A stretch of DNA of 60,541 nt, the filler included. It is 5 parts of 5 records of this genome, joined end to end, with 100 filler letters (N's around TTAATTAATTAA, not from the genome) between each part and the next. Parts side by side here need not be neighbours in the genome. Positions count along the whole stretch, not along the records: positions 14,340 to 27,920 come from SRR31156797_3780; 4 more parts are not named here. One strand, 5' to 3'. Shown in pieces: positions 1 through 60,541 of this stretch; within the stretch, counting starts at the first letter, position 1, and every line of letters begins with the position of its first letter. A model generated the notes under the pieces. It saw only the letters and a list, made by a program, of their open reading frames with translations. It was not told the origin of the DNA and made no database searches. The translations under genes and the position numbers were made by a program.

Positions 1-1
1 A

Positions 2-2338
2 GTTGTAGAAGATGTAAATGAGTGTCTATTCTATGGATTAGGAGCTGATGGTACTGTTGGAGCAAATAAAAACTCAGTAAAAATTATTGGAGATAAAACA
101 GACCTTTATGCACAAGCATACTTTGCATATGACTCAAAAAAGAGTGGTGGTTATACAAGATCACACTTAAGATTTAGCAAAAATCCTATTAGGTCAACAT
201 ACCTTGTATCAAATCCTGGATTTGTAGCCTGTTCAAAAGAGGTTTATCTAGAACAATATGAAGTTATTGATAAACTAAAAGATTGTGGGACATTCTTACT
301 TAACTCAATTTATAGTAAAGAGGATATTGTAAATAAAATTCCTGACAGAGTTAAAAAAATCCTTGCAGATAAAAAAATCAAATTTTATATCATCAATGCA
401 ACAAAACTTGCTCGTGATATAGGTCTTGGAACAAGAACAAATACTATTATGCAAGCAGCATTTTTCAAACTTGCAGATATTATCCCTTATGACGAAGCAA
501 AAACATATATGAAACAATATGCTGAAAAAGCTTATGGAAATAAAGGTGAAGAGATAGTAAGAATGAACTATCTTGCTATTGATTCAGGTGAAGAAGGACT
601 TGTTGAAGTTCCTGTTGACGCTTCTTGGTCAAACCTTGAAGGTGGAGAGTTAGTTGTAAAATCTCAATACCACGGTAGTGAATATGTAGAAAAATTTGCA
701 AAAGTTGTAAATGCTGCAAAAGGTGATGAACTTCCAGTTTCATCAGTTCTAAATCTTGGAATGGAAGGTGGAACATTTGAAAATGGTTCTACAAAATATG
801 AAAAAAGAGCTATCGCTACAATGGTTCCACAATGGAATGAAGATACATGTATCCAATGTAACCAATGTGCATTTGAGTGTCCACATGCAGTTATCAGACC
901 ATTTTTAATGGATGAATCAGAGTTTGAAAAAGCACCAGAGGGAGTAAAAACTCACTCACTAGATGCAAAAGCAAAAGGAACAAAAGACCAAGGATTAAAA
1001 TACAAAATCCAAGTTTCTATAATGGACTGTACAGGATGTAATGTTTGTGTTGATATCTGTCCAACAAAAGAGAAATCTCTTAAAATGGTACCTTATGAAG
1101 TTGAAGATGGTAACAACGAACAAGAGAATGCAGACTTCTTATTTAATGATGTATCATATAAAGAACACCTAGTAAAAATGGATACAGTTCAAGGTTCTCA
1201 ATTTGCACAACCATTATTTGAGTTCCATAGTGCCTGTCCAGGGTGTGGGGAAACTCCATATATCACTTTAGCAACACAACTATTTGGTGATAGAATGATG
1301 GTTTCAAATGCAACTGGATGTTCATCTATTTATTCAGCTTCAGCTCCATCAACTCCATTTACTAAAAATGCAAAAGGTGAAGGACCAGCATGGGCAAACT
1401 CATTATTTGAAGATGCTGCTGAGTTTGGATATGGTATGCATGCAGCAAATGAAACTATTAGAAATAGAGTTGGTAGAATTATGACTGAAACAATGGAAGA
1501 GGTAACTAATCCATTAAAAGGTTTATATAAAGAGTGGCTAGAGAATAGAAGCAATGGAGTAAAAACTCAAGAGATTAGAGATAAACTTGTACCTCAACTT
1601 GAAGCAAATCCTGAATTACCTGGTGTAAAAGATTTATTATCTCTTAAAAAATATATTGTAAGAAAATCACAATGGATTATTGGTGGTGATGGTTGGGCAT
1701 ATGACATTGGTTATGGTGGACTTGACCATGTTCTTGCAACTGGACAAAATGTAAATATGCTTGTTGTTGATACGGAAGTTTACTCTAATACTGGTGGACA
1801 ATCATCAAAAGCTGCTAGAACTGGTTCTATTGCAGATTTTACAAATGATGGTAAACCAAATAAGAAAAAAGATTTAGGTTATATCTCTATGACTTATGGA
1901 AATATTTATGTAGCACAAATCAACTCAAGAGCAAACCAAAAACATGCAGTTCAAGCTATGAAAGAAGCAGAAGAATATGATGGACCATCATTAATCATCG
2001 CTTACTCACCTTGTATTGCTCATGGTATTCAAGGTGGACTTATGAAATCTGTTGACCATGGTTCACTTGCAACTGAATCTGGATATTGGCCAATATATAC
2101 TTTTGACCCAAGAAAAATTGAACAAGGGCAAAACCCAATCAAAATCTCTGGTAAAAAACCAAATTGGGATAAATATGAAGAATTCTTAATGAAAGAAAAT
2201 AGATATAGATCTCTTAAAAAACTAAATCCAGAACATGCAGACTTTTTACTTGAACAAAATAAAAAAGATGCCCAATATAGATTTAGACAACTTACAAGAA
2301 TGGCAGCAGCTGATTACTCAGACGAAATTGAAGAATAA
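2..2338 (+). CDS. nifJ: Pyruvate:ferredoxin (flavodoxin) oxidoreductase, single-chain type, 5'-truncated by window start
   Basis: Frame +2 is open from base 2 (ECLFYGLGADGTVGANKN). It has two CxxCxxCxxxCP ferredoxin motifs, ACPGCGETPY, NATGCSSIY and the TPP-binding GGDGWAYDIG...EVYSNTGGQ. Confidence 0.97.
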   Translation, partial: VVEDVNECLFYGLGADGTVGANKNSVKIIGDKTDLYAQAYFAYDSKKSGGYTRSHLRFSKNPIRSTYLVSNPGFVACSKEVYLEQYEVIDKLKDCGTFLLNSIYSKEDIVNKIPDRVKKILADKKIKFYIINATKLARDIGLGTRTNTIMQAAFFKLADIIPYDEAKTYMKQYAEKAYGNKGEEIVRMNYLAIDSGEEGLVEVPVDASWSNLEGGELVVKSQYHGSEYVEKFAKVVNAAKGDELPVSSVLNLGMEGGTFENGSTKYEKRAIATMVPQWNEDTCIQCNQCAFECPHAVIRPFLMDESEFEKAPEGVKTHSLDAKAKGTKDQGLKYKIQVSIMDCTGCNVCVDICPTKEKSLKMVPYEVEDGNNEQENADFLFNDVSYKEHLVKMDTVQGSQFAQPLFEFHSACPGCGETPYITLATQLFGDRMMVSNATGCSSIYSASAPSTPFTKNAKGEGPAWANSLFEDAAEFGYGMHAANETIRNRVGRIMTETMEEVTNPLKGLYKEWLENRSNGVKTQEIRDKLVPQLEANPELPGVKDLLSLKKYIVRKSQWIIGGDGWAYDIGYGGLDHVLATGQNVNMLVVDTEVYSNTGGQSSKAARTGSIADFTNDGKPNKKKDLGYISMTYGNIYVAQINSRANQKHAVQAMKEAEEYDGPSLIIAYSPCIAHGIQGGLMKSVDHGSLATESGYWPIYTFDPRKIEQGQNPIKISGKKPNWDKYEEFLMKENRYRSLKKLNPEHADFLLEQNKKDAQYRFRQLTRMAAADYSDEIEE

Positions 2339-2339
2339 A

Positions 2340-2368
2340 AATAATAAGGCTACAAAGCCTTATTATTT
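2340..2368 (+). terminator. Rho-independent terminator after nifJ
   Basis: AATAATAAGGCT-acaa-AGCCTTATTATT inverted repeat directly after the stop codon. Confidence 0.75.
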
Positions 2369-2459
2369 CAATAATATACACTTGTATATTTACTAACCAT
2401 TTAAATACAATCAAGTTAATTCATTTTTGTTATACTTTCTAAAAAGCATAGGAATACGA

Positions 2460-2852
2460 ATGGGTTTATTTGATATCTCAACACAAAAGTCATCTCATAA
2501 TATAGAGAAAAAAGATGAAATAATAGCTTCATTAAAAGAGAGTTTTTCACAATTAAGTGATGATGTAGAAATAGAAAATAACCAAACTATATTCAAAAAA
2601 TTTAAAGCAGAAAAAACACTTTTAACTTATGATTTGAAAATTGTTACAAATTCAAACAAAGAAACATTTTCAATAGATTTTGAAGGGGAACTTTTAAACC
2701 TGTGGATTTTAGTGATTTTAATTATTGTAGGGATTCTTTTCACTTATGGAATGGGAACTGTTTTAGTTGCTGTTTTTGCTTACTACCAAAAGAAAGTTGC
2801 TACAAAATATATTGAAGAGAACTTTGAAAAGATAAAAAAGGAGTTTTCATAG
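2460..2852 (+). CDS. Hypothetical membrane protein
   Basis: ATG at 2460 follows an AGGA RBS (ORF-track start 2427 is probably too long). C-terminal hydrophobic hairpin LLNLWILVILIIVGILFTYGMGTVLVAVFAYY. Confidence 0.7.
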   Translation: MGLFDISTQKSSHNIEKKDEIIASLKESFSQLSDDVEIENNQTIFKKFKAEKTLLTYDLKIVTNSNKETFSIDFEGELLNLWILVILIIVGILFTYGMGTVLVAVFAYYQKKVATKYIEENFEKIKKEFS

Positions 2853-2867
2853 GAATAATTCTTGCAT
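2850..2867 (+). promoter_or_regulatory. Possible sigma-54 (-24/-12) promoter
   Basis: TAGGAATAATTCTTGCAT fits GG-N10-GC with TTGCA, about 20 nt before the next gene. Confidence 0.35.
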
Positions 2868-2886
2868 ACTTTTTAATCTAAAGGAT

Positions 2887-3261
2887 ATGCAAATGGATAT
2901 ATATGAAAAAGCCTACAACTGGGCAAAAACTTATGATTTTGAACCAATAGAAATAGAATATGCAACAAAACTTGCATTAAAAATGTTAGATGATTCATGT
3001 AAAATGACTCCAGAAGATAGAAAAATGTTTTTTTATGTATATGATGCAATCTCAGATAGAGATGATATAAAACTTGAAGATGATATAAACAAACTGGTAT
3101 TACTAGCGAGAGATAGAGATACTATATACTCAAAACCTGAATATGCAGATATCATTCATGCATGTAGATTAGAGATTATTCCAAATATGTTAAAAGTTCA
3201 TATGAAAGCTTTTAAAAAGATGGTTAGAAAGAAACTTGGTATTACTCTTCTAAACTTGTAA
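2887..3261 (+). CDS. Hypothetical soluble protein
   Basis: 124-aa ORF with normal codon usage. AAGGA RBS at 2881 favours the ATG at 2893. No recognisable motif. Confidence 0.7.
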   Translation: MQMDIYEKAYNWAKTYDFEPIEIEYATKLALKMLDDSCKMTPEDRKMFFYVYDAISDRDDIKLEDDINKLVLLARDRDTIYSKPEYADIIHACRLEIIPNMLKVHMKAFKKMVRKKLGITLLNL

Positions 3262-3358
3262 ACAATCAACTACTTAAACATTTTAAGCCTTTAAAATAGT
3301 AATTTAGATAAAATCTCAAAAATATTTATTAATTGAAGAAATATAAAAAGGAAATAAA

Positions 3359-3874
3359 ATGCCATTATTAGATAGCTTTAGGGTTGACCATACAATTATG
3401 CCTGCACCTGCAGTTAGAGTTGCAAAAACTATGAAATCACCATCTGGTGATGTAATTACAGTATTTGATTTAAGATTCTGTGTTCCAAATGAAGCAATGA
3501 TGACAGAAAAAGGAACTCACACATTAGAACACCTTTTTGCAGGATTTATCAGAGAGCATTTAAACTCTGATACAGTAGAGATTATTGATGTCTCTCCTAT
3601 GGGATGTAGAACAGGTTTTTATATGAGTTTGCTTGGTAGCCCAAAAGAGGAAGAAGTAGCAAAAGCATGGAAATTAGCTATGGAAGATGTATTAGAAGTA
3701 AAATCACAAGATGATATTCCAGAACTAAACCTTTTTCAATGTGGAACTTACAAAATGCACTCACTTGAAGAAGCAAAAGAGATTGCAAAAAAGGTTTTAA
3801 GCAAAGAGATTGGAATAATGTCAAATGAAAAACTATACTTATCTGATGAGAAACTGAACTCTCTTGGATGTTAA
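3359..3874 (+). CDS. luxS: S-ribosylhomocysteine lyase (AI-2 synthase)
   Basis: [13 protein letters not shown]-terminus, HTLEH metal motif, [20 protein letters not shown]. Confidence 0.98.
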
Positions 3875-3877
3875 AAA

Positions 3878-3904
3878 ACTAAAAAGGCGAGAAGCCTTTT
3901 TAGT
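3878..3904 (+). terminator. Rho-independent terminator after luxS
   Basis: ACTAAAAAGGC-gagaa-GCCTTTTTAGT. Confidence 0.85.
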
Positions 3905-3957
3905 CCAACTCTTCAAACCATTTAAATCAACTTAATATATTTAATAGGAATTATCAC

Positions 3958-4692
3958 TTGGAAAACTTAGTAGAAACATTTGATGGCTCAAATACTCTAT
4001 TTTCAGAAAAATACAATCAACATTTTCATGACCTAAAAACAGGTGCAATACAAGAATCACTTGTAAAACATATAATCCCAGCTTTTAACTACTTTAAAGA
4101 AAAAAAGCAACTACATATACTTGATATCTGTTTTGGATTAGGATATAACACCTTTACTACAATCTATTATGTGATAAAAAATAACTTGAATAAAAAACTA
4201 AAAATATATTCTCCTGAATTAGATTTAGAGTTAATAAACTCCCTAAAAGAGTTTAAATATCCAAAAGAGTTTGAAAATATAAAAACTATAATTTTAGAAC
4301 TTGTAACTAAACATAAATATAAAGATAAAAATATAGAAATAGAACTTTTTATTGGTGATGCAAGAGAATATATCAAAACATTAAACAACATTGATATTGT
4401 ATACCAAGATGCTTTTAGTTCAGAAGTAAATAAAGAACTATGGAGTGTTCAATACTTCAAAGATATATTTAATAGCACAAATAAAGAAGCAATTGTTACA
4501 ACTTATTCTATTTCAACTCCAGTTAGATTATCTCTTTATGAAGCAGGCTTTGAAATCTATGAGATAAAAATAAAAGATGGCAAAAAACAAACACTAGCTT
4601 TAAAAGAAAAAAAAGAGCTAGTAGATACAAAATACATAGATATGCAATTAAAAAAACTAAGAAATAAAGAGGCAACAGCAATATATGACTAA
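3958..4692 (+). CDS. MnmC-type SAM-dependent tRNA methyltransferase, stand-alone domain (MnmD-like)
   Basis: T.DGSNTLFS..YNQHFH, GAIQES, ILDICFGLGYN (SAM motif I), DIVYQDAFS, ELWS, TTYS. No FAD oxidase half. TTG start. Confidence 0.85.
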   Translation: MENLVETFDGSNTLFSEKYNQHFHDLKTGAIQESLVKHIIPAFNYFKEKKQLHILDICFGLGYNTFTTIYYVIKNNLNKKLKIYSPELDLELINSLKEFKYPKEFENIKTIILELVTKHKYKDKNIEIELFIGDAREYIKTLNNIDIVYQDAFSSEVNKELWSVQYFKDIFNSTNKEAIVTTYSISTPVRLSLYEAGFEIYEIKIKDGKKQTLALKEKKELVDTKYIDMQLKKLRNKEATAIYD

Positions 4693-5491
4693 AAAAAGCT
4701 ATGTGCAATATAAAAAAGGAACTCTACCTATTATCTTAAGTGCTCCCCACGGTGGTGACAAATGTCCCAAAAATATCAAAAATAGAAAAACTGGAATTTT
4801 CGAAAAAGATGATTATACTTTAGAACTAACACATGAGATTTTAAAAGAGTTTAAAAAACAAACTTCAAGATATCCACACTGTATTACATCAACAATATCA
4901 AGAAAAAAAGTAGATTTAAATAGAGACCAAGATGAAGCTTATGAATGTGAAAATGCACATAGCGTATATAAAAAGTTTCATAATAAAATTGAACACTCTA
5001 GAGATATAGTAAAAAAAGATTTTAAAAAGGGCTTATATTTTGATATCCATGGACAGTCACACCCTGAAGGTTTTGTAGAGTTTGGGTATCTTTTAGATAA
5101 TAGTATTTTAAAAAAACAAAAACTTAAAAGATATAGATATATATCGAGTATAAAAAAGCTTTCACACTTTTCTCACAAATCTTTTAATAAACAAATTAGA
5201 GGGAAAAATTCCATAGGTTCTATTATGGAAAAAAATGGATATAAATCTATTCCTTCAAAAAACAACCCCTTTGCAAAAGATGAAAACTATTTTGAAGGTG
5301 CATATAATACATTAAGATATGGACATCATAAAAGTGATGAGATAAGTGCTATACAAGTAGAATTCCCATATAAAAAATGTAGAGACTCAAAAAAAAATAG
5401 AAAAAAATGTGCAAAAGCTTTTGTAAAAGCAATAATAAAATTTACAAAAGTTCATCTAAATATAGATTTAAAAAATATTAACTACTCATAA
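4685..5491 (+). CDS. N-formylglutamate amidohydrolase-family Zn hydrolase
   Basis: PIILSAPHGG, VDLNR, FDIHGQSH and AIQVE motifs. Overlaps the upstream stop. Confidence 0.75.
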   Translation: MTKKSYVQYKKGTLPIILSAPHGGDKCPKNIKNRKTGIFEKDDYTLELTHEILKEFKKQTSRYPHCITSTISRKKVDLNRDQDEAYECENAHSVYKKFHNKIEHSRDIVKKDFKKGLYFDIHGQSHPEGFVEFGYLLDNSILKKQKLKRYRYISSIKKLSHFSHKSFNKQIRGKNSIGSIMEKNGYKSIPSKNNPFAKDENYFEGAYNTLRYGHHKSDEISAIQVEFPYKKCRDSKKNRKKCAKAFVKAIIKFTKVHLNIDLKNINYS

Positions 5492-6293
5492 AGTTTATTA
5501 TTTTTCTATCTTCATATAAGATATGGTTTATTAACCAAATATCCATATATTCTATTAACTTCTTTTCAAACTCTACTATTTTTAATTTTGGTAATGTTTG
5601 AATAAAGTCATTCATTTGGTTTATTATCTCTTTATGCAATTCTTTATGTTCTAAAAGTGCGGGATAGTTGTTTTTCTCCATATACTCTTCTTCATGCTCA
5701 AAGTGTGTTTTCATATAATCATATAACTGAGAAATTGTTATTTTAACATGTGAGCGTATATCTGTATTGTGATATTTTAATGATTCAATAGCAATATTAA
5801 AAAGCATTTCGTGTTCTTCATCTAAAAGCTCATTTTGTAGTTTGTATTCAACTTTCCACATAAACCTTTCTTTTAATTCCTCTCTGGTTTTAATTGCATG
5901 GTGTACTTTTTTATCTTCTATTAATATATGTTGTAAAATATTGTGATTTACCAACATACTAAGTTGTTCTATAGTATCTTCTAGTGGTTGAAACTCTATT
6001 CTTTTTATTATAGTATTTAATTGTTCTATCAATTTTTCATGAAGTTTTTTATGATATTCCAAGGCTGAAAAATTTATCTCTCTCATAAAATTTTCTTCAT
6101 TGCTAAAGTGAAACTTTGTATATTTAATAAGTTCTTTAACAATTTTTAGAACTTCATCATAATCCTTTTCACATCTATATACTTTATTTGCTATTTCAAA
6201 TAGCCTTTTATGTTCAGAATCAATTTTTTTATGCCCTATTGAATATGCATCTTCCCAACTAGTGATATAACAACTATTTAATGTACCACTCAT
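5478..6293 (-). CDS. Tandem two-domain bacteriohemerythrin
   Basis: Two copies of D.EH..LF / HF..EE / H...H / HI..ED di-iron ligand sets. Confidence 0.9.
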   Translation of the reverse strand: MSGTLNSCYITSWEDAYSIGHKKIDSEHKRLFEIANKVYRCEKDYDEVLKIVKELIKYTKFHFSNEENFMREINFSALEYHKKLHEKLIEQLNTIIKRIEFQPLEDTIEQLSMLVNHNILQHILIEDKKVHHAIKTREELKERFMWKVEYKLQNELLDEEHEMLFNIAIESLKYHNTDIRSHVKITISQLYDYMKTHFEHEEEYMEKNNYPALLEHKELHKEIINQMNDFIQTLPKLKIVEFEKKLIEYMDIWLINHILYEDRKIINFMSS

Positions 6294-6441
6294 TTTATTT
6301 TCCCAACTAGTAATTATAATTATTATAACTTATTAGAATAGTAAATACAATAGTTTTAAATATAATTTATAATTAAATAATATATTACTAGTAAAGATTG
6401 ATACAATTTAAGACAGTTTTATGTAAAAAAAGAGGTGCTTT

Positions 6442-6468
6442 TAAAGTTGTGCTTTGCACACAACTTTA
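6442..6468 (-). terminator. Hairpin/terminator after the 6469-6966 gene
   Basis: TAAAGTTGTG-ctttgca-CACAACTTTA, 10-bp stem abutting the stop codon. Confidence 0.55.
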
Positions 6469-6966
6469 TTAGTCTTCTACAAGATTATCTAAAATATATT
6501 TTTCTAAATCTTTTTTAGAAACTTCATTTTTAATAGCTTTTAAATAAATCTCTTCAATCTTTTTATTATATTCTTCATAAGGGAAGAAAGGAAATCTTAA
6601 AGTCCAAGATCTTTTAATCTGCTTATATGTAATTTCATCTCTCATTTTCGCTCTAAAAAAGTTAAACCCTATAAATATAACTGCTGTAATAACCATTGCT
6701 CCTAAAATAGAAATATGAGGATCTATATTTGCTAGAGGTTTGTGTAGTATAGTTGAAATAGGAATTAATATTGCTAAAACAATTACAATATAAACTAAAT
6801 AGGCTCTACCAAGTTTTAATCTAAACCCAAGTTTTGAAGGGTCTACATGCATACCTTCATTATATTGTCTATTTGCTTCTAACAAATCTCTTAAAAGAAT
6901 TGGTTGTTTTGACAGGATATAAATATAATCTAATATCTTCTCTTTTAAGCTTTTTTCTTTTGTCAT
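6469..6966 (-). CDS. Hypothetical membrane protein, two TM helices
   Basis: 165-aa ORF, AGGA RBS, two hydrophobic segments, W..RFPFFPYEEY tail. Confidence 0.7.
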   Translation of the reverse strand: MTKEKSLKEKILDYIYILSKQPILLRDLLEANRQYNEGMHVDPSKLGFRLKLGRAYLVYIVIVLAILIPISTILHKPLANIDPHISILGAMVITAVIFIGFNFFRAKMRDEITYKQIKRSWTLRFPFFPYEEYNKKIEEIYLKAIKNEVSKKDLEKYILDNLVED

Positions 6967-7186
6967 AGTCTTTCCTATATTTTAATGAAGTATATTTTAT
7001 CAAATAAATAGTAAAAAAATTTATATAGATTATCTACACACTTCAATTTAGTATATTATTTTTATTGATTGTATCATTTTAATAATTGAAAATTACTATA
7101 ATTAAGTTAAATTTCATATAGAAAGCTTGTTTACTTTTTGTAGAGAAAATATACTTCAATTTCTAAGCATATACAAATGGTTACTA

Positions 7187-7221
7187 AATGCAAGTTTAAT
7201 GACAGTTTTCTATGATAAAGT
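7187..7221 (+). promoter_or_regulatory. Putative TctD box (11-bp direct repeat) plus extended -10 of tctC
   Basis: AATGCAAGTTT AATGACAGTTT, then 7 nt, then TAAAGT preceded by TGn. Confidence 0.55.
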
Positions 7222-7250
7222 TTTTTTCCAATTTAATCAAGGAGAAAGTA

Positions 7251-8249
7251 ATGTATAAAAATATGATTAAATCAGTATTAAAAACTACTGGTATCTCGCT
7301 ATTAGGTTTAGGTTTCTTATTTTCAAACTTAAATGCTGCTAATTACCCTTCTAAACCAATCAACTTAGTTGTAGGATTTGGTATTGGAGGAAGTGCAGAC
7401 AGAATGGCAAGAACTATGTCAACTTTCCTTTCAGACGAAATAGGTGAAAGAGTAAAAGTTATAAATAAAAAAGGTGCAGGAACTCAAATTGCTGCAAGTT
7501 ATGTATTAAGAAAGCCTGCTGACGGTTATACTGTTTTTGCTTCGACATTTGCTCCATATTTAGCAAACACTATTTTAACTGGTGGTGCAAAATATGCAAT
7601 GACTGATTTTGATTTTATCAACATCCAATGGTTTGATTTTGAATTAATAGCTTTAAATAAAAACTCAAAATATAATAGTTTAGCTGAAGTATTAAATGCT
7701 ATTAAAAACAATCCAGGTGAAGTTAAGGCTTCTGTTGTTCAAGGTTCAGGTGGACACTTGATTTTAAAACTTTTATTAGACAGATATGGTATTCCTCAAG
7801 AGAATTTAAATCTTGTTACTTATAACAGTGGTGGTAAAGCTAGAACTGCAGTTGCAGGTGGACAAGTTGATTTAATCGCTATTTCTGCTCAAGGAAGTGA
7901 AAGTATTAGAGAATTTATTAAACCAATTGCAATCTTAAAAGATAAAAGAATGAAACAATGGGATGCCCCAACTGTAAATGAAGCGATTGCTCACTTAGGT
8001 ATTGAAGTTCCTGTATTCAGTGGTTCAATGAGAGGATTTGCAGTTCCAGCAAAAATGAAAGAAAAATATCCAGAAAGATATAAAACATTAACAGAAGCTA
8101 TGCAAAGAACTTTAGCAACTAAAGATGTTCAAAAATTCTTAAGTAAAAGTGATATTGGTTACACTTGGACTGGACCTGAAAAATCAAATGAGTTAATTAA
8201 CGAATCTTATGAAATCTTCAAAAAATACAGCCACTTATTAAAAGACTAA
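7251..8249 (+). CDS. tctC: Tripartite tricarboxylate transporter substrate-binding protein
   Basis: Signal peptide, YPSKPINLVVGFGIGGSAD..AR, NKKGAG, PADGYT, GGQVD. AAGGAG RBS supports ATG 7251. Confidence 0.92.
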   Translation: MYKNMIKSVLKTTGISLLGLGFLFSNLNAANYPSKPINLVVGFGIGGSADRMARTMSTFLSDEIGERVKVINKKGAGTQIAASYVLRKPADGYTVFASTFAPYLANTILTGGAKYAMTDFDFINIQWFDFELIALNKNSKYNSLAEVLNAIKNNPGEVKASVVQGSGGHLILKLLLDRYGIPQENLNLVTYNSGGKARTAVAGGQVDLIAISAQGSESIREFIKPIAILKDKRMKQWDAPTVNEAIAHLGIEVPVFSGSMRGFAVPAKMKEKYPERYKTLTEAMQRTLATKDVQKFLSKSDIGYTWTGPEKSNELINESYEIFKKYSHLLKD

Positions 8250-8259
8250 AAGAAAAATA

Positions 8260-8709
8260 ATGAATATTTCAAGAGAAAAAATAGCTAATAGCATAGTAAT
8301 ACTATGCTTAGCTGCTTTTGTATTATGGTATGCAATTGATACTCATAATGCATCAAGTAGTTTAGAAAATACAATTTTAATTATTCCAGTTGCAGCTATT
8401 ACTTTATGCTTATGTACATTTGAGTTTTTTACGCAAAAAGAAGAAGATTTTAAAGAGAATAAAAAAGAGGATATCATATCTGTTATTCCAGTTATGATTA
8501 TATTTATCCTTTATGTATTTACTTTAGAGTATTTAGGGTTTGACCTTGGAACAGTTTTATTCTTAGGTTTATTTTTATTTTTCCATGGTGAAAAAAGACT
8601 ATCTTGGCTATTAGGTTATAGTTTAGTTTATGGATTTATCATAGCATATTTCTTTTCTGTAATGCTTCCATATCCGATGCCAATGATGATTTTACCAACA
8701 GATTACTAG
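8260..8709 (+). CDS. tctB: Tripartite tricarboxylate transporter small membrane subunit
   Basis: 149 aa, about four TM helices, LEYLGF and LPYPMP motifs, between tctC and tctA. Confidence 0.85.
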   Translation: MNISREKIANSIVILCLAAFVLWYAIDTHNASSSLENTILIIPVAAITLCLCTFEFFTQKEEDFKENKKEDIISVIPVMIIFILYVFTLEYLGFDLGTVLFLGLFLFFHGEKRLSWLLGYSLVYGFIIAYFFSVMLPYPMPMMILPTDY

Positions 8710-8717
8710 GAGAAAAT

Positions 8718-10235
8718 ATGGATTTAATAGATATAGGTCAAGCTAGTCAAGCATTTAGTTTACTATTTTCTCAACCAGAATATTGGTTAATAGTAATTCC
8801 AGGTATTATGATTGGTTTATTCTTTGGAGCAACTCCAGGTTTACAAACATCTATGGCAATGGCAATATTTTTACCATTGACTTTATATATGGATTTTTTA
8901 CAAGCAATGTTGTTCTTAACTGCCATCTTCACAGGTGGAGGTTTTGGTGCTGGGGTTCCAGCCATATTGATGAATATTCCAGGTACTTCCTCAGCTATTG
9001 CAACAGCTTTTGATGGTTACCCAATGGCAAGAAATGGTAAACATAATGAAGCATTAGGTTTAGCATTAGGTTCATCTACATTTGGTGTTATATTAGGATA
9101 TATTTTATTATTCTTCCTAATCAAACCAATGTCAACTTTTGTACTAAAACTTGGACCATCTGAGATGTTTATTGTTATTCTTTGGGGACTTACATTAATT
9201 GCAAGTTTAACTGGAAAACATATCTTAAAAGGTCTGATTGCAGGACTTGTTGGGCTTCTTATTGGAACGATTGGTTTCAGTGAAGTTGGAATTCTAAGAG
9301 GAACAATGGGCGTTGATATCTTAATGGATGGTGTTCCAGTTATTCCTGCTATGATGGGTATGTTTGCTGCATCAGAACTTTTCAAACTTGTAAATGCAGA
9401 GTTCTTGGTTGAGGATGAAGCACAAAGAAAAGTTAGAATTTCTGCTATGATTAGAGGATTTAAGCATGCATTTAAATATCCTGTTATTCTTATAAGAGGA
9501 AGTTTAATTGGTGTAATTATTGGAGCTGTTCCCGGTGTGGGTTCTTCAGTTTCAAATCTTTTATCTTATATTGAAACAAAAAGAAGAGATAAAGACCCTG
9601 ATTCATACGGTAAAGGTAATCCAAAAGGTGTAATTGCATCAGAATCTGCAAATAGTACATCGGAAGCTGGTTCTATGGCAACACTTTTAGCACTTGGTAT
9701 TCCAGGTGGTGGTGCAACAGCTGTTATGCTTGCTGCATTTGCTATGCATAATATTACAGGTGGACCACAATTTATTAGAGCTGAAATGGATGTTGTTTAT
9801 GCGATTATTTTTGCAAACTTCGGGCAAGCATTTTTACTAATTTTATTAGGTGTTATTTTAATTCCTATTTTAGCATCAATTATTAAAGTAAAAATGAACT
9901 ATTTAGTACCTTCTGTATTAGTTCTTGCAGTTTGTGGGGCATTTGGATTAACAGGGAATATGTCTGGACCTATTACAGTTTTAATATTCTCTATTATTGG
10001 TTGGATATTTAAAAGATATCACTTCTCTGTTCCTGCTACTGTTATTGGTATGCTTTTAGGTAGTATGGCAGAAAGTTCGTTAGTTCAGACACTACAGATT
10101 TCTGGTGGTGATTTTACATATATCTTTGAAAGACCTATTACACTGATTATTTTAGTTCTTTTACTATTATCATTGTTTGGTTCAAAATTAGTTGGGAAAC
10201 TAACTAAAAAAGACCCTATCAAATCTGAAAAATAA
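8718..10235 (+). CDS. tctA: Tripartite tricarboxylate transporter large permease
   Basis: GATPGL, AILMNIPGT.S.IATAFDGYPMA, GVIASESAN, LALGIPG. Confidence 0.95.
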   Translation: MDLIDIGQASQAFSLLFSQPEYWLIVIPGIMIGLFFGATPGLQTSMAMAIFLPLTLYMDFLQAMLFLTAIFTGGGFGAGVPAILMNIPGTSSAIATAFDGYPMARNGKHNEALGLALGSSTFGVILGYILLFFLIKPMSTFVLKLGPSEMFIVILWGLTLIASLTGKHILKGLIAGLVGLLIGTIGFSEVGILRGTMGVDILMDGVPVIPAMMGMFAASELFKLVNAEFLVEDEAQRKVRISAMIRGFKHAFKYPVILIRGSLIGVIIGAVPGVGSSVSNLLSYIETKRRDKDPDSYGKGNPKGVIASESANSTSEAGSMATLLALGIPGGGATAVMLAAFAMHNITGGPQFIRAEMDVVYAIIFANFGQAFLLILLGVILIPILASIIKVKMNYLVPSVLVLAVCGAFGLTGNMSGPITVLIFSIIGWIFKRYHFSVPATVIGMLLGSMAESSLVQTLQISGGDFTYIFERPITLIILVLLLLSLFGSKLVGKLTKKDPIKSEK

Positions 10236-11580
10236 TAGAAATAACTAAACCATTGTTATTTGAAGCTTGTACAGTTGCATTATGTAACTGTGCAATCTGC
10301 TTGACTATACTAAGCCCTAGACCACTACCTTTTTTATTTATATCAACTCTATAAAATCTATCAAATATTTGTATCAAATCTTTTTTGTTTAAACCATTGC
10401 CCTCATCTTTTACATTTAGCCATACTGTATTATTATGTCTTTTTAAACTTATTGTTATTGTTCCCATAGGTATATTATTTTCATCAACCGCATAAAATAA
10501 AGAGTTGTTAATGATATTGTTTAGCATACTTTCAAGCATAATATCATCAATATTTAAATATACATCCTCATCAAGACCTTCATAAGCAAATTCAAAACCT
10601 TTTTCATAAACTTTTGGAGCAACTTTAAGTGCATATTTTTTGCAAACTTCATCTAGATTCATCTTTTTGAATCTATTTCTATTTATAGTATTGGGATTTG
10701 TTTTTGCATATAATAAAAGCTGTTCTGTTATATGTGACATCGAATTTATAAGTTTTGACAATTCAATATATTTTTTATCATTTTTATCTAAATATTGCTC
10801 AAGTTTTACTTGAATCTCTGCAAGTGGAGTTCTTAACTGATGTGAAACATCTGCATTAAATTGCTCAATGTATTCAATATTTTCTTTACTTCTTTTTATT
10901 AAAATATTAATACTATTTACTACATCTTCTATCTCTTTTGGTGCATTGAACTTAATTGGTTTTAAATCTCTAGAGTCTTTCTTTTGTATAATTTTTTGAA
11001 GGTAATATAAAGGAGACAAACCATTTTTAATCGCTAGTATGGATATTGTAATTGTAAATATAATTACTATCCCAATTGTTGTAATAAGCAACATCAATAT
11101 CTCATTTATAGTTTTGTCTCGCCCTTCCATACTTTCTGCAACTGTAATAATTGCTGTATGATTTAATCCTCTACTTGAGATATGAATTTTAAAAGACAAT
11201 GCTCTAAGTCTTGCTCCTGCGTAAGTTGTATTGTAATACACTTTGTTTTTGTTTTTCAAAAGCTCTTTTTTCAATAAACCTTTATATCCAACTAAAACTG
11301 TATCATTTTCATTTACAACAGAATAAAAAACCATCCCTTCACTATTTGAAGTCAATAAATCTATTGCAAAGTATGGTAAATCAACTATTAGATTTCCATT
11401 TCTAAGAATCACATTTGATTCCATACTTTTTCCAGAAGCCAAAAGTACACTATCAAAATGTTTATTTACTTTATTTTGAACTAAAAAATATATTGAAAGA
11501 AAAAGGATAATTGAACCAATAAGTAAAGGGGTTGTTAGCCAGATTAATAATCTGGATTTTATTGAATATCTTTTTTTCAT
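10219..11580 (-). CDS. tctE: Sensor histidine kinase, TctE-like
   Basis: Two TM helices with a 2CSK_N-type periplasmic region (VDLPYFAIDLL), H-box DVSHQLRTPL, DEGNG and GSGLGLSIV ATPase motifs. Confidence 0.85.
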   Translation of the reverse strand: MKKRYSIKSRLLIWLTTPLLIGSIILFLSIYFLVQNKVNKHFDSVLLASGKSMESNVILRNGNLIVDLPYFAIDLLTSNSEGMVFYSVVNENDTVLVGYKGLLKKELLKNKNKVYYNTTYAGARLRALSFKIHISSRGLNHTAIITVAESMEGRDKTINEILMLLITTIGIVIIFTITISILAIKNGLSPLYYLQKIIQKKDSRDLKPIKFNAPKEIEDVVNSINILIKRSKENIEYIEQFNADVSHQLRTPLAEIQVKLEQYLDKNDKKYIELSKLINSMSHITEQLLLYAKTNPNTINRNRFKKMNLDEVCKKYALKVAPKVYEKGFEFAYEGLDEDVYLNIDDIMLESMLNNIINNSLFYAVDENNIPMGTITISLKRHNNTVWLNVKDEGNGLNKKDLIQIFDRFYRVDINKKGSGLGLSIVKQIAQLHNATVQASNNNGLVISIIFQI

Positions 11581-12239
11581 TTTTTGTTTAATATATACCC
11601 TAACCCTCTAACAGTTTTTAAAGACAAGGAATCCCCAACTTTTTTTCTCAGTCTTGAGATATATGTTTCAACTGCCGTTGGATTAAAATCATCATCAAAA
11701 GAGGTTATATGGTCAACAATATTATCTTTACTAAGTACAACATCAAGGTTTATAATCAAATACTCAAAAATAGCTAACTCTCTTTTTGTTAAGTCAATTA
11801 TTTGTTCATTTTTATATAAAGTTTTATTTTTTGTATCAAAAGTTAAATCATCATAAACTATTTTATTGCTTGTTTGATTTTTACTTCTTCTTAGTAAAGC
11901 TTGAACCCTTGCTACAACCTCATCAAGTTCAAAAGGTTTGCATAGATAATCATCTGCACCTGTATTAAGTCCTAATATTCTTTGGTCAAGTCTATCTCTA
12001 GCAGAGATAATCAAGATAGGGATATCTTGATTTAAATCTCTTAAGTGTTTTATAATATCTATACCATCAATTTTTGGTAAGCCCAAATCCAATACTAATA
12101 TATCATATTTGGTTGCTTTAAGAGCATATAGTCCATCTTCACCATCATCAAAAAGATCAACAATATATTTATACTCTTGTAACTTATTTAAAATCCCTTG
12201 GGCTAAGGTTTGATTATCTTCTAATAATAAAATTTTCAT
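11577..12239 (-). CDS. tctD: OmpR-family response regulator, TctD-like
   Basis: LLEDN, LDLGLP..DG, GADDYLCKPF, winged helix ETYISRLRKK...TVRGLGY. ATGA overlap with the kinase. Confidence 0.85.
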   Translation of the reverse strand: MKILLLEDNQTLAQGILNKLQEYKYIVDLFDDGEDGLYALKATKYDILVLDLGLPKIDGIDIIKHLRDLNQDIPILIISARDRLDQRILGLNTGADDYLCKPFELDEVVARVQALLRRSKNQTSNKIVYDDLTFDTKNKTLYKNEQIIDLTKRELAIFEYLIINLDVVLSKDNIVDHITSFDDDFNPTAVETYISRLRKKVGDSLSLKTVRGLGYILNKK

Positions 12240-12260
12240 TCTATTATTCTACCATAATAT

Positions 12261-13094
12261 TTAATGACTCATAAACACGGGAATAGTTGAATGCTCAAGT
12301 AAATATTTTGTTGTTCCACCAAACATTAATTCTTTTAATCCTCTTTGTCCAAATGCCCCTGCAACTATTAAATCAAAATTCCCATCTAATGCATTTGTTA
12401 AAAGTGCTTCTCCTGGTATTCCAGTTGTGTTTACTATTTTGTATGTTGCATTGATTTCATGGTCTTTTAAATAGTTTAATAGTTTAGCCATATGCTCTTC
12501 ACTTTTTGAATACTCTTCTGAAGAGATAATATGAACTTTTTGTGCTTTTTTTAACAAGTCCAGTGAAAGTGTAATTGCTCTTGAAGCTTCAGGAGAACCA
12601 TTCCATCCAATAATTATAGAATCAAGTTGAAAGTTTTTTAATACTCTTGGGAACATTAAAACAGGCTTTCCACTTTTTAAAACTGCTGTTTCAAATGTTG
12701 CAGTTGTAACCCCTTGAGGTGGAGCTGCTGCAATAACTAAATCACAATATTTTGATTCCTCTTCAATTAATTTACTTCTTACACCCTCTTTTTTAATCAA
12801 TTCAATTTTTGATTTATCAGTTGGATAGTTGTAAGTCAACTCTTTTGATACTTTATTTAATAACTTGTCAAAATCATTATCTTCATCATTTAAGTTCATA
12901 TTTACAACTTTTTCTATCTCTTCTACAATATGTTTTGATAGTCCAAGCTCTTTATATTTTTTCGATTGAGGAAAAGAACACTTTAAAATTTCTAACTTGA
13001 TATCAAAAAATTTTGCAATTAATAGTGCTCCATATAATCTTTCTTCTAACTCATCTCCCCCACCAACAGGGAAAAATATTTTTTTATAATTCAT
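12261..13094 (-). CDS. Universal stress protein (tandem UspA domains)
   Basis: IGWNGSPEASRA, DLIVAGAFG...ELMFGGTTKYLL, IPVFMSH C-terminus. Confidence 0.9.
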   Translation of the reverse strand: MNYKKIFFPVGGGDELEERLYGALLIAKFFDIKLEILKCSFPQSKKYKELGLSKHIVEEIEKVVNMNLNDEDNDFDKLLNKVSKELTYNYPTDKSKIELIKKEGVRSKLIEEESKYCDLVIAAAPPQGVTTATFETAVLKSGKPVLMFPRVLKNFQLDSIIIGWNGSPEASRAITLSLDLLKKAQKVHIISSEEYSKSEEHMAKLLNYLKDHEINATYKIVNTTGIPGEALLTNALDGNFDLIVAGAFGQRGLKELMFGGTTKYLLEHSTIPVFMSH

Positions 13095-13120
13095 AATTCT
13101 CCTTTTAACAAAGCTTATGA

Positions 13121-13153
13121 ATTATACTTAAATTATCTAGCACGAAACTTGCA
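13121..13153 (-). promoter_or_regulatory. Putative TctD box plus -10 of usp-tctD-tctE
   Basis: Minus strand TGCAAGTTT-cg-TGCTAGATA (11-bp period), then 7 nt, then TATAAT. Same geometry as at tctC. Confidence 0.5.
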
Positions 13154-13165
13154 ATTGTTTTAATA

Positions 13166-14020
13166 TTAGGCTGTTTTTTTCATCTTGTATAGTGAGTTAA
13201 AAATAAGTGTCAAAAGTATTATTGCTCCTCCTATAAAAGTATTTGAATATGGAACTTCATTTAAAAATATCCAAACCCAAATTGGAGCCATTATTGTTTC
13301 TATAATCATCAAAAGACTTGCTTCACTTGCATTAATAAATTTTGTGCCTTCCATAATTAATAATCTTGATATTGGAGTTACAAGCACACCCATCAAAAGA
13401 ACAAACACCAAATCTTTTATTGAGATTGTTAAGTTGTCTGCTAAAAAATATGTCAAACTTGATAAAATAATTCCAGAAATACATATAAGAAGTGTTCTAT
13501 TGAAATCTGTATGTTTAGACAAAATAACAAAAAACAATGACATACATATTGTACACATTAAAGCATAGAAATCTCCTAATAAACTCCCAAATTCAATATT
13601 TGTTCCAAAGATTATAAATAAGCCTATAAATATAAAAAATGAAGAGATAAATATATTTTTTGTTGGTTTGATTTTATAAAAAATGTACGAAAAGAATGCT
13701 GTAAATAAAGGTGTAGTTGCAAGTATTAATACAACATTTGATGCAAATGTATTTTTATTTGCTGATATAAAAAATAGATTCCCTAAAGCCATAAAAAATG
13801 TTCCTAGCAATACTATTTTAAAATTTGGCTTTTTTATCTCTATGCTAATATTTCTTTTCTTGTAAATAAGAATAAAAAGCATAGATAGAAACATACATAA
13901 TCCAATATAAAAAGAAAAAACAAAAGGTTTTATACTTGTAAGTTTAATTAACAGAGATTCAAAGCTCATGATAAAAACTCCAATAGAAGTTAAGACTAAG
14001 CCTTTTGTAGTATTTGTCAT
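13166..14020 (-). CDS. DMT/EamA-family transporter
   Basis: About ten TM helices, GDFYAL, IET..APIWVWIFLNEVP...GGAII. Confidence 0.9.
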   Translation of the reverse strand: MTNTTKGLVLTSIGVFIMSFESLLIKLTSIKPFVFSFYIGLCMFLSMLFILIYKKRNISIEIKKPNFKIVLLGTFFMALGNLFFISANKNTFASNVVLILATTPLFTAFFSYIFYKIKPTKNIFISSFFIFIGLFIIFGTNIEFGSLLGDFYALMCTICMSLFFVILSKHTDFNRTLLICISGIILSSLTYFLADNLTISIKDLVFVLLMGVLVTPISRLLIMEGTKFINASEASLLMIIETIMAPIWVWIFLNEVPYSNTFIGGAIILLTLIFNSLYKMKKTA

Positions 14021-14038
14021 TTTCTTTCCTAAAAATAC

Positions 14039-14056
14039 AAGGTTCTGTTGAACCTT
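14039..14056 (-). terminator. Hairpin after metH
   Basis: AAGGTTC-tgtt-GAACCTT followed on the minus strand by a T-rich run. Confidence 0.5.
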
Positions 14057-14061
14057 ATATT

Positions 14062-14238
14062 TTAAATATTATAATAGTTTGCTTTGTGATGAGGCACAAT
14101 AATTGCGCAAGTTGATTGTTCAGGATGTATTTGGAAAGTTTCTGATAACTCTATTCCAAACTCTTCTGGATTTAATAAATCAAAGATATCTTTACTTAAT
14201 TCTAACTCTGGGCAAGCTGCATATCCAGGAGAGTATCT
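14062..14238 (-). CDS. metH: B12-dependent methionine synthase, C-terminal fragment (cut by contig end; absent from ORF track)
   Basis: Manual translation RYSPGYAACPELELSKDIFDLLNPEEFGIELSETFQIHPEQSTCAIIVPHHKANYYNI* matches the MetH activation-domain end. Confidence 0.9.
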   Translation of the reverse strand, partial: RYSPGYAACPELELSKDIFDLLNPEEFGIELSETFQIHPEQSTCAIIVPHHKANYYNI

Positions 14239-14239
14239 A

Positions 14240-14339
14240 NNNNNNNNNNNNNNNNNNNNNNNNNNNNNNNNNNNNNNNNNNNNTTAATTAATTAANNNNN
14301 NNNNNNNNNNNNNNNNNNNNNNNNNNNNNNNNNNNNNNN
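14240..14339. other. Artificial contig spacer
   Basis: N-run with TTAATTAATTAA at 14284-14295; composition changes abruptly. Confidence 0.99.
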
Positions 14340-17300
14340 TAATGGGTAAGCGTTGTTCAGCAATACCATTGGATCATCTTCACAGGCTTCCATAAACGGT
14401 GGGCAGTCCATTAGCGGACTGTTGTTAACGATAACTATAAATGTACAGCTGTCACTACAACCCGTATCTGGATCTGTGTAAGTGTACATAATCGGATGAT
14501 TACCTGGCCCAACTGAATTGGGATAGAAAATGCCGGCTGTAACTCCGGTTCCAGAATAGGTGCCTCCTGATGGTAATCCTCCGCTCAGGGTAATCGGCCC
14601 GTCTTCAGGACAAACAGCAAAATCATCCGGACACGTAACTGTTGGTTTTGGGTTTACGATAACCGTTACTGAATCAAAAGCAGCATCACCAAAGGCATTG
14701 CTAACCGTAACAATATATGTTGTGTTAACAGTGGGTGTATCAGATGGGTTTTGCTGTGATGATGTAAATCCAACTGGGTTTGAAGTCCATGCAAAATTAT
14801 TGGCCCCACAACCTCCCGAAACATTCGCAGCCAGTTGGGTTGTTTCTCCCTCACATAATACAGCAGGTGTGGCGGATGCAGTTACACCCAGTTTTTTGAT
14901 TACTGACATCAAGGCTGAAATTCCGTTGTCATGGAATTTACCATCAGAATGTGGTAAGGCAGGGTTGTAAGTCACAAGAATTTCTTCCTCTGTCGCGGAG
15001 TTACTGTAATAAGCTCTCCAGGTGAAATCTTCATTTTCATCAAAGCCCTCCTTGATTGTGGTTGTGGTTACATCATCACCAAAGGCAACAAGTGTTTGGT
15101 TATTGATGCCATCCCAGAATGTAGCTCCACCACATGCCGGATTGCCGTTTTCATCGAGGTAGAATGTTCCCAGGAAATCACCTTGCGACAGGGAAACACA
15201 ATTAAATGTTATTGATGTCGGGATGCTGATGATGTGGGAAGATCCTGTTGGTGTATAACCCCAATCCGGAGGATGAATAATCAACCTGTAGTCTTCTACT
15301 TCACCATTTTCTGCAGAACCATAATAATTGAGTCCACCGGTGGTGTTAAAACGAAACCTGATATAGGTAGCGCCCGGTTTGATGTCTTCCGGGATATCAA
15401 ATGTTAGTGTGTTCATGCCGGATGTCAGAGGAGTGTTGTTGAATATATGTTCATCCGCCTCAATCCAGCTGCCATTCATATTAAAGTCGATCCATGCATT
15501 CAGATAACCATCCACAGATGCTTTGACTTTGATTTCGGCTGTTTCTCCAACCACAAAGGGTTCGATGAAAGTGACGCCGTCCTCATCAAAAACATTGTTG
15601 AGGTCATCCCCTGTTGCCGCCATATTTGGCATGCCATCCGGTTCTGTATCGATAGCATTTCCCAGGTAAGTTTGTCCATCCACAAAGTGTCGGGCTCCAT
15701 TGCTGGCAAGTAACGTTGGATAGGGCTGATCGGGCGCATCGCCAAAATCATAATCCTCGCCAACAACTTGTTCGCTGGTAATGATGAAGGCCATATTCCT
15801 GTCGAGTTGCGCCTCATACCCGGTTTCATCTCTTTGGATCGGCGGACTCAATACCATAGTTTCACCATTGGTTTGCCACTCCCAAATAACATTGTTCTGT
15901 GGGTTAGCAGATAACGCCATCAGCTCCAGCCAATAGAAATTACCCTCGATTTGAGCAAAAGGTTCGGGCAAAACAAAATAATAATAGTAAAGATCATCCA
16001 GGGTTATTGCCTTAATACCGGTATAGTATTCTCCAACTTCTCCAGGGTTTGTTCCAAATGGAGCGTCCCAAGTTAAAATCATTCCGCCAGGCTTATTATA
16101 AGGACCGGAAGCATCGTTGTCATAGATGGTGATGCGGAATCCGGCGCATGGCCCTGTGTTTGGTGCTTCGTAATAGCCCCACCAGTGCAGATCGGTAACT
16201 TCACCGCCTTCACATTTCCAGTCGTCTGCGATAAATAAATCAGGACCTTCCTGTTGATTTGCATGATATCCATGGAATTCTGTATTGGGTTCCTGGATCC
16301 ATTTGATGGTTTCATTTTCTATAATCTCAATTTTATAATCTTCAACTTCACCATTTTCGGCAAGACCTGTAAAGGACAGTCCTGATTGTTGTGATGAGAA
16401 CCTGAATCTTGCATAGGTTGATCCCTTGAGTGCGTTTGTCGGGACAAGGAATGTGAGGTTATTATCACCGGCAGTCAGCATTTCATCTGCAAAGATTTTC
16501 TCTCCAACATCAGCCCAACTTCCGTTCTGGTTGAAGTCAATCCATGCACTCAATCCTCCATTTACCGATGCGTTCACATTGATTTGAGCCGGCTTACCCG
16601 GTATCAATGCCGAAAGGAAAGTAACTCCGTCTTCATCATCCTGGTCGTTCACATCATCTCCATCAGCATTAGCTGTTGGCTGGCCGTCGAATTCCCAGTC
16701 AATGGTATCGCCAAGGTAGGTAACACCGTCGATGATATGACGTGCACCGTCATTAACAAACAATGTTGGATACGGATCATCAGGTGCATCACCAAAATCC
16801 ATTCCTACAACCCTGATAGTGAAATCACCAACTGAAGTAAATCCAATTTGATAAGTATATGAATAAGTAACTTCATAATAACCGGTATCTGTCGGGAAAA
16901 ACAGGCTGTCCTGGAATCCGGGACCATCAAATGATCCTCCCGGCGGGTTAGCGCCTTGCGGAACAAACGGAGGAGAACCGGCCCGTACTGTTGTATCGGG
17001 ACAGGATGCTTTTGTAACCCTGGTAATCACTGTTGTTCTTTCACTTTTGTGGCCATCGTTATCGATCGCCCTGGTCCTTACCACGCTTTTTCCGGTATCA
17101 CTTACTAGTACATCCACAGGCGGAAATAGCGGACCCTGGGTTACGGTGCCGGTACCAGTCACACTTGGAACAGGCTCGTTAGGACAAATCATAATGGTGC
17201 TGAATATTTTGGCGCCATTAGGTGGATAGTTGTCATCAAACCCGGAACATGTTCCTGAACTCTCATTAATATCTCCCTCGATATATTCTTCAAGGCCATC

Positions 17301-19640
17301 ACCCGGATCCATATAATCAAACCTGCGTTTACCTTCTTTTGGACTGTTATGCACTGAACTCATAGTCATGAAATGCCCAACCGTATCAACTTTTCCCTGG
17401 GCGTTGGTTTCGGTCCACATAAAGAGTTGTATGATGTCCTGTTCGATACCATTAATAAGTCCATCACCTTCAAGCTTATTTCGCATATTAGTGCTGTTGA
17501 ATTTATTGTAAGGCATCGGTCCTGATACTTTAAACCCATTGCCGTGTTCTTTAATCCATTTTCTGGCACCATTGGCCATATCAGTATCTTTTGTGCCTTT
17601 TTCGGCATCATATTTAACATAAGGTTTTAATGCTTCAGCAAGATCTCCTACTGATAGGCCGCCATCTATGTTAGGATATCCGGCATTAGCAAATGTCTTT
17701 AAACATGCCGCTAACGCATAAGGACCACATGACATATCATCCTGTTGCTCAGCGTGAGGTACATCTTTTTGATACCATTCTGGTTTTTTCTCGATCTCGA
17801 AGATTACAGAATCTAAGTTTGCAAGCTCCGGCATTATCGAAATGGTAATAACCTCTTCATCTGTAACGAACCCTTCCTCCAGCGAAGATTCAAATGATGA
17901 TGGAGGGGTAGGATCATACATAATCGGTTCTTCGTTAATAACATCCACAACAGTTCCATCAATCGTAACAGCTTCGGCCATGAAGAAAAGTGGAAGTAAT
18001 GATTGATCTAATATCTCGTGTGGTAAATAGCCTGACCAGCCATCAGCTTCTTCCTGCATTGAGTTTGTTGGCCCAGGAGCAGGATAGCTAAATCCATCGT
18101 TATCGGTATAAAATAAATTCCAGGATTTTGAACCTAAACTGTGTGAGTAGAAGAAGTTCACAGATGCAATTTGCTCATCAGGATCATCTGCAAATAACTG
18201 AACCGGGGTGGTATCGTTTACGTTTCCAATCCATGCATACCATGGTTCAGGATCGGCTTTAAACGTTGGCCTTAAGAACAAACCTGATGGTTGAATAACG
18301 GGATCATCACAATCTTTTTCTTTGAAGCAGGTGTGAATGATATTCCCACTCAGGATATAGTTGAAACCGCGGATATCTATCGATAACCATTCGGGATTAA
18401 AATCCGGAATCTGGTAAATGATATTATCTATCAGGATAGGTTCGAACAGATTTCCCTGATGTACAAAAATAGTTTCTGAACGCTCAATGTACAAGTCTTC
18501 GATCTGCGGATCGGGAACATCTTCAGGAAGTGGTGGTCGGCTCACTTCAGGATATCCGGGCCAGTTGGGCGTTGACCAGTTAAATACAATCTCAACCTCC
18601 GTCGGGAAGTCGGGATTCCTGGGCTCAATGATCATATTGGCTTTGATTTCTTTCCTCCTGGAATTGTTAACCGGGTGATCGTAGAACCATACATTCCACC
18701 AGCCATAGTTGGGATATTCGAACCATTGGCCTTCGGCAAACCCAGTGCCTCCAAACTGTCCTGCAAATCCCTCCTCAGTCATTTCAACCATAAAATCATC
18801 CATGCGTTGAAGCAGGGGGCTCAAATACAGTACATTGTTTTCGCCTGATTTCAGCACCAAAAAATCTTCACCTATGGGGTCAAAGGAATTAGGAATGGGT
18901 GAATGTGTCCAGTCGTAGAGATCAGCCTGGGTTAGGGTGAGGGGCTCATAACCCATTTCCAGCGGGCTAAAAATTACCACATTGGATGGGTCGTCAACCT
19001 GGGTGAATATAAAACGCGGATAAAATGAGAGGGTTGTAGTAAATTCACCGCCCCACTCATCCTGCTTTGTGATCACCTGTGAACTGGCTTCGGGCTTTGG
19101 CATTTCAATTTCAACAAATACATCAAAAAACGAATCAAAGCCACCCATATCAACTGCTACGGGTTCAGCACCCTGAACCAGCAAAACCGGAATATCCAGC
19201 AAAACAATCTGATCATCGGGTAATGGTTCAGAAAAATTAACATCAGATAGCCTTTCGAGATGCAGATCAACTTCAGGCATCGTGGTGCCCTGAGAATTAG
19301 CGCCGAACAGATCGATTGTTCCGGTAAAAGGTTCTGATCCAGGACCAAAAAAATCAGGAGGCAGGGGGGGGTATGCTCCTTCATTACCAATTTCAATCTG
19401 GCCACAGGTCAATGTAAAATATTCAGCACCTGATAAAATAAATTCTGATTTTGAATTTTTTAGGTTATCCCCGTCAAAACCATGATCGGGAAGGATTAGA
19501 TCATCAGCTATTGCTGATGTTTGGGGATTTAAATAACAAGGATCATCACCATTGTTATTTACTTTTTCGGCACTAATCGTATCCTGACAAAAAATTGCCA
19601 GAAGTGCCATTGTAACAAATGTGTATAATAACTTTTTCAT
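14340..19640 (-). CDS. Giant secreted multidomain protein with C39-like cysteine peptidase domain and two GEVED modules, 3'-truncated
   Basis: Signal peptide; QQDDMSCGPYALAACL...GHFMT...YMDPG (Cys-His-Asp); two DFGDAP...GEVEDY modules; Ig/PKD-like repeats. Runs into the spacer, so a T9SS tail cannot be seen. Confidence 0.85.
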
Positions 19641-19677
19641 AACTGTAAGTATTTAGGTTTTCAAAATTTTTGTTTGT

Positions 19678-19815
19678 TCACTTTTGACGAAAATCAATTT
19701 TTAAAGGCTGGGAAGAAAAAGCCAAATAGCCTGTCAGGCCATTTTCAGTGCTAAAAATAGGCAATCCAAGGCTATTTGGCAAATCTTTCACGTTTTTGTT
19801 TTTATTTTTCTTCAT
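19678..19815 (-). CDS. Possible 45-aa leader ORF
   Basis: MKKNKNKNVKDLPNSLGLPIFSTENGLTGYLAFSSQPLKIDFRQK*, preceded by an A/C-rich Bacteroidetes-type leader. Overlaps the hairpin below. Confidence 0.25.
   Translation of the reverse strand: MKKNKNKNVKDLPNSLGLPIFSTENGLTGYLAFSSQPLKIDFRQK
19716..19780 (-). terminator. Long leader hairpin with U-tract (possible attenuator)
   Basis: 12-bp perfect stem GCCAAATAGCCT/AGGCTATTTGGC with an inner imperfect stem, followed by TTTTTCTT on the coding strand, about 80 nt before the ATG. Confidence 0.5.
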
Positions 19816-19977
19816 GCTTCACGCTTTTGTTTTGTTGTTTGTTTATTAATAATTGGTTTAAGGGGTTGGGGGTACTGACTGGGTTGTGATGAGAAAAAAG
19901 CAGTCTGAAGGGGGTTATATCTTAAAATATTTCAATCCATTTTTTCAAACCTGTTTTTTGTTTACTGGTTTCAGTTT

Positions 19978-19995
19978 TTCAAGTACTGTGCCCAA
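19978..19995 (-). promoter_or_regulatory. Sigma-54-type promoter of the C39-like protease gene
   Basis: TTGGGCAC-AGTAC-TTGAA against consensus TGGCAC-N5-TTGC; the -12 C deviates. Confidence 0.55.
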
Positions 19996-20112
19996 CTGTT
20001 TCCTTTTATGAAAAATATATGATTGTTGGTTTATAAAAACCTGAAAAAGAACGGTGTATAACCATGATTTTTTTTGTGGTTTTGCTTGCCTTTCACAAGG
20101 CTGATTAATCTA

Positions 20113-20165
20113 TGGGCGAATTTCACCAGGTGATTTCACCCATATGGGTGAAAAATCACACCCAT
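20113..20165. promoter_or_regulatory. Cluster of palindromic enhancer-like sites
   Basis: TGGGCGAATTTCACCA, GGTGATTTCACCCA, TGGGTGAAAAATCACACCCA; about 120 bp upstream of the -24 element. Confidence 0.65.
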
Positions 20166-20211
20166 TCATTTTTTTTTGATTCTTTTAAACTTCATGAAAA
20201 GAAAGAACTGT

Positions 20212-20245
20212 AAAAAACGTCTTCCCGGAGTTTCACCGGGAAGAC
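20212..20245 (-). terminator. Rho-independent terminator after the C10 protease gene
   Basis: GTCTTCCCGG-tgaaact-CCGGGAAGAC followed by GTTTTTT. Confidence 0.85.
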
Positions 20246-20275
20246 TGGAAGTAATTCGACCTCCTCTTGCAATAT

Positions 20276-23200
20276 TTATTTACGAATTACTATTTTCTTA
20301 GTAATTACCTGTTTTGAAACTGAGACACTAAGCAGGTAACACCCTTCAGCAAGTCCGGATACATCCAATGTAGTTTCAGCAGCGTTTGCCGTTGTGTTGA
20401 TGATTTCATTACCTATCACATCACACACGATCAGGCGGGCCGATCCGGAAGTTTCGTTGAGGTTTATTTTGATATATCTTGATGCCGGGTTCGGGAATAC
20501 CTTAATACTTTCAAGATCCGTTACACCTTTAATCCCGGTTTTCAGTTCCAGTAGGGAAATACCATTGGGTGTAAAATAGTTACAATCATTCATGGAATCA
20601 CCACCTGAACTTACATCCAACAACTCATCCTCCGAATTATTGATGTTATATCTCCGGTATGTGATCGGCTCGCCTTCAATCATCCCGTCTATTTGAGAGG
20701 TTGTGGGGTCGTCAGCATAAATTGCCATCACCTGGTCAGTTCCAGTAATGATGGAGTAACCCACGCACAATCCATTGCTGTTGAACGCTCCGATTACATC
20801 ACCTATGTTAAATAGTGATGAACCAGCTTTAGAAATGGCTACCAGGTGTGATCCGGGAGTGGGTTTAACCGTTGGCCAGGGAGAAACTACAGAACCAGAT
20901 TCAACTGGTAGGGTGCTTCCAATTGTTGCTGATTTTGCAGGGAAATTAATGATAACGGGTGAGGTTACATATACATAATAACTTTCGCCGGGATGCAACA
21001 TCACCAGGGTTGTAATTCCCATAGCAGGCCAGTAAACGCCGGGGCCGGCAATTTCTTTAACCAGCATTACCTGTGGAATGTTGAACAGGCTGGAAGTAGC
21101 TGTTGCTGTTGAACTCAAAATGGGTATGATATGCCAGCCCGGGTTCAGTGTTAAGGTGCGTGAGGTGAGCGCGTTGCCGTTAACAGTTAATACAGCATCC
21201 TGGCTAACCTTGGCCACATATCCTGAAGTTGTATTCCACGACATCAACGTGTTTATTCCTGCACCGGGCCAGTAAACACCGGTTAAGTTTCTGAGAATGA
21301 TCAGCTCGTTGCCAATCGGGCTCATCATGGTGTCGATGTTGGGATTCACCGGATTCAGGTAGCTTGAAAGCCCGTTCCATCCCTTGAAAAGGTTGATGGT
21401 TTGTGTGCTGTATGTATTCATACTCAGCAATGCAGAAATGCCATTATCGTAATAATTGCCATCATACTGCGGTTGTGACTGGTCATAGGTTACGCTTACA
21501 TCATGACTCGACAGTGTGCCCCAGCTGTAAACTTTCCATTTAAGGAACTCACCATTCAAAAAGCCGTCTTTCTGTGGTGTAGAGCCATCATCACCATATG
21601 CCTGCACACTAATGTTGTTCATGCCATCCCAAATTCCATAGCCGCCACATATTTCATTTCCATTGTTATCCGTATAAAATACACCCATCAGATCCCCATT
21701 GTTAAGGGGTGCGCCATTCAAGCTTGGGTTCGCCGACAATGGAACCGAGATGATGTGAGAAACATTGGTAACTGTGTGTTGCCATCCTTGTGGCATAACG
21801 TTTACCGTCCCTGATTTTGTTTCTGTACCGTTTGCGTTTGTCACGGTAAGCGAAACCGGGTAAGATCCTGGTGTGTTATATTGAACAGCCGGGGGAGTTG
21901 AACCATTAAACGATGAGGGGTTGCCGCCAGTGAAAGTCCAGTTCCATGCTGTTGGATTACCTGTTGAAAGATCGGTGAATACAATGGATTGCCCGGCATA
22001 GATCATGCTGTTTACCGGGCTGAAGTCTGCTTTTGGGGAAACAGGATTGGCTTTTGCGGGCACAATGGTAATGGCATCAATATCATCCATAAAACCATCG
22101 GGTACAAGGTCGAACCACCATCCTGTCATCCATGTTACATAAATAGCGTTGGGCATCATGCCGCCTGATTCATCACCCGGAGTAGTTGGATCATCTTCAT
22201 CTACACTAAAAATCATAGCCAGTGCCATATAATTGTGGTCAGGATCAGGGTATTCCATCCAGGTAAATTCAAAAGCATCAATATCCGTGTCGGGGAAAAG
22301 GCCGATATCAGTTTGTGCATTGATCACTTCGTAGGCCTTCCCGTTTTCAGCCAGGTAAATGCTCCCCGGATTAATGGGGTTTCCTGCATGGTCAAAATAA
22401 ATGGCTTCATGGTCGGCACTAAAATAGGTGCGTGTAATATCTTCAAGATTTAACGGAACATCCAAAGCGTCCACATCATCATCATGGTCATTTGGCATAG
22501 CGGCATTGATGTCAGGGTTTGGTGCCAGGTTAGGGTGGATGGTTGCCTCATCATATTTTGGATTTATGGATATCAGCTGGCCACTCAACGGATATACAAT
22601 GTCGATGTCAACTTCCAAAACTTCATCTTTTGTAGCTGTTTGCCCGTATAGCATTCCTATGGATGAAAAGCCAAGTCTTGGAATGCTTCCAGTAGGATCA
22701 GAATAAGGCATAAAATCGTCATCATCATAAGAAATATAAAGGCTGTCGGTATCATGGATGAAATCATCTTCAAACTTTTCAACAGGGGGCTGGCCTTCAC
22801 CAAACGGATATTCACGCATGTCGCAAATTGCCAGATCAATACCGTCCATATCGAAAAAATCATGTTTTATTATTCCAATGGGCATTCCGCAAAGGCACGG
22901 CGCTCCTGTACCGGGAACTCCACCATCGGGGAAAGGATCCATACCAAAGCCCATTACATCATCAATTAAGCCTTCGGTTCCCGGCATGTTCATATATGTT
23001 CCAGGATGCAGGTAGGCATCACCCGGATCAAAAACTTCATCACCATCAATCACAGGATCACTGATTTCAGCATCCGAACCAATATCAACGGAGAAGAGCA
23101 TATAATCATCGTTAACGGCCTGTCCCTCTTCTTCAATCCTGATAAAATAATCTTCAACCTCACCATCCTGGGCAAGGCCGGTATAACTTAGGTTTCCTTG

Positions 23201-24778
23201 TGTGCTATAGCGGAAACGGGCATAAGTCCAGCCAACATAAGCAGAAGCAGGAATGTTGAGTGTAACATTATTGGTACCATGGTAAAGTGATTTATTGGTA
23301 AAAATCTGTTCTCCGGAATCTGCCCAGTCGCCATCCTGATTAAAATCCATCCAGGCATCCAGCAGACCTGCACCATAGGCATTAACCGTTAGTGTTACCG
23401 TTGCTCCCTGTGATAACATGGGAAATACAACCCCGTCTTCATCATCCAGGTTGTTGTTATCATCGCCAATACAATTCACATGAGGCTGACCATCCGACTC
23501 GGCATCTATCAGAGAACCCAAAAACAAGTTTGGTGTGGCCGGAATCTGGTGACATGCCCCTGTGCTCGCCGAAAGTGTTGGATAACCGGGATTGTCGGGA
23601 GCATCGCCCCAATCGAAATTACCTGTGCTTGGAATAAGGCCAAAAATCGCCCTTTGTCCATAAGTGAAGTCATATCCTACTGCAGGATTCAAACTTGATA
23701 GTGAATAATAACCATCGTACCATCCGCTCCAGCCCCAATTCACATGAAAGTAGTTCATGCTGTTATAACCATCAACATTAAAGGCGTGTCCCATGTTGTA
23801 ACCTGAATCATAACCTACATATACCAGAGGCCGGCTCAAATCCAGTTCGCTTTTCACAGCAGCCTCCCAGGCCGACATGTTTGCGTAATTCGACCGGTAA
23901 TTCCAGTATATATTATTGTTGTAACTGAAATTGTTTTGCAATGCATTGAGGATATCCTGCTCCCAATTTGGTCCGAATGGTAATGATGCTGTTGGCCCGT
24001 AATTCATGTTCACAGCAACACCGCAATGAAATATCAGTTGGGCAATGTTGGTGTTGGTTGTAAAAATAGAGTTGGGCATCATCGCGTAATTATATGTGGC
24101 TGCAGCAAAATTTGCACTGATGTTCCCATAGGTTGGGTGGATATAACTGTTTGAGCCTGAACCCTGGGAGGGGTGCTGCCAATATTTCATTACCTGGGCC
24201 ATCGACGTTGCCACACATCCGGCATAGGCATGTCCGCCCGGACCACTTATGTCCCACGGACATTGCTGGTTGTAATATTGGTTCTGATTCCAGGTAGTTG
24301 AGAGGAGTGGTGTAACAGATTTTGCTCCGGGAGCCGCCGGAACGAATTTTTCATATCTATCCCACAGGGCATCTATTTCACCTGTCGATTCTATTCCATT
24401 ACTGATCACCTCCGCTGCCTGTGCGGTATAATTGCTTAATAAATAGCTTAACGAGGCAGGGATTTCAGTTCCTGTCCAGCTACCTGATGTGGTATAACCG
24501 GCAATTGGTTTAAGGTGGTCATCCGCAGTAACAATGATAAAACCATCGTTCTGATTGATGTTGAAAATATAAAATGCCGTAACGCCATTCAGATTTTCTT
24601 CTGAGGCGAGGCTCAGATTCACCTGATCATAATTAAGAATTTGGGTCTTGTTGCAGTTTTCCCAATAGTAGTTTTTGCCGATTAAAGCGGCATCTTCTTT
24701 TGATACATGTTCTGCACTTACGGAGAGAGACAGCAGCAGAATCAAGATCATCCCGATTGTAAAAGTTTGAGTTTTCAT
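20276..24778 (-). CDS. Secreted peptidase C10 (streptopain/SpeB family) with prodomain, GEVED, acidic domain, PKD and T9SS C-terminal domain
   Basis: Signal peptide; prodomain GFIIVTADD; WNQ..YYN, AGCVATSMAQVM, GHAFNVDGY, HVNWGWSG; GEVEDY; PKD WNWTFTGGNP; VFPNPA...GCYLL...KKIVIRK tail. Confidence 0.93.
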   Translation of the reverse strand: MKTQTFTIGMILILLLSLSVSAEHVSKEDAALIGKNYYWENCNKTQILNYDQVNLSLASEENLNGVTAFYIFNINQNDGFIIVTADDHLKPIAGYTTSGSWTGTEIPASLSYLLSNYTAQAAEVISNGIESTGEIDALWDRYEKFVPAAPGAKSVTPLLSTTWNQNQYYNQQCPWDISGPGGHAYAGCVATSMAQVMKYWQHPSQGSGSNSYIHPTYGNISANFAAATYNYAMMPNSIFTTNTNIAQLIFHCGVAVNMNYGPTASLPFGPNWEQDILNALQNNFSYNNNIYWNYRSNYANMSAWEAAVKSELDLSRPLVYVGYDSGYNMGHAFNVDGYNSMNYFHVNWGWSGWYDGYYSLSSLNPAVGYDFTYGQRAIFGLIPSTGNFDWGDAPDNPGYPTLSASTGACHQIPATPNLFLGSLIDAESDGQPHVNCIGDDNNNLDDEDGVVFPMLSQGATVTLTVNAYGAGLLDAWMDFNQDGDWADSGEQIFTNKSLYHGTNNVTLNIPASAYVGWTYARFRYSTQGNLSYTGLAQDGEVEDYFIRIEEEGQAVNDDYMLFSVDIGSDAEISDPVIDGDEVFDPGDAYLHPGTYMNMPGTEGLIDDVMGFGMDPFPDGGVPGTGAPCLCGMPIGIIKHDFFDMDGIDLAICDMREYPFGEGQPPVEKFEDDFIHDTDSLYISYDDDDFMPYSDPTGSIPRLGFSSIGMLYGQTATKDEVLEVDIDIVYPLSGQLISINPKYDEATIHPNLAPNPDINAAMPNDHDDDVDALDVPLNLEDITRTYFSADHEAIYFDHAGNPINPGSIYLAENGKAYEVINAQTDIGLFPDTDIDAFEFTWMEYPDPDHNYMALAMIFSVDEDDPTTPGDESGGMMPNAIYVTWMTGWWFDLVPDGFMDDIDAITIVPAKANPVSPKADFSPVNSMIYAGQSIVFTDLSTGNPTAWNWTFTGGNPSSFNGSTPPAVQYNTPGSYPVSLTVTNANGTETKSGTVNVMPQGWQHTVTNVSHIISVPLSANPSLNGAPLNNGDLMGVFYTDNNGNEICGGYGIWDGMNNISVQAYGDDGSTPQKDGFLNGEFLKWKVYSWGTLSSHDVSVTYDQSQPQYDGNYYDNGISALLSMNTYSTQTINLFKGWNGLSSYLNPVNPNIDTMMSPIGNELIILRNLTGVYWPGAGINTLMSWNTTSGYVAKVSQDAVLTVNGNALTSRTLTLNPGWHIIPILSSTATATSSLFNIPQVMLVKEIAGPGVYWPAMGITTLVMLHPGESYYVYVTSPVIINFPAKSATIGSTLPVESGSVVSPWPTVKPTPGSHLVAISKAGSSLFNIGDVIGAFNSNGLCVGYSIITGTDQVMAIYADDPTTSQIDGMIEGEPITYRRYNINNSEDELLDVSSGGDSMNDCNYFTPNGISLLELKTGIKGVTDLESIKVFPNPASRYIKINLNETSGSARLIVCDVIGNEIINTTANAAETTLDVSGLAEGCYLLSVSVSKQVITKKIVIRK

Positions 24779-24826
24779 GTCTTTTTATTTTTTGTGTTTG
24801 TAATTAGTTAGATTGAAAACCCAATA

Positions 24827-24843
24827 GGCCAATGCTGTGCCAG
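24827..24843 (-). promoter_or_regulatory. Sigma-54 promoter of the C10 protease gene
   Basis: CTGGCAC-AGCAT-TGGCC (GG-N10-GC), about 50 nt upstream of the ATG. Confidence 0.65.
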
Positions 24844-24967
24844 ATGTTTATCGAATATATGTAGAGTTGTGTTTGTTAAGTTTTTATATTGCTGGTTTTC
24901 TGATCATTAAAAACAATTGCGATCAGATAAAAAAACATTTTTGAAAAATTTATCTAAGCAAGCCGGG

Positions 24968-25034
24968 TGGGCAAAATCACCCTGATGGGTGAAAAAGGTG
25001 GGTGAAAATCAGCTGTTATGGTGATAATTACCGG
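24968..25034. promoter_or_regulatory. Second cluster of the same enhancer-like sites
   Basis: TGGGCAAAATCACCC, TGGGTGAAAAAGG, TGGGTGAAAATCAGCT, TGGTGATAATTACC; about 125 bp upstream of the -24 element. Confidence 0.65.
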
Positions 25035-25158
25035 ATGCCGTTTCCAAAACAGGTACCTGTTTTAGGAACATGATGGAAGTTTTCGGTATCTGTTTTCACA
25101 GAACCCAGGATTTATAATGAAAATAGTGGATTGGAAATAAAAGAGAATCATTTGAACT

Positions 25159-26559
25159 TTACTCCACAACCTTCTGTATCACAATGCCATGCTTTTTGAT
25201 GCGGTGTTTCAGCGCATCGCGGGAAAGCCCAAGCAGATCGGCGGCCTTAATCTGGTTACCACCGGTTTCCCTCAGAGCAGCTTCCATCAGGTTTTTCTCA
25301 TTTTCATCCAGGTTAAAGGATTGAATTTCCGGAACAGTAGATTTTCCCGAACCATCATGCTTGTCACCAATGTTTATGGAAAAATCATCCGGGGTGAGTT
25401 TTTTGCCATCGAAAAGAATCAGGGCACGCTCAACCATGTTTCTCAACTCACGAACGTTTCCGGGGAAATTATATCTCCTAAGGCGGGTAATCAGGTCTTT
25501 TTCGATGATGGGTGATTGCTTCTTCTTTTTGGTGCAAAGTTCATCCACAAAATGTTTCAGCAATGGCTCAATGTCTTCAGGCCGGTCCCGCAGCGGTGGG
25601 ATATTAATGATAAAAGTGTTGATGCGGTGGTATAAATCCAGCCTGAATTTTTCCTCTTCGATCATCTTTTGGATGTCCTTGTTGGTGGCCGAAATGATTC
25701 GCAGATCAACATTAATTTCCTTGGTGCTGCCAATGCGTTTAATTTTGCGCTCTTCCATAGCGCGCAGCAATTTGGCCTGGAGTGAAAACGGCATGTCGGC
25801 AATCTCATCCAAAAACAGGGTGCCGCCATTGGCCATTTCAAAAAAACCCTTTTTATCCTCTTTGGCATCGGTGAAAGCTCCTTTTTTATGCCCGAAAAAT
25901 TCGCTTTCAATAAGCGTGTCGGGGATGGCGGAACTGTTTACCGGCACAAAAACCTGCTTTTTGCGATCGCTGGCATAGTGGATTATCCTGGCCAGGATTT
26001 CCTTTCCGGTGCCATTTTCACCAGTGATCAAAACACTTGCTTCATTATCGCGGGCCACTTTTATGGCCATATCCACAACCCTGATTATTTCCTTGCTTTG
26101 GCCAATAAAATCTCGCTGCATGCTGCTTTCCAGCTCGCGGGAAATCAAGGACTTTTGATCCTCAATGGTTTCCAACCTGTTGAGGAGTTGAACGTATTTG
26201 CCGGTGCGTTCGATGGCAAAAAATATCTCGGAAAGGGTAAACGGTTTTCTTACAAAATCGATGGCTCCCTGTCGTTGGGCTTCAATTACGATGTCGATGT
26301 CTTCCTGGCCGCTCACCATGATAACCTCTGTTGCCGGGTAGTCCTTCTTGATTCTTTTCAGGATATCGATTCCATTCAAATCATTGGGGATCATAAAATC
26401 CAGCAAAGCAATATCTATGTTATGATCTTCCAGTATCCGAAAAGCATTTTTCGAGCTGTTGGCTTCAAAAACCAGAAACCCTTTTCGTGATAGTTGCTTG
26501 TTGAGTTGTTCGGTTATTTTAGTTTCGTCATCCAGAACAAGAACCCTGATGGCATTCAT
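25159..26559 (-). CDS. Sigma-54-dependent response regulator (REC-AAA+-Fis HTH, NtrC/AtoC family)
   Basis: VLDDE/LLDFMIP receiver, GENGTGKE, ESEFFGHKKGAFTDA, TLFLDEI, FRLDLYHRI, PGNVREL, GGNQIKAADLLGLSR. Start MNAIRV supported by the promoter just upstream. Confidence 0.95.
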   Translation of the reverse strand: MNAIRVLVLDDETKITEQLNKQLSRKGFLVFEANSSKNAFRILEDHNIDIALLDFMIPNDLNGIDILKRIKKDYPATEVIMVSGQEDIDIVIEAQRQGAIDFVRKPFTLSEIFFAIERTGKYVQLLNRLETIEDQKSLISRELESSMQRDFIGQSKEIIRVVDMAIKVARDNEASVLITGENGTGKEILARIIHYASDRKKQVFVPVNSSAIPDTLIESEFFGHKKGAFTDAKEDKKGFFEMANGGTLFLDEIADMPFSLQAKLLRAMEERKIKRIGSTKEINVDLRIISATNKDIQKMIEEEKFRLDLYHRINTFIINIPPLRDRPEDIEPLLKHFVDELCTKKKKQSPIIEKDLITRLRRYNFPGNVRELRNMVERALILFDGKKLTPDDFSINIGDKHDGSGKSTVPEIQSFNLDENEKNLMEAALRETGGNQIKAADLLGLSRDALKHRIKKHGIVIQKVVE

Positions 26560-26584
26560 AATTTTGCTGGTTTGGTAAACCTTA

Positions 26585-26592
26585 CAAAGGTA
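26585..26592 (-). promoter_or_regulatory. Bacteroidetes housekeeping -7 element
   Basis: TACCTTTG matches TAnnTTTG, 25 nt upstream of ATG 26559. Confidence 0.6.
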
Positions 26593-26639
26593 ATAATTCA
26601 AAATTATTGATAAAATGAGAACCATGGTGAAGCGAGAAG

Positions 26640-26677
26640 AAAATGAAAAGGGCGAAAAACCGATTGGTTTTTCGCCC
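26640..26677 (-). terminator. Terminator after aldehyde dehydrogenase
   Basis: GGGCGAAAAACC-aatc-GGTTTTTCGCCC followed by TTTTCATTTT. Confidence 0.85.
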
Positions 26678-26702
26678 AAAAAAATTGGGTGATTATCTCA
26701 AT

Positions 26703-27920
26703 CTAATCATCAAATAATTCAAACTTTATTCCTTGCGCCAGTGGCAATTCCTTACTAAAGTTGATTGTGTTTGTTTGCCGGCGCATGTAGGCCTTCCAGG
26801 CATCAGAACCCGATTCACGACCGCCACCGGTGTCTTTTTCACCGCCAAATGCACCACCAATTTCAGCGCCGTTTGTAGCAATATTTACATTGGCGATTCC
26901 GCAATCGGAGCCGGCATGCGAAAGGAAAAGCTCCGTTTCGTGCATGTTTTTGCTAAAGATGGCCGATGACAATCCCTGTGGAACGGCATTATGTATTTCG
27001 ATGGCCTCTTCGATGGTTTTATATTTGATGAGGTAAAGCAGCGGGGCGAATGTTTCTTCCTGCACAATCTCCCAATGATTTTCTGCTTCGGCAATAGCCG
27101 GGCGAACGTAACATCCCGACTCATATCCTTCACCTTCAAGCACCTCACCACCATAAACTATTTTACCACCCGATTTGATTACCTCTTCCTGGGCAATCCT
27201 GAAAGTTTCAACAGCGGCTTTGTCGATGAGCGGGCCAACGTGGGTGTTTTCATCCAGGGCGTGACCAATTTTAAGCTGGTTATATGCTTTGATCAGTTTT
27301 TCCTTAAACAGGTCATAAACTACCTCATGAATAATCAAACGGCGTGTTGATGTACAGCGCTGACCGGCGGTTGCTGTGGCACCAAACATGCTGGCACGCA
27401 GAGCCATGTTCAGGTTGGCATATTGCGAAATAATGATGGCATTGTTTCCTCCCAGTTCGAGGATTGTTTTTCCCAACCGTGAACCCACGATATTATTCAC
27501 TCTTTTACCAACTCTTGTGGAGCCTGTAACTGAAACCAGTGGAATTCTGGGATCTTTCAGGAAATCATCACCCACATATTTTGAGCTGCCTGCAACCAGG
27601 CTGAGAATACCCGCCGGGAGCTTGTTTTCGCGCATTACTTTTTCGATGATGTTATGGGTGGCAATGGCCGAAAGGAAAACTTTAGAGGAGGGCTTCCACA
27701 ACACAACGTCGCCTGCAATTAAAGCAATCATGGCATTCCAGGCCCAAACGGCAACCGGAAAGTTAAACGCTGAAATCACACCCACAATGCCCAGCGGATG
27801 GTACTGATCGTACATGCGGTGCAGTTCGCGCTCCGAGTGCATGGTAGAACCATAAAGCTGACGCGACTGCCCAACAGCGAAGTCGGCTATATCGATCATC
27901 TCCTGCACTTCACCCAGGCC
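26703..27920 (-). CDS. Aldehyde dehydrogenase, ALDH7 / piperideine-6-carboxylate dehydrogenase type, 5'-truncated
   Basis: [31 protein letters not shown], catalytic [31 protein letters not shown]. Confidence 0.93.
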
Positions 27921-28020
27921 NNNNNNNNNNNNNNNNNNNNNNNNNNNNNNNNNNNNNNNNNNNNTTAATTAATTAANNNNNNNNNNNNNNNNNNNNNNNN
28001 NNNNNNNNNNNNNNNNNNNN
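27921..28020. other. Artificial contig spacer
   Basis: N-run with TTAATTAATTAA at 27965-27976. Confidence 0.99.
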
Positions 28021-28196
28021 GCACTGCACGCACCGCCCCGGGCTTCCGGGCCGTATGCCTGTACCAGGGTGCTCTCCTTATGGTCGCCGATCACTGCGGC
28101 TTTGCCCAGGATACGACCCGCCAGGACAATACCCTGGCCGCCGAATCCGGTAAATAGAATCTCCTGGCGCTGGGATGGTTGGTTATTCTTTGTCAT
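28021..28196 (-). CDS. korC: 2-oxoacid:ferredoxin oxidoreductase gamma subunit, 3'-truncated
   Basis: EILFTGFGGQGIVLAG...QAYGPEARGGACS; ATG immediately after the beta stop. Confidence 0.9.
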
Positions 28197-28197
28197 G

Positions 28198-29052
28198 TCA
28201 GGCGGCCTTTTCTTCATTAAAGAGTTCGGGGGGACGGCATGTGCTGTCGTACCGGTCGATACAGGTGGGTCGTTCAATATCCACGAACTTTCCAAGGATA
28301 ACCCCCCGGTCAAAATCAATATCCAGTTCCGTGGGATGGGCGTCGTTTTTTATGATGGTCTTTTCCTGGTACAATCGAAGGGAATCCAACGCATTTTCCT
28401 TGTTTCGCCGACCGAAATTGACGGGACAGGGTGAAAGGACCTCCACAAAGGCGAATCCCCGCTTCAGCAGGGCATCCTTGATGGATTCCGTCATATCCCG
28501 GGTATGCAGGATGGTCCAGCGGGAAACGTATGTGGCGCCGGAAGCATAGGCCATGAGCGGCAGATTAAAGGGGCCGTCCGGATTGCCGACCGGCGTGGTG
28601 GTGGTTTTGGCGTTCAGGGGCGTGGTGGCCGCAACCTGTCCGCCGGTCATACCGTAGTTCAGGTTGTTCACGCAGACCACGGTGATATCCACGTTCCGGC
28701 GCGCCCCGTGAATAAAATGGTTGCCCCCGATGGCAAAAAGATCCCCGTCTCCGCTGAAAACCACCACATTCAGTTCAGGATTGGCAAGTTTCAGGCCCGT
28801 TGCAAAGGGGATGGCCCGGCCATGGGTGGCATGGTACGAGTCCAGCATCACATAGCCGGCCCCGCGCGCGGTACAGCCGATGCCGGATACCATCACGGTT
28901 TTCGTAAGGTCAATGCCGCTGGCCTTCATGGCCGTGAGGCAGGACGCAAAAGCCGTTCCGATACCGCAGCCGGGGCACCAGATGTGGGGAATGCGGTCCG
29001 TCCTGAGGAGATCGTCCAGGGGGTGGTGTATTTGCTTATTCGTTGCGGTCAT
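28198..29052 (-). CDS. korB: 2-oxoacid:ferredoxin oxidoreductase beta subunit
   Basis: WCPGCG, SGIGC, HGRAIP, GDGD...NN..YGMTGGQ. Substrate not determinable. Confidence 0.93.
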   Translation of the reverse strand: MTATNKQIHHPLDDLLRTDRIPHIWCPGCGIGTAFASCLTAMKASGIDLTKTVMVSGIGCTARGAGYVMLDSYHATHGRAIPFATGLKLANPELNVVVFSGDGDLFAIGGNHFIHGARRNVDITVVCVNNLNYGMTGGQVAATTPLNAKTTTTPVGNPDGPFNLPLMAYASGATYVSRWTILHTRDMTESIKDALLKRGFAFVEVLSPCPVNFGRRNKENALDSLRLYQEKTIIKNDAHPTELDIDFDRGVILGKFVDIERPTCIDRYDSTCRPPELFNEEKAA

Positions 29053-29082
29053 GGCATTACCTGTTTATTGAGGTATCAGGTG

Positions 29083-30240
29083 TCACCCAATACCCGAAAA
29101 GGATTCTTTCAATGCTTCCAAAACACGTTCAGGGGTAATGATGGTTCCCCCGGCATGGCCCACCAAAACGCACGGCGCCCGGCCGCGGGCGGATCGCTCA
29201 ACTTCAAGGTGGATCTGCCCCAGGTTGATTTCCACGGTGATGAAACCTTTAACCCGGGCCGCGAGGTTTCGGATCCGTTCTTCGGGAAAGGGCCATACGG
29301 TGATCAAGCGGAGAAGGCCCGCCTTGATACCCTGCTCACGGGCTTCATCCACGGCGGCCAGGCTGGTTCTTGAGGAAACGCCGTAAGAGACGATGACAAT
29401 TTCCGCATCATGGACCCGATATTCTTCGGTTTGGATGATCTGTTCCAGGTTGTTCCGGATTTTACCCATGATCCGGTCCATCATGACTTCCTGGCCTTCC
29501 ACCGTCATGTCGGGGTAACCCCGTTCATCGTGGGTCAGTCCCGTTATGTGGACGCGGTACCCTTCACCGGCAATGGCCATGGGTGCAACACCGTTGGGGC
29601 CCGGTTCAAAGGGTTTGAAGCGATCCTTCCGTCCCCTGGCCCTGGGACGGGATACCGTATGAATGGCTTTGGCTTTGGGAATCACCACCCGCTCGCTCAG
29701 GTGGCCGATCATTTCATCGGTCATGATCAGAACCGGGACCCGGTAGGTTTCACTCAGGTTAAACGCTTCAATGGTCTGGTAGAAAAGTTCCTGGGGCGAT
29801 GAAGGGGACAGCGCAATGATTTCATAATGACCGTGGGAGCCCCACCGGGCCTGCATCATGTCCCCCTGGGCCCCCTGGGTGGGTAACCCCGTTGAAGGCC
29901 CTGCCCTTTGAACATCCACCACGACGCAGGGGGTCTCGGTGCAGATGGCCAAACCGATATTTTCCAGCATCAGGCTCAATCCGGGCCCGGATGTGGCGGT
30001 CATGCTTTTGACGCCCGCGCAGGATGCCCCCACAATGGATGCCATGGCCGCGATCTCATCTTCCATCTGGATAAAGGTGCCGCCCACTTCGGGGAGCCGC
30101 CCGGAAATATGCTCGGCAATCTCCGTGGCCGGTGTAATGGGGTAACCCCCGAAAAAACGGCAACCGGCGGCCAGTGCCCCCTCGGCACAGGCCACGTCCC
30201 CCGTCATGAAATGCTCTCCGGTCAGAACTGCTGGTCTCAT
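29083..30240 (-). CDS. korA: 2-oxoacid:ferredoxin oxidoreductase alpha subunit
   Basis: GYPITPATEI, QMEDEIA, TATSGPG, QRAGPSTGLPT. Confidence 0.93.
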   Translation of the reverse strand: MRPAVLTGEHFMTGDVACAEGALAAGCRFFGGYPITPATEIAEHISGRLPEVGGTFIQMEDEIAAMASIVGASCAGVKSMTATSGPGLSLMLENIGLAICTETPCVVVDVQRAGPSTGLPTQGAQGDMMQARWGSHGHYEIIALSPSSPQELFYQTIEAFNLSETYRVPVLIMTDEMIGHLSERVVIPKAKAIHTVSRPRARGRKDRFKPFEPGPNGVAPMAIAGEGYRVHITGLTHDERGYPDMTVEGQEVMMDRIMGKIRNNLEQIIQTEEYRVHDAEIVIVSYGVSSRTSLAAVDEAREQGIKAGLLRLITVWPFPEERIRNLAARVKGFITVEINLGQIHLEVERSARGRAPCVLVGHAGGTIITPERVLEALKESFSGIG

Positions 30241-30536
30241 GGTGTCTCCGTTTCAGGCGCTGCCGCTTCCTGGATTTTGGCGGGGTCTTCCACCGAAAAA
30301 ATGGCAAATTCAGGGCATATGATTTCACAATAATGGCAGTTGACGCAATCATCCGGCTTTAACACCAACGGCGGATGGTATCCTTTTTTGTTAAACCGGG
30401 TTGAAAACTGCAGTACTTGCCTGGGACAGTATTCAATGCAGAAGCCGCACCCCTTGCAGCGGTCTTCAAGGATATGCACAATACCGACGGTGGTTTGAAT
30501 TTCTTCCGAATCGAACGGAACCCGCCATAAAACCAT
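30237..30536 (-). CDS. korD: Ferredoxin-like delta subunit, 2x[4Fe-4S]
   Basis: CKGCGFCIEYCP and CVNCHYCEIICPEFAI; ATGA overlap with alpha. Confidence 0.9.
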   Translation of the reverse strand: MVLWRVPFDSEEIQTTVGIVHILEDRCKGCGFCIEYCPRQVLQFSTRFNKKGYHPPLVLKPDDCVNCHYCEIICPEFAIFSVEDPAKIQEAAAPETETP

Positions 30537-30708
30537 TGGGTCATTCCTCTTATTTTGCGTGATTGTTATTATGGTTTGGCCGAAAATGTGTCACTATAGC
30601 ATCCCTTCAGAGCATGTCAAGACGTAATCTTCTTCAGAAAAGAAGACATGGGAGATACCGGCACATTTTTAAAGGGGGTTTCATTGATGAAACCGAATGG
30701 ATGGATAA

Positions 30709-31035
30709 TCAAGGCAAGCGATTCATTTTGTGCTTCAGGATATAATCGGCGCCCTGATAGTAGGCGATGGCCGTCAGGGAGAAGGGACCGTCGCTCTCCA
30801 CGGTTTTGATCCGGTTTTCCGTTTCAGGGTTTTCCATCAAATGGACCTTCTTGCCAGGTGAGAGGATCACCAGTTTTTTATCTTCGTAAAAAGGGATGAG
30901 GTTCTTCTTTTGCCCAAACCGGGCCAAGAAATCCGCACTCAGGCTTTCCACGCAGATGACGAAGACATTCAATCTCCGATCCTTCCGCAATCCGGGAACC
31001 TTCAAACGCGGTATGGCCCCGGCCGGATTTTCCAT
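30709..31035 (-). pseudogene. Remnant of an LTA-synthase/sulfatase-family gene (5' loss plus internal deletion)
   Basis: RLNVFVICVESLSADFL..FG...NL.P (start of the catalytic domain) is fused directly to KLVILSPGKKV...AIAYYQGADY (typical extreme C-terminus, from recollection). Confidence 0.5.
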
Positions 31036-31168
31036 GCTCCTTTTTCCCGACAAGGGGAAAAATTCTTTGCCTTTTTTTCGTGAGTCTGTTCAGATACCCC
31101 CTCACGATAACATACCCAAACCGAAGATCATGTCTTTATACAAGAATTTGTTCAAATAAGGACCCAAC

Positions 31169-32254
31169 ATGAGAGCAAAAGCAATTCCGGTCGTTGTTTT
31201 GTTGTGGCTTATGACACTGGGTATTTCTGCACAGACCGCCCATGGAAAAACATTGCGGGTTGCCACCCGGGAGACACCGCCTTTTTCTTTCAAAGGGGAA
31301 GGCGGCATCTGGCGCGGCATCAGCATAGAGCTATGGGAAAAAATCGCCGCTGCCAATCAATTCAGCTTCCAGTTTGAGGAAGCCACCATCGAGCAATTGC
31401 TGAATGGGTTACAGGATGGCACTTACGACCTTGCGGCCGCCGGGACAACCATTACATCAGACCGCATGAAGGTCCTCGATTTCAGCCAGCCCTTTATTTC
31501 ATCCTCCCTGGGGGTTGCTTTCATGGAAGAAGAAAACCCATGGCTGGAGGTGCTCGAAAATTTTTTCTCGTTTGGATTCCTGAAGATTCTGCTGTTGCTG
31601 GGGGTTGTTCTGCTCATGGCCGCCGTGGGAGTCTGGTATTTCGAGCGTCAAAAAAACGAAGAGTTCAGCGGCAAAACACACCATGCCTTAAGTGCCGCTT
31701 TCTGGTGGGCGGCCGTCACCATGACCACCGTGGGTTACGGCGACAAATCCCCACGGACCGTGGGCGGACGCGTCATTGGGTTTATTTGGATGTTCGTCAG
31801 CATCATCATTTTGACATCCTTTACCGCATCCATCGTATCAACCCTGACCATCGCCTCACACCCGACGGTAAAATCCATCGCATCCCTGGGAAATGAAAAA
31901 GTGGGTACCGTTAAAGGGAGTGCAAGCTGCGCATTACTTTTCCGATATAACATCAAACCGGTTCAATACGATGACTGTGAACGGATGATCCAGGCCCTCC
32001 TCAAGGAGAAAATTGACCATATCGTCTACGACCTGCCCGTTCTTCGATATTATGGCGCCGGACAGGGAGAACCATACAAGGTTGTACCCCTGAAGGATTT
32101 TCGTCAGGATTACGGATTTGCGTTTCCTTTGAACTCACCGCTAAGAAAACCCATCAACATTCAAATGCTTCGCATGCTTGACAGCCCGGTCTGGCGGGAA
32201 CTCCGTACCCGGCATCTGGGTGATTGGAAAACAGCGCAATTGTTCATGCGATAG
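31169..32254 (+). CDS. GluR0-type ligand-gated K+ channel (split SBP domain plus pore)
   Basis: Signal peptide, SBP_bac_3 lobe (PPFSF, GISIELW, TITSDR...DFSQP), M1, pore WWAAVTMTTVGYGD, M2, second lobe (QDYGFAFP.NSPLR). Confidence 0.9.
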   Translation: MRAKAIPVVVLLWLMTLGISAQTAHGKTLRVATRETPPFSFKGEGGIWRGISIELWEKIAAANQFSFQFEEATIEQLLNGLQDGTYDLAAAGTTITSDRMKVLDFSQPFISSSLGVAFMEEENPWLEVLENFFSFGFLKILLLLGVVLLMAAVGVWYFERQKNEEFSGKTHHALSAAFWWAAVTMTTVGYGDKSPRTVGGRVIGFIWMFVSIIILTSFTASIVSTLTIASHPTVKSIASLGNEKVGTVKGSASCALLFRYNIKPVQYDDCERMIQALLKEKIDHIVYDLPVLRYYGAGQGEPYKVVPLKDFRQDYGFAFPLNSPLRKPINIQMLRMLDSPVWRELRTRHLGDWKTAQLFMR

Positions 32255-32345
32255 CGCCGTTATCCCAAAAAATGGAAACCCGCGGATCCCGAGGGTGGTC
32301 CAGGTTGTTGACAGGGTGTACGGGGGTTGCTAGGATGCCGTTTTC

Positions 32346-32415
32346 AGATTTAAGATCTGAGGTATTAGGCGTAAGGTTTGAGCTTTCCATTAATAATATC
32401 TGGCACCTTACACCT
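32346..32415. repeat. Heptamer tandem array with downstream inverted partner
   Basis: AGATTTA AGATCTG AGGTATT AGGCGTA AGGTTTG ... TCTGGCA CCTTACA CCT. Confidence 0.6.
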
Positions 32416-32438
32416 TTTTTGAGCCGGAGCGAACCAAA

Positions 32439-33665
32439 ATGCCCGTTTATGAATACCGGGTCCTGGACAGGGCCGGCAAGAACCGGGACGGGATCATTGA
32501 TGCCGACAGCCCCATCGCGGCGAGGCAGAAATTAAGGGAGACTGGCTTTTTTCCGGTCAGCGTTAAGGCATCCGCTTCCTCCACCAAAGGGTCCGCTTCA
32601 ACCAAAACGGTTCGATGGCCTTTTTTTAAACGGATCAAACCGGGTGAACTGTCCGTTGCCACGCGTCAACTGGCGATTCTCCTGGGCGCCGGCATTACCC
32701 TGGTGGCATCCCTTGAAGCCATGCTCATGCAGGTTTCCAACCCGGCATTCAAGCGTGTGTTGGCCCAGATTAAAGAATCCGTCAATGAAGGGAACAGCCT
32801 GGCCCACGCCCTTTCCAATCACCCGAAGGTTTTCTCCAATGTTTATATCAACATGGTCCGGGCCGGAGAGGCCTCGGGCTCGCTCGAACTGGTGCTGCAC
32901 CGACTGGCCGATTTGAGCGAACAGGAGCAGGCGCTAAAGGGGCGTCTGAAAGCGGCCATGGCATATCCGGTTCTCATGAGTTTTGTGGGGGTGGTGGTGG
33001 TTTTTTTCCTGGTGGCCTTCGTGGTACCCAACGTCACCCGGATTTTCCATGAGATGCATCAGGCGCTGCCGCTACCCACCGTTGTTCTCATAGGGGTCAG
33101 CGGTTTCCTCATGAAGTTCTGGTGGCTGGTACTGGCCCTGGTCGCAGGGTTCATGGTTTTGTTCTGGCGGTTGAAAAATACCGAGAAAGGCCGATATGCA
33201 TGGGATCGTCTGAAACTGGCCATTCCCCTTGTGGGCGCATTTAATATCAAGACCGCGGTGGCGCGTTTTGCACGGACCCTGGGAAGTCTGCTTCAAAACG
33301 GCGTACCGCTTTTGACCGCCCTGAATATTGTCAAGAATGTGGTGGGAAACACACTTTTTGCGGAAGTTATCGACTCGGCAATGGATGCGGTTGAAAAAGG
33401 GAATGCCCTTGCCATAGCCATTACGGGGAACCGTTGTTTTCCGCCCATCGCCGTACAGATGATTTCGGCCGGGGAGCAAAGTGGCCATTTGGAAGAGATG
33501 CTGGATAAAATTGCGGATATGTATGAACGGGAGGTGGAATCCCAGGTCATGGCCATGACTTCCATGCTGGAACCCGTAATGATCCTGTTCATGGGCGTTA
33601 CCGTCGGTTTTATTGTTATCTCCATGCTGCTGCCGATCTTTGATTTAAACCAGATGATCCGATAG
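32439..33665 (+). CDS. gspF: T2SS inner-membrane platform protein F
   Basis: MPVYEY, TRQLAILLGAGI, AGEASGSL, AMAYP, GEQSGHLEEML, LEPVMI...LLPIF. Confidence 0.95.
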   Translation: MPVYEYRVLDRAGKNRDGIIDADSPIAARQKLRETGFFPVSVKASASSTKGSASTKTVRWPFFKRIKPGELSVATRQLAILLGAGITLVASLEAMLMQVSNPAFKRVLAQIKESVNEGNSLAHALSNHPKVFSNVYINMVRAGEASGSLELVLHRLADLSEQEQALKGRLKAAMAYPVLMSFVGVVVVFFLVAFVVPNVTRIFHEMHQALPLPTVVLIGVSGFLMKFWWLVLALVAGFMVLFWRLKNTEKGRYAWDRLKLAIPLVGAFNIKTAVARFARTLGSLLQNGVPLLTALNIVKNVVGNTLFAEVIDSAMDAVEKGNALAIAITGNRCFPPIAVQMISAGEQSGHLEEMLDKIADMYEREVESQVMAMTSMLEPVMILFMGVTVGFIVISMLLPIFDLNQMIR

Positions 33666-33694
33666 AAAAAGGCATCACACGAAAGGAACATGAC

Positions 33695-34138
33695 ATGTAC
33701 AGGAAGCGTTTGAACGCTCACGGTTTCACACTGATTGAACTGATGGTGGTCATCGTTATTCTGGGAATTCTGGCAGGTCTCATTATTCCACGGATAATGG
33801 GTAGGCCCGAGGAGGCCAGAAGGATGAAAGCCCGGGTGCAGATGGAGAGCGTGGAGACCGCGCTCAGGCTCTACAAACTGGACAATGGGGTTTATCCATC
33901 CACGGAACAGGGGCTGCAGGCACTTATTGAGGCACCCACCGTGGGAGAACTGCCAAGGGCCTGGCGCAAGGGCGGTTATCTTGAAAAGGGGAAGGTGCCC
34001 AAGGACCCGTGGGGCAATGAATACATATACCTCAGCCCGGGCCTTCATGACGATTTTGATCTTGTGAGTTACGGAACCGACGGCCAGCCCGGGGGAGAAG
34101 ACCACAACCAGGACGTTAACAGTTGGGACCAGGAATAA
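33695..34138 (+). CDS. gspG: T2SS major pseudopilin G
   Basis: G|FTLIELMVV prepilin site, YKLDNG.YPSTEQGLQAL, PKDPWGNEY, SYGTDGQPGGE. Confidence 0.97.
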   Translation: MYRKRLNAHGFTLIELMVVIVILGILAGLIIPRIMGRPEEARRMKARVQMESVETALRLYKLDNGVYPSTEQGLQALIEAPTVGELPRAWRKGGYLEKGKVPKDPWGNEYIYLSPGLHDDFDLVSYGTDGQPGGEDHNQDVNSWDQE

Positions 34139-34151
34139 AGGGCGCAAAACC

Positions 34152-34661
34152 TTGGCCCGTAACAATAAAGGCTTTACCTTAATGGAACTGGTGGTGGTGG
34201 TGGGTCTCATTGTCATGATGATCGGGTTGACCATGCCGCAGATTCGAAGCACCCTGTTGAGCGATGGATTAAAGCGCACCGCCCTTCGCATGGTGGGGCT
34301 GGCCGAAAATCTGAGAGACGAGGCCATACGGGAACATAAAACCTATGGCCTCCACATGGATATGGCGCGGCAGCAATACTGGGTCGGGTTTGCCGCCATG
34401 ACGGAGGAAGAGCAACTCCTTGCCGGAGAAAATGCTCAAAAACTCCCCCGCGATGTTCAAATCCTTGATGTCTGGTTCAAGGAAGGGGGTAAAGTGAGTG
34501 AAGGTGAAGCCGTCATCCTCTTTTTCAAAAAGGGATATGTTCAGCCTTCCGCCATTCATCTGGGCGGCGATGACGGCCGGCGATTCACCGTTGTGTTGAG
34601 CCCTTTTGGCGGCAAGGTGAAGGTGCTGGAAAAATATGTTGATTTCGAAAATGAGGAATAG
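34152..34661 (+). CDS. gspH: T2SS minor pseudopilin H
   Basis: G|FTLMELVVV; position after gspG; TTG start. Confidence 0.8.
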   Translation: MARNNKGFTLMELVVVVGLIVMMIGLTMPQIRSTLLSDGLKRTALRMVGLAENLRDEAIREHKTYGLHMDMARQQYWVGFAAMTEEEQLLAGENAQKLPRDVQILDVWFKEGGKVSEGEAVILFFKKGYVQPSAIHLGGDDGRRFTVVLSPFGGKVKVLEKYVDFENEE

Positions 34662-35088
34662 CTCCCCGGGATTTACGCTTCTGGAGGTCATGATCGCCGT
34701 TGCCGTGCTGACCATCGCCCTGGCGGCTATCCTGGGGTTGCAGTCAAAAAGCCTGTCCCTGGCATCTGAAAGCCGTTTCCATACCACCGCGGCCCTGCTG
34801 GCCCAGGGAAAAATGGCCGAAATGACGGTGGCCGGGATGGGAGATCTCACATCCGACACCGGAGATTTCGGTGATGTGTTCCCGGGGTACGCCTGGCGCT
34901 TGTCCGTTAAAAATGCCGATCTGCCCGGCCTTGAAAAGATGAAAGGCCGCCTCAAGCGGATCGACCTGGAAGTCACCTGCGGTGAAGGTACGCTTTTTCA
35001 ATATGATCTCAGGCTGTACCGGTTTTTTTCACCTGAAACCGTTAAAGAAACAGGGGAGGGAGGGCGGAAGACGGAGGACGGACAATGA
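34651..35088 (+). CDS. gspI: T2SS minor pseudopilin I
   Basis: G|FTLLEVMIAVAVL, A.LLAQGKMAE, GDFG..FPGY.W. Confidence 0.85.
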   Translation: MRNSSPGFTLLEVMIAVAVLTIALAAILGLQSKSLSLASESRFHTTAALLAQGKMAEMTVAGMGDLTSDTGDFGDVFPGYAWRLSVKNADLPGLEKMKGRLKRIDLEVTCGEGTLFQYDLRLYRFFSPETVKETGEGGRKTEDGQ

Positions 35089-35747
35089 AAGATCGGGGTT
35101 TCACGCTTCTTGAGATTCTTATCGCAATTTTCATACTTGTCCTGGTGGTATCTTCTGTTTTCGTTGCTTTTTCAGGAACTTTCAAGGTGGTGACCGAAAC
35201 CGAAGTTCAGGGAGAAATTTATGCCGCGGCCCGGGTGGCCCTGGAGCGGATTTCCGAGGATCTGACGTCCGTCTATGTGGACGGTTTGGCGAAAACGGAA
35301 CAAGCCGAAGCGGGTGCCACCCGGCAACGGTTTCTTTTCGTGGGGGAAGACCATAGGGTGGATGAACAAAGTGCGGATACGCTCCGGTTCCTCTCCTGGG
35401 GACATGTCTCCTTTAAAGCCGGGCGCCAGACGGAAGGGCCGGCGGAGATCAACTATTACACCCGATACGAGGAGGAAACCGGGGAGCTGACCCTTTACCG
35501 CTCCGATACCCCGGATTATCTGGAGAGCCCCGAAAACGGGCAGGGCGGCTTGCTTCTCTGTGAGGGGTTAAAATGGCTGGATTTCATTTATTACGACAGG
35601 GAAGGCGACGCCCACAATTCCTGGGACACCACGGAAAAGAGCCGCAACGCCGGATTGCCGTCACGGGTTGCGATCTCCATGGGGTTTGAAAATGTTCTTG
35701 ATCCGGAAAACCCGCTGCAATTTATGACAGGCGTTGCGTTGCCATAA
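35085..35747 (+). CDS. gspJ: T2SS minor pseudopilin J
   Basis: G|FTLLEILIAI, R.ALERISEDL, W..SWD...LPSRV.I. Confidence 0.85.
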   Translation: MKDRGFTLLEILIAIFILVLVVSSVFVAFSGTFKVVTETEVQGEIYAAARVALERISEDLTSVYVDGLAKTEQAEAGATRQRFLFVGEDHRVDEQSADTLRFLSWGHVSFKAGRQTEGPAEINYYTRYEEETGELTLYRSDTPDYLESPENGQGGLLLCEGLKWLDFIYYDREGDAHNSWDTTEKSRNAGLPSRVAISMGFENVLDPENPLQFMTGVALP

Positions 35748-35753
35748 CGGTAA

Positions 35754-35836
35754 CAGGGGGCAGGGTGCAGTTTTCAGGGGGCAGAAAAAGCAGCATTGAT
35801 TCAATCCTGCACCCTGACAACTGCACCCTGACAACT
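35754..35836. repeat. Inverted pair of heptamer tandem arrays between gspJ and gspK
   Basis: CAGGGGG CAGGGTG CAGTTTT CAGGGGG CAG ... CTGCACC CTGACAA CTGCACC CTGACAA CT. Confidence 0.75.
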
Positions 35837-35837
35837 T

Positions 35838-36863
35838 ATGACATGCCTTAAATCAAATTTCGTTTTGAAGGACCGGCAAGGTTTCGCCCTTGTCCTGACC
35901 CTTTTGATGATCAGCATGATATTGGTGGTGACCCTTCAGTTCAACCGCTCCGTGTGGTCCGGGCTTTATGGGTCCGGCAACCTCAAGGAAGCCGCCCGAC
36001 TGCGCCTGATGGCCCGTTCGGGATATGAGTGTGCCATGGCGGTCCTTTCAGAGGACAAGGAGCAGAATGACGTGGATACCCTTCGGGAACCCTGGGCCCA
36101 ATCGAGAGAGCTCTCCCTGCAATCAACCGCCCTGTTTGAAAATGGGCATTTCATGGTCGAAATTTCAGATCTTTGCGGGAAAATCCAGATCAACCGGCTC
36201 CTGGATGATCAAGGCAGGTGGCGCCCGGCACAAAAGGAGATGTTTCAGCGCTTCCTGCTGTCAAAACCGTTCGGCCTTGATCCGGATGAGGTTTCAAACC
36301 TGATGGATTTCATCAAAGACTGGATTGATCCGGATAACGAGGTAACCCGTTTCGGTGCCGAATCCGGTTATTACCAGGGCCTGGAGCCACCCTATTCCTG
36401 CGCCAACGGCCCCCTGGTATCATTGGACCGGCTGATTCTCATTAACGGCATTTCCGAAGAACTGGTTTACGGCACAGGGGAAAAGAAAGGAATCCTGCCC
36501 TATCTCAGCGTTTATGGGGACGGTAAAATCAATATCAATACAGCGGGACCGTTAATCCTGCAGGCCCTGTCAACGGAAATGAACGAGGAAATGGTTCGAG
36601 ATATGATCGCTTATCGGGAGGATCCCACAAATGACCTGGGCGACCCCAAATGGTACCAAAAAGTCCCCGGAATGGATCATATTGTTTTTGTGGACGATTT
36701 GTTGACCACCCAAAGCGATTATTTTGAAATCCGGTCAACGGGTGTTCAGGGAACCATGGAACAGCACCTGAGCGTATCGGTTTATAGGGAACCGGGAAAG
36801 CCGATTCAAATTCTGCAATGGAAAGCAGGCCCGGAGAATACGGACCCAGGGAATAAGAACTAA
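35838..36863 (+). CDS. gspK: T2SS minor pseudopilin K
   Basis: G|FALVLTL (no E5), D.L.EPWA, D..GKIQIN, DWIDPD, KININTA. Confidence 0.92.
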   Translation: MTCLKSNFVLKDRQGFALVLTLLMISMILVVTLQFNRSVWSGLYGSGNLKEAARLRLMARSGYECAMAVLSEDKEQNDVDTLREPWAQSRELSLQSTALFENGHFMVEISDLCGKIQINRLLDDQGRWRPAQKEMFQRFLLSKPFGLDPDEVSNLMDFIKDWIDPDNEVTRFGAESGYYQGLEPPYSCANGPLVSLDRLILINGISEELVYGTGEKKGILPYLSVYGDGKININTAGPLILQALSTEMNEEMVRDMIAYREDPTNDLGDPKWYQKVPGMDHIVFVDDLLTTQSDYFEIRSTGVQGTMEQHLSVSVYREPGKPIQILQWKAGPENTDPGNKN

Positions 36864-38332
36864 TGCACCCCAGCGTCACAGGCATCGATATCAATGACGA
36901 TTATCTAACCGCCGTCCAGGTAAACAAGGGATTCGGCGGATGGGAACTCACGGCCTGCGCCCGGATTCAAATGAAAGGGGAGGAGAGCCTCAACCAAGCG
37001 CTGGAGACCCTGTCCCAATCCATGAATCCGGCGGGAGGAGAGATCATTGTTGCCATTTCAGGGGCCGAAACCTATTATCGAAATCTGGCGGTCCCTTTTA
37101 AGGATAAGCGGAAACAACGGGAAGTTCTCCCCTTTGAGCTGGAGCCCAACGTCCCTTTTCCCATCGAGGATCTGGTCGTCGACTTTTTTTCCACGGACCG
37201 GTCCGATACATCGGAACTGCTGGCTTTTTTTGCCGAAAAACGGGTGATACGCCAAGTGCTGAATACATTTCAGTCCCATGACATTGATCCGGAGGTGTTG
37301 TGTGTTCGGTGTATCCCCATGGCCTTATGGCTGTTAAAAAAGGCGGAGACGTCAGACAACGGTATTTTGCTGGACCTGGGGGAAAAGAGAGCAACCCTGG
37401 TGCTGTGGCAGAAAAAACAGGTGGCATTGATCCGCACGTTTATCCATGGCAGTGGAACCGATTGCGGATTGCCCATTGCTGATTGCGGAGATCCGCCATC
37501 AGGGACTTTCCGTACCATTTTGAATACCGTGCGCAACACGGTTCACGCCTTCGGGGTCGAAAGAAAGGGCTTTGAAGCCCCTGAAAAGGTTTTCTTGACC
37601 GGCCAGGGTGCCACACAACCCGGGATATCCCAATGCGTAGCCGGAACATTGGGGATTCCCGCTGAAAGGGTCGATCTGTGTGAAGACAACCGGATTCAAC
37701 TGGGGGAACACGCAGAACCGGTATGGGACCCTTCACGCATGGACAGCGCCCTTTCCCTGGTATTGGGCTATTCCGCCAAAGGATTGGGGCCGAACCTCAG
37801 GAAAAATGAATTTTCGGTCAAGAAAAGATCGTTTTATCGTTCCAAAATCTTCCGGAGGGTTGCGGTCTGGCTCCTGTTGATCGCCACCCTCTGGGGTGTT
37901 GATACGGGGGTAAATACCTATTTTCTGAAACAGCGGGCGGAAGCCCTTGACCATCGGATTCTGCTCCTGTTCAAAAAAACATTTCCCCACATAACCCGCA
38001 TCGTGGATCCCGTTAAACAGGCACAGATCGAAATAAATGGGTTGAAGCGCGTCTCAAAGCCGGGACAGGTGGTGGGAATGAGCGGCAGGGCCCTTGATCT
38101 GTTGCTGGAGATTTCCGAACGACTTCCCGGTGCCATGAATTTGAAAGTATCACGCCTGGTAATCGATCCCAACTCCGTCAGGATCAAGGGCAATACCGAT
38201 ACCTACAACACGGTGGATCGGGTAAAGCAGGGTCTTGAAAAATCGTCCCTTTTTAAGACCACAACCATCAGTTCCGCCAATCTGGATCGGGGAAAGAACA
38301 GGGTTTTGTTTGAGATTAAGCTGGGAAGATGA
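36863..38332 (+). CDS. gspL: T2SS protein L (PilM-like cytoplasmic plus PilN-like periplasmic)
   Basis: GIDI, VPFKD....EVLPFELE..VPF, LLDLG, FLTGQGA, NLRKNEF followed by one TM helix. Confidence 0.85.
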   Translation: MHPSVTGIDINDDYLTAVQVNKGFGGWELTACARIQMKGEESLNQALETLSQSMNPAGGEIIVAISGAETYYRNLAVPFKDKRKQREVLPFELEPNVPFPIEDLVVDFFSTDRSDTSELLAFFAEKRVIRQVLNTFQSHDIDPEVLCVRCIPMALWLLKKAETSDNGILLDLGEKRATLVLWQKKQVALIRTFIHGSGTDCGLPIADCGDPPSGTFRTILNTVRNTVHAFGVERKGFEAPEKVFLTGQGATQPGISQCVAGTLGIPAERVDLCEDNRIQLGEHAEPVWDPSRMDSALSLVLGYSAKGLGPNLRKNEFSVKKRSFYRSKIFRRVAVWLLLIATLWGVDTGVNTYFLKQRAEALDHRILLLFKKTFPHITRIVDPVKQAQIEINGLKRVSKPGQVVGMSGRALDLLLEISERLPGAMNLKVSRLVIDPNSVRIKGNTDTYNTVDRVKQGLEKSSLFKTTTISSANLDRGKNRVLFEIKLGR

Positions 38333-38356
38333 TTGGATTCTAAGGTGCGGTAGAAG

Positions 38357-38878
38357 ATGCAATTAGGGAAACGGGAAAAACTTTTTGTTCAACTGGCGGC
38401 CTTTACGGTAACAGCCTTCTGTCTTCTTCAATTTGTGGTCTTTCCCATGGTGGAGGAGCATAAACGCCTGAAAAAGAGCATCGTTACAAAGGAGAAGGGG
38501 TTGGAAAAAATGGTTCGCCTCTCTGGGGAATACGCAGTTCTCAAACAGAAATCCCATACCGCGGAAAATGTTATCAGAAAACGGTCGCCCGGGTTTACCC
38601 TTTTCTCATTCCTTGAAAAGGCTGCGGGCAAAGCCGGGGTCAAACGCCATATTAAATACATGAAACCCTCTTCGTCAAAGGGTGAAGGTGGGTGGAAAGA
38701 AACCATGGTGGAAATGAAGCTGGACAAAATTTCCCTCAAACGACTCATGGATTACTTATATCTCATTGAATTGTCCGGAAAAGCCATTCAAATCAAACGG
38801 TGCGCCATCACCGAAAACAAAGGACGGAAAGGGACGCTGGACGTGGTCCTGCAGGCGGTCACCTTCGAACCTCCGTAG
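38357..38878 (+). CDS. gspM: T2SS protein M
   Basis: L..REK plus N-terminal TM, FTLFSFLE, IKYMKP, VEMKL..ISL..L.DYL; position. Confidence 0.8.
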   Translation: MQLGKREKLFVQLAAFTVTAFCLLQFVVFPMVEEHKRLKKSIVTKEKGLEKMVRLSGEYAVLKQKSHTAENVIRKRSPGFTLFSFLEKAAGKAGVKRHIKYMKPSSSKGEGGWKETMVEMKLDKISLKRLMDYLYLIELSGKAIQIKRCAITENKGRKGTLDVVLQAVTFEPP

Positions 38879-38879
38879 G

Positions 38880-38906
38880 CACCTTATACTTTAAACCTTA
38901 AAACCT
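38880..38906. repeat. Short heptamer array between gspM and gspN
   Basis: CA CCTTATA CTTTAAA CCTTAAA ACCT. Confidence 0.45.
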
Positions 38907-38915
38907 GATGAAAGA

Positions 38916-39797
38916 ATGAAAAAAAGGTTCCTAAAATACACAGGCTACATCATTTACGCCATTCTGGTGACGGTGGTACTCCTCTATTACCGCTTCCCAT
39001 CAGAAGCATTACAATCGCATCTGGTTCGAATGGCGGGCCGGATGGACCCCGGGATTATTTTTTCCGCCCGATCTCTCAATCCATCCTTTCCGCCCGGGTT
39101 GCGGCTGGAGAAACCGGTCTTTTCCCTGAAAAAACGTCCCGAAACCGCTTTTTTTGAAGCACGGCACCTGTCCGTGGGTCCCGGTATGGGGTCATTTATT
39201 CTGGGAGACACCGACTGGTTTTTTGATGCCCAAGCTTACGGCGGCGTCATCAACGGCCATATCCGGTCAGGAGAGGACGGCGAAATAGACGGGTTTTTTC
39301 TATCCCTTAAAAATATCCGCATTCATGAATATACGTTTTTGCCCCATTTCGGGGTTGGTGATTTTGCAGGAAACCTTAAAGGAAACATCACCTATAACGG
39401 CCCTCCGGATCGGATCGTGCAAGGGGACGGAGCCGGGGATATTCTTATTTCAGGAGGAAAGATAGACCTGATGAACCCCTTTCTGGGCCTTGAAACCATC
39501 CCCTTTGGAAAATTAAACGCCCGATTCACCCTTAAAAAGGGAACCATCAATCTGACTTCCGTTTCCCTTGATGGAAAGGGGTTTCAGGGTTCCCTTTCCG
39601 GAACAATTCGTCTAAACCGGATCACGGACCGAAGCCGGCTCAATTTGAGGGGAACCATCAAACCCATTGCGACTTTTTTAGAAACCCTGAAAGGGGGTCC
39701 GGCCTTGCTGAGCCTTTTTGGAAAGGGGCGAAAAGACGCGAAACGGTCCTTCGTCATTCAAGGTACCTTCAGGTCACCCAAATTTCGTTTCACCTAA
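38916..39797 (+). CDS. gspN: T2SS protein N (deltaproteobacterial type)
   Basis: N-terminal TM ending YRFPS, AYGG, beta-rich body, GTFRSP tail; position. Confidence 0.8.
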   Translation: MKKRFLKYTGYIIYAILVTVVLLYYRFPSEALQSHLVRMAGRMDPGIIFSARSLNPSFPPGLRLEKPVFSLKKRPETAFFEARHLSVGPGMGSFILGDTDWFFDAQAYGGVINGHIRSGEDGEIDGFFLSLKNIRIHEYTFLPHFGVGDFAGNLKGNITYNGPPDRIVQGDGAGDILISGGKIDLMNPFLGLETIPFGKLNARFTLKKGTINLTSVSLDGKGFQGSLSGTIRLNRITDRSRLNLRGTIKPIATFLETLKGGPALLSLFGKGRKDAKRSFVIQGTFRSPKFRFT

Positions 39798-39818
39798 ATA
39801 TTTGGTTCTTTTGGAAAT

Positions 39819-40554
39819 ATGACCCGATTCTCCCACATTCTGTTTAACCTCGTTGCCCTCTTTATTGCCATCTATTTGGGTGTGGATATTTTCTACCGGT
39901 TTGTGGATGCTCAACTGTTGACGGTAACATCCACGCAAACGGCGGCGGGGACCTTCTCCACCCAAACCTTTGAAAAGCAGCCGCCACCCGCCCATTATGA
40001 CAAAATCAGCCGACGGGGTTTGTTGGGTGGCCCCACCGTAGGCCGGGAGGAAAAAGCGGAAGAAATGGGTGCTGAACAGATTGCGGCCCTCAAACCCACC
40101 CGCCTGAACATCGTTTTGCTGGGTACGGTTTCCGGCCCTGAACAGGTTGCCTTTGCGGTCATGGAGGAAAAAGGCAAAAGGAAGCAGGGACTCTATCAGA
40201 CCGGGGACAAGGTTCAAGGGGCCTTGATTAAAAAGGTACTGAGAGGAAAGGTGATTCTCCAAGTCAAGGGAAAAGATGAGATCCTGGAAATGGAACAGGC
40301 CAAAACCGTAAAACAAGGCTCCCGGGGACGTGGCGCCGGGAGCAGGGGTGATCAATACAACATCACGGTGGGCCACGATGATCTTCAAAAATCTCTCGGC
40401 AATATCAATTCGCTACTGACCCAGGTGCGCATCCGCCCCCTCATCAAGAACGGAAAGCCTGACGGTTTGGTTCTTTCCCGCGTCAAACCGGGATCCATAT
40501 TTTCCAAACTGGGGCTCAAGAACGGAGATGTGGTCAAAAAAATAGACAATAAGG
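39819..40554 (+). CDS. gspC: T2SS protein C with PDZ domain, 3'-truncated
   Basis: TM, PT.L...LLGTV.G, QGLY..GD, PDZ VKPGSIFSKLGLKNGDVV. Confidence 0.88.
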
Positions 40555-40654
40555 NNNNNNNNNNNNNNNNNNNNNNNNNNNNNNNNNNNNNNNNNNNNTT
40601 AATTAATTAANNNNNNNNNNNNNNNNNNNNNNNNNNNNNNNNNNNNNNNNNNNN
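40555..40654. other. Artificial contig spacer
   Basis: N-run with TTAATTAATTAA at 40599-40610. Confidence 0.99.
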
Positions 40655-40729
40655 TCACCCTGGAGGCACCGAAAATGGGAGGAGATATTTTCCGGATATT
40701 CAGCCCGTCGTTCATACCGCACGTCCCCG

Positions 40730-41488
40730 TCAATCGTCTGCCAGACCCTTCTTTCTCATGGCATTTCGTAAATGAACAATCGCCTGAGAGTGAAGTTGTG
40801 ATACTCTCGATTCAGTCAGATCGAGAACTTTGCCAATCTCTTTCATGGTCAACTCATCCCAGTAATACAATGAAATGACCATTTTTTCCTTTTTCGGAAG
40901 CTGCTCAATGGCATCGGCGGTGGCATTTCGCATCTCTTTCATCCCGGCCATTTGAAATGGATCTTCATCGCTACTCCCTGAAAGGGAGCCGATCACATCG
41001 TTTTTATCTTCCTGGGAAAAAAGCCCCATATCCTCAAAGCTGACAAAGGTCAGGCTCGCCATTTTCCTGATCTGATAAAACGCATCAAGTTCAATACCCA
41101 TTGCATCAGCAACTTCGGAATCCTGAACATCTCGGCCCATTTTTAATTCCAGATCCGCGTAGGTGTTCTGCAGTTGACGGATTTTGCTTCGGTTGGATCT
41201 GGAAACCACATCGCGACTTCGCAACTCGCCCATAACCGCCCCTCTGATACGGAAAGCGGCATAGGTGGTAAATTTTGTGCCTCTCGTGGGGTCATACCGA
41301 TCGATGGCATCAATCAAACCGATAACGCCCACATTCATGAGATCATCCTCTTCCACTCCCAGGGGTAGATGCACGTGAATCCGCTGAACAATATTTTTAA
41401 CATAAGGGAGATATTGAAGAACCAGCTGATCCTTCGTCGACGCATCTCTCTGCCATTCTTTTCCCTGATACAATTCCGCCAGATCCAT
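40730..41488 (-). CDS. fliA: Flagellar sigma factor (sigma-28)
   Basis: DDLMNVGVIGLIDA, F.TYA.FRIRGA..GELRSRD, LTMKEIGKVLDLTESRVSQLHS. Start at 41488 or 41521, not 41629. Confidence 0.95.
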   Translation of the reverse strand: MDLAELYQGKEWQRDASTKDQLVLQYLPYVKNIVQRIHVHLPLGVEEDDLMNVGVIGLIDAIDRYDPTRGTKFTTYAAFRIRGAVMGELRSRDVVSRSNRSKIRQLQNTYADLELKMGRDVQDSEVADAMGIELDAFYQIRKMASLTFVSFEDMGLFSQEDKNDVIGSLSGSSDEDPFQMAGMKEMRNATADAIEQLPKKEKMVISLYYWDELTMKEIGKVLDLTESRVSQLHSQAIVHLRNAMRKKGLADD

Positions 41489-41528
41489 AGTCGGCAACCG
41501 TCCCTTCAATGGTTGATTCATCCTCTTG

Positions 41529-42434
41529 TTAAGGGGCCCCGTCAAACAGATCCCGCCAATATGACCGGGAGTGTTTTCCGGGAAAGTCCGGAGGGGCCGT
41601 GTTGAGCAAAGCTTTTGCCAATGAAACAAAACAGCGGCTCGCTGCAGCCTCGGGCTTCATTTCGGAAACAATCTTTTGACGTCTCACACCTTCCTTGACC
41701 CTTTGGTCAACTAAAACAAATCCCATATATTCGATGGTGATATTTAGAAACCGATCAGCAACCAGCTTTATCTGCTGATACACATCTTCCGCCTCCCTGG
41801 AACTTTTGGCAAAATTGACCACCAGCTTGAAGCGGCTCTGTGAATGGTTCAAGGAAAGGAGCTTCATCAAAGCATATGCATCGGTAATGGAAGTGGGTTC
41901 GGGTGTGACCACCACCAATATTTCCCGCGCGTTGCTGTTGAAAAACATGACATTTGAAGAAATTCCGGCCCCCGTATCAATGAGCAGAAAATCCACGTCA
42001 TTCATGACGGAATCAAGGGAACTTAAAAATGTCGTCTTTTGTTCATCGGTTAAATGGGCCATTTCCTGAACCCCCGAAGAAGCGGGGAGAATCATAATTT
42101 TCCCAGGCCCCTCCAATGCGATTTCGGAAATGGTTCTGATCCCCAAAACAGCATGTGACAGATTATATTTGGGGGTCAGGCCAAGAAGGACATCAAGATT
42201 TCCCAGCCCAAGATCCGCATCCAGAATCAAAACCCGTTTTCCCAGCCGACTGAGCACAAATCCCACATTTGCGACAACATTGCTCTTTCCCACGCCACCC
42301 TTGCCGCTTGTAATGGATATAATACGTGTATGGGGTTTGTGGGTTTTTGCCGCTATCTTACTCTTTTCACCCTTTCTGGCTGCGATTCTATCAGACAAGA
42401 CAATTAGATTATTGGGCTTAAGACCTTGATTCAT
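41529..42434 (-). CDS. flhG: MinD-like flagellar number regulator FlhG/FleN
   Basis: TSGKGGVGKS, DADLGLGN, IDTGAGI, PEPTSITDAYALMK. Confidence 0.95.
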   Translation of the reverse strand: MNQGLKPNNLIVLSDRIAARKGEKSKIAAKTHKPHTRIISITSGKGGVGKSNVVANVGFVLSRLGKRVLILDADLGLGNLDVLLGLTPKYNLSHAVLGIRTISEIALEGPGKIMILPASSGVQEMAHLTDEQKTTFLSSLDSVMNDVDFLLIDTGAGISSNVMFFNSNAREILVVVTPEPTSITDAYALMKLLSLNHSQSRFKLVVNFAKSSREAEDVYQQIKLVADRFLNITIEYMGFVLVDQRVKEGVRRQKIVSEMKPEAAASRCFVSLAKALLNTAPPDFPGKHSRSYWRDLFDGAP

Positions 42435-42506
42435 CTTTTGTATCTCCCGGATAAAAGGGGTAACGGGCTATGCGTTTTGAGTGCTGCTCCCATCAACGGC
42501 TACTTC

Positions 42507-43766
42507 TTAGGAATATGCATAGGATTTCTCCGGATAGGGGCCATACACCAACCGCTTTCGATTGTCACGCCCGTGGGGAGCAATTGGGGCGGCGATTTTT
42601 GAGGCATGTCCCTTTTTAAGGATCAACTCCACCAGTCTATCCAAAGTTGCCACTTTAATATTCTCAGGGACCTGCGGGCCGTCGGCAAAGTAAGACGCCG
42701 GAATGCGAGTATCAATGAGTTGATTGAGTAAATCGCCATATTCCGTGCTGTCATCCAGTCTTGTAAATATCAGTCTGTTAATATTCATGACCTTGAACCG
42801 ATCCAGAATGGCCTTAAAATCCTTCTCCCGGGTGGTCGCACTCATGAGCAGATGAATCTCCGCGGATTTCACACTTTGAAGCAGATCCTGCATACGTCTC
42901 AGGAGCGCATTTTCTTTCCGGCTTATTCCGGGAGTGTCGATCAAAATGACATCTTTCCTTCTTAAATTATAAAGGGATTGTTCCAGCTGTCGTCTAGTGG
43001 AAGCGACTTCCATGGGAACATCAAATATTCTTGAGTAAACCTCCAATTCTTGAACGGCACCGATTCTTTTGTCGTCCAGTGTGATCATTCCCAATTTCCG
43101 TCCGTTCTTCAAACCACCCACGGCCGCCAGCTTTGCAATGGTGGTTGTCTTTCCAACACCGGTAGGTCCCACCATGGCGGCGATCATCTGCTCACCCCTG
43201 ATGATTTTTATGGGTTTTGTAACTGCACCCATTTTTTTTAGTATATTAACAACCCCTTGCTTCAAATCTTCCGCACTGAACCCCCTTTTCAAGGATGGAA
43301 ACCGACCCAATTCCTTAACCAAATCCATGGCAATGTGTTCTTTAACACCCTGGTCCTGAAGTTCCTTGTAAAGGCTGAAAAACTGCATGCTATGGTCTGT
43401 CTTCCGTGAAAATCCGCCTCTCAGTTTGGCCGGTTTAAATCTTCCAACCCCATTCACTTTCTTTTCCCCGCGGGAAAGAGAAGCGCTTTTTCTTCCTTTC
43501 AGCAAAACCGGGGCAACCGAATTTTTAACGCCCATCTTAAGAGACAGCTTTCCCAAAGGTCTGTTCTCGGGCTCCGAAACGGTTTTGGTAGGTTCCGCAT
43601 CGGTTGCCGCCGTTACCTCCACGCAGTACTTTTTTCTGAAACCGAAAACGCCCGCCCCCAACTCAACATCCTTGGAGGAAAGGATCACTGCGCGGGAACC
43701 GAACTCTTTTCTGATCAGGCGTAGCGCTTCAGCCGTATCATCTGCTCTGAATTTTTTAATTTGCAT
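42507..43766 (-). CDS. flhF: SRP-family GTPase FlhF
   Basis: MQIKKF.A...AL..I..EFG..AVILS, GPTGVGKTTTIAKLAA, IDTPG, G.QVPENI. Confidence 0.95.
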   Translation of the reverse strand: MQIKKFRADDTAEALRLIRKEFGSRAVILSSKDVELGAGVFGFRKKYCVEVTAATDAEPTKTVSEPENRPLGKLSLKMGVKNSVAPVLLKGRKSASLSRGEKKVNGVGRFKPAKLRGGFSRKTDHSMQFFSLYKELQDQGVKEHIAMDLVKELGRFPSLKRGFSAEDLKQGVVNILKKMGAVTKPIKIIRGEQMIAAMVGPTGVGKTTTIAKLAAVGGLKNGRKLGMITLDDKRIGAVQELEVYSRIFDVPMEVASTRRQLEQSLYNLRRKDVILIDTPGISRKENALLRRMQDLLQSVKSAEIHLLMSATTREKDFKAILDRFKVMNINRLIFTRLDDSTEYGDLLNQLIDTRIPASYFADGPQVPENIKVATLDRLVELILKKGHASKIAAPIAPHGRDNRKRLVYGPYPEKSYAYS

Positions 43767-45861
43767 GATCAAGCCCCACCGTTGCAATGGATTCTACGCT
43801 TATATTATTGACAATTTCATCATACGACAGCACCACCAAATCCGGGATAAAGCGATCTGCAAGCTTCTTGAAATGCGGCCGAATCTGCGCTGAACATAAG
43901 ACAATCGGTTGCTGGTTGCGTTCTGAAAAACCTTCCAGATTGTGAGTAAGGGACGTCACGATCCGATGCGCCATGTTGGGATCTATGGGCAGGAAACTGC
44001 CCCGATCCGTATACTGGATGGCCTCACCTAAGGTTTTTTCCACATTATGATCGAGCGTCAGCACGAAAATACGGCCGGCAGGTCCTTTGTAGAGTTCGGT
44101 AATGGTCCGAGCCAGAGCCTGTCGCACGTACTCAGTCAAGGCATCCGTATCTTTTGTAATATTGGCCCAGTCCGCCAGGGTTTCCAGAATGGTCAAAAGG
44201 TCGCGTATGGGAACCCCTTCCCGCAAAAGATTCTGAAGGACTTTTCCAACGGCACCGAGCGGCAATAATCCGGGAATCAACTCCTCCACAACCTTTGGAT
44301 GGGAAACCTTCAAATTATCCAGCAACTGCTGAACTTCCTGCCTGCCGAGCAGTTCATGTGCATGTTTTTTGATGACATCGGACAAATGCGTAACCAATAC
44401 GGTCGACAAATCCACAACCGTATATCCTTTGGCCAGGGCATCCTCCCTTGCCGCCTCCTTGATCCAGGTTGCGGGCAAACCGTAAGTCGGTTCGGTGGTT
44501 TGAACGCCACTGATCTTTCCGTCAGCGGCCCCCGGATTCATGGCAAGAAAGCAATTCATCATTAATTCACCTGTAGCGATTGTATTCCCCTTAAGCTTAA
44601 TCACATACTCCCCGGGCTTGAGTTTCATATTGTCCTGAATATGGATGGGAGACAATATGATACCGATATCCTGGGCGATCTGCCCCCTGAAAGAGCGGAT
44701 ACGCTCCAGGAGATCGCCCCCTTTCTCCACATCCACCAAAGGAAGAAGCCCATACCCCACTTCCGTGGCCAGGATATCGATGGGTGGAACGGATTCGACC
44801 GCTTCAGTGCGCTGTTCATTGGCCTCAAGCAGTTCATTTTCCTTGACCTTCTCGGACTCCGCCGCACGTGTTTTGATCACCGAATAGGCAACGCCACCCC
44901 CAATAAGACTCAGCACCATAAATGGAACCGTGGGCATTCCGGGAACCAGGCCGAAGGCAAACAAAGCCACGGCGGCGATGGCAATGGCGCGCGGCTGAAA
45001 CAGAATCTGCGATATGATCTGACTCCCCAGTGTAATTTGCGAGCCGGCCCGACTGACCACGATACCCGCGGCGGTTGAAATCATCAAAGCCGGTATCTGG
45101 GTCACCAGTCCGTCACCCACGGTCAAAAGGGTGTAGTTTTGAGCGGCATCGGCCAGAGACATATCATTTTGCATGACGCCGATGGCAAAACCACCCAATA
45201 TATTGATTAACGTGATGATAATCCCGGCGATGGCATCACCTTTAACAAACTTGCTGGCGCCATCCATGGCACCATAGAAATCAGCCTCTTGCGAAATTTC
45301 CAGCCGCCGCTCTTTCGCCTCTTCCTCACCGATCAACCCCGCATTGAGATCTGCATCGATACTCATCTGTTTACCGGGCATGGCATCCAGCGTGAATCGT
45401 GCGGCGACCTCGCCGATTCGTCCCGAGCCTTTCGTTATGACCATAAGGTTGATGATGACCAAGACGATAAAGACAATGGCTCCCACCACATAATTGCCAC
45501 CCACCACAAAATTCCCGAAAGACATGATCACATTTCCGGCAGCCGATGGCCCTTCGCTGCCATGAAGCAGAATAATGCGCGTGGAGGCGATATTAAGAGA
45601 CAGCCTGAAAAGAGTCGCCAACAGAAGAACCGTGGGGAAGGATGAAAAGTCCAACGGCCTCAGCAGATAGGTACCCGTCAGAAGGATGGTCAACGCAAAG
45701 GTAATATTAAGTGACAAGAGAAGATCCAGAATAAAGGCCGGCAGGGGTATGATCATGAGAATCAGGATGCCGATCACGCCTACCGCCGCCATAATCTCAC
45801 TGTTTCGTGCGAGAAGCGGCATTCCCATTGAATCTTCCACCCGGTTTGCGATATCCATCAC
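43756..45861 (-). CDS. flhA: Flagellar export gate protein FlhA
   Basis: R..EVAARFTLDAMPGKQMSIDADL, FYGAMDGASKFVKGDAIAG, VGDGLV.QIP. Confidence 0.98.
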   Translation of the reverse strand: MMDIANRVEDSMGMPLLARNSEIMAAVGVIGILILMIIPLPAFILDLLLSLNITFALTILLTGTYLLRPLDFSSFPTVLLLATLFRLSLNIASTRIILLHGSEGPSAAGNVIMSFGNFVVGGNYVVGAIVFIVLVIINLMVITKGSGRIGEVAARFTLDAMPGKQMSIDADLNAGLIGEEEAKERRLEISQEADFYGAMDGASKFVKGDAIAGIIITLINILGGFAIGVMQNDMSLADAAQNYTLLTVGDGLVTQIPALMISTAAGIVVSRAGSQITLGSQIISQILFQPRAIAIAAVALFAFGLVPGMPTVPFMVLSLIGGGVAYSVIKTRAAESEKVKENELLEANEQRTEAVESVPPIDILATEVGYGLLPLVDVEKGGDLLERIRSFRGQIAQDIGIILSPIHIQDNMKLKPGEYVIKLKGNTIATGELMMNCFLAMNPGAADGKISGVQTTEPTYGLPATWIKEAAREDALAKGYTVVDLSTVLVTHLSDVIKKHAHELLGRQEVQQLLDNLKVSHPKVVEELIPGLLPLGAVGKVLQNLLREGVPIRDLLTILETLADWANITKDTDALTEYVRQALARTITELYKGPAGRIFVLTLDHNVEKTLGEAIQYTDRGSFLPIDPNMAHRIVTSLTHNLEGFSERNQQPIVLCSAQIRPHFKKLADRFIPDLVVLSYDEIVNNISVESIATVGLDHAN

Positions 45862-45899
45862 CCTTCAAACTCCCCTGTTTTTCCCATTTGAGGGTTGAT

Positions 45900-45917
45900 A
45901 TGCACTTTCCATGCCTA
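45900..45917 (-). promoter_or_regulatory. Sigma-54 promoter of flhA
   Basis: TAGGCAT-GGAAA-GTGCAT (GG-N10-GC), about 40 nt upstream of flhA. Confidence 0.6.
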
Positions 45918-46120
45918 TCATTTCAGTTCGCCATGGAAATCAAGGCAAAGGGATTTACCATCTTCTGAAAAGCTTTAATATAATAGTAGTTTTCAACAAC
46001 ATCGCTACCACGATGTTGTTTTAAAGGGGCAGGGGGGGAATAATTTTAAGGTTCACCGAAGTCAAGGAAATTTGACGACGGGCGTCAAGGATTTGGCCGG
46101 GAGAGGCCCTAAGCTTTGTT

Positions 46121-47182
46121 TCAATTACCCTTGAGTCGGTACACATATGCCAGGACTTCAGCCACGGCGCGATAAAGGTCAGCCGGCACAAAATCATCGA
46201 CCTCGGCACTTTTAAAAAGCGCCTGGGCCAGCGGTTTGTTCTCCACCAGGGGAATATCATTCTCAACGGCAATGGCCCGTATTCTCTCCGCAACCAAACC
46301 GGCGCCTTTGGCAACGATCTGCGGCGCAAACATCTCCTTCGAATTGTACTTGATAACAATTGCCAGGTGGGTGGGGTTGGTGATAACAACATCTGCTTCC
46401 GGAATGGCCGCCATCATACGACGGGCGGCCATTTCCCTTTGCACCTGCCTGATACGACTTTTGACTTTGGGATCACCTTCGATCTGCTTATGCTCATCTT
46501 TGACTTCCTGTTTGGTCATCATCAGATCTTTGTTATGCTGCCAGCGCTGGTAAGTAAAATCTATGATGGCAAGCACCATCATGGCCAGAGCGACATAAAA
46601 CATTACTTTCAAAGACGCCACACCGATAAACCCGATGATCTGTCCCACACTCATATGGATCAGGGATGGAAGGTTGTCCAGCTCGCCCCGGAGGACCAAC
46701 CACGCAATGGTTCCGATATAGAGGATTTTCAAAAAGGATTTGATCAACTCCGTCAAAGATCGAAGGGAAACAAATTTTTTCATTCCCGTGATGGGATTAA
46801 ACTTGCTGAGTTTGGGCGCTAACGGCTCCAGGGTAAACAGAAAGCCCACTTGAATCAGATTGGCGGCGATTCCCACCACAGTGACCGAAAGCATAACGGG
46901 CGCCATGATTATCAGAAACCGAACAAAGATCTCCCCCAAAAACGTTCTCACGGAATCCCCTTGCATGTCAAGGGTCCCAAGATTCTGAAAAACACCCTGC
47001 ATCAATTCCATCAGGGATCTGAAAATCCACGGTCCCGATGCCAATAAAACCGTCGCGGCACACAAAATAATGAAGGCGGAAGAAATCTCCGGGCTTTTGG
47101 GAACCTGGCCTTTTTCTCTCGCTTTTGCCAGTTTCTTGGCTGTGGGTTTTTCAGTTTTTTCCTGGTCGTTCTTACCGGCCAT
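46121..47182 (-). CDS. flhB: Flagellar export switch FlhB
   Basis: EKTEKPT.KKL.KAREKGQV, M.KQEVKDE.K..EGDP, NPTH autocleavage site. Confidence 0.97.
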   Translation of the reverse strand: MAGKNDQEKTEKPTAKKLAKAREKGQVPKSPEISSAFIILCAATVLLASGPWIFRSLMELMQGVFQNLGTLDMQGDSVRTFLGEIFVRFLIIMAPVMLSVTVVGIAANLIQVGFLFTLEPLAPKLSKFNPITGMKKFVSLRSLTELIKSFLKILYIGTIAWLVLRGELDNLPSLIHMSVGQIIGFIGVASLKVMFYVALAMMVLAIIDFTYQRWQHNKDLMMTKQEVKDEHKQIEGDPKVKSRIRQVQREMAARRMMAAIPEADVVITNPTHLAIVIKYNSKEMFAPQIVAKGAGLVAERIRAIAVENDIPLVENKPLAQALFKSAEVDDFVPADLYRAVAEVLAYVYRLKGN

Positions 47183-47286
47183 CGCCGACACCCATGTCAA
47201 TCGATGGGAGCACAACCCCACCTGCATTTGTGATTAAAGACCAACCGATTCGGTCCTCAAGACGCCATACCCACCCGGTCTTACCC

Positions 47287-48069
47287 TTAAACGGCATTTA
47301 GAATTCTTAAAATCCTTTGGCCCAGCCCACCCACCAGCGCCGCCATGAATGCGGACATGTAGGGAAGCGAGAACACCATAAAAAGAAGACCGACGAGTAT
47401 TTTAAGGGGCCCGGCAACAAAAAAAATGTTCATTTGCGGAACGGCTCTGGCCGCCAGCCCAAACGCCACACTCATCAACAGAAGAACAGCAATGAGCGGT
47501 GCTCCCAACTTGATGGCAATCACAAACATCTCCCCGCTGAAACTTATCAACTGGTCTGCCACGGCACTGCTGAAATGAAAACCATAGGGTGGAACAATCT
47601 GAAAGCTTGCCACCATGGCTTTCACAAAAAGATGGTGGGCATCAGTTGCCAGAAACAACAGCATGGCAATCAGGTTATTGAATTGCCCCAAAAGCGGGGT
47701 CTGTTCACTTGTGGCGGGATCCATGATGTTTGCCATGGCCAGCCCCATCTGATAACCCACCAGTTGCCCCGCCAAAACCACCCCGGCAAACAGCATCCTT
47801 ACAAAAATGCCGATCATGAGTCCCATGATCACTTCACTCAGCGCACCGATAATAAAGGTCAACAATCCCGGTTGGTAGGAAACGGTCTCCAGGTTCAGAA
47901 TCGGCATGAGGAGCAGACTGACGGCAAATGCCAATCCGGCCTTAAACAAAACGGGAATCGTCTGACTGTCGAAAACAGGCGCCGTCAAAACTATGGCGCC
48001 TATCCGCAAAAAAATAAAAAAGAGCAACTGCAACTGGGGCATGGAATAATCAAAAGATATCAAATCCAT
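47287..48069 (-). CDS. fliR: Flagellar export protein FliR
   Basis: AG.LVGYQMGL, DP, AVPQMNIF...P.KI. Confidence 0.95.
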   Translation of the reverse strand: MDLISFDYSMPQLQLLFFIFLRIGAIVLTAPVFDSQTIPVLFKAGLAFAVSLLLMPILNLETVSYQPGLLTFIIGALSEVIMGLMIGIFVRMLFAGVVLAGQLVGYQMGLAMANIMDPATSEQTPLLGQFNNLIAMLLFLATDAHHLFVKAMVASFQIVPPYGFHFSSAVADQLISFSGEMFVIAIKLGAPLIAVLLLMSVAFGLAARAVPQMNIFFVAGPLKILVGLLFMVFSLPYMSAFMAALVGGLGQRILRILNAV

Positions 48070-48096
48070 ACCCCCTTTTCTTGTATTGATGCCACT

Positions 48097-48372
48097 CTAT
48101 TTGGCGTAAAGCGGGATACTGGAAAAGACATTCTGAGTGAAATCGACGATCATCTGAAGTATCCATGGGAAGAAAACAAGCAGCGCCAGCCCCACCGCCA
48201 ACATTTTTGGAATAAATACGAGTGTCATTTCATTAATCTGTGTCGCCGCCTGAAACATACTCACAATAAGTCCTACCACCAGACCCGAAATTAACATGGG
48301 GGCTGCCAGCAAAATGGCGATCTTAAGGGCTTCCATGAAGAAACCGGTGACAAAATCAGGTGTCATATCCAC
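48097..48372 (-). CDS. fliQ: Flagellar export protein FliQ
   Basis: VGLIVSMFQAATQINEMTLVFIPK. Confidence 0.97.
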   Translation of the reverse strand: MDMTPDFVTGFFMEALKIAILLAAPMLISGLVVGLIVSMFQAATQINEMTLVFIPKMLAVGLALLVFFPWILQMIVDFTQNVFSSIPLYAK

Positions 48373-48380
48373 ATCTCCCG

Positions 48381-49190
48381 TTATCCAAAGCTTTTAACCA
48401 CGGAACCTACAATCAGATACCAACCATCCGCTAAAACGAACAACATCAATTTGAATGGAAGAGAAATCATCACCGGAGGCAACATCATCATCCCCATGGA
48501 AAGAAGGACACTCGCAACCACCATGTCCACAATCAAAAAAGGTACATAGAGCAGCATACCGATCTGAAATGCCGTTTTCAGTTCACTGATCACAAAAGAG
48601 GGGATGAGAACGGTAATGGGGACTTCATCAATACTCTTGGGCCGTTTCAATTTTGCGATACTCACAAAAAGCGCCAGATCCTTTTCCCGCGTCTGCTTGA
48701 TCATGAACGCCCGTATGGGTTTAGCGGCGGTTTCAAACGCCTGTTCACTGGTAATCCGCTCATCAAAATACGGTTTAAGGGCATCTTTATAAACCGCCTG
48801 CCAGACAGGTGTCATGATAAAGATGGTCAGGAAAAGGGATAGGCCGATGATGATTTGATTCGGGGGGCTCTGCATGGTTCCCAGCGCTTTTCGAAGCAAA
48901 GAGAGAACAATGACGATCCGGGTAAAAGATGTCAACAGGATGAGAATGGCCGGTGCCAGGGAAAGGACCGTCATCAACAGAAAAATCTGCAAAACCACCG
49001 AAACCTTTCCCGGACTGTCGGCATTGTCCAGGCCCACGCTGACAAACGGCAATGGCCCCCCGGGGGGAGCCGCCATACACATCACGTCGGTAAACCCTAC
49101 CAGGATCAACATGATGATCATTAGTACCGTAAAACGCCTAAGCCGTCTCATGTAAGGGGTTTCTCCAGGGATATTCGAGCAGGTTTTCAT
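48381..49190 (-). CDS. fliP: Flagellar export protein FliP
   Basis: TSFTRI.IVL, PPNQ, SELKTAFQIG, MGMMMLPP..ISLPFK. Confidence 0.97.
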   Translation of the reverse strand: MKTCSNIPGETPYMRRLRRFTVLMIIMLILVGFTDVMCMAAPPGGPLPFVSVGLDNADSPGKVSVVLQIFLLMTVLSLAPAILILLTSFTRIVIVLSLLRKALGTMQSPPNQIIIGLSLFLTIFIMTPVWQAVYKDALKPYFDERITSEQAFETAAKPIRAFMIKQTREKDLALFVSIAKLKRPKSIDEVPITVLIPSFVISELKTAFQIGMLLYVPFLIVDMVVASVLLSMGMMMLPPVMISLPFKLMLFVLADGWYLIVGSVVKSFG

Positions 49191-49567
49191 GTTTCGCCCG
49201 TTTTTTTCTTATATTTTTCCGACAGGCTTTTCAAATGATTCAGAAACGACCCCGGCAGTGTCTGATTTTCAGGCACTTCGAATTGATCCAGCAGCGATTC
49301 ATCTTCGATTTTGGTCAGCAGACGGATATGATCGTTCGTAACACCTAAGACCAGCACGGCCCCGGGTACTTCAACCATGGTAACGGTTTTTTTGACACCC
49401 ACGTGGATTGAAGAGAGGATACGGATCATCCCTCCCGAATAGCGGGGTACACCTCGCCCCAACAGGCGCTTTGAGACATAAAGCGCTGAAATGAGAAAGA
49501 CCAGAAGAACAAATAGAGCGGCAAACATCTTGACAGCCGTTGAAATAAGATCCGGTTGATAGTTCAT
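49187..49567 (-). CDS. fliO: Flagellar protein FliO
   Basis: Single TM, IRILS...VG.KK.V.MVEV....LVLGVT...I.LL. Confidence 0.85.
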   Translation of the reverse strand: MNYQPDLISTAVKMFAALFVLLVFLISALYVSKRLLGRGVPRYSGGMIRILSSIHVGVKKTVTMVEVPGAVLVLGVTNDHIRLLTKIEDESLLDQFEVPENQTLPGSFLNHLKSLSEKYKKKTGET

Positions 49568-49902
49568 TTCAATTTCTCGATTCGCTCCATGGGACTGACA
49601 ATCTCGGTGATTCTAAGGGCATAATGGTCTTTGACCACCACAACCTCTCCCCTGGCCACCAATCGGTTGTTCGCCAGCAGATCCAACGTCTGCCCCGCAA
49701 ATTTGGTCAACTCCACAACGGATCCCTGGGATAGCTGCAGCAGATCATTGATCAACATTTTGGTCCGGCCCAGTTCGACCGTCACTTCGAGAGGGATGTC
49801 CAGGATAAAATCCAGATCGCTGACGCTTTGGTTCTTACCCCGGTTTTTTGAACCGGGCTCCATTTTATTATTTTCGCTCATGGCAATATCTCTTTCCGAC
49901 AA
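49564..49902 (-). CDS. fliN: C-ring protein FliN
   Basis: LDFILDIPLEVTVELGRT, GSVVEL, ARGEVVVV. Confidence 0.95.
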   Translation of the reverse strand: MSERDIAMSENNKMEPGSKNRGKNQSVSDLDFILDIPLEVTVELGRTKMLINDLLQLSQGSVVELTKFAGQTLDLLANNRLVARGEVVVVKDHYALRITEIVSPMERIEKLK

Positions 49903-49929
49903 TGATTATAACCTGAAACAGGCGACAAT

Positions 49930-50934
49930 TTATCCCTTCTTACCCGTAAGAGGGAAAATGGGCGCCTCGATTCGAACCGCCCTGTTCCCCCCCAATATGC
50001 CTGCGGAACCAAGAAATTTGGGTACATTTTCCACAAAAACCGGAATGGAATCGGACGGTCCCGTATCCAGCAGAATCAAATCCCCTTTCTGGATGTTCAG
50101 AATATCCCCGATATTTTGCGTAATCTTCCCGATTCTGGCGGTAACCTTAACCCGGGTATTATTTAATATCTCCTGTATCTTTGAACCCCACATGTTTTCC
50201 ATCTCGGAATCTCTTAAATGTTTATAAGAAAGTTTGTCTCTAATGGGCTCCAGCAGCAGGTACGGGATACACAACCACATTCTCGCGTTAAATCCCTCGA
50301 TGGATATGGTAAAAAGGACCACAACGACAATATCATTGGGCGCCACCAACCGAATAAATTGTGGTTTTGTTTCGCTTTTTCCGATGGAGATCTTAATCTG
50401 TTCCACAAAAGACCAGGCTTTTTCCAGTTCCTTCAGGACATCCGTTGAAAATTTTCGCATCACCCGCTGTTCAATGACCGTAAAATCCCTCTGCTGTTTA
50501 ATTTCCAACAATCCGGTTCCGCCGAACATACAATCAATCAGGAAGAATACAAGCCTCGACTCAATAACCAAAAGGCCTGAACCGATAAGCGGGTCCATAC
50601 GAAAGGTATGAAGGCTTGTGGGGTTATCAATCCCCTGCATAAATTCACCGAATTTGACGGTTTCGGTGGCGGTTAACTCCGCATCAATGGGCATCCGCAG
50701 CATGGTGGTGACAGAGATCCGTAAAGAATTGGCGAATCGATCATGAATTTCATCAAGAACATCAAAATGTTCCCGCATCATGATATTGGGACTGGTCAAA
50801 TCATAGGTTGAAAATTCTTCAGCGGACGACGCAACGTCGTCTTGCACCCCATCACTTTCAAAATCAATCTGACCATCTGCCATTGAAGACAGAAGCGCAT
50901 CCACCTCTTCCTGACTTAATATCTGATCAGCCAT
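49930..50934 (-). CDS. fliM: C-ring protein FliM
   Basis: ILSQEEVDALL CheY-binding peptide, RDFTVIE, CIPY..LEPI. Confidence 0.95.
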   Translation of the reverse strand: MADQILSQEEVDALLSSMADGQIDFESDGVQDDVASSAEEFSTYDLTSPNIMMREHFDVLDEIHDRFANSLRISVTTMLRMPIDAELTATETVKFGEFMQGIDNPTSLHTFRMDPLIGSGLLVIESRLVFFLIDCMFGGTGLLEIKQQRDFTVIEQRVMRKFSTDVLKELEKAWSFVEQIKISIGKSETKPQFIRLVAPNDIVVVVLFTISIEGFNARMWLCIPYLLLEPIRDKLSYKHLRDSEMENMWGSKIQEILNNTRVKVTARIGKITQNIGDILNIQKGDLILLDTGPSDSIPVFVENVPKFLGSAGILGGNRAVRIEAPIFPLTGKKG

Positions 50935-50946
50935 GTTACCGCCCTT

Positions 50947-51408
50947 TTATTGGACAACAAATTCCTCGAAATAAAGATTACTGATTTTCCCCTCTTTCAA
51001 TAGTGAATTCAGCCCGTTCATAATTTCCTTTTTCAGCGCCATTTTCCCTTCATATGTCTTGATGTCATTAAATGTTTTTGATGGGAGAATCATCAGAATC
51101 TTATCACTCACACGCGGAAGATTTTCTTCGATTTCCGATGCAAGATCCATGTTGCTCAACTCAAGCACTATTCCCACCCGCAGATAGCGCTTTTCGCCGG
51201 TATCGGCAAGATTGACCACGAATGTTTTTAGGGGAAAAACCTTTTTCTTTCCCGTCAACAGGACACTTTCTTCACTCTTTTCAGGGGATGCGGTCGCGTT
51301 GCTTTTCGAGTCGGAAAGTTTCCCCCAAAGCACAAAGAAAGCGATACCGATCCCGATCATGATAAGAAGGAAGACAACGGCAACAATCACGAGGGTCCTT
51401 TTCGACAT
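50947..51408 (-). CDS. fliL: Stator-associated FliL
   Basis: N-terminal TM, TFVVNLAD..RYL, LYF.EFVVQ. Confidence 0.93.
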   Translation of the reverse strand: MSKRTLVIVAVVFLLIMIGIGIAFFVLWGKLSDSKSNATASPEKSEESVLLTGKKKVFPLKTFVVNLADTGEKRYLRVGIVLELSNMDLASEIEENLPRVSDKILMILPSKTFNDIKTYEGKMALKKEIMNGLNSLLKEGKISNLYFEEFVVQ

Positions 51409-51409
51409 C

Positions 51410-52153
51410 CTATTTCCCCTTGTCTTTAAGCAGAACAATTTCCACACGCCTGTTCAAATGTCTGTGTTCAGACGTATGGTTGGCTTTGATGGGCCGGGAT
51501 TCTCCATATCCCACGGCCGAAAGCCTGCGCGGATAAACATTCATGCGGTCCGATAGAAACTTTACAATGTTGACGGCACGTGCAGCCGACAGTTCCCAAT
51601 TGGAAGGAAAAGCCTCGGTGGCAATGGGTACATTATCCGTGTGGCCTTCGACACGGACCCGATTTGGCAGTTGACTGATCAGGTTCCCGATCTTCTTGAG
51701 CAATGAAAAACCACCGGGGTTAATCATTGCGCTGCCCGAATCGAAAAAGATATTGCCTGCAATCCGGATAACCATGCCTTTTTCGGCATTTTCCGTTTCC
51801 ACATCCGGTAGTGAATCAATTTTTTCAATCATGTCCCGCATGGCTTCGGGAACAGCCTCCTTCCGGAGCTTGCCGCCGGACATGACCTGCGGCCTTGTGG
51901 CCTCAATTAAGCCCACATTCCCGTCGCTTTTCTTGTCCAGCGCACCAAATCCTTGAATGATGGCGGACCTGAATTGCTTTATTTTTTCCATATCACCTTT
52001 GCTCATGGCAAAAACGAGAACGAAAAAAACCATCATCAAGGTAATCAGATCATTGAAGGTTATCAGCCATCTGGCATTGGATGGCCTGCTGATTCTTCCC
52101 CGGCCGCGGACCCGTTGATCCACTGATTCATCCCCAATCCGTCTACGTCTCAT
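51410..52153 (-). CDS. motB: Stator subunit MotB/PomB (Asp retained)
   Basis: WLITFNDLITL TM; OmpA-like VEGHTDN, SNWELSAARA, NRRVEI. Confidence 0.93.
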   Translation of the reverse strand: MRRRRIGDESVDQRVRGRGRISRPSNARWLITFNDLITLMMVFFVLVFAMSKGDMEKIKQFRSAIIQGFGALDKKSDGNVGLIEATRPQVMSGGKLRKEAVPEAMRDMIEKIDSLPDVETENAEKGMVIRIAGNIFFDSGSAMINPGGFSLLKKIGNLISQLPNRVRVEGHTDNVPIATEAFPSNWELSAARAVNIVKFLSDRMNVYPRRLSAVGYGESRPIKANHTSEHRHLNRRVEIVLLKDKGK

Positions 52154-52866
52154 TTATAGGAAAAGACAAACTCAACCCGCCTGTTCTTGGTCCGATGGTC
52201 AGGTGTATCGTTTGGGTAAATGGGTTGAAATTCACCAAATCCTGCGGCTGAAAGCATTTTCGGATCACATTTTCCGCTGGAGATGACATACCTTAACACA
52301 TTGACAGCCCTTGCGGTCGATAGTTCCCAATTGGATGGGAAACCGGGTGTGTGAATCGGCAGATTATCGGCGTGTCCTTCAATTCGAACCTCATGGGGGG
52401 CCTCAGCCAGGACATCGACGATTTTATCCAACAGGGGCTTGGCTGTCGGTGAAATTTCGGCAACACCGAGGCCGAAAAGCGATGTATCCGAAAGGCGCAT
52501 CACAAGACCTTCGCCGGAAAAAGAGATTGAAATATTATCCTCCAAACCGAAGGTATTCTCAATGTTAACCAGCTTTTCGAATATGGGTCCCAGCCTTTTT
52601 TGATCCGCCCGAAAATCCGAAGATGCATCGCTCATATCACCTTTGGTTTGGAAACCGAATCCCCCTTTCAAAACATCAATTGAATGGGTAAATGATCTTA
52701 CGAATTTTTCCATTCTTGTTGCTTCAACATTGGAAAAAGCACACATCATGACAAAAAAACTTAATAGAATGAGAATAAAACCCGAATAGACCATTTCCCA
52801 TCCGCCACCGGAGGGTTCATCACGTCCGATTTTCGTATCACATCTTGAAATGCCCATGCTTTCCAT
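52150..52866 (-). CDS. motB: MotB paralog lacking the conserved TM Asp
   Basis: TM reads WEMVYSGFILILLSFF; OmpA-like IEGHADN, SNWELSTARA, NRRVEF intact. Confidence 0.88.
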   Translation of the reverse strand: MESMGISRCDTKIGRDEPSGGGWEMVYSGFILILLSFFVMMCAFSNVEATRMEKFVRSFTHSIDVLKGGFGFQTKGDMSDASSDFRADQKRLGPIFEKLVNIENTFGLEDNISISFSGEGLVMRLSDTSLFGLGVAEISPTAKPLLDKIVDVLAEAPHEVRIEGHADNLPIHTPGFPSNWELSTARAVNVLRYVISSGKCDPKMLSAAGFGEFQPIYPNDTPDHRTKNRRVEFVFSYK

Positions 52867-53653
52867 TATTCATCCTCTTTTTCAGGATCTCTGGTATCTC
52901 AACCGCCCTTTTATTGTGTGGCAAAAAAGCTTTGAGCTTCTGTTCGATAATGCGGTGGCTTTCACCGGCCTGTATGGCCATGAGTCCTTCCAGAACCAGA
53001 TCCTTAATCAGAATCTCCTGTCTGCTGCGGGTCTTCAGTTTTGCGGCAATGGGCATCAGCAGCAAATTGGCCAGGACCGTCCCATAGAAAGTCGTCAGTA
53101 ACGCCACGGCCATGGGCGGCCCGATTTTGCTGGGATCATCCATCTGCATCAACATCTGCACCAGCCCGATGATGGTCCCCATCAAACCCACAGCCGGTGC
53201 GTAAGCGGCCATGGTCGTAAATATCTCGGCACCCAGGTAGTGACGTTCTTCCACATACAGAATCTCCGTGGTCAGGACTTCTTTGATGGATGTGGATTCC
53301 ACGCCGTCAATGGCCAGGGAGAGTCCTTTTGAGAAAAAGGGATCGTCAATTTCATGCATTCTGGATTCAAAGGCCAAAATGCCTTCCCGTCGGGCCAGTT
53401 TTCCAAACTCAACCATTTTTTCAATGATTTCCAAAGCAGGCTTGGTTCGGTGAAAAAAAACATTTTTCACGACTTTAAACACACCCAGTACCTGGGTGAT
53501 GGGATAGCTCAAAAGCGTCGCTCCCACTGTCCCACCAATGACAATCATGAGGGATGGAACACTGATAAACCACGCGGGCGACCCCCCCAAAACAATCGCA
53601 CTGATAACGAGTGCCCCGGCCATGAGAATGCCGACAATCGTCGCAATATCCAT
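52838..53653 (-). CDS. motA: Stator subunit MotA/PomA
   Basis: MDIATIVG with GGAGG RBS, ARREGILAFE, PAVGLMGT.IGLV.ML, IGPPMAVALLTTFYG. Confidence 0.96.
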   Translation of the reverse strand: MDIATIVGILMAGALVISAIVLGGSPAWFISVPSLMIVIGGTVGATLLSYPITQVLGVFKVVKNVFFHRTKPALEIIEKMVEFGKLARREGILAFESRMHEIDDPFFSKGLSLAIDGVESTSIKEVLTTEILYVEERHYLGAEIFTTMAAYAPAVGLMGTIIGLVQMLMQMDDPSKIGPPMAVALLTTFYGTVLANLLLMPIAAKLKTRSRQEILIKDLVLEGLMAIQAGESHRIIEQKLKAFLPHNKRAVEIPEILKKRMNNGKHGHFKM

Positions 53654-53688
53654 TTTCACCTCCGCTGTTTTCAACAGCTTAAGACTGA

Positions 53689-53705
53689 AGCAAACATTGT
53701 GCCAT
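53689..53705 (-). promoter_or_regulatory. Sigma-54 promoter of motA operon
   Basis: TGGCAC-AATGT-TTGCT, a perfect consensus match 35 nt upstream of the ATG. Confidence 0.85.
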
Positions 53706-53904
53706 ATTTGCCACAACCGTCCAACCGCAAGGACGGGGCATGGCAGCATTTTTAAACATTAAGTTATCTTAGCTACTTAACATTGAAACCATGGATTTCA
53801 TGCGTAGCATGGCTGGAAAAATACGGGTTGAAAAAAAGGATTGCGGTGGCGGACAGTGTCAATGGTAGAGAAGGGTGGTCACAACTTTGACGTTTAAGGG
53901 ATCA

Positions 53905-53957
53905 AAAAGGAGCCGGTTCCGCCGGGGCGCCTTGTGCGGCCCCGGACGGAAACCCGC
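53905..53957 (-). terminator. Terminator after flgE
   Basis: GC-rich stem TTCCG.CCGGGGC...GCCCCGG.CGGAA followed by CCTTTTTG on the minus strand. Confidence 0.65.
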
Positions 53958-53968
53958 GCAAAGAAAGG

Positions 53969-55230
53969 TTATCGTTTGAGATTAATGAGTTCTTGTAATA
54001 TGTCGGAACTGGTAGTGATCACCCGGGAGTTGGCCTGATAGGCCCTCTGGATGGTGATCATGTTGACGAATTCTTCAGCCAGATCCACATTGGACAATTC
54101 CAGGGATCCGGGGCTGATGGTCCCGCGATTGCCGGAACCCGGTTCACCGAACATGGCGGCACCGGATTCGTCGGTTGCCGTGAACACGTTGGTGCCTTTC
54201 AGGGAGAGGCCATCGTAATTCTGAAACGACGCCACACCCACCTGGTACAGGTCCTTGGTGGCACCGTTTGAAAAGGTTCCCGTAATGATCCCGTCCTCAT
54301 CCACCGAGAGTTCATTCAGGCTTCCCGAGGTGTAACCGTCCTGGATCTGGTAGGTGACCTCCGAAAGTCCCGAAAAACCGGTCACGCTGGTGGTAATGGA
54401 CAGATCCCACTCAATGTTGAGATCCGCGGCACCGCTGTTCAGGTCCGTCACGATAATTTTCGGGTTGCCGCCGTCCCTGAGGTTATCGGTGCTTCCCGAA
54501 GCGTCCGTCCAGGTGCTTTTTACCCGGTCCAGCTGTCCACTGGAATCAAACCGAAGGACACCGCTGATATCATCCACGCTCCCTTCGGAGGATCGGATGT
54601 TCCAGGACCACTGGGAAAGGGTGTTCAAATTCCCGTCTTCATCCAGCTCCAGCACCGGATCAAAGATGTAATCCACCGTCAAATCGATCTGATTGCCCAG
54701 GGAATCAAAGACTCCGATGGTATTGGAATAATCTTTCGGTTCCCCGCCGCCGTTGAGGCTCACCGGCGCGGACACTTCGATCAGCCCGGTGCCGTCCCCG
54801 CTGGCAATGGCGTTAACCTGGGCCGTGGGAATGGTGGAGGGAGACTTCCCGTCCTCAAGATTGGATTTAGCGACCACCTCATAGGGGACCTCTCCGCTAC
54901 CCCCCGCAATGGCGGTGACCAGGGCCGATGCAGCCGTATGGTCATTGATAAGTGCCGCAATATCCATGGCCGAGCACCCCTCTTCCAGGGTGACGGTGAT
55001 CACATCCGAAGCAACGGACACACCCAGTTCGGTGCCGGTCGTATATTCAATCTGAATCTCTTCCCCATCCGAACCGGCCTCATCGGCCACAAAGAGGACC
55101 GCAGCATCACCTTCTCCCACGGTTTTGCCGGCACGGCCGTCCAGCAAATAGTCCGGACCGGTCGCCAGCTGACCTGCACCACCCGTCAGGTTGGTTGCCA
55201 AAACGGATTCATCGGCTACCGCTGTCGTGC
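53969..55230 (-). CDS. flgE: Flagellar hook protein with enlarged outer domains, 5'-truncated
   Basis: VFDSLGN, QDGY.SG.L, G.FSNG, LELSNVDLAEEFVNMI..QRAYQANSRVITTS...LINLKR. Confidence 0.95.
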
Positions 55231-55330
55231 NNNNNNNNNNNNNNNNNNNNNNNNNNNNNNNNNNNNNNNNNNNNTTAATTAATTAANNNNNNNNNNNNNN
55301 NNNNNNNNNNNNNNNNNNNNNNNNNNNNNN
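55231..55330. other. Artificial contig spacer
   Basis: N-run with TTAATTAATTAA at 55275-55286. Confidence 0.99.
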
Positions 55331-56148
55331 TCATCTTCAATTACCCACTGAATAAAAGGCTCACACACTACAGGCCATTGATCTTCTACCTGAAATTCTT
55401 CTTTTAACCTTTCAATATCAGCAGCAACAGTAACCGGAGTAATTCTGTCGACCATTGAATTTGGGAAAGAAATGTTCTCTTCTATCCATGAGAGCATCTC
55501 AGGTTCTGCTTTAGAAACATAATCGCAAAGTGCTTTTTTTGCCACTTTACCATTTTCCTGAATATTATCACACGATTGAATCGTACACCCTTTTACTCCG
55601 CGTTTCATCCGTAGTTTCATTGCCTGTGCCAGGTACCCAAAAACGGTCTTTGGCGACATCGGATTTTTCATATCTTCAACAATAACAGGATTACTAAAAT
55701 CGAATTCTCCTGTTGCTTCATTCAAATTATAGCCACCTTCAGTAATCGTAAGAGAAATTATTTTTATGGCTGGGTCGGCCATTTTTTCTATTACTGCTAT
55801 GGGATTTTCAGGTGCAAAAATATATTCAACAATAGACCCAATTATTCTTGCACTTACAGAACCGTCCAACTCTTTGGTCATTAAAGTATAAAGTCCATCC
55901 TGATCTTTTAGAATATTATAAATCCTTCGGTCGTAATCCAATAGCCCAACGCCGCATATTCCACAATCTAATTCACCGTAATGCTCCATTAACTGATTTG
56001 TATAAAAAGCTTCATGTGAACGATGAAAGTTTCCAACCCCAATATGAACAATGCTTGTAATAACTTTATCCCTGTCATACGACGGAACAATTACATTAGA
56101 CGACATCAAACTTAAATTCTCCTGGTTTAGTGATAATAAAGTTTTCAT
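55331..56148 (-). CDS. Mannitol 2-dehydrogenase-family polyol dehydrogenase, 3'-truncated
   Basis: IVHIGVGNFHRSHEA, QDGLYT, SLTITEGGY, SCDN, FPNSMVDRITP, CEPFIQWVIED. Start MKTLL at 56148. Confidence 0.93.
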
Positions 56149-56186
56149 GATAATTTGTTGATGGTTGTAATATAGATTTAAGCTAT

Positions 56187-57899
56187 TTATTTTATAAGTG
56201 CTTTTTTCCTGCGAAGGCTCCAGTAAGCAAAAAGAAAATACCCAATTGTACAAATGAAAGTGAACTTCCGGAATATCTCTTTATTGGAATTATAAATTTC
56301 CATATCCTGACTTCCGAACATAGTTTTTATTGCCAGAACTGCAATTACACTCAAACAAACTACCGATAAAATATTTAATATTTTTGAAAACAGAGATGTG
56401 TCTTTATGTTGTACTTTTTCTGTTTTTGCTTTTTCTTCCTGAAAAATTAATATCTCATGCTGCAGTTGTTTTTCATCCTGTATTTCCTGCTCATAACTAT
56501 TATTTGCACCGCTGTATTTTGCCATTAAAGTATATAGTGCAATTGTGAAAAACCAGGTTGGAATCCATAAGTAGTAAAACGACATCACGTTTAGTGCATT
56601 TAATCCGAATCCCAGCACCAATCCTGCGCCCCATGCAATAATTGCAGGCTTGCTTGTTACCAGTTTTTTATAGTAAACCCAATATCTGGCAAAACCTATT
56701 TTGGGGAAAATGAAATGTTCGGTAAAAACGATAGCACCAACCGGAACCACCAATAATCCTGCATAAGTTAGCAGCGGCAGCATATTTGCAAATACAAATG
56801 GAAAACAGGCAATAATTATTGTAAAAATACCAACTGTAAGTGTACTGCTTTTTCTGGAATGATTTTTAAAAATTGCCTGTGCGGCCAATCCTGCCCTGTA
56901 TAAATTTGCATTTGCCGTTGTCCAGCCTGCAACCAAAACAATTACAAAACCTGAAGCTCCTAAAGCATAATATGCAACATCTCCCGGGTCTAATTCAACA
57001 ACCGGCTTTTGTAAAAGCACACCTGCTCCAGCCCCCATAATCCCCGCTGCTATCCAGGCAATATAATGCCCGAAAAGCATTCCGAAACCGGAATAAGCAC
57101 CATAGCTCGATTTTTTAGCAAAACGAAAAATTGCCATATCGATAAGGCCAACATGTGTAATTGTATTTGCGGCCCAGGCAAATCCAATCACTTCCAGTAA
57201 TCCTATTCCAGGCTCGCCGGTATTTGTAACACCTTTCCAAATTGAATGATCGCCAATTAAAATAAACTCTTTTAAACTTGAAACAGATGTTGAACCAATA
57301 ACAGAATAAGAAAGAGCTGGTAACAGTGCAAATGCCCCTGCCACAAACATGGTCATTAGCCAGGGAGCACATATACTTGAAAAATCGGCCACCGTATTAA
57401 AACCATAAGTAGCCACTAAAACAACAACAATTCCAACTATTATCACAATAAGTATAAACCACACATTTGTTGAATACCAGTTTAATTGCGCCGGAATGTT
57501 AAAAAGGAAACGAACCGCGGAAGAGGAAACTGTAATCATGGCGGCAGATATAACCGTAAAAATTATGGTATTTGCCCAGTTGTACAGCTTAGTCATTGAA
57601 TCGCCTGCAATTTTATTCAGGTAGGTATACAAGCTCATTCTGGTTTGAACGGCAATTGGAGCCGTTAAAAAAGTCCAGCTTAAAACAGCCAGAATATTTC
57701 CAATTAATAATCCCAGTATTATATCGCGCGTACCCGCTCCCAAAGAAACAAAAGTAGCACCAATTACAAACTCAGTAGCTGCAACATGTTCTCCTGCATA
57801 TAATCCGGCAAAATGCTTTCCTCCATGAAGTTTATTTTTTGCCACCGGCAACTGCTCTTCGTCAATATTTGTAAAATTATAGTTTTGTTTTTTTGTCAT
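56187..57899 (-). CDS. NCS1 / purine-cytosine permease-family transporter
   Basis: About 14 hydrophobic segments, FAGLYAGEHVAATEFVIG, GLLIGN, AGWTTAN.NLY, PVGAI...EH. Confidence 0.8.
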   Translation of the reverse strand: MTKKQNYNFTNIDEEQLPVAKNKLHGGKHFAGLYAGEHVAATEFVIGATFVSLGAGTRDIILGLLIGNILAVLSWTFLTAPIAVQTRMSLYTYLNKIAGDSMTKLYNWANTIIFTVISAAMITVSSSAVRFLFNIPAQLNWYSTNVWFILIVIIVGIVVVLVATYGFNTVADFSSICAPWLMTMFVAGAFALLPALSYSVIGSTSVSSLKEFILIGDHSIWKGVTNTGEPGIGLLEVIGFAWAANTITHVGLIDMAIFRFAKKSSYGAYSGFGMLFGHYIAWIAAGIMGAGAGVLLQKPVVELDPGDVAYYALGASGFVIVLVAGWTTANANLYRAGLAAQAIFKNHSRKSSTLTVGIFTIIIACFPFVFANMLPLLTYAGLLVVPVGAIVFTEHFIFPKIGFARYWVYYKKLVTSKPAIIAWGAGLVLGFGLNALNVMSFYYLWIPTWFFTIALYTLMAKYSGANNSYEQEIQDEKQLQHEILIFQEEKAKTEKVQHKDTSLFSKILNILSVVCLSVIAVLAIKTMFGSQDMEIYNSNKEIFRKFTFICTIGYFLFAYWSLRRKKALIK

Positions 57900-58103
57900 A
57901 TAAATTATAATAATATCATTTAAAATCCATCAACACACTTTTGATTCAACAGGAAACTTATAATTATATATACTAAGCAATAATCTTTCTTCTAACCAAA
58001 TAAACGTACATTCCATCCACTTCTAAAACTGTATATAAAATCATATTTCTAAAATTCAATCTTCAATAATCTAATGATTGTATTTTGACTAAACACAAAC
58101 AAT

Positions 58104-58122
58104 AAACGTACTTTTAACGTTT
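58104..58122. promoter_or_regulatory. Palindromic operator 1 (AAACGT-N7-ACGTTT)
   Basis: AAACGTACTTTTAACGTTT, just downstream of the minus-strand -7 element TACATTTG (58131-58138). Confidence 0.7.
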
Positions 58123-58268
58123 TGCTACAACAAATGTAAAATTGTTATCGATAAAATCAAATAAATAAACATATTTTTACAACTCTCTTAAAAACAATTA
58201 GCTGCCAAGCAACTAATTATTTGTTTTCTTGTCACACTCTATCTAAAATTTTCACAAAAAACTATTAA

Positions 58269-58287
58269 CAACGTATTAAAAACGTTT
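58269..58287. promoter_or_regulatory. Palindromic operator 2
   Basis: CAACGTATTAAAAACGTTT. Confidence 0.7.
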
Positions 58288-58370
58288 GCACTAAAGCCCA
58301 AATAACCTGAATAAATGAAAGAACATAAAATCTTAAAAGAAGAATTGTATATTTGTTTTAAAAATAGGAA

Positions 58371-58389
58371 CAACGTTATTTATACGTTT
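58371..58389. promoter_or_regulatory. Palindromic operator 3
   Basis: CAACGTTATTTATACGTTT, between the -7 element TATATTTG (58348-58355) and the regulator ATG. Confidence 0.7.
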
Positions 58390-58396
58390 AAACATT

Positions 58397-59119
58397 ATGG
58401 ATTTTAGAAGAATTTCAAATATTTCAGTTGAATGCGTAATCTTTGGACTCGACACAGAAGGATTAAAGATTCTTTTATCGAAAAGACACCTAAACATGTT
58501 CGACGAAAAATATCCGATTATCAACGATTGGATTTTAACGGGCCAGCATATTCTTAAAAGTGAAAAACTTGACGAATCGGCCGATCGGATTTTTAAAGAA
58601 TTCACAGGACTGGAACAAATTCACAAGAAACAGTTCAGAACATTTGGCAATCCGGAACGAATAAAAAATAGCAAAGATTTAATTTGGCTGAAAAGCAAAG
58701 GAGTTAATCCAAGAACAATGTCGATTGCCTATTATTTTCTTCTTCCTGCAAACAAAATTAAAACCAACAAAAGTCACCTTAAATGGTTTCAATTAAAAAA
58801 TCCACCCGAATTAGGATTTGATCACCTGGAAATAATTACAAAAACACACAACGAACTTCAACAAAAAAGTGGAATTGAACCATTAATATTTGAATTACTT
58901 CCCGACAAGTTTACGCTAAATGAGCTACAATTTGCACATGAAGCTGTTTTCGAAATAAAAATTGACAACAGAAATTTCAGAAAAAAAGCCCTCGGAAAAA
59001 CATACATTGTTGGCCTTGACGAAAAAAGAACCGGGAACTCAAAAAAACCATCCAACCTTTTTATGTTCAGCAAAGATGTTTACAAAAAGACAGCCGATAA
59101 TAACATTATCAATTTCTAA
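58397..59119 (+). CDS. NrtR-family regulator (degenerate Nudix plus winged HTH)
   Basis: ISVECVIFG, QFRTFGNPER, LGFDH..I, FELLP.KFTL.ELQ, D.RNFRKK. Confidence 0.9.
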   Translation: MDFRRISNISVECVIFGLDTEGLKILLSKRHLNMFDEKYPIINDWILTGQHILKSEKLDESADRIFKEFTGLEQIHKKQFRTFGNPERIKNSKDLIWLKSKGVNPRTMSIAYYFLLPANKIKTNKSHLKWFQLKNPPELGFDHLEIITKTHNELQQKSGIEPLIFELLPDKFTLNELQFAHEAVFEIKIDNRNFRKKALGKTYIVGLDEKRTGNSKKPSNLFMFSKDVYKKTADNNIINF

Positions 59120-59266
59120 ATCTCCTAAAATTCAACGCAATAAATATTTATTCTAACCCGTTTACCGACTAAAACAAACCCAAAGCACAAACCGTGTAGT
59201 ATAAACAACTATTGCCTATATTGAATTTAATTTGTAGTTTGTGCCTCGGATTTTAATCCAGAAACA

Positions 59267-60211
59267 ATGGGCCAGGGAAACGGGAGAAAGATTATAACAA
59301 GTTTTATTATCCTGCTGTTGACGTTAAAAGGTTTTACGCAGCAAGATCCTATTCTTACCCAATACATGTTCAACATGCAAACCATTAATCCGGCTTATGC
59401 AGGAATGTGGGAAAAAATTGGATTTTCATCGTTAATCAGAAAACAATGGGCGGGCATCGACCGAACCCCGCTAACCGAAGTCATTTCATTTCACTCACCC
59501 TTAAAAAATGAATATGTTGGCGTTGGCCTTAACATAATGAACGATCATTTTGGAAGAGAAAACCGATTGAGCATTTTTGGGGATTATTCTTACGAAATTT
59601 CGCTAACCCCGAAAACAAGGCTTCGCTTTGGATTAAAAGCCGGATTTATGAATTACAAAAATCCGTTAACGGAATATCAATTATACCCCGACGATGAATA
59701 CGACGAAGCATTCTCCGAAGATGTAGATTTAAAATTCCTACCAAATTTCGGTGTTGGATTCTTTTTATATCAGGAAAACTATTACATCAATTTTTCGGTC
59801 CCAAAATTACTTGAGAATGATTTCAAAACCAACATCAACAACTATTCAACCCAGGCCGAAATAAGAACAATGTACTTAGGAGGAGGTTATGTTTTTAAAT
59901 TAACACCTTCAAATAACCTGATTTTTAAACCGACTGCTCTCGTTCGAGCCTCAATTGGAGCACCTGTTCAATTTGATGTTGCTGCCAATTTTATGCTCAG
60001 AGAAAGAGTATGGCTGGGGGCGATGTTTCGATCGGGCGATGCCGTTTGCTTTACAACACAGTGGTTTATGAGCAATAACCTCCGGCTTGGATTCGCTATG
60101 GACATTACTTATACCGAAATTTATCCCTATCAATTTGGAACATATGAATTCTCCATCGGATACGATATTGATTTTTACGGACGAAGCTATGTAAGAGCAA
60201 AATATTTTTAG
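59267..60211 (+). CDS. porP: T9SS outer-membrane protein PorP/SprF family
   Basis: QQDP..TQYMFN...INPAYAG, R.QWAG, PNFG.G, KPT.L.R, GTYEFSIGY. Confidence 0.92.
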   Translation: MGQGNGRKIITSFIILLLTLKGFTQQDPILTQYMFNMQTINPAYAGMWEKIGFSSLIRKQWAGIDRTPLTEVISFHSPLKNEYVGVGLNIMNDHFGRENRLSIFGDYSYEISLTPKTRLRFGLKAGFMNYKNPLTEYQLYPDDEYDEAFSEDVDLKFLPNFGVGFFLYQENYYINFSVPKLLENDFKTNINNYSTQAEIRTMYLGGGYVFKLTPSNNLIFKPTALVRASIGAPVQFDVAANFMLRERVWLGAMFRSGDAVCFTTQWFMSNNLRLGFAMDITYTEIYPYQFGTYEFSIGYDIDFYGRSYVRAKYF

Positions 60212-60541
60212 CAAACCACTCCCGAATTATAAACATTTGATTACAAATGAAATATATGCTAAAATCACTTTCCAACAATATCCTAAAGATCTTTTTAACA
60301 AACTTATTTTGATAAGTTAAAAATAAGACTTCAAATTTGCTATTCCCCTAATTTTCACTAACTTCGCTTACAAACCCGTTGCATAAAATATTGAGAAGGA
60401 CGCAAAACCTATTAAAAATTATTAAAAGTGTATAAAATAGCTTAAATTGGTAACTAAAATATCTATAGCGGTAATGATATTTTAAAACCAAGTTTGTGAA
60501 AAATCTCCACATGCGCGGGCATTAGGTGATGGTGAATGGTA

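Follow-up and report, generated by a model that had tools for sequence, protein, structure and literature searches.

A sigma-54/enhancer-binding protein (EBP) regulon, consisting of an orphan activator (25159-26559), an upstream dyad and the sigma-54-type promoters of secreted-protein genes, is the likely explanation of the locus described here. The window, i.e. the whole 60.5-kb stretch of DNA that was analysed, is a concatenation of five contigs (GC 27, 43, 53, 48 and 34%) separated by spacers (N/TTAATTAATTAA) at 14240-14339, 27921-28020, 40555-40654 and 55231-55330. The activator gene and its two proposed targets, here termed gene A and gene B, lie on the 13.6-kb contig at 14340-27920, and the local context of the activator locus is therefore restricted to these 13.6 kb. 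The combination of activator, shared upstream palindrome and sigma-54-type promoters had been proposed in a sequence-only reading of this DNA, and it is supported by the conservation of the dyad-promoter composite in the metagenome locus L081, in the close relative G422 and in a 23-genome family. That reading also knew of no description of such a regulon, and our literature search found no paper describing one.

The activator gene (25159..26559, minus strand) adjoins gene B and encodes a 466-aa orphan NtrC-type response regulator/EBP, as judged from its translation, alignments and Pfam matches to REC, Sigma54_activat (AAA+) and HTH_8, which agree with the REC-AAA+-Fis organization assigned previously. 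Its sequence shows Walker A (GENGTGKE), an LFLDE motif and the acceptor Asp; the sigma-54 contact loop reads GAFTDA, and the Fis-type HTH contains the helix SRDALKHRIK. The best NCBIfam rows (AtoC, PEP-CTERM regulator and NtrC) were all far below their equivalog cut-offs, and the activator is not an equivalog of any named family. No kinase gene is present on the contig, in line with the earlier claim that none adjoins the activator, a result that rests on a short contig because the window is made of five joined ones. The 3' part of an aldehyde dehydrogenase gene (26703..27920, minus strand; Pfam), cut by the contig end, is outside the unit formed by the activator, gene A and gene B; the neighbor on this far side of the activator varies among relatives, being a MORN-repeat gene in L081, and the synteny of G422 with the window contig stops upstream of the activator. 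The activator's own upstream region (26560..26702, minus strand) shows, at 26650-26677, the terminator of the gene before it and, about 25 nt 5' of the ATG, an TACCTTTG box, TAnnTTTG being the consensus of Bacteroidota housekeeping promoters. Neither the dyad nor a -24/-12 element was present in this region, and there is thus no sign of autoregulation.

Gene B (20276..24778, minus strand) codes for a 1500-aa T9SS cargo protein in which Pfam and NCBIfam recognized an I69 prodomain, Peptidase_C10 (171 bits in Pfam), GEVED, PKD and Por_Secre_tail (CTD, 47.7 bits). Gene A (14340..19640, minus strand; ORF and translation) is the 5' part of a gene for a giant secreted modular protein, with 1767 aa visible; the contig stops short of its 3' end, and any T9SS C-terminal domain would lie outside the visible part. 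It contains two GEVED domains and DUF7901 (Pfam) and has GEVED and C-terminal modules in common with gene B. Residues 590-830 of gene A (17151..17873, minus strand) form a predicted papain-like cysteine-peptidase domain (clan CA, C39/staphopain-like). Pfam and PDB sequence searches with this domain were empty, and 88 homologs were collected at E<=0.001, in whose alignment (A4) C49 and H167 are invariant and Q43 and D189 near-invariant, with Peptidase_C39_2 matches below threshold in 4 of 16 homologs. An AF2 model of the domain (pLDDT 85, pTM 0.83) gave staphopain, C39 PCAT1/ComA, a C39-like peptidase, Mac-1 and interpain as the best Foldseek PDB matches (E 1.6e-5 to 5e-3). Hence, of the two giant cysteine proteases originally proposed, gene B is a C10 protease by Pfam, and the peptidase domain of gene A is seen only through fold prediction.

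Each of these genes was said to have its own -24/-12 element, and one was located before each of them when matches were scored against TGGCAC-N5-TTGC. The gene A candidate, GGGCACAGTACTTGA (19979..19993, minus strand; two mismatches), shows correctly spaced GG and TTG, but its -12 is GA, not GC (TTGA), and 340 nt separate it from the ATG. The gene B candidate, TGGCACAGCATTGGC (24828..24842, minus strand; GG-N10-GC, one mismatch), lies 50 nt 5' of the ATG and is identical in G422. Both contain GGCACAG, also as claimed. Matches of this type were not enriched window-wide (57 versus 52.7 in shuffles), and only their position makes them meaningful. An intrinsic terminator after gene B (20219..20245, minus strand), with a 10-bp stem containing 7 GC pairs and followed by a T run, separates the transcription units of gene A and gene B.

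The candidate upstream activating sequences are two half-site clusters (neither assigned to a strand), at 20113..20165 for gene A and at 24968..25034 for gene B. Both had been reported and are real; they hold all four copies of the exact 9-mer TGGGTGAAA found on either strand of the 60.5-kb window. The gene A cluster surrounds a perfect 20-bp palindrome, TTTCACCCATATGGGTGAAA, and the gene B cluster contains the core dyad TCACCCTGATGGGTGA, with more half-sites at 24999-25009 and elsewhere. The conserved core palindrome, TTTTCACCC-N4-GGGTGAAAA, occupies 20136-20151 and 24977-24992, and its center lies 152 bp (gene A) and 144 bp (gene B) from the -24 GG. The register in which the palindrome had been drawn, TGGGTGAAAATCACCCA, had to be rejected as a product of neighboring half-sites, the conserved dyad being instead the convergent TTTCACCC-N4-GGGTGAAA. 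Each cluster has one copy of the perfect palindrome TCACCC-N4-GGGTGA, which is found nowhere else in the window and was absent from 2.14 Mb of 159 unrelated loci. A random distribution of the motif had been named as an argument against the proposal; all TGGGTGAAA copies and both perfect dyads fall in the two upstream regions. A further perfect palindrome, AAAACAGGTACCTGTTTT (25046..25063, no strand assigned), is placed between the activator stop codon and the enhancer and is kept in G422 with one change; it may act as a second operator, or its hairpin may be a weak terminator.

Comparison with relatives showed which parts of this arrangement are conserved. Locus L081 has the same layout as the window, with an activator 74% identical and gene A orthologs of 49-53% identity, and the gene A-type promoter occurs there in the form GGGCACACCTATTGA at 140 bp from the dyad. 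A de novo motif search of the four upstream regions (window and L081), as the sequence-only reading had proposed, returned the dyad as the best shared 16- and 20-mers, with a score reached by none of 40 dinucleotide shuffles, and GGCAC-N5-TKG follows 132-152 bp past the dyad in all four regions. G422 shows 80% DNA identity to the window locus, 84% identity in the gene B protein and a conserved composite position; the half-sites and the whole promoter-to-ATG stretch of gene B are kept, and the spacer is not. We then searched genomes with the composite pattern ACCC-N4-GGGT-N{95,155}-GGYAC-N5-TKG, using the reversed pattern as control. It gave 28 matches versus 2 control matches in a 23-genome uncultured Bacteroidales-order MAG family, 22 of the 28 bearing TTTT/AAAA flanks that the pattern does not constrain, and it was at chance level elsewhere in the order (about 65 matches in 399 genomes versus about 72 control matches in all 401, counted from the table).

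It is very improbable that this likeness is just the inherited upstream sequence of recently duplicated paralogs, or chance, with no regulatory meaning. Many targets do come from few paralogous families, so that shared descent adds to the likeness of their upstream regions, and the bare dyad (<=1 mismatch) is at background level, with 2.5 copies per Mb in activator-bearing family genomes versus 2.7 per Mb in those lacking it. Against this, what paralogs and orthologs retain is the dyad and the promoter alone, spacers and leaders having diverged beyond alignment, the excess of composites over control matches is seen in the family and not elsewhere, and unrelated target families (C25, M10-like, FG-GAP) also bear the composite.

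All 19 ORFs recovered 3' of family composites start with a signal-peptide-like N terminus, as judged by eye, and comprise 6 gene A-like, 3 GEVED-module, 2 PKD, 2 C25, 1 C10-prodomain, 2 M10-like, 1 FG-GAP, 1 DUF6923-like and 1 unknown ORFs; the activator regulon probably extends to further T9SS cargo. The gene B ortholog of L081 aligns to residues 562-1500 only and lacks the C10 domain, and in the L081, G085 and G190 homologs tblastn gave no match to gene A's papain-like domain; both protease domains are lineage-specific additions. Both are missing from the L081 orthologs, and the conserved targets, which are giant secreted proteins of modular build, go beyond the "proteolysis programme" of the original reading.

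A second explanation is that sigma-54 has no role at the -24/-12-like elements and that the dyad is a classical activator or repressor operator, possibly bound by this same activator acting like TyrR-like or loop-variant EBPs, with transcription starting at nearer housekeeping promoters. Such promoters are possible given the long leaders (340 nt in gene A, >=270 nt for 10 of the 19 ORFs recovered in the family), and a short ATTTTGA(A/T)AAC stretch is found about 25 nt 5' of the gene A ATG in the window and L081. Of 27 sites, 21 also depart from the canonical C at -12 (15 have A), which is kept in 6, canonical TGGCAC-N5-TTGCW was not enriched in four family genomes (11 matches versus 8 control), and the contact loop is GAFTDA or GSFTDA, not GAFTGA. 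However, GG and TTG occur at exactly the same spacing in every site of this 27-site set, part of which was chosen by a pattern fixing GGYAC and TKG, and in 25 of the 27 the position after GGYAC, which the pattern leaves free, holds a purine. The dyad-to-promoter distance, 138.5-152.5 bp in 22 of 27 sites (median 144, overall range about 125-160 bp), is narrow, as is typical of enhancer looping and needless for a classical operator, and rpoN (Sigma54_DBD above cut-off) was found in every one of the 12 relatives examined, including G422, G085, G421, G423, G418 and G419. The precedents for the loop are divided: DVU2106 of Desulfovibrio vulgaris is reported as a sigma-54-dependent activator with a natural GAFTDA variant (PMC4641369), and the authors working on VfmH of Dickeya dadantii, which has the same loop, could not show an interaction with sigma-54 (PMC10714721). 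We consider a mechanism without sigma-54 quite unlikely and infer that sigma-54 reads these promoters.

Even with a real sigma-54 promoter and enhancer, the dyad might be bound by another EBP or a co-factor, the neighboring activator being merely co-located in some lineages. Several other EBP paralogs in the relatives' genomes (at least 8 at E<1e-60 in G085) could each be the true binder, the ortholog adjoins no target in G085 and G423, and G424 has three good composites, yet no activator ortholog was found there (best 40%). Activator orthologs (72-93% identity) exist in 16 of the 23 family genomes, and the composite occurs in 13 of these 16, three ortholog-bearing genomes having no match, versus 1 of the 7 others (Fisher p=0.005, without correction for relatedness, which confounds this co-occurrence). 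In contrast, the activator gene is directly upstream of the composite in five lineages whose flanks otherwise differ (window, L081, G422, G410 and G411), and ortholog and composite have the same range, a single family; an ortholog at >=70% identity was seen in just 2 of the 401 genomes of the order, both belonging to it. No such motif cluster was found in 160 loci around activator homologs of 42-57% identity, L081 excepted. Moreover, the recognition helix residues LKHR set the orthologs apart: together with the FTDA loop they are common to the proteins of the window, L081 and G085 and occur in none of 8 more distant homologs. A different binder is therefore unlikely, and the evidence favors the activator itself binding the dyad.

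Taken together, these results can be accommodated in a model in which an unlinked kinase would presumably phosphorylate the orphan response regulator on Asp54 as the putative trigger; the regulator would then oligomerize on the half-site cluster and, from about 125-160 bp upstream, loop across the AT-rich spacer to RNA polymerase-sigma-54 held at nGG(C/T)AC(A/G)-N4-TTG promoters, which ATP hydrolysis would open. On the window contig the activator would turn on gene B, for a C10 protease carrying a T9SS tail, and gene A, for a modular GEVED/DUF7901 protein with a putative inserted papain-like peptidase domain; both products are giant secreted proteins, and each gene is terminated separately. 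In relatives the same signal precedes signal-peptide proteins of the gene A-like, GEVED, PKD, C25, C10 and M10-like types.

The activator shares REC, AAA+ (PF00158) and a Fis-type HTH with EBPs of the NtrC/AtoC/ZraR class, which likewise use multi-copy inverted-repeat sites about 100-150 bp 5' of GG-N10-G(C) promoters, the distance range of such enhancers. Unlike that class, it has a GAFTDA loop and no adjacent cognate kinase gene, the dyad TTTTCACCC-N4-GGGTGAAAA is new, the -12 is mostly A, and the targets are secreted proteins instead of metabolic or transport genes. In Porphyromonas gingivalis, type IX secretion is controlled by PorX/PorY-SigP, where PorX, a PglZ-domain regulator, works together with an ECF sigma factor to control genes of the secretion machinery. 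Both systems are response-regulator-based switches tied to T9SS-dependent protease secretion in Bacteroidota, but the one proposed here differs in its AAA+ activator, sigma-54-type promoters and cargo genes. VfmH and DVU2106 resemble the activator in the contact loop, although their lineages and targets are unrelated and no DNA motif is known to be shared. Sigma-54 (SM4) promoters, one of them before remFG-sprCDBF, are described in Flavobacterium psychrophilum, where mutagenesis confirmed use of the motif; the available text of that study names no specific activator or enhancer motif (PMC9723704). The SM4 targets given there, in a bacterium of a different order, are gliding and chaperone genes rather than protease/GEVED cargo (PMC9723704).

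The analyzed stretch consists of five contigs joined by four spacers (14240-14339, 27921-28020, 40555-40654 and 55231-55330), each composed of 44 N, TTAATTAATTAA and 44 N, which coincide with jumps in GC content. The five pieces have GC contents of about 27%, 43%, 53%, 48% and 34%, and they may well come from different organisms. Because of the spacers and the differing GC content, features were not combined across the joints, and the finding is confined to the 13.6-kb contig at 14340-27920. The flagellar, T2SS and PorP genes, together with the perfect TGGCACAATGTTTGC before motA, were accordingly no longer used to draw conclusions about the host or its use of sigma-54, since they lie on other contigs of very different GC content. 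The TGGCACAATGTTTGC element itself, a perfect sigma-54 promoter at 53690-53704 (minus strand), is located about 38 nt ahead of a GGAGGTG ribosome site and of what is probably the genuine start codon of motA (ATG at 53652), and motAB looks like a sigma-54-dependent unit of a flagellated organism with no connection to the finding.

The 13.6-kb contig contains four genes, all of them on the minus strand: the 3' portion of an aldehyde dehydrogenase gene, the activator gene (25159-26559), which properly begins with the ATG at 26559 (MNAIRVLVLDDE), gene B (20276-24778) and gene A (14340-19640), the latter lacking its 3' end, which is lost at the contig end. A terminator follows the aldehyde dehydrogenase gene (26650-26677), and the one that the earlier sequence-only reading had placed between the two giant genes is present after gene B (20219-20245). 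An Rfam scan of 14000-27000 returned nothing credible, with a single chance match (E 0.83). Directly past the activator stop codon there is a perfect 18-bp palindrome, AAAACAGGTACCTGTTTT (25046-25063), which is conserved with one change in the closest relative, G422, and may act as a weak terminator or be bound by a second regulator.

The activator, an enhancer-binding protein of the NtrC-like response-regulator class, combines a receiver domain (PF00072, 83.5 bits), whose acceptor pocket is present (D10, D11, D54 and K105 are invariant in the activator alignment A3), with an AAA+ domain (PF00158, 225 bits) bearing the Walker motifs GENGTGKE and LFLDE, and a Fis-type HTH_8 domain (PF02954, 43.7 bits), whose recognition helix carries LKHR. 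Its sigma-54 contact loop reads GAFTDA (GSFTDA in the family genome G085) and retains the F and T of GAFTGA; G[AS]FTDA and LKHR were common to the three orthologs read and were found in none of eight more distant homologs. In the available text of the two reports concerned, GAFTDA is present in DVU2106, listed as sigma-54-dependent in a report that also lists the variant as compatible with activation (PMC4641369), and in VfmH, for which the authors could not show a sigma-54 interaction (PMC10714721). The next-closest metagenome homolog (locus L082, 2149-6089; 58% in A3) has a GAFTGA loop, and its neighbours are a TPR-histidine kinase gene, which precedes it at a distance of 12 bp, and a PAS-kinase gene after it, which indicates that the orphan state is specific to the ortholog group of the window activator.

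In sigma-54 promoters a GG at -24 is separated by 10 nt from a GC at -12, and the housekeeping promoter consensus of Bacteroidota is the TAnnTTTG box. The elements previously read from the sequence were all found where they had been placed. The candidate promoter of gene B, TGGCACAGCATTGGC (24828-24842, minus strand), lies 50 nt ahead of the ATG and has the form GG-N10-GC, and that of gene A, GGGCACAGTACTTGA (19979-19993, minus strand), lies 340 nt ahead of the ATG and has the form GG-N10-GA. Matches of the -24/-12 type were not enriched over the window as a whole (57 vs 52.7 in shuffles), and the weight of these candidates therefore rests on their position and conservation. The two repeat clusters were borne out, as TGGGTGAAA has exactly four copies across the window, all of them inside these clusters, and a perfect TCACCC-N4-GGGTGA occurs twice in the window, once per cluster, and not at all in 2.14 Mb of other loci.

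When the four upstream regions, two from the window and two from L081, a metagenome contig with a related locus, were aligned, a single invariant block was observed, TTT(T/G)CACCCAT-NN-(G/T)GG(T/C)GA, and GGCAC was also kept at a fixed distance. The shared-motif search proposed earlier, run exhaustively for the best 16- and 20-mers, returned the same block, with a score that none of 40 dinucleotide shuffles reached. The invariant block and the shared k-mers define the core as a convergent dyad, TTTTCACCC-N4-GGGTGAAAA, which before gene A forms a perfect 20-bp palindrome. Thus, the motif that the sequence-only reading had seen upstream of both genes is indeed shared, but its register has to be corrected, because TGGGTGAAAATCACCCA is the product of adjacent extra half-sites. 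The distance from the dyad centre to the GG was 144, 152, 132 and 140 bp in the four regions, which fits the usual enhancer-to-promoter distance of about 100-150 bp, and no dyad was found ahead of the activator gene itself. It is extremely improbable that the shared elements have no function.

The L081 contig encodes an activator 74% identical to that of the window, and behind it lie the orthologs of gene B (39%, over residues 562-1500 only) and gene A (49-53%); its outer neighbours differ. A search with the N-terminal domain of gene A through 401 genomes of the order containing a Prolixibacteraceae MAG led to G085, which has rpoN and an activator ortholog at 75% identity. Activator orthologs (72-93% identity) were present in 16 of the 23 genomes of its family of uncultured Bacteroidales, and among the best four candidates of each of the 401 genomes, orthologs of at least 70% identity were found in two genomes, both of this family. 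The closest family genome, G422 (activator 93%), is syntenic with the window over the activator and gene B, and its DNA is 80% identical across 5.9 kb; the half-sites and the whole promoter-to-ATG stretch are kept, and the AT-rich spacer has diverged. In five lineages (window, L081, G422, G410 and G411) the activator lies directly upstream of a composite, that is, a dyad with a spaced -24/-12-like promoter, which is not the case for the orthologs in G085 and G423. No motif cluster was found in 160 loci around activator homologs of 42-57% identity, except in L081. One genome, G190, has a gene A homolog without an activator ortholog (best match 45%) and without a dyad or promoter upstream. The Sigma54_DBD domain scored above the Pfam cut-off in all 12 relatives tested (five genomes with 52-54% homologs, plus G085, G190, G422, G421, G423, G418 and G419). 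As a separate observation, a G085 contig (L174, G085:C110, 1-14338) bears a gene A-like target surrounded by four paralogs in tandem that correspond to the C-terminal region of gene B (residues ~1100-1499, 31-33% identity), so that the cargo family has expanded locally.

Counts of the bare dyad were not informative. The enrichment seen in G085 (26 matches vs 3 for the reversed control, one mismatch allowed) was rejected, because the density was the same in family genomes without the activator (2.7 per Mb) as in those with it (2.5 per Mb), and reached 4.2 per Mb in unrelated loci, so that the bare-dyad count carries no meaning. The canonical TGGCAC-N5-TTGCW was enriched neither in four family genomes (11 vs 8 control matches) nor in the window. 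The composite pattern, ACCC-N4-GGGT-N{95,155}-GGYAC-N5-TKG, yielded 28 matches in the 23-genome family vs 2 for its reversed control; 25 of them were located in 13 of the 16 ortholog-bearing genomes, and the other three in one of the remaining seven, G424. This association gave a Fisher p of 0.005, a value that is not an independent-sample probability, since the genomes are related. Across the order, 71 composite and 72 control matches were obtained in the 401 genomes, and the 65 matches in the 399 genomes outside the family are at the level of chance, a rate at which about four chance matches are expected in the family. T-rich and A-rich flanks, which the pattern does not demand, accompany 22 of the 28 family matches; the six matches that lack them (L215, L219, L221, L229, L232 and L235), two of which precede NAD kinase and glycerate kinase, were set aside by eye before the consensus was built.

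The G424 genome (7.3 Mb) contains three well-formed composites (L223, L231 and L234) before gene A-like and PKD genes, and no activator ortholog was found in it (best match 40%), a pattern that points either to an incomplete MAG or to another protein reading the site. A general reading in which the dyad is bound by a protein other than the neighbouring activator would accommodate G424; set beside the way the composite tracks the ortholog in the family and the adjacency of both in five lineages, it appears unlikely.

A consensus was derived from 27 sites, comprising 22 from the family, two from the window, two from L081 and one from G422. The dyad reads (A/G)TTTTCACCC-A-N3-GGGTGAAAA and the promoter nGG(C/T)AC(A/G)-N4-TTG(A/C/G), where ACCC, GGGT, GGYAC and TKG were preset by the pattern in 22 sites, and no constraint was placed on the flanks, on the purine that follows GGYAC or on the distance. 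The centre-to-GG distance has a median of 144 bp (range 124.5-158.5) and falls between 138.5 and 152.5 bp at 22 of the 27 sites, and additional half-sites are frequent 10-25 bp from the core, in the direction of the promoter. At the position of the canonical -12 C, the 27 sites have A 15 times, C 6, G 5 and T once, and the GG and the G are invariant. A use of these elements that is independent of sigma-54 would suit the departure from the canonical -12 and from the GAFTGA loop; considered together with the invariant GG and G, the narrow range of distances from the dyad and the presence of rpoN in the relatives, such a use seems very unlikely.

Long leaders separate many of the predicted promoters from their genes, measuring 340 nt before gene A of the window (19641-19978), ~450 nt in L081 (15944-16392) and 270-560 nt at 10 of 19 family sites (loci L208-L234), and they are not conserved. 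Between the window and L081, the leaders of gene A could be aligned only over ~15 nt ahead of the ATG; that of the window contains a 45-codon ORF, which is not conserved, and a terminator-like hairpin at 19724-19744.

An ORF of at least 80 codons was present within 700 nt in the fetched DNA at 19 of the 22 family sites, and all 19 have a signal-peptide-like start, as judged by eye. According to Pfam and BLASTP, six encode gene A-like proteins (N-terminal domain), three GEVED-module proteins, two PKD proteins, two a Peptidase_C25 with propeptide, two M10-like proteins (25.9 and 21.9 bits, cut-off 24), and one each the I69 prodomain of a C10 peptidase (cut at the contig end), an FG-GAP protein, a DUF6923-like protein (under the cut-off) and a protein without assignment.

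The claim that both giant proteins are cysteine proteases was upheld, with a C10 peptidase in gene B and a predicted papain-like domain in gene A. Gene B combines Inhibitor_I69, Peptidase_C10, GEVED, PKD and Por_Secre_tail domains; the match to the streptopain/interpain-like C10 family (PF01640, 171 bits) covers positions 1-194 of 194, and the prodomain (PF13734) scores 49.9 bits. Its N-terminal signal peptide and its tail at residues 1427-1499 (PF18962, 47.7 bits; TIGR04183, 43.1 bits) identify it as T9SS cargo, and Por_Secre_tail is also present in the L081 ortholog. In gene A, whose C-terminus lies beyond the contig end, Pfam detects only two GEVED modules and DUF7901, but residues 590-830 (17151-17873, minus strand) contain SCGPYA...GHFMTM. 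This segment had no match in Pfam and one chance match in the PDB (E 1.1), and its profile matched PDB entries only through FlgD-like Ig domains of the homologs. It has 88 homologs (P0002-P0089, cluster representatives), many of them in T9SS-tailed proteins, and in an alignment of 24 sequences Cys49 and His167 never vary, with Gln43 and Asp189 kept in at least 90%. The structural model (pLDDT 85) was matched by Foldseek with probability 1.00 to staphopain and C39 domains (TM 0.45-0.6 on the target), the best PDB matches being staphopains, C39 peptidase domains, phytochelatin synthase-like enzymes, Mac-1 and interpain, and an atlas lead (score 0.87) points in the same direction. The modelled segment is thus predicted to be a papain-like (clan CA), C39/C47-like cysteine-peptidase domain, which, as no Pfam family reaches threshold, falls outside any named family. 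The domain often occurs in 2-5 copies per protein of 1000-3000 aa. By tblastn, neither peptidase domain was found in the L081 orthologs, and the papain-like one was not found in the gene A homologs of G085 and G190 either. The proteases represent modular additions to scaffolds that are themselves conserved.

Taken together, the conservation of the elements, the tracking of the ortholog by the composite and the secreted nature of the targets make it probable that the neighbouring activator drives sigma-54 promoters through the dyad, so that the central idea of the regulon proposed from the sequence is supported, and details such as the palindrome register are amended. A bolder and quite unlikely extension is that the altered G[AS]FTDA loop co-evolved with a private promoter class without the -12 C (TTGA at 15 of 27 sites), which would yield an insulated sigma-54 circuit. 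In an uncultured family of Bacteroidales this circuit would command the arsenal secreted by the T9SS, made up of proteases and giant modular proteins, among them a peptidase family missing from the databases. The locus offers a concrete predicted activator-site-promoter triplet with a defined consensus, and a predicted target list from 14 genomes that is enriched in giant proteins of the GEVED/PKD kind and in secreted peptidases (C10, C25, M10-like and the new papain-like family). With it, one could look for the missing kinase and the signal it responds to, and unannotated giant proteins from uncultured Bacteroidales of the sediment or freshwater type could be grouped by function.

What is known of how T9SS cargo is regulated comes mainly from PorX/PorY-SigP of Porphyromonas. 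The earlier reading knew of no description of such a regulon or motif, and none was found in full-text searches of the sigma-54/RpoN/NtrC literature on type IX secretion, Bacteroidetes and gingipain, which turned up neither a specific enhancer-binding protein tied to T9SS cargo genes nor an enhancer motif. Neither T9SS cargo nor secreted peptidases are mentioned in the available part of a survey that compares predicted sigma-54 regulons across phyla (PMC12316311), and the nearest precedent, from the accessible portion of its report, is a sigma-54 promoter of F. psychrophilum before remFG-sprCDBF and exported proteins (PMC9723704). The mechanism is a textbook one with a non-canonical -12, and its site and target class are new, so that what is gained is a new regulon rather than a new principle.
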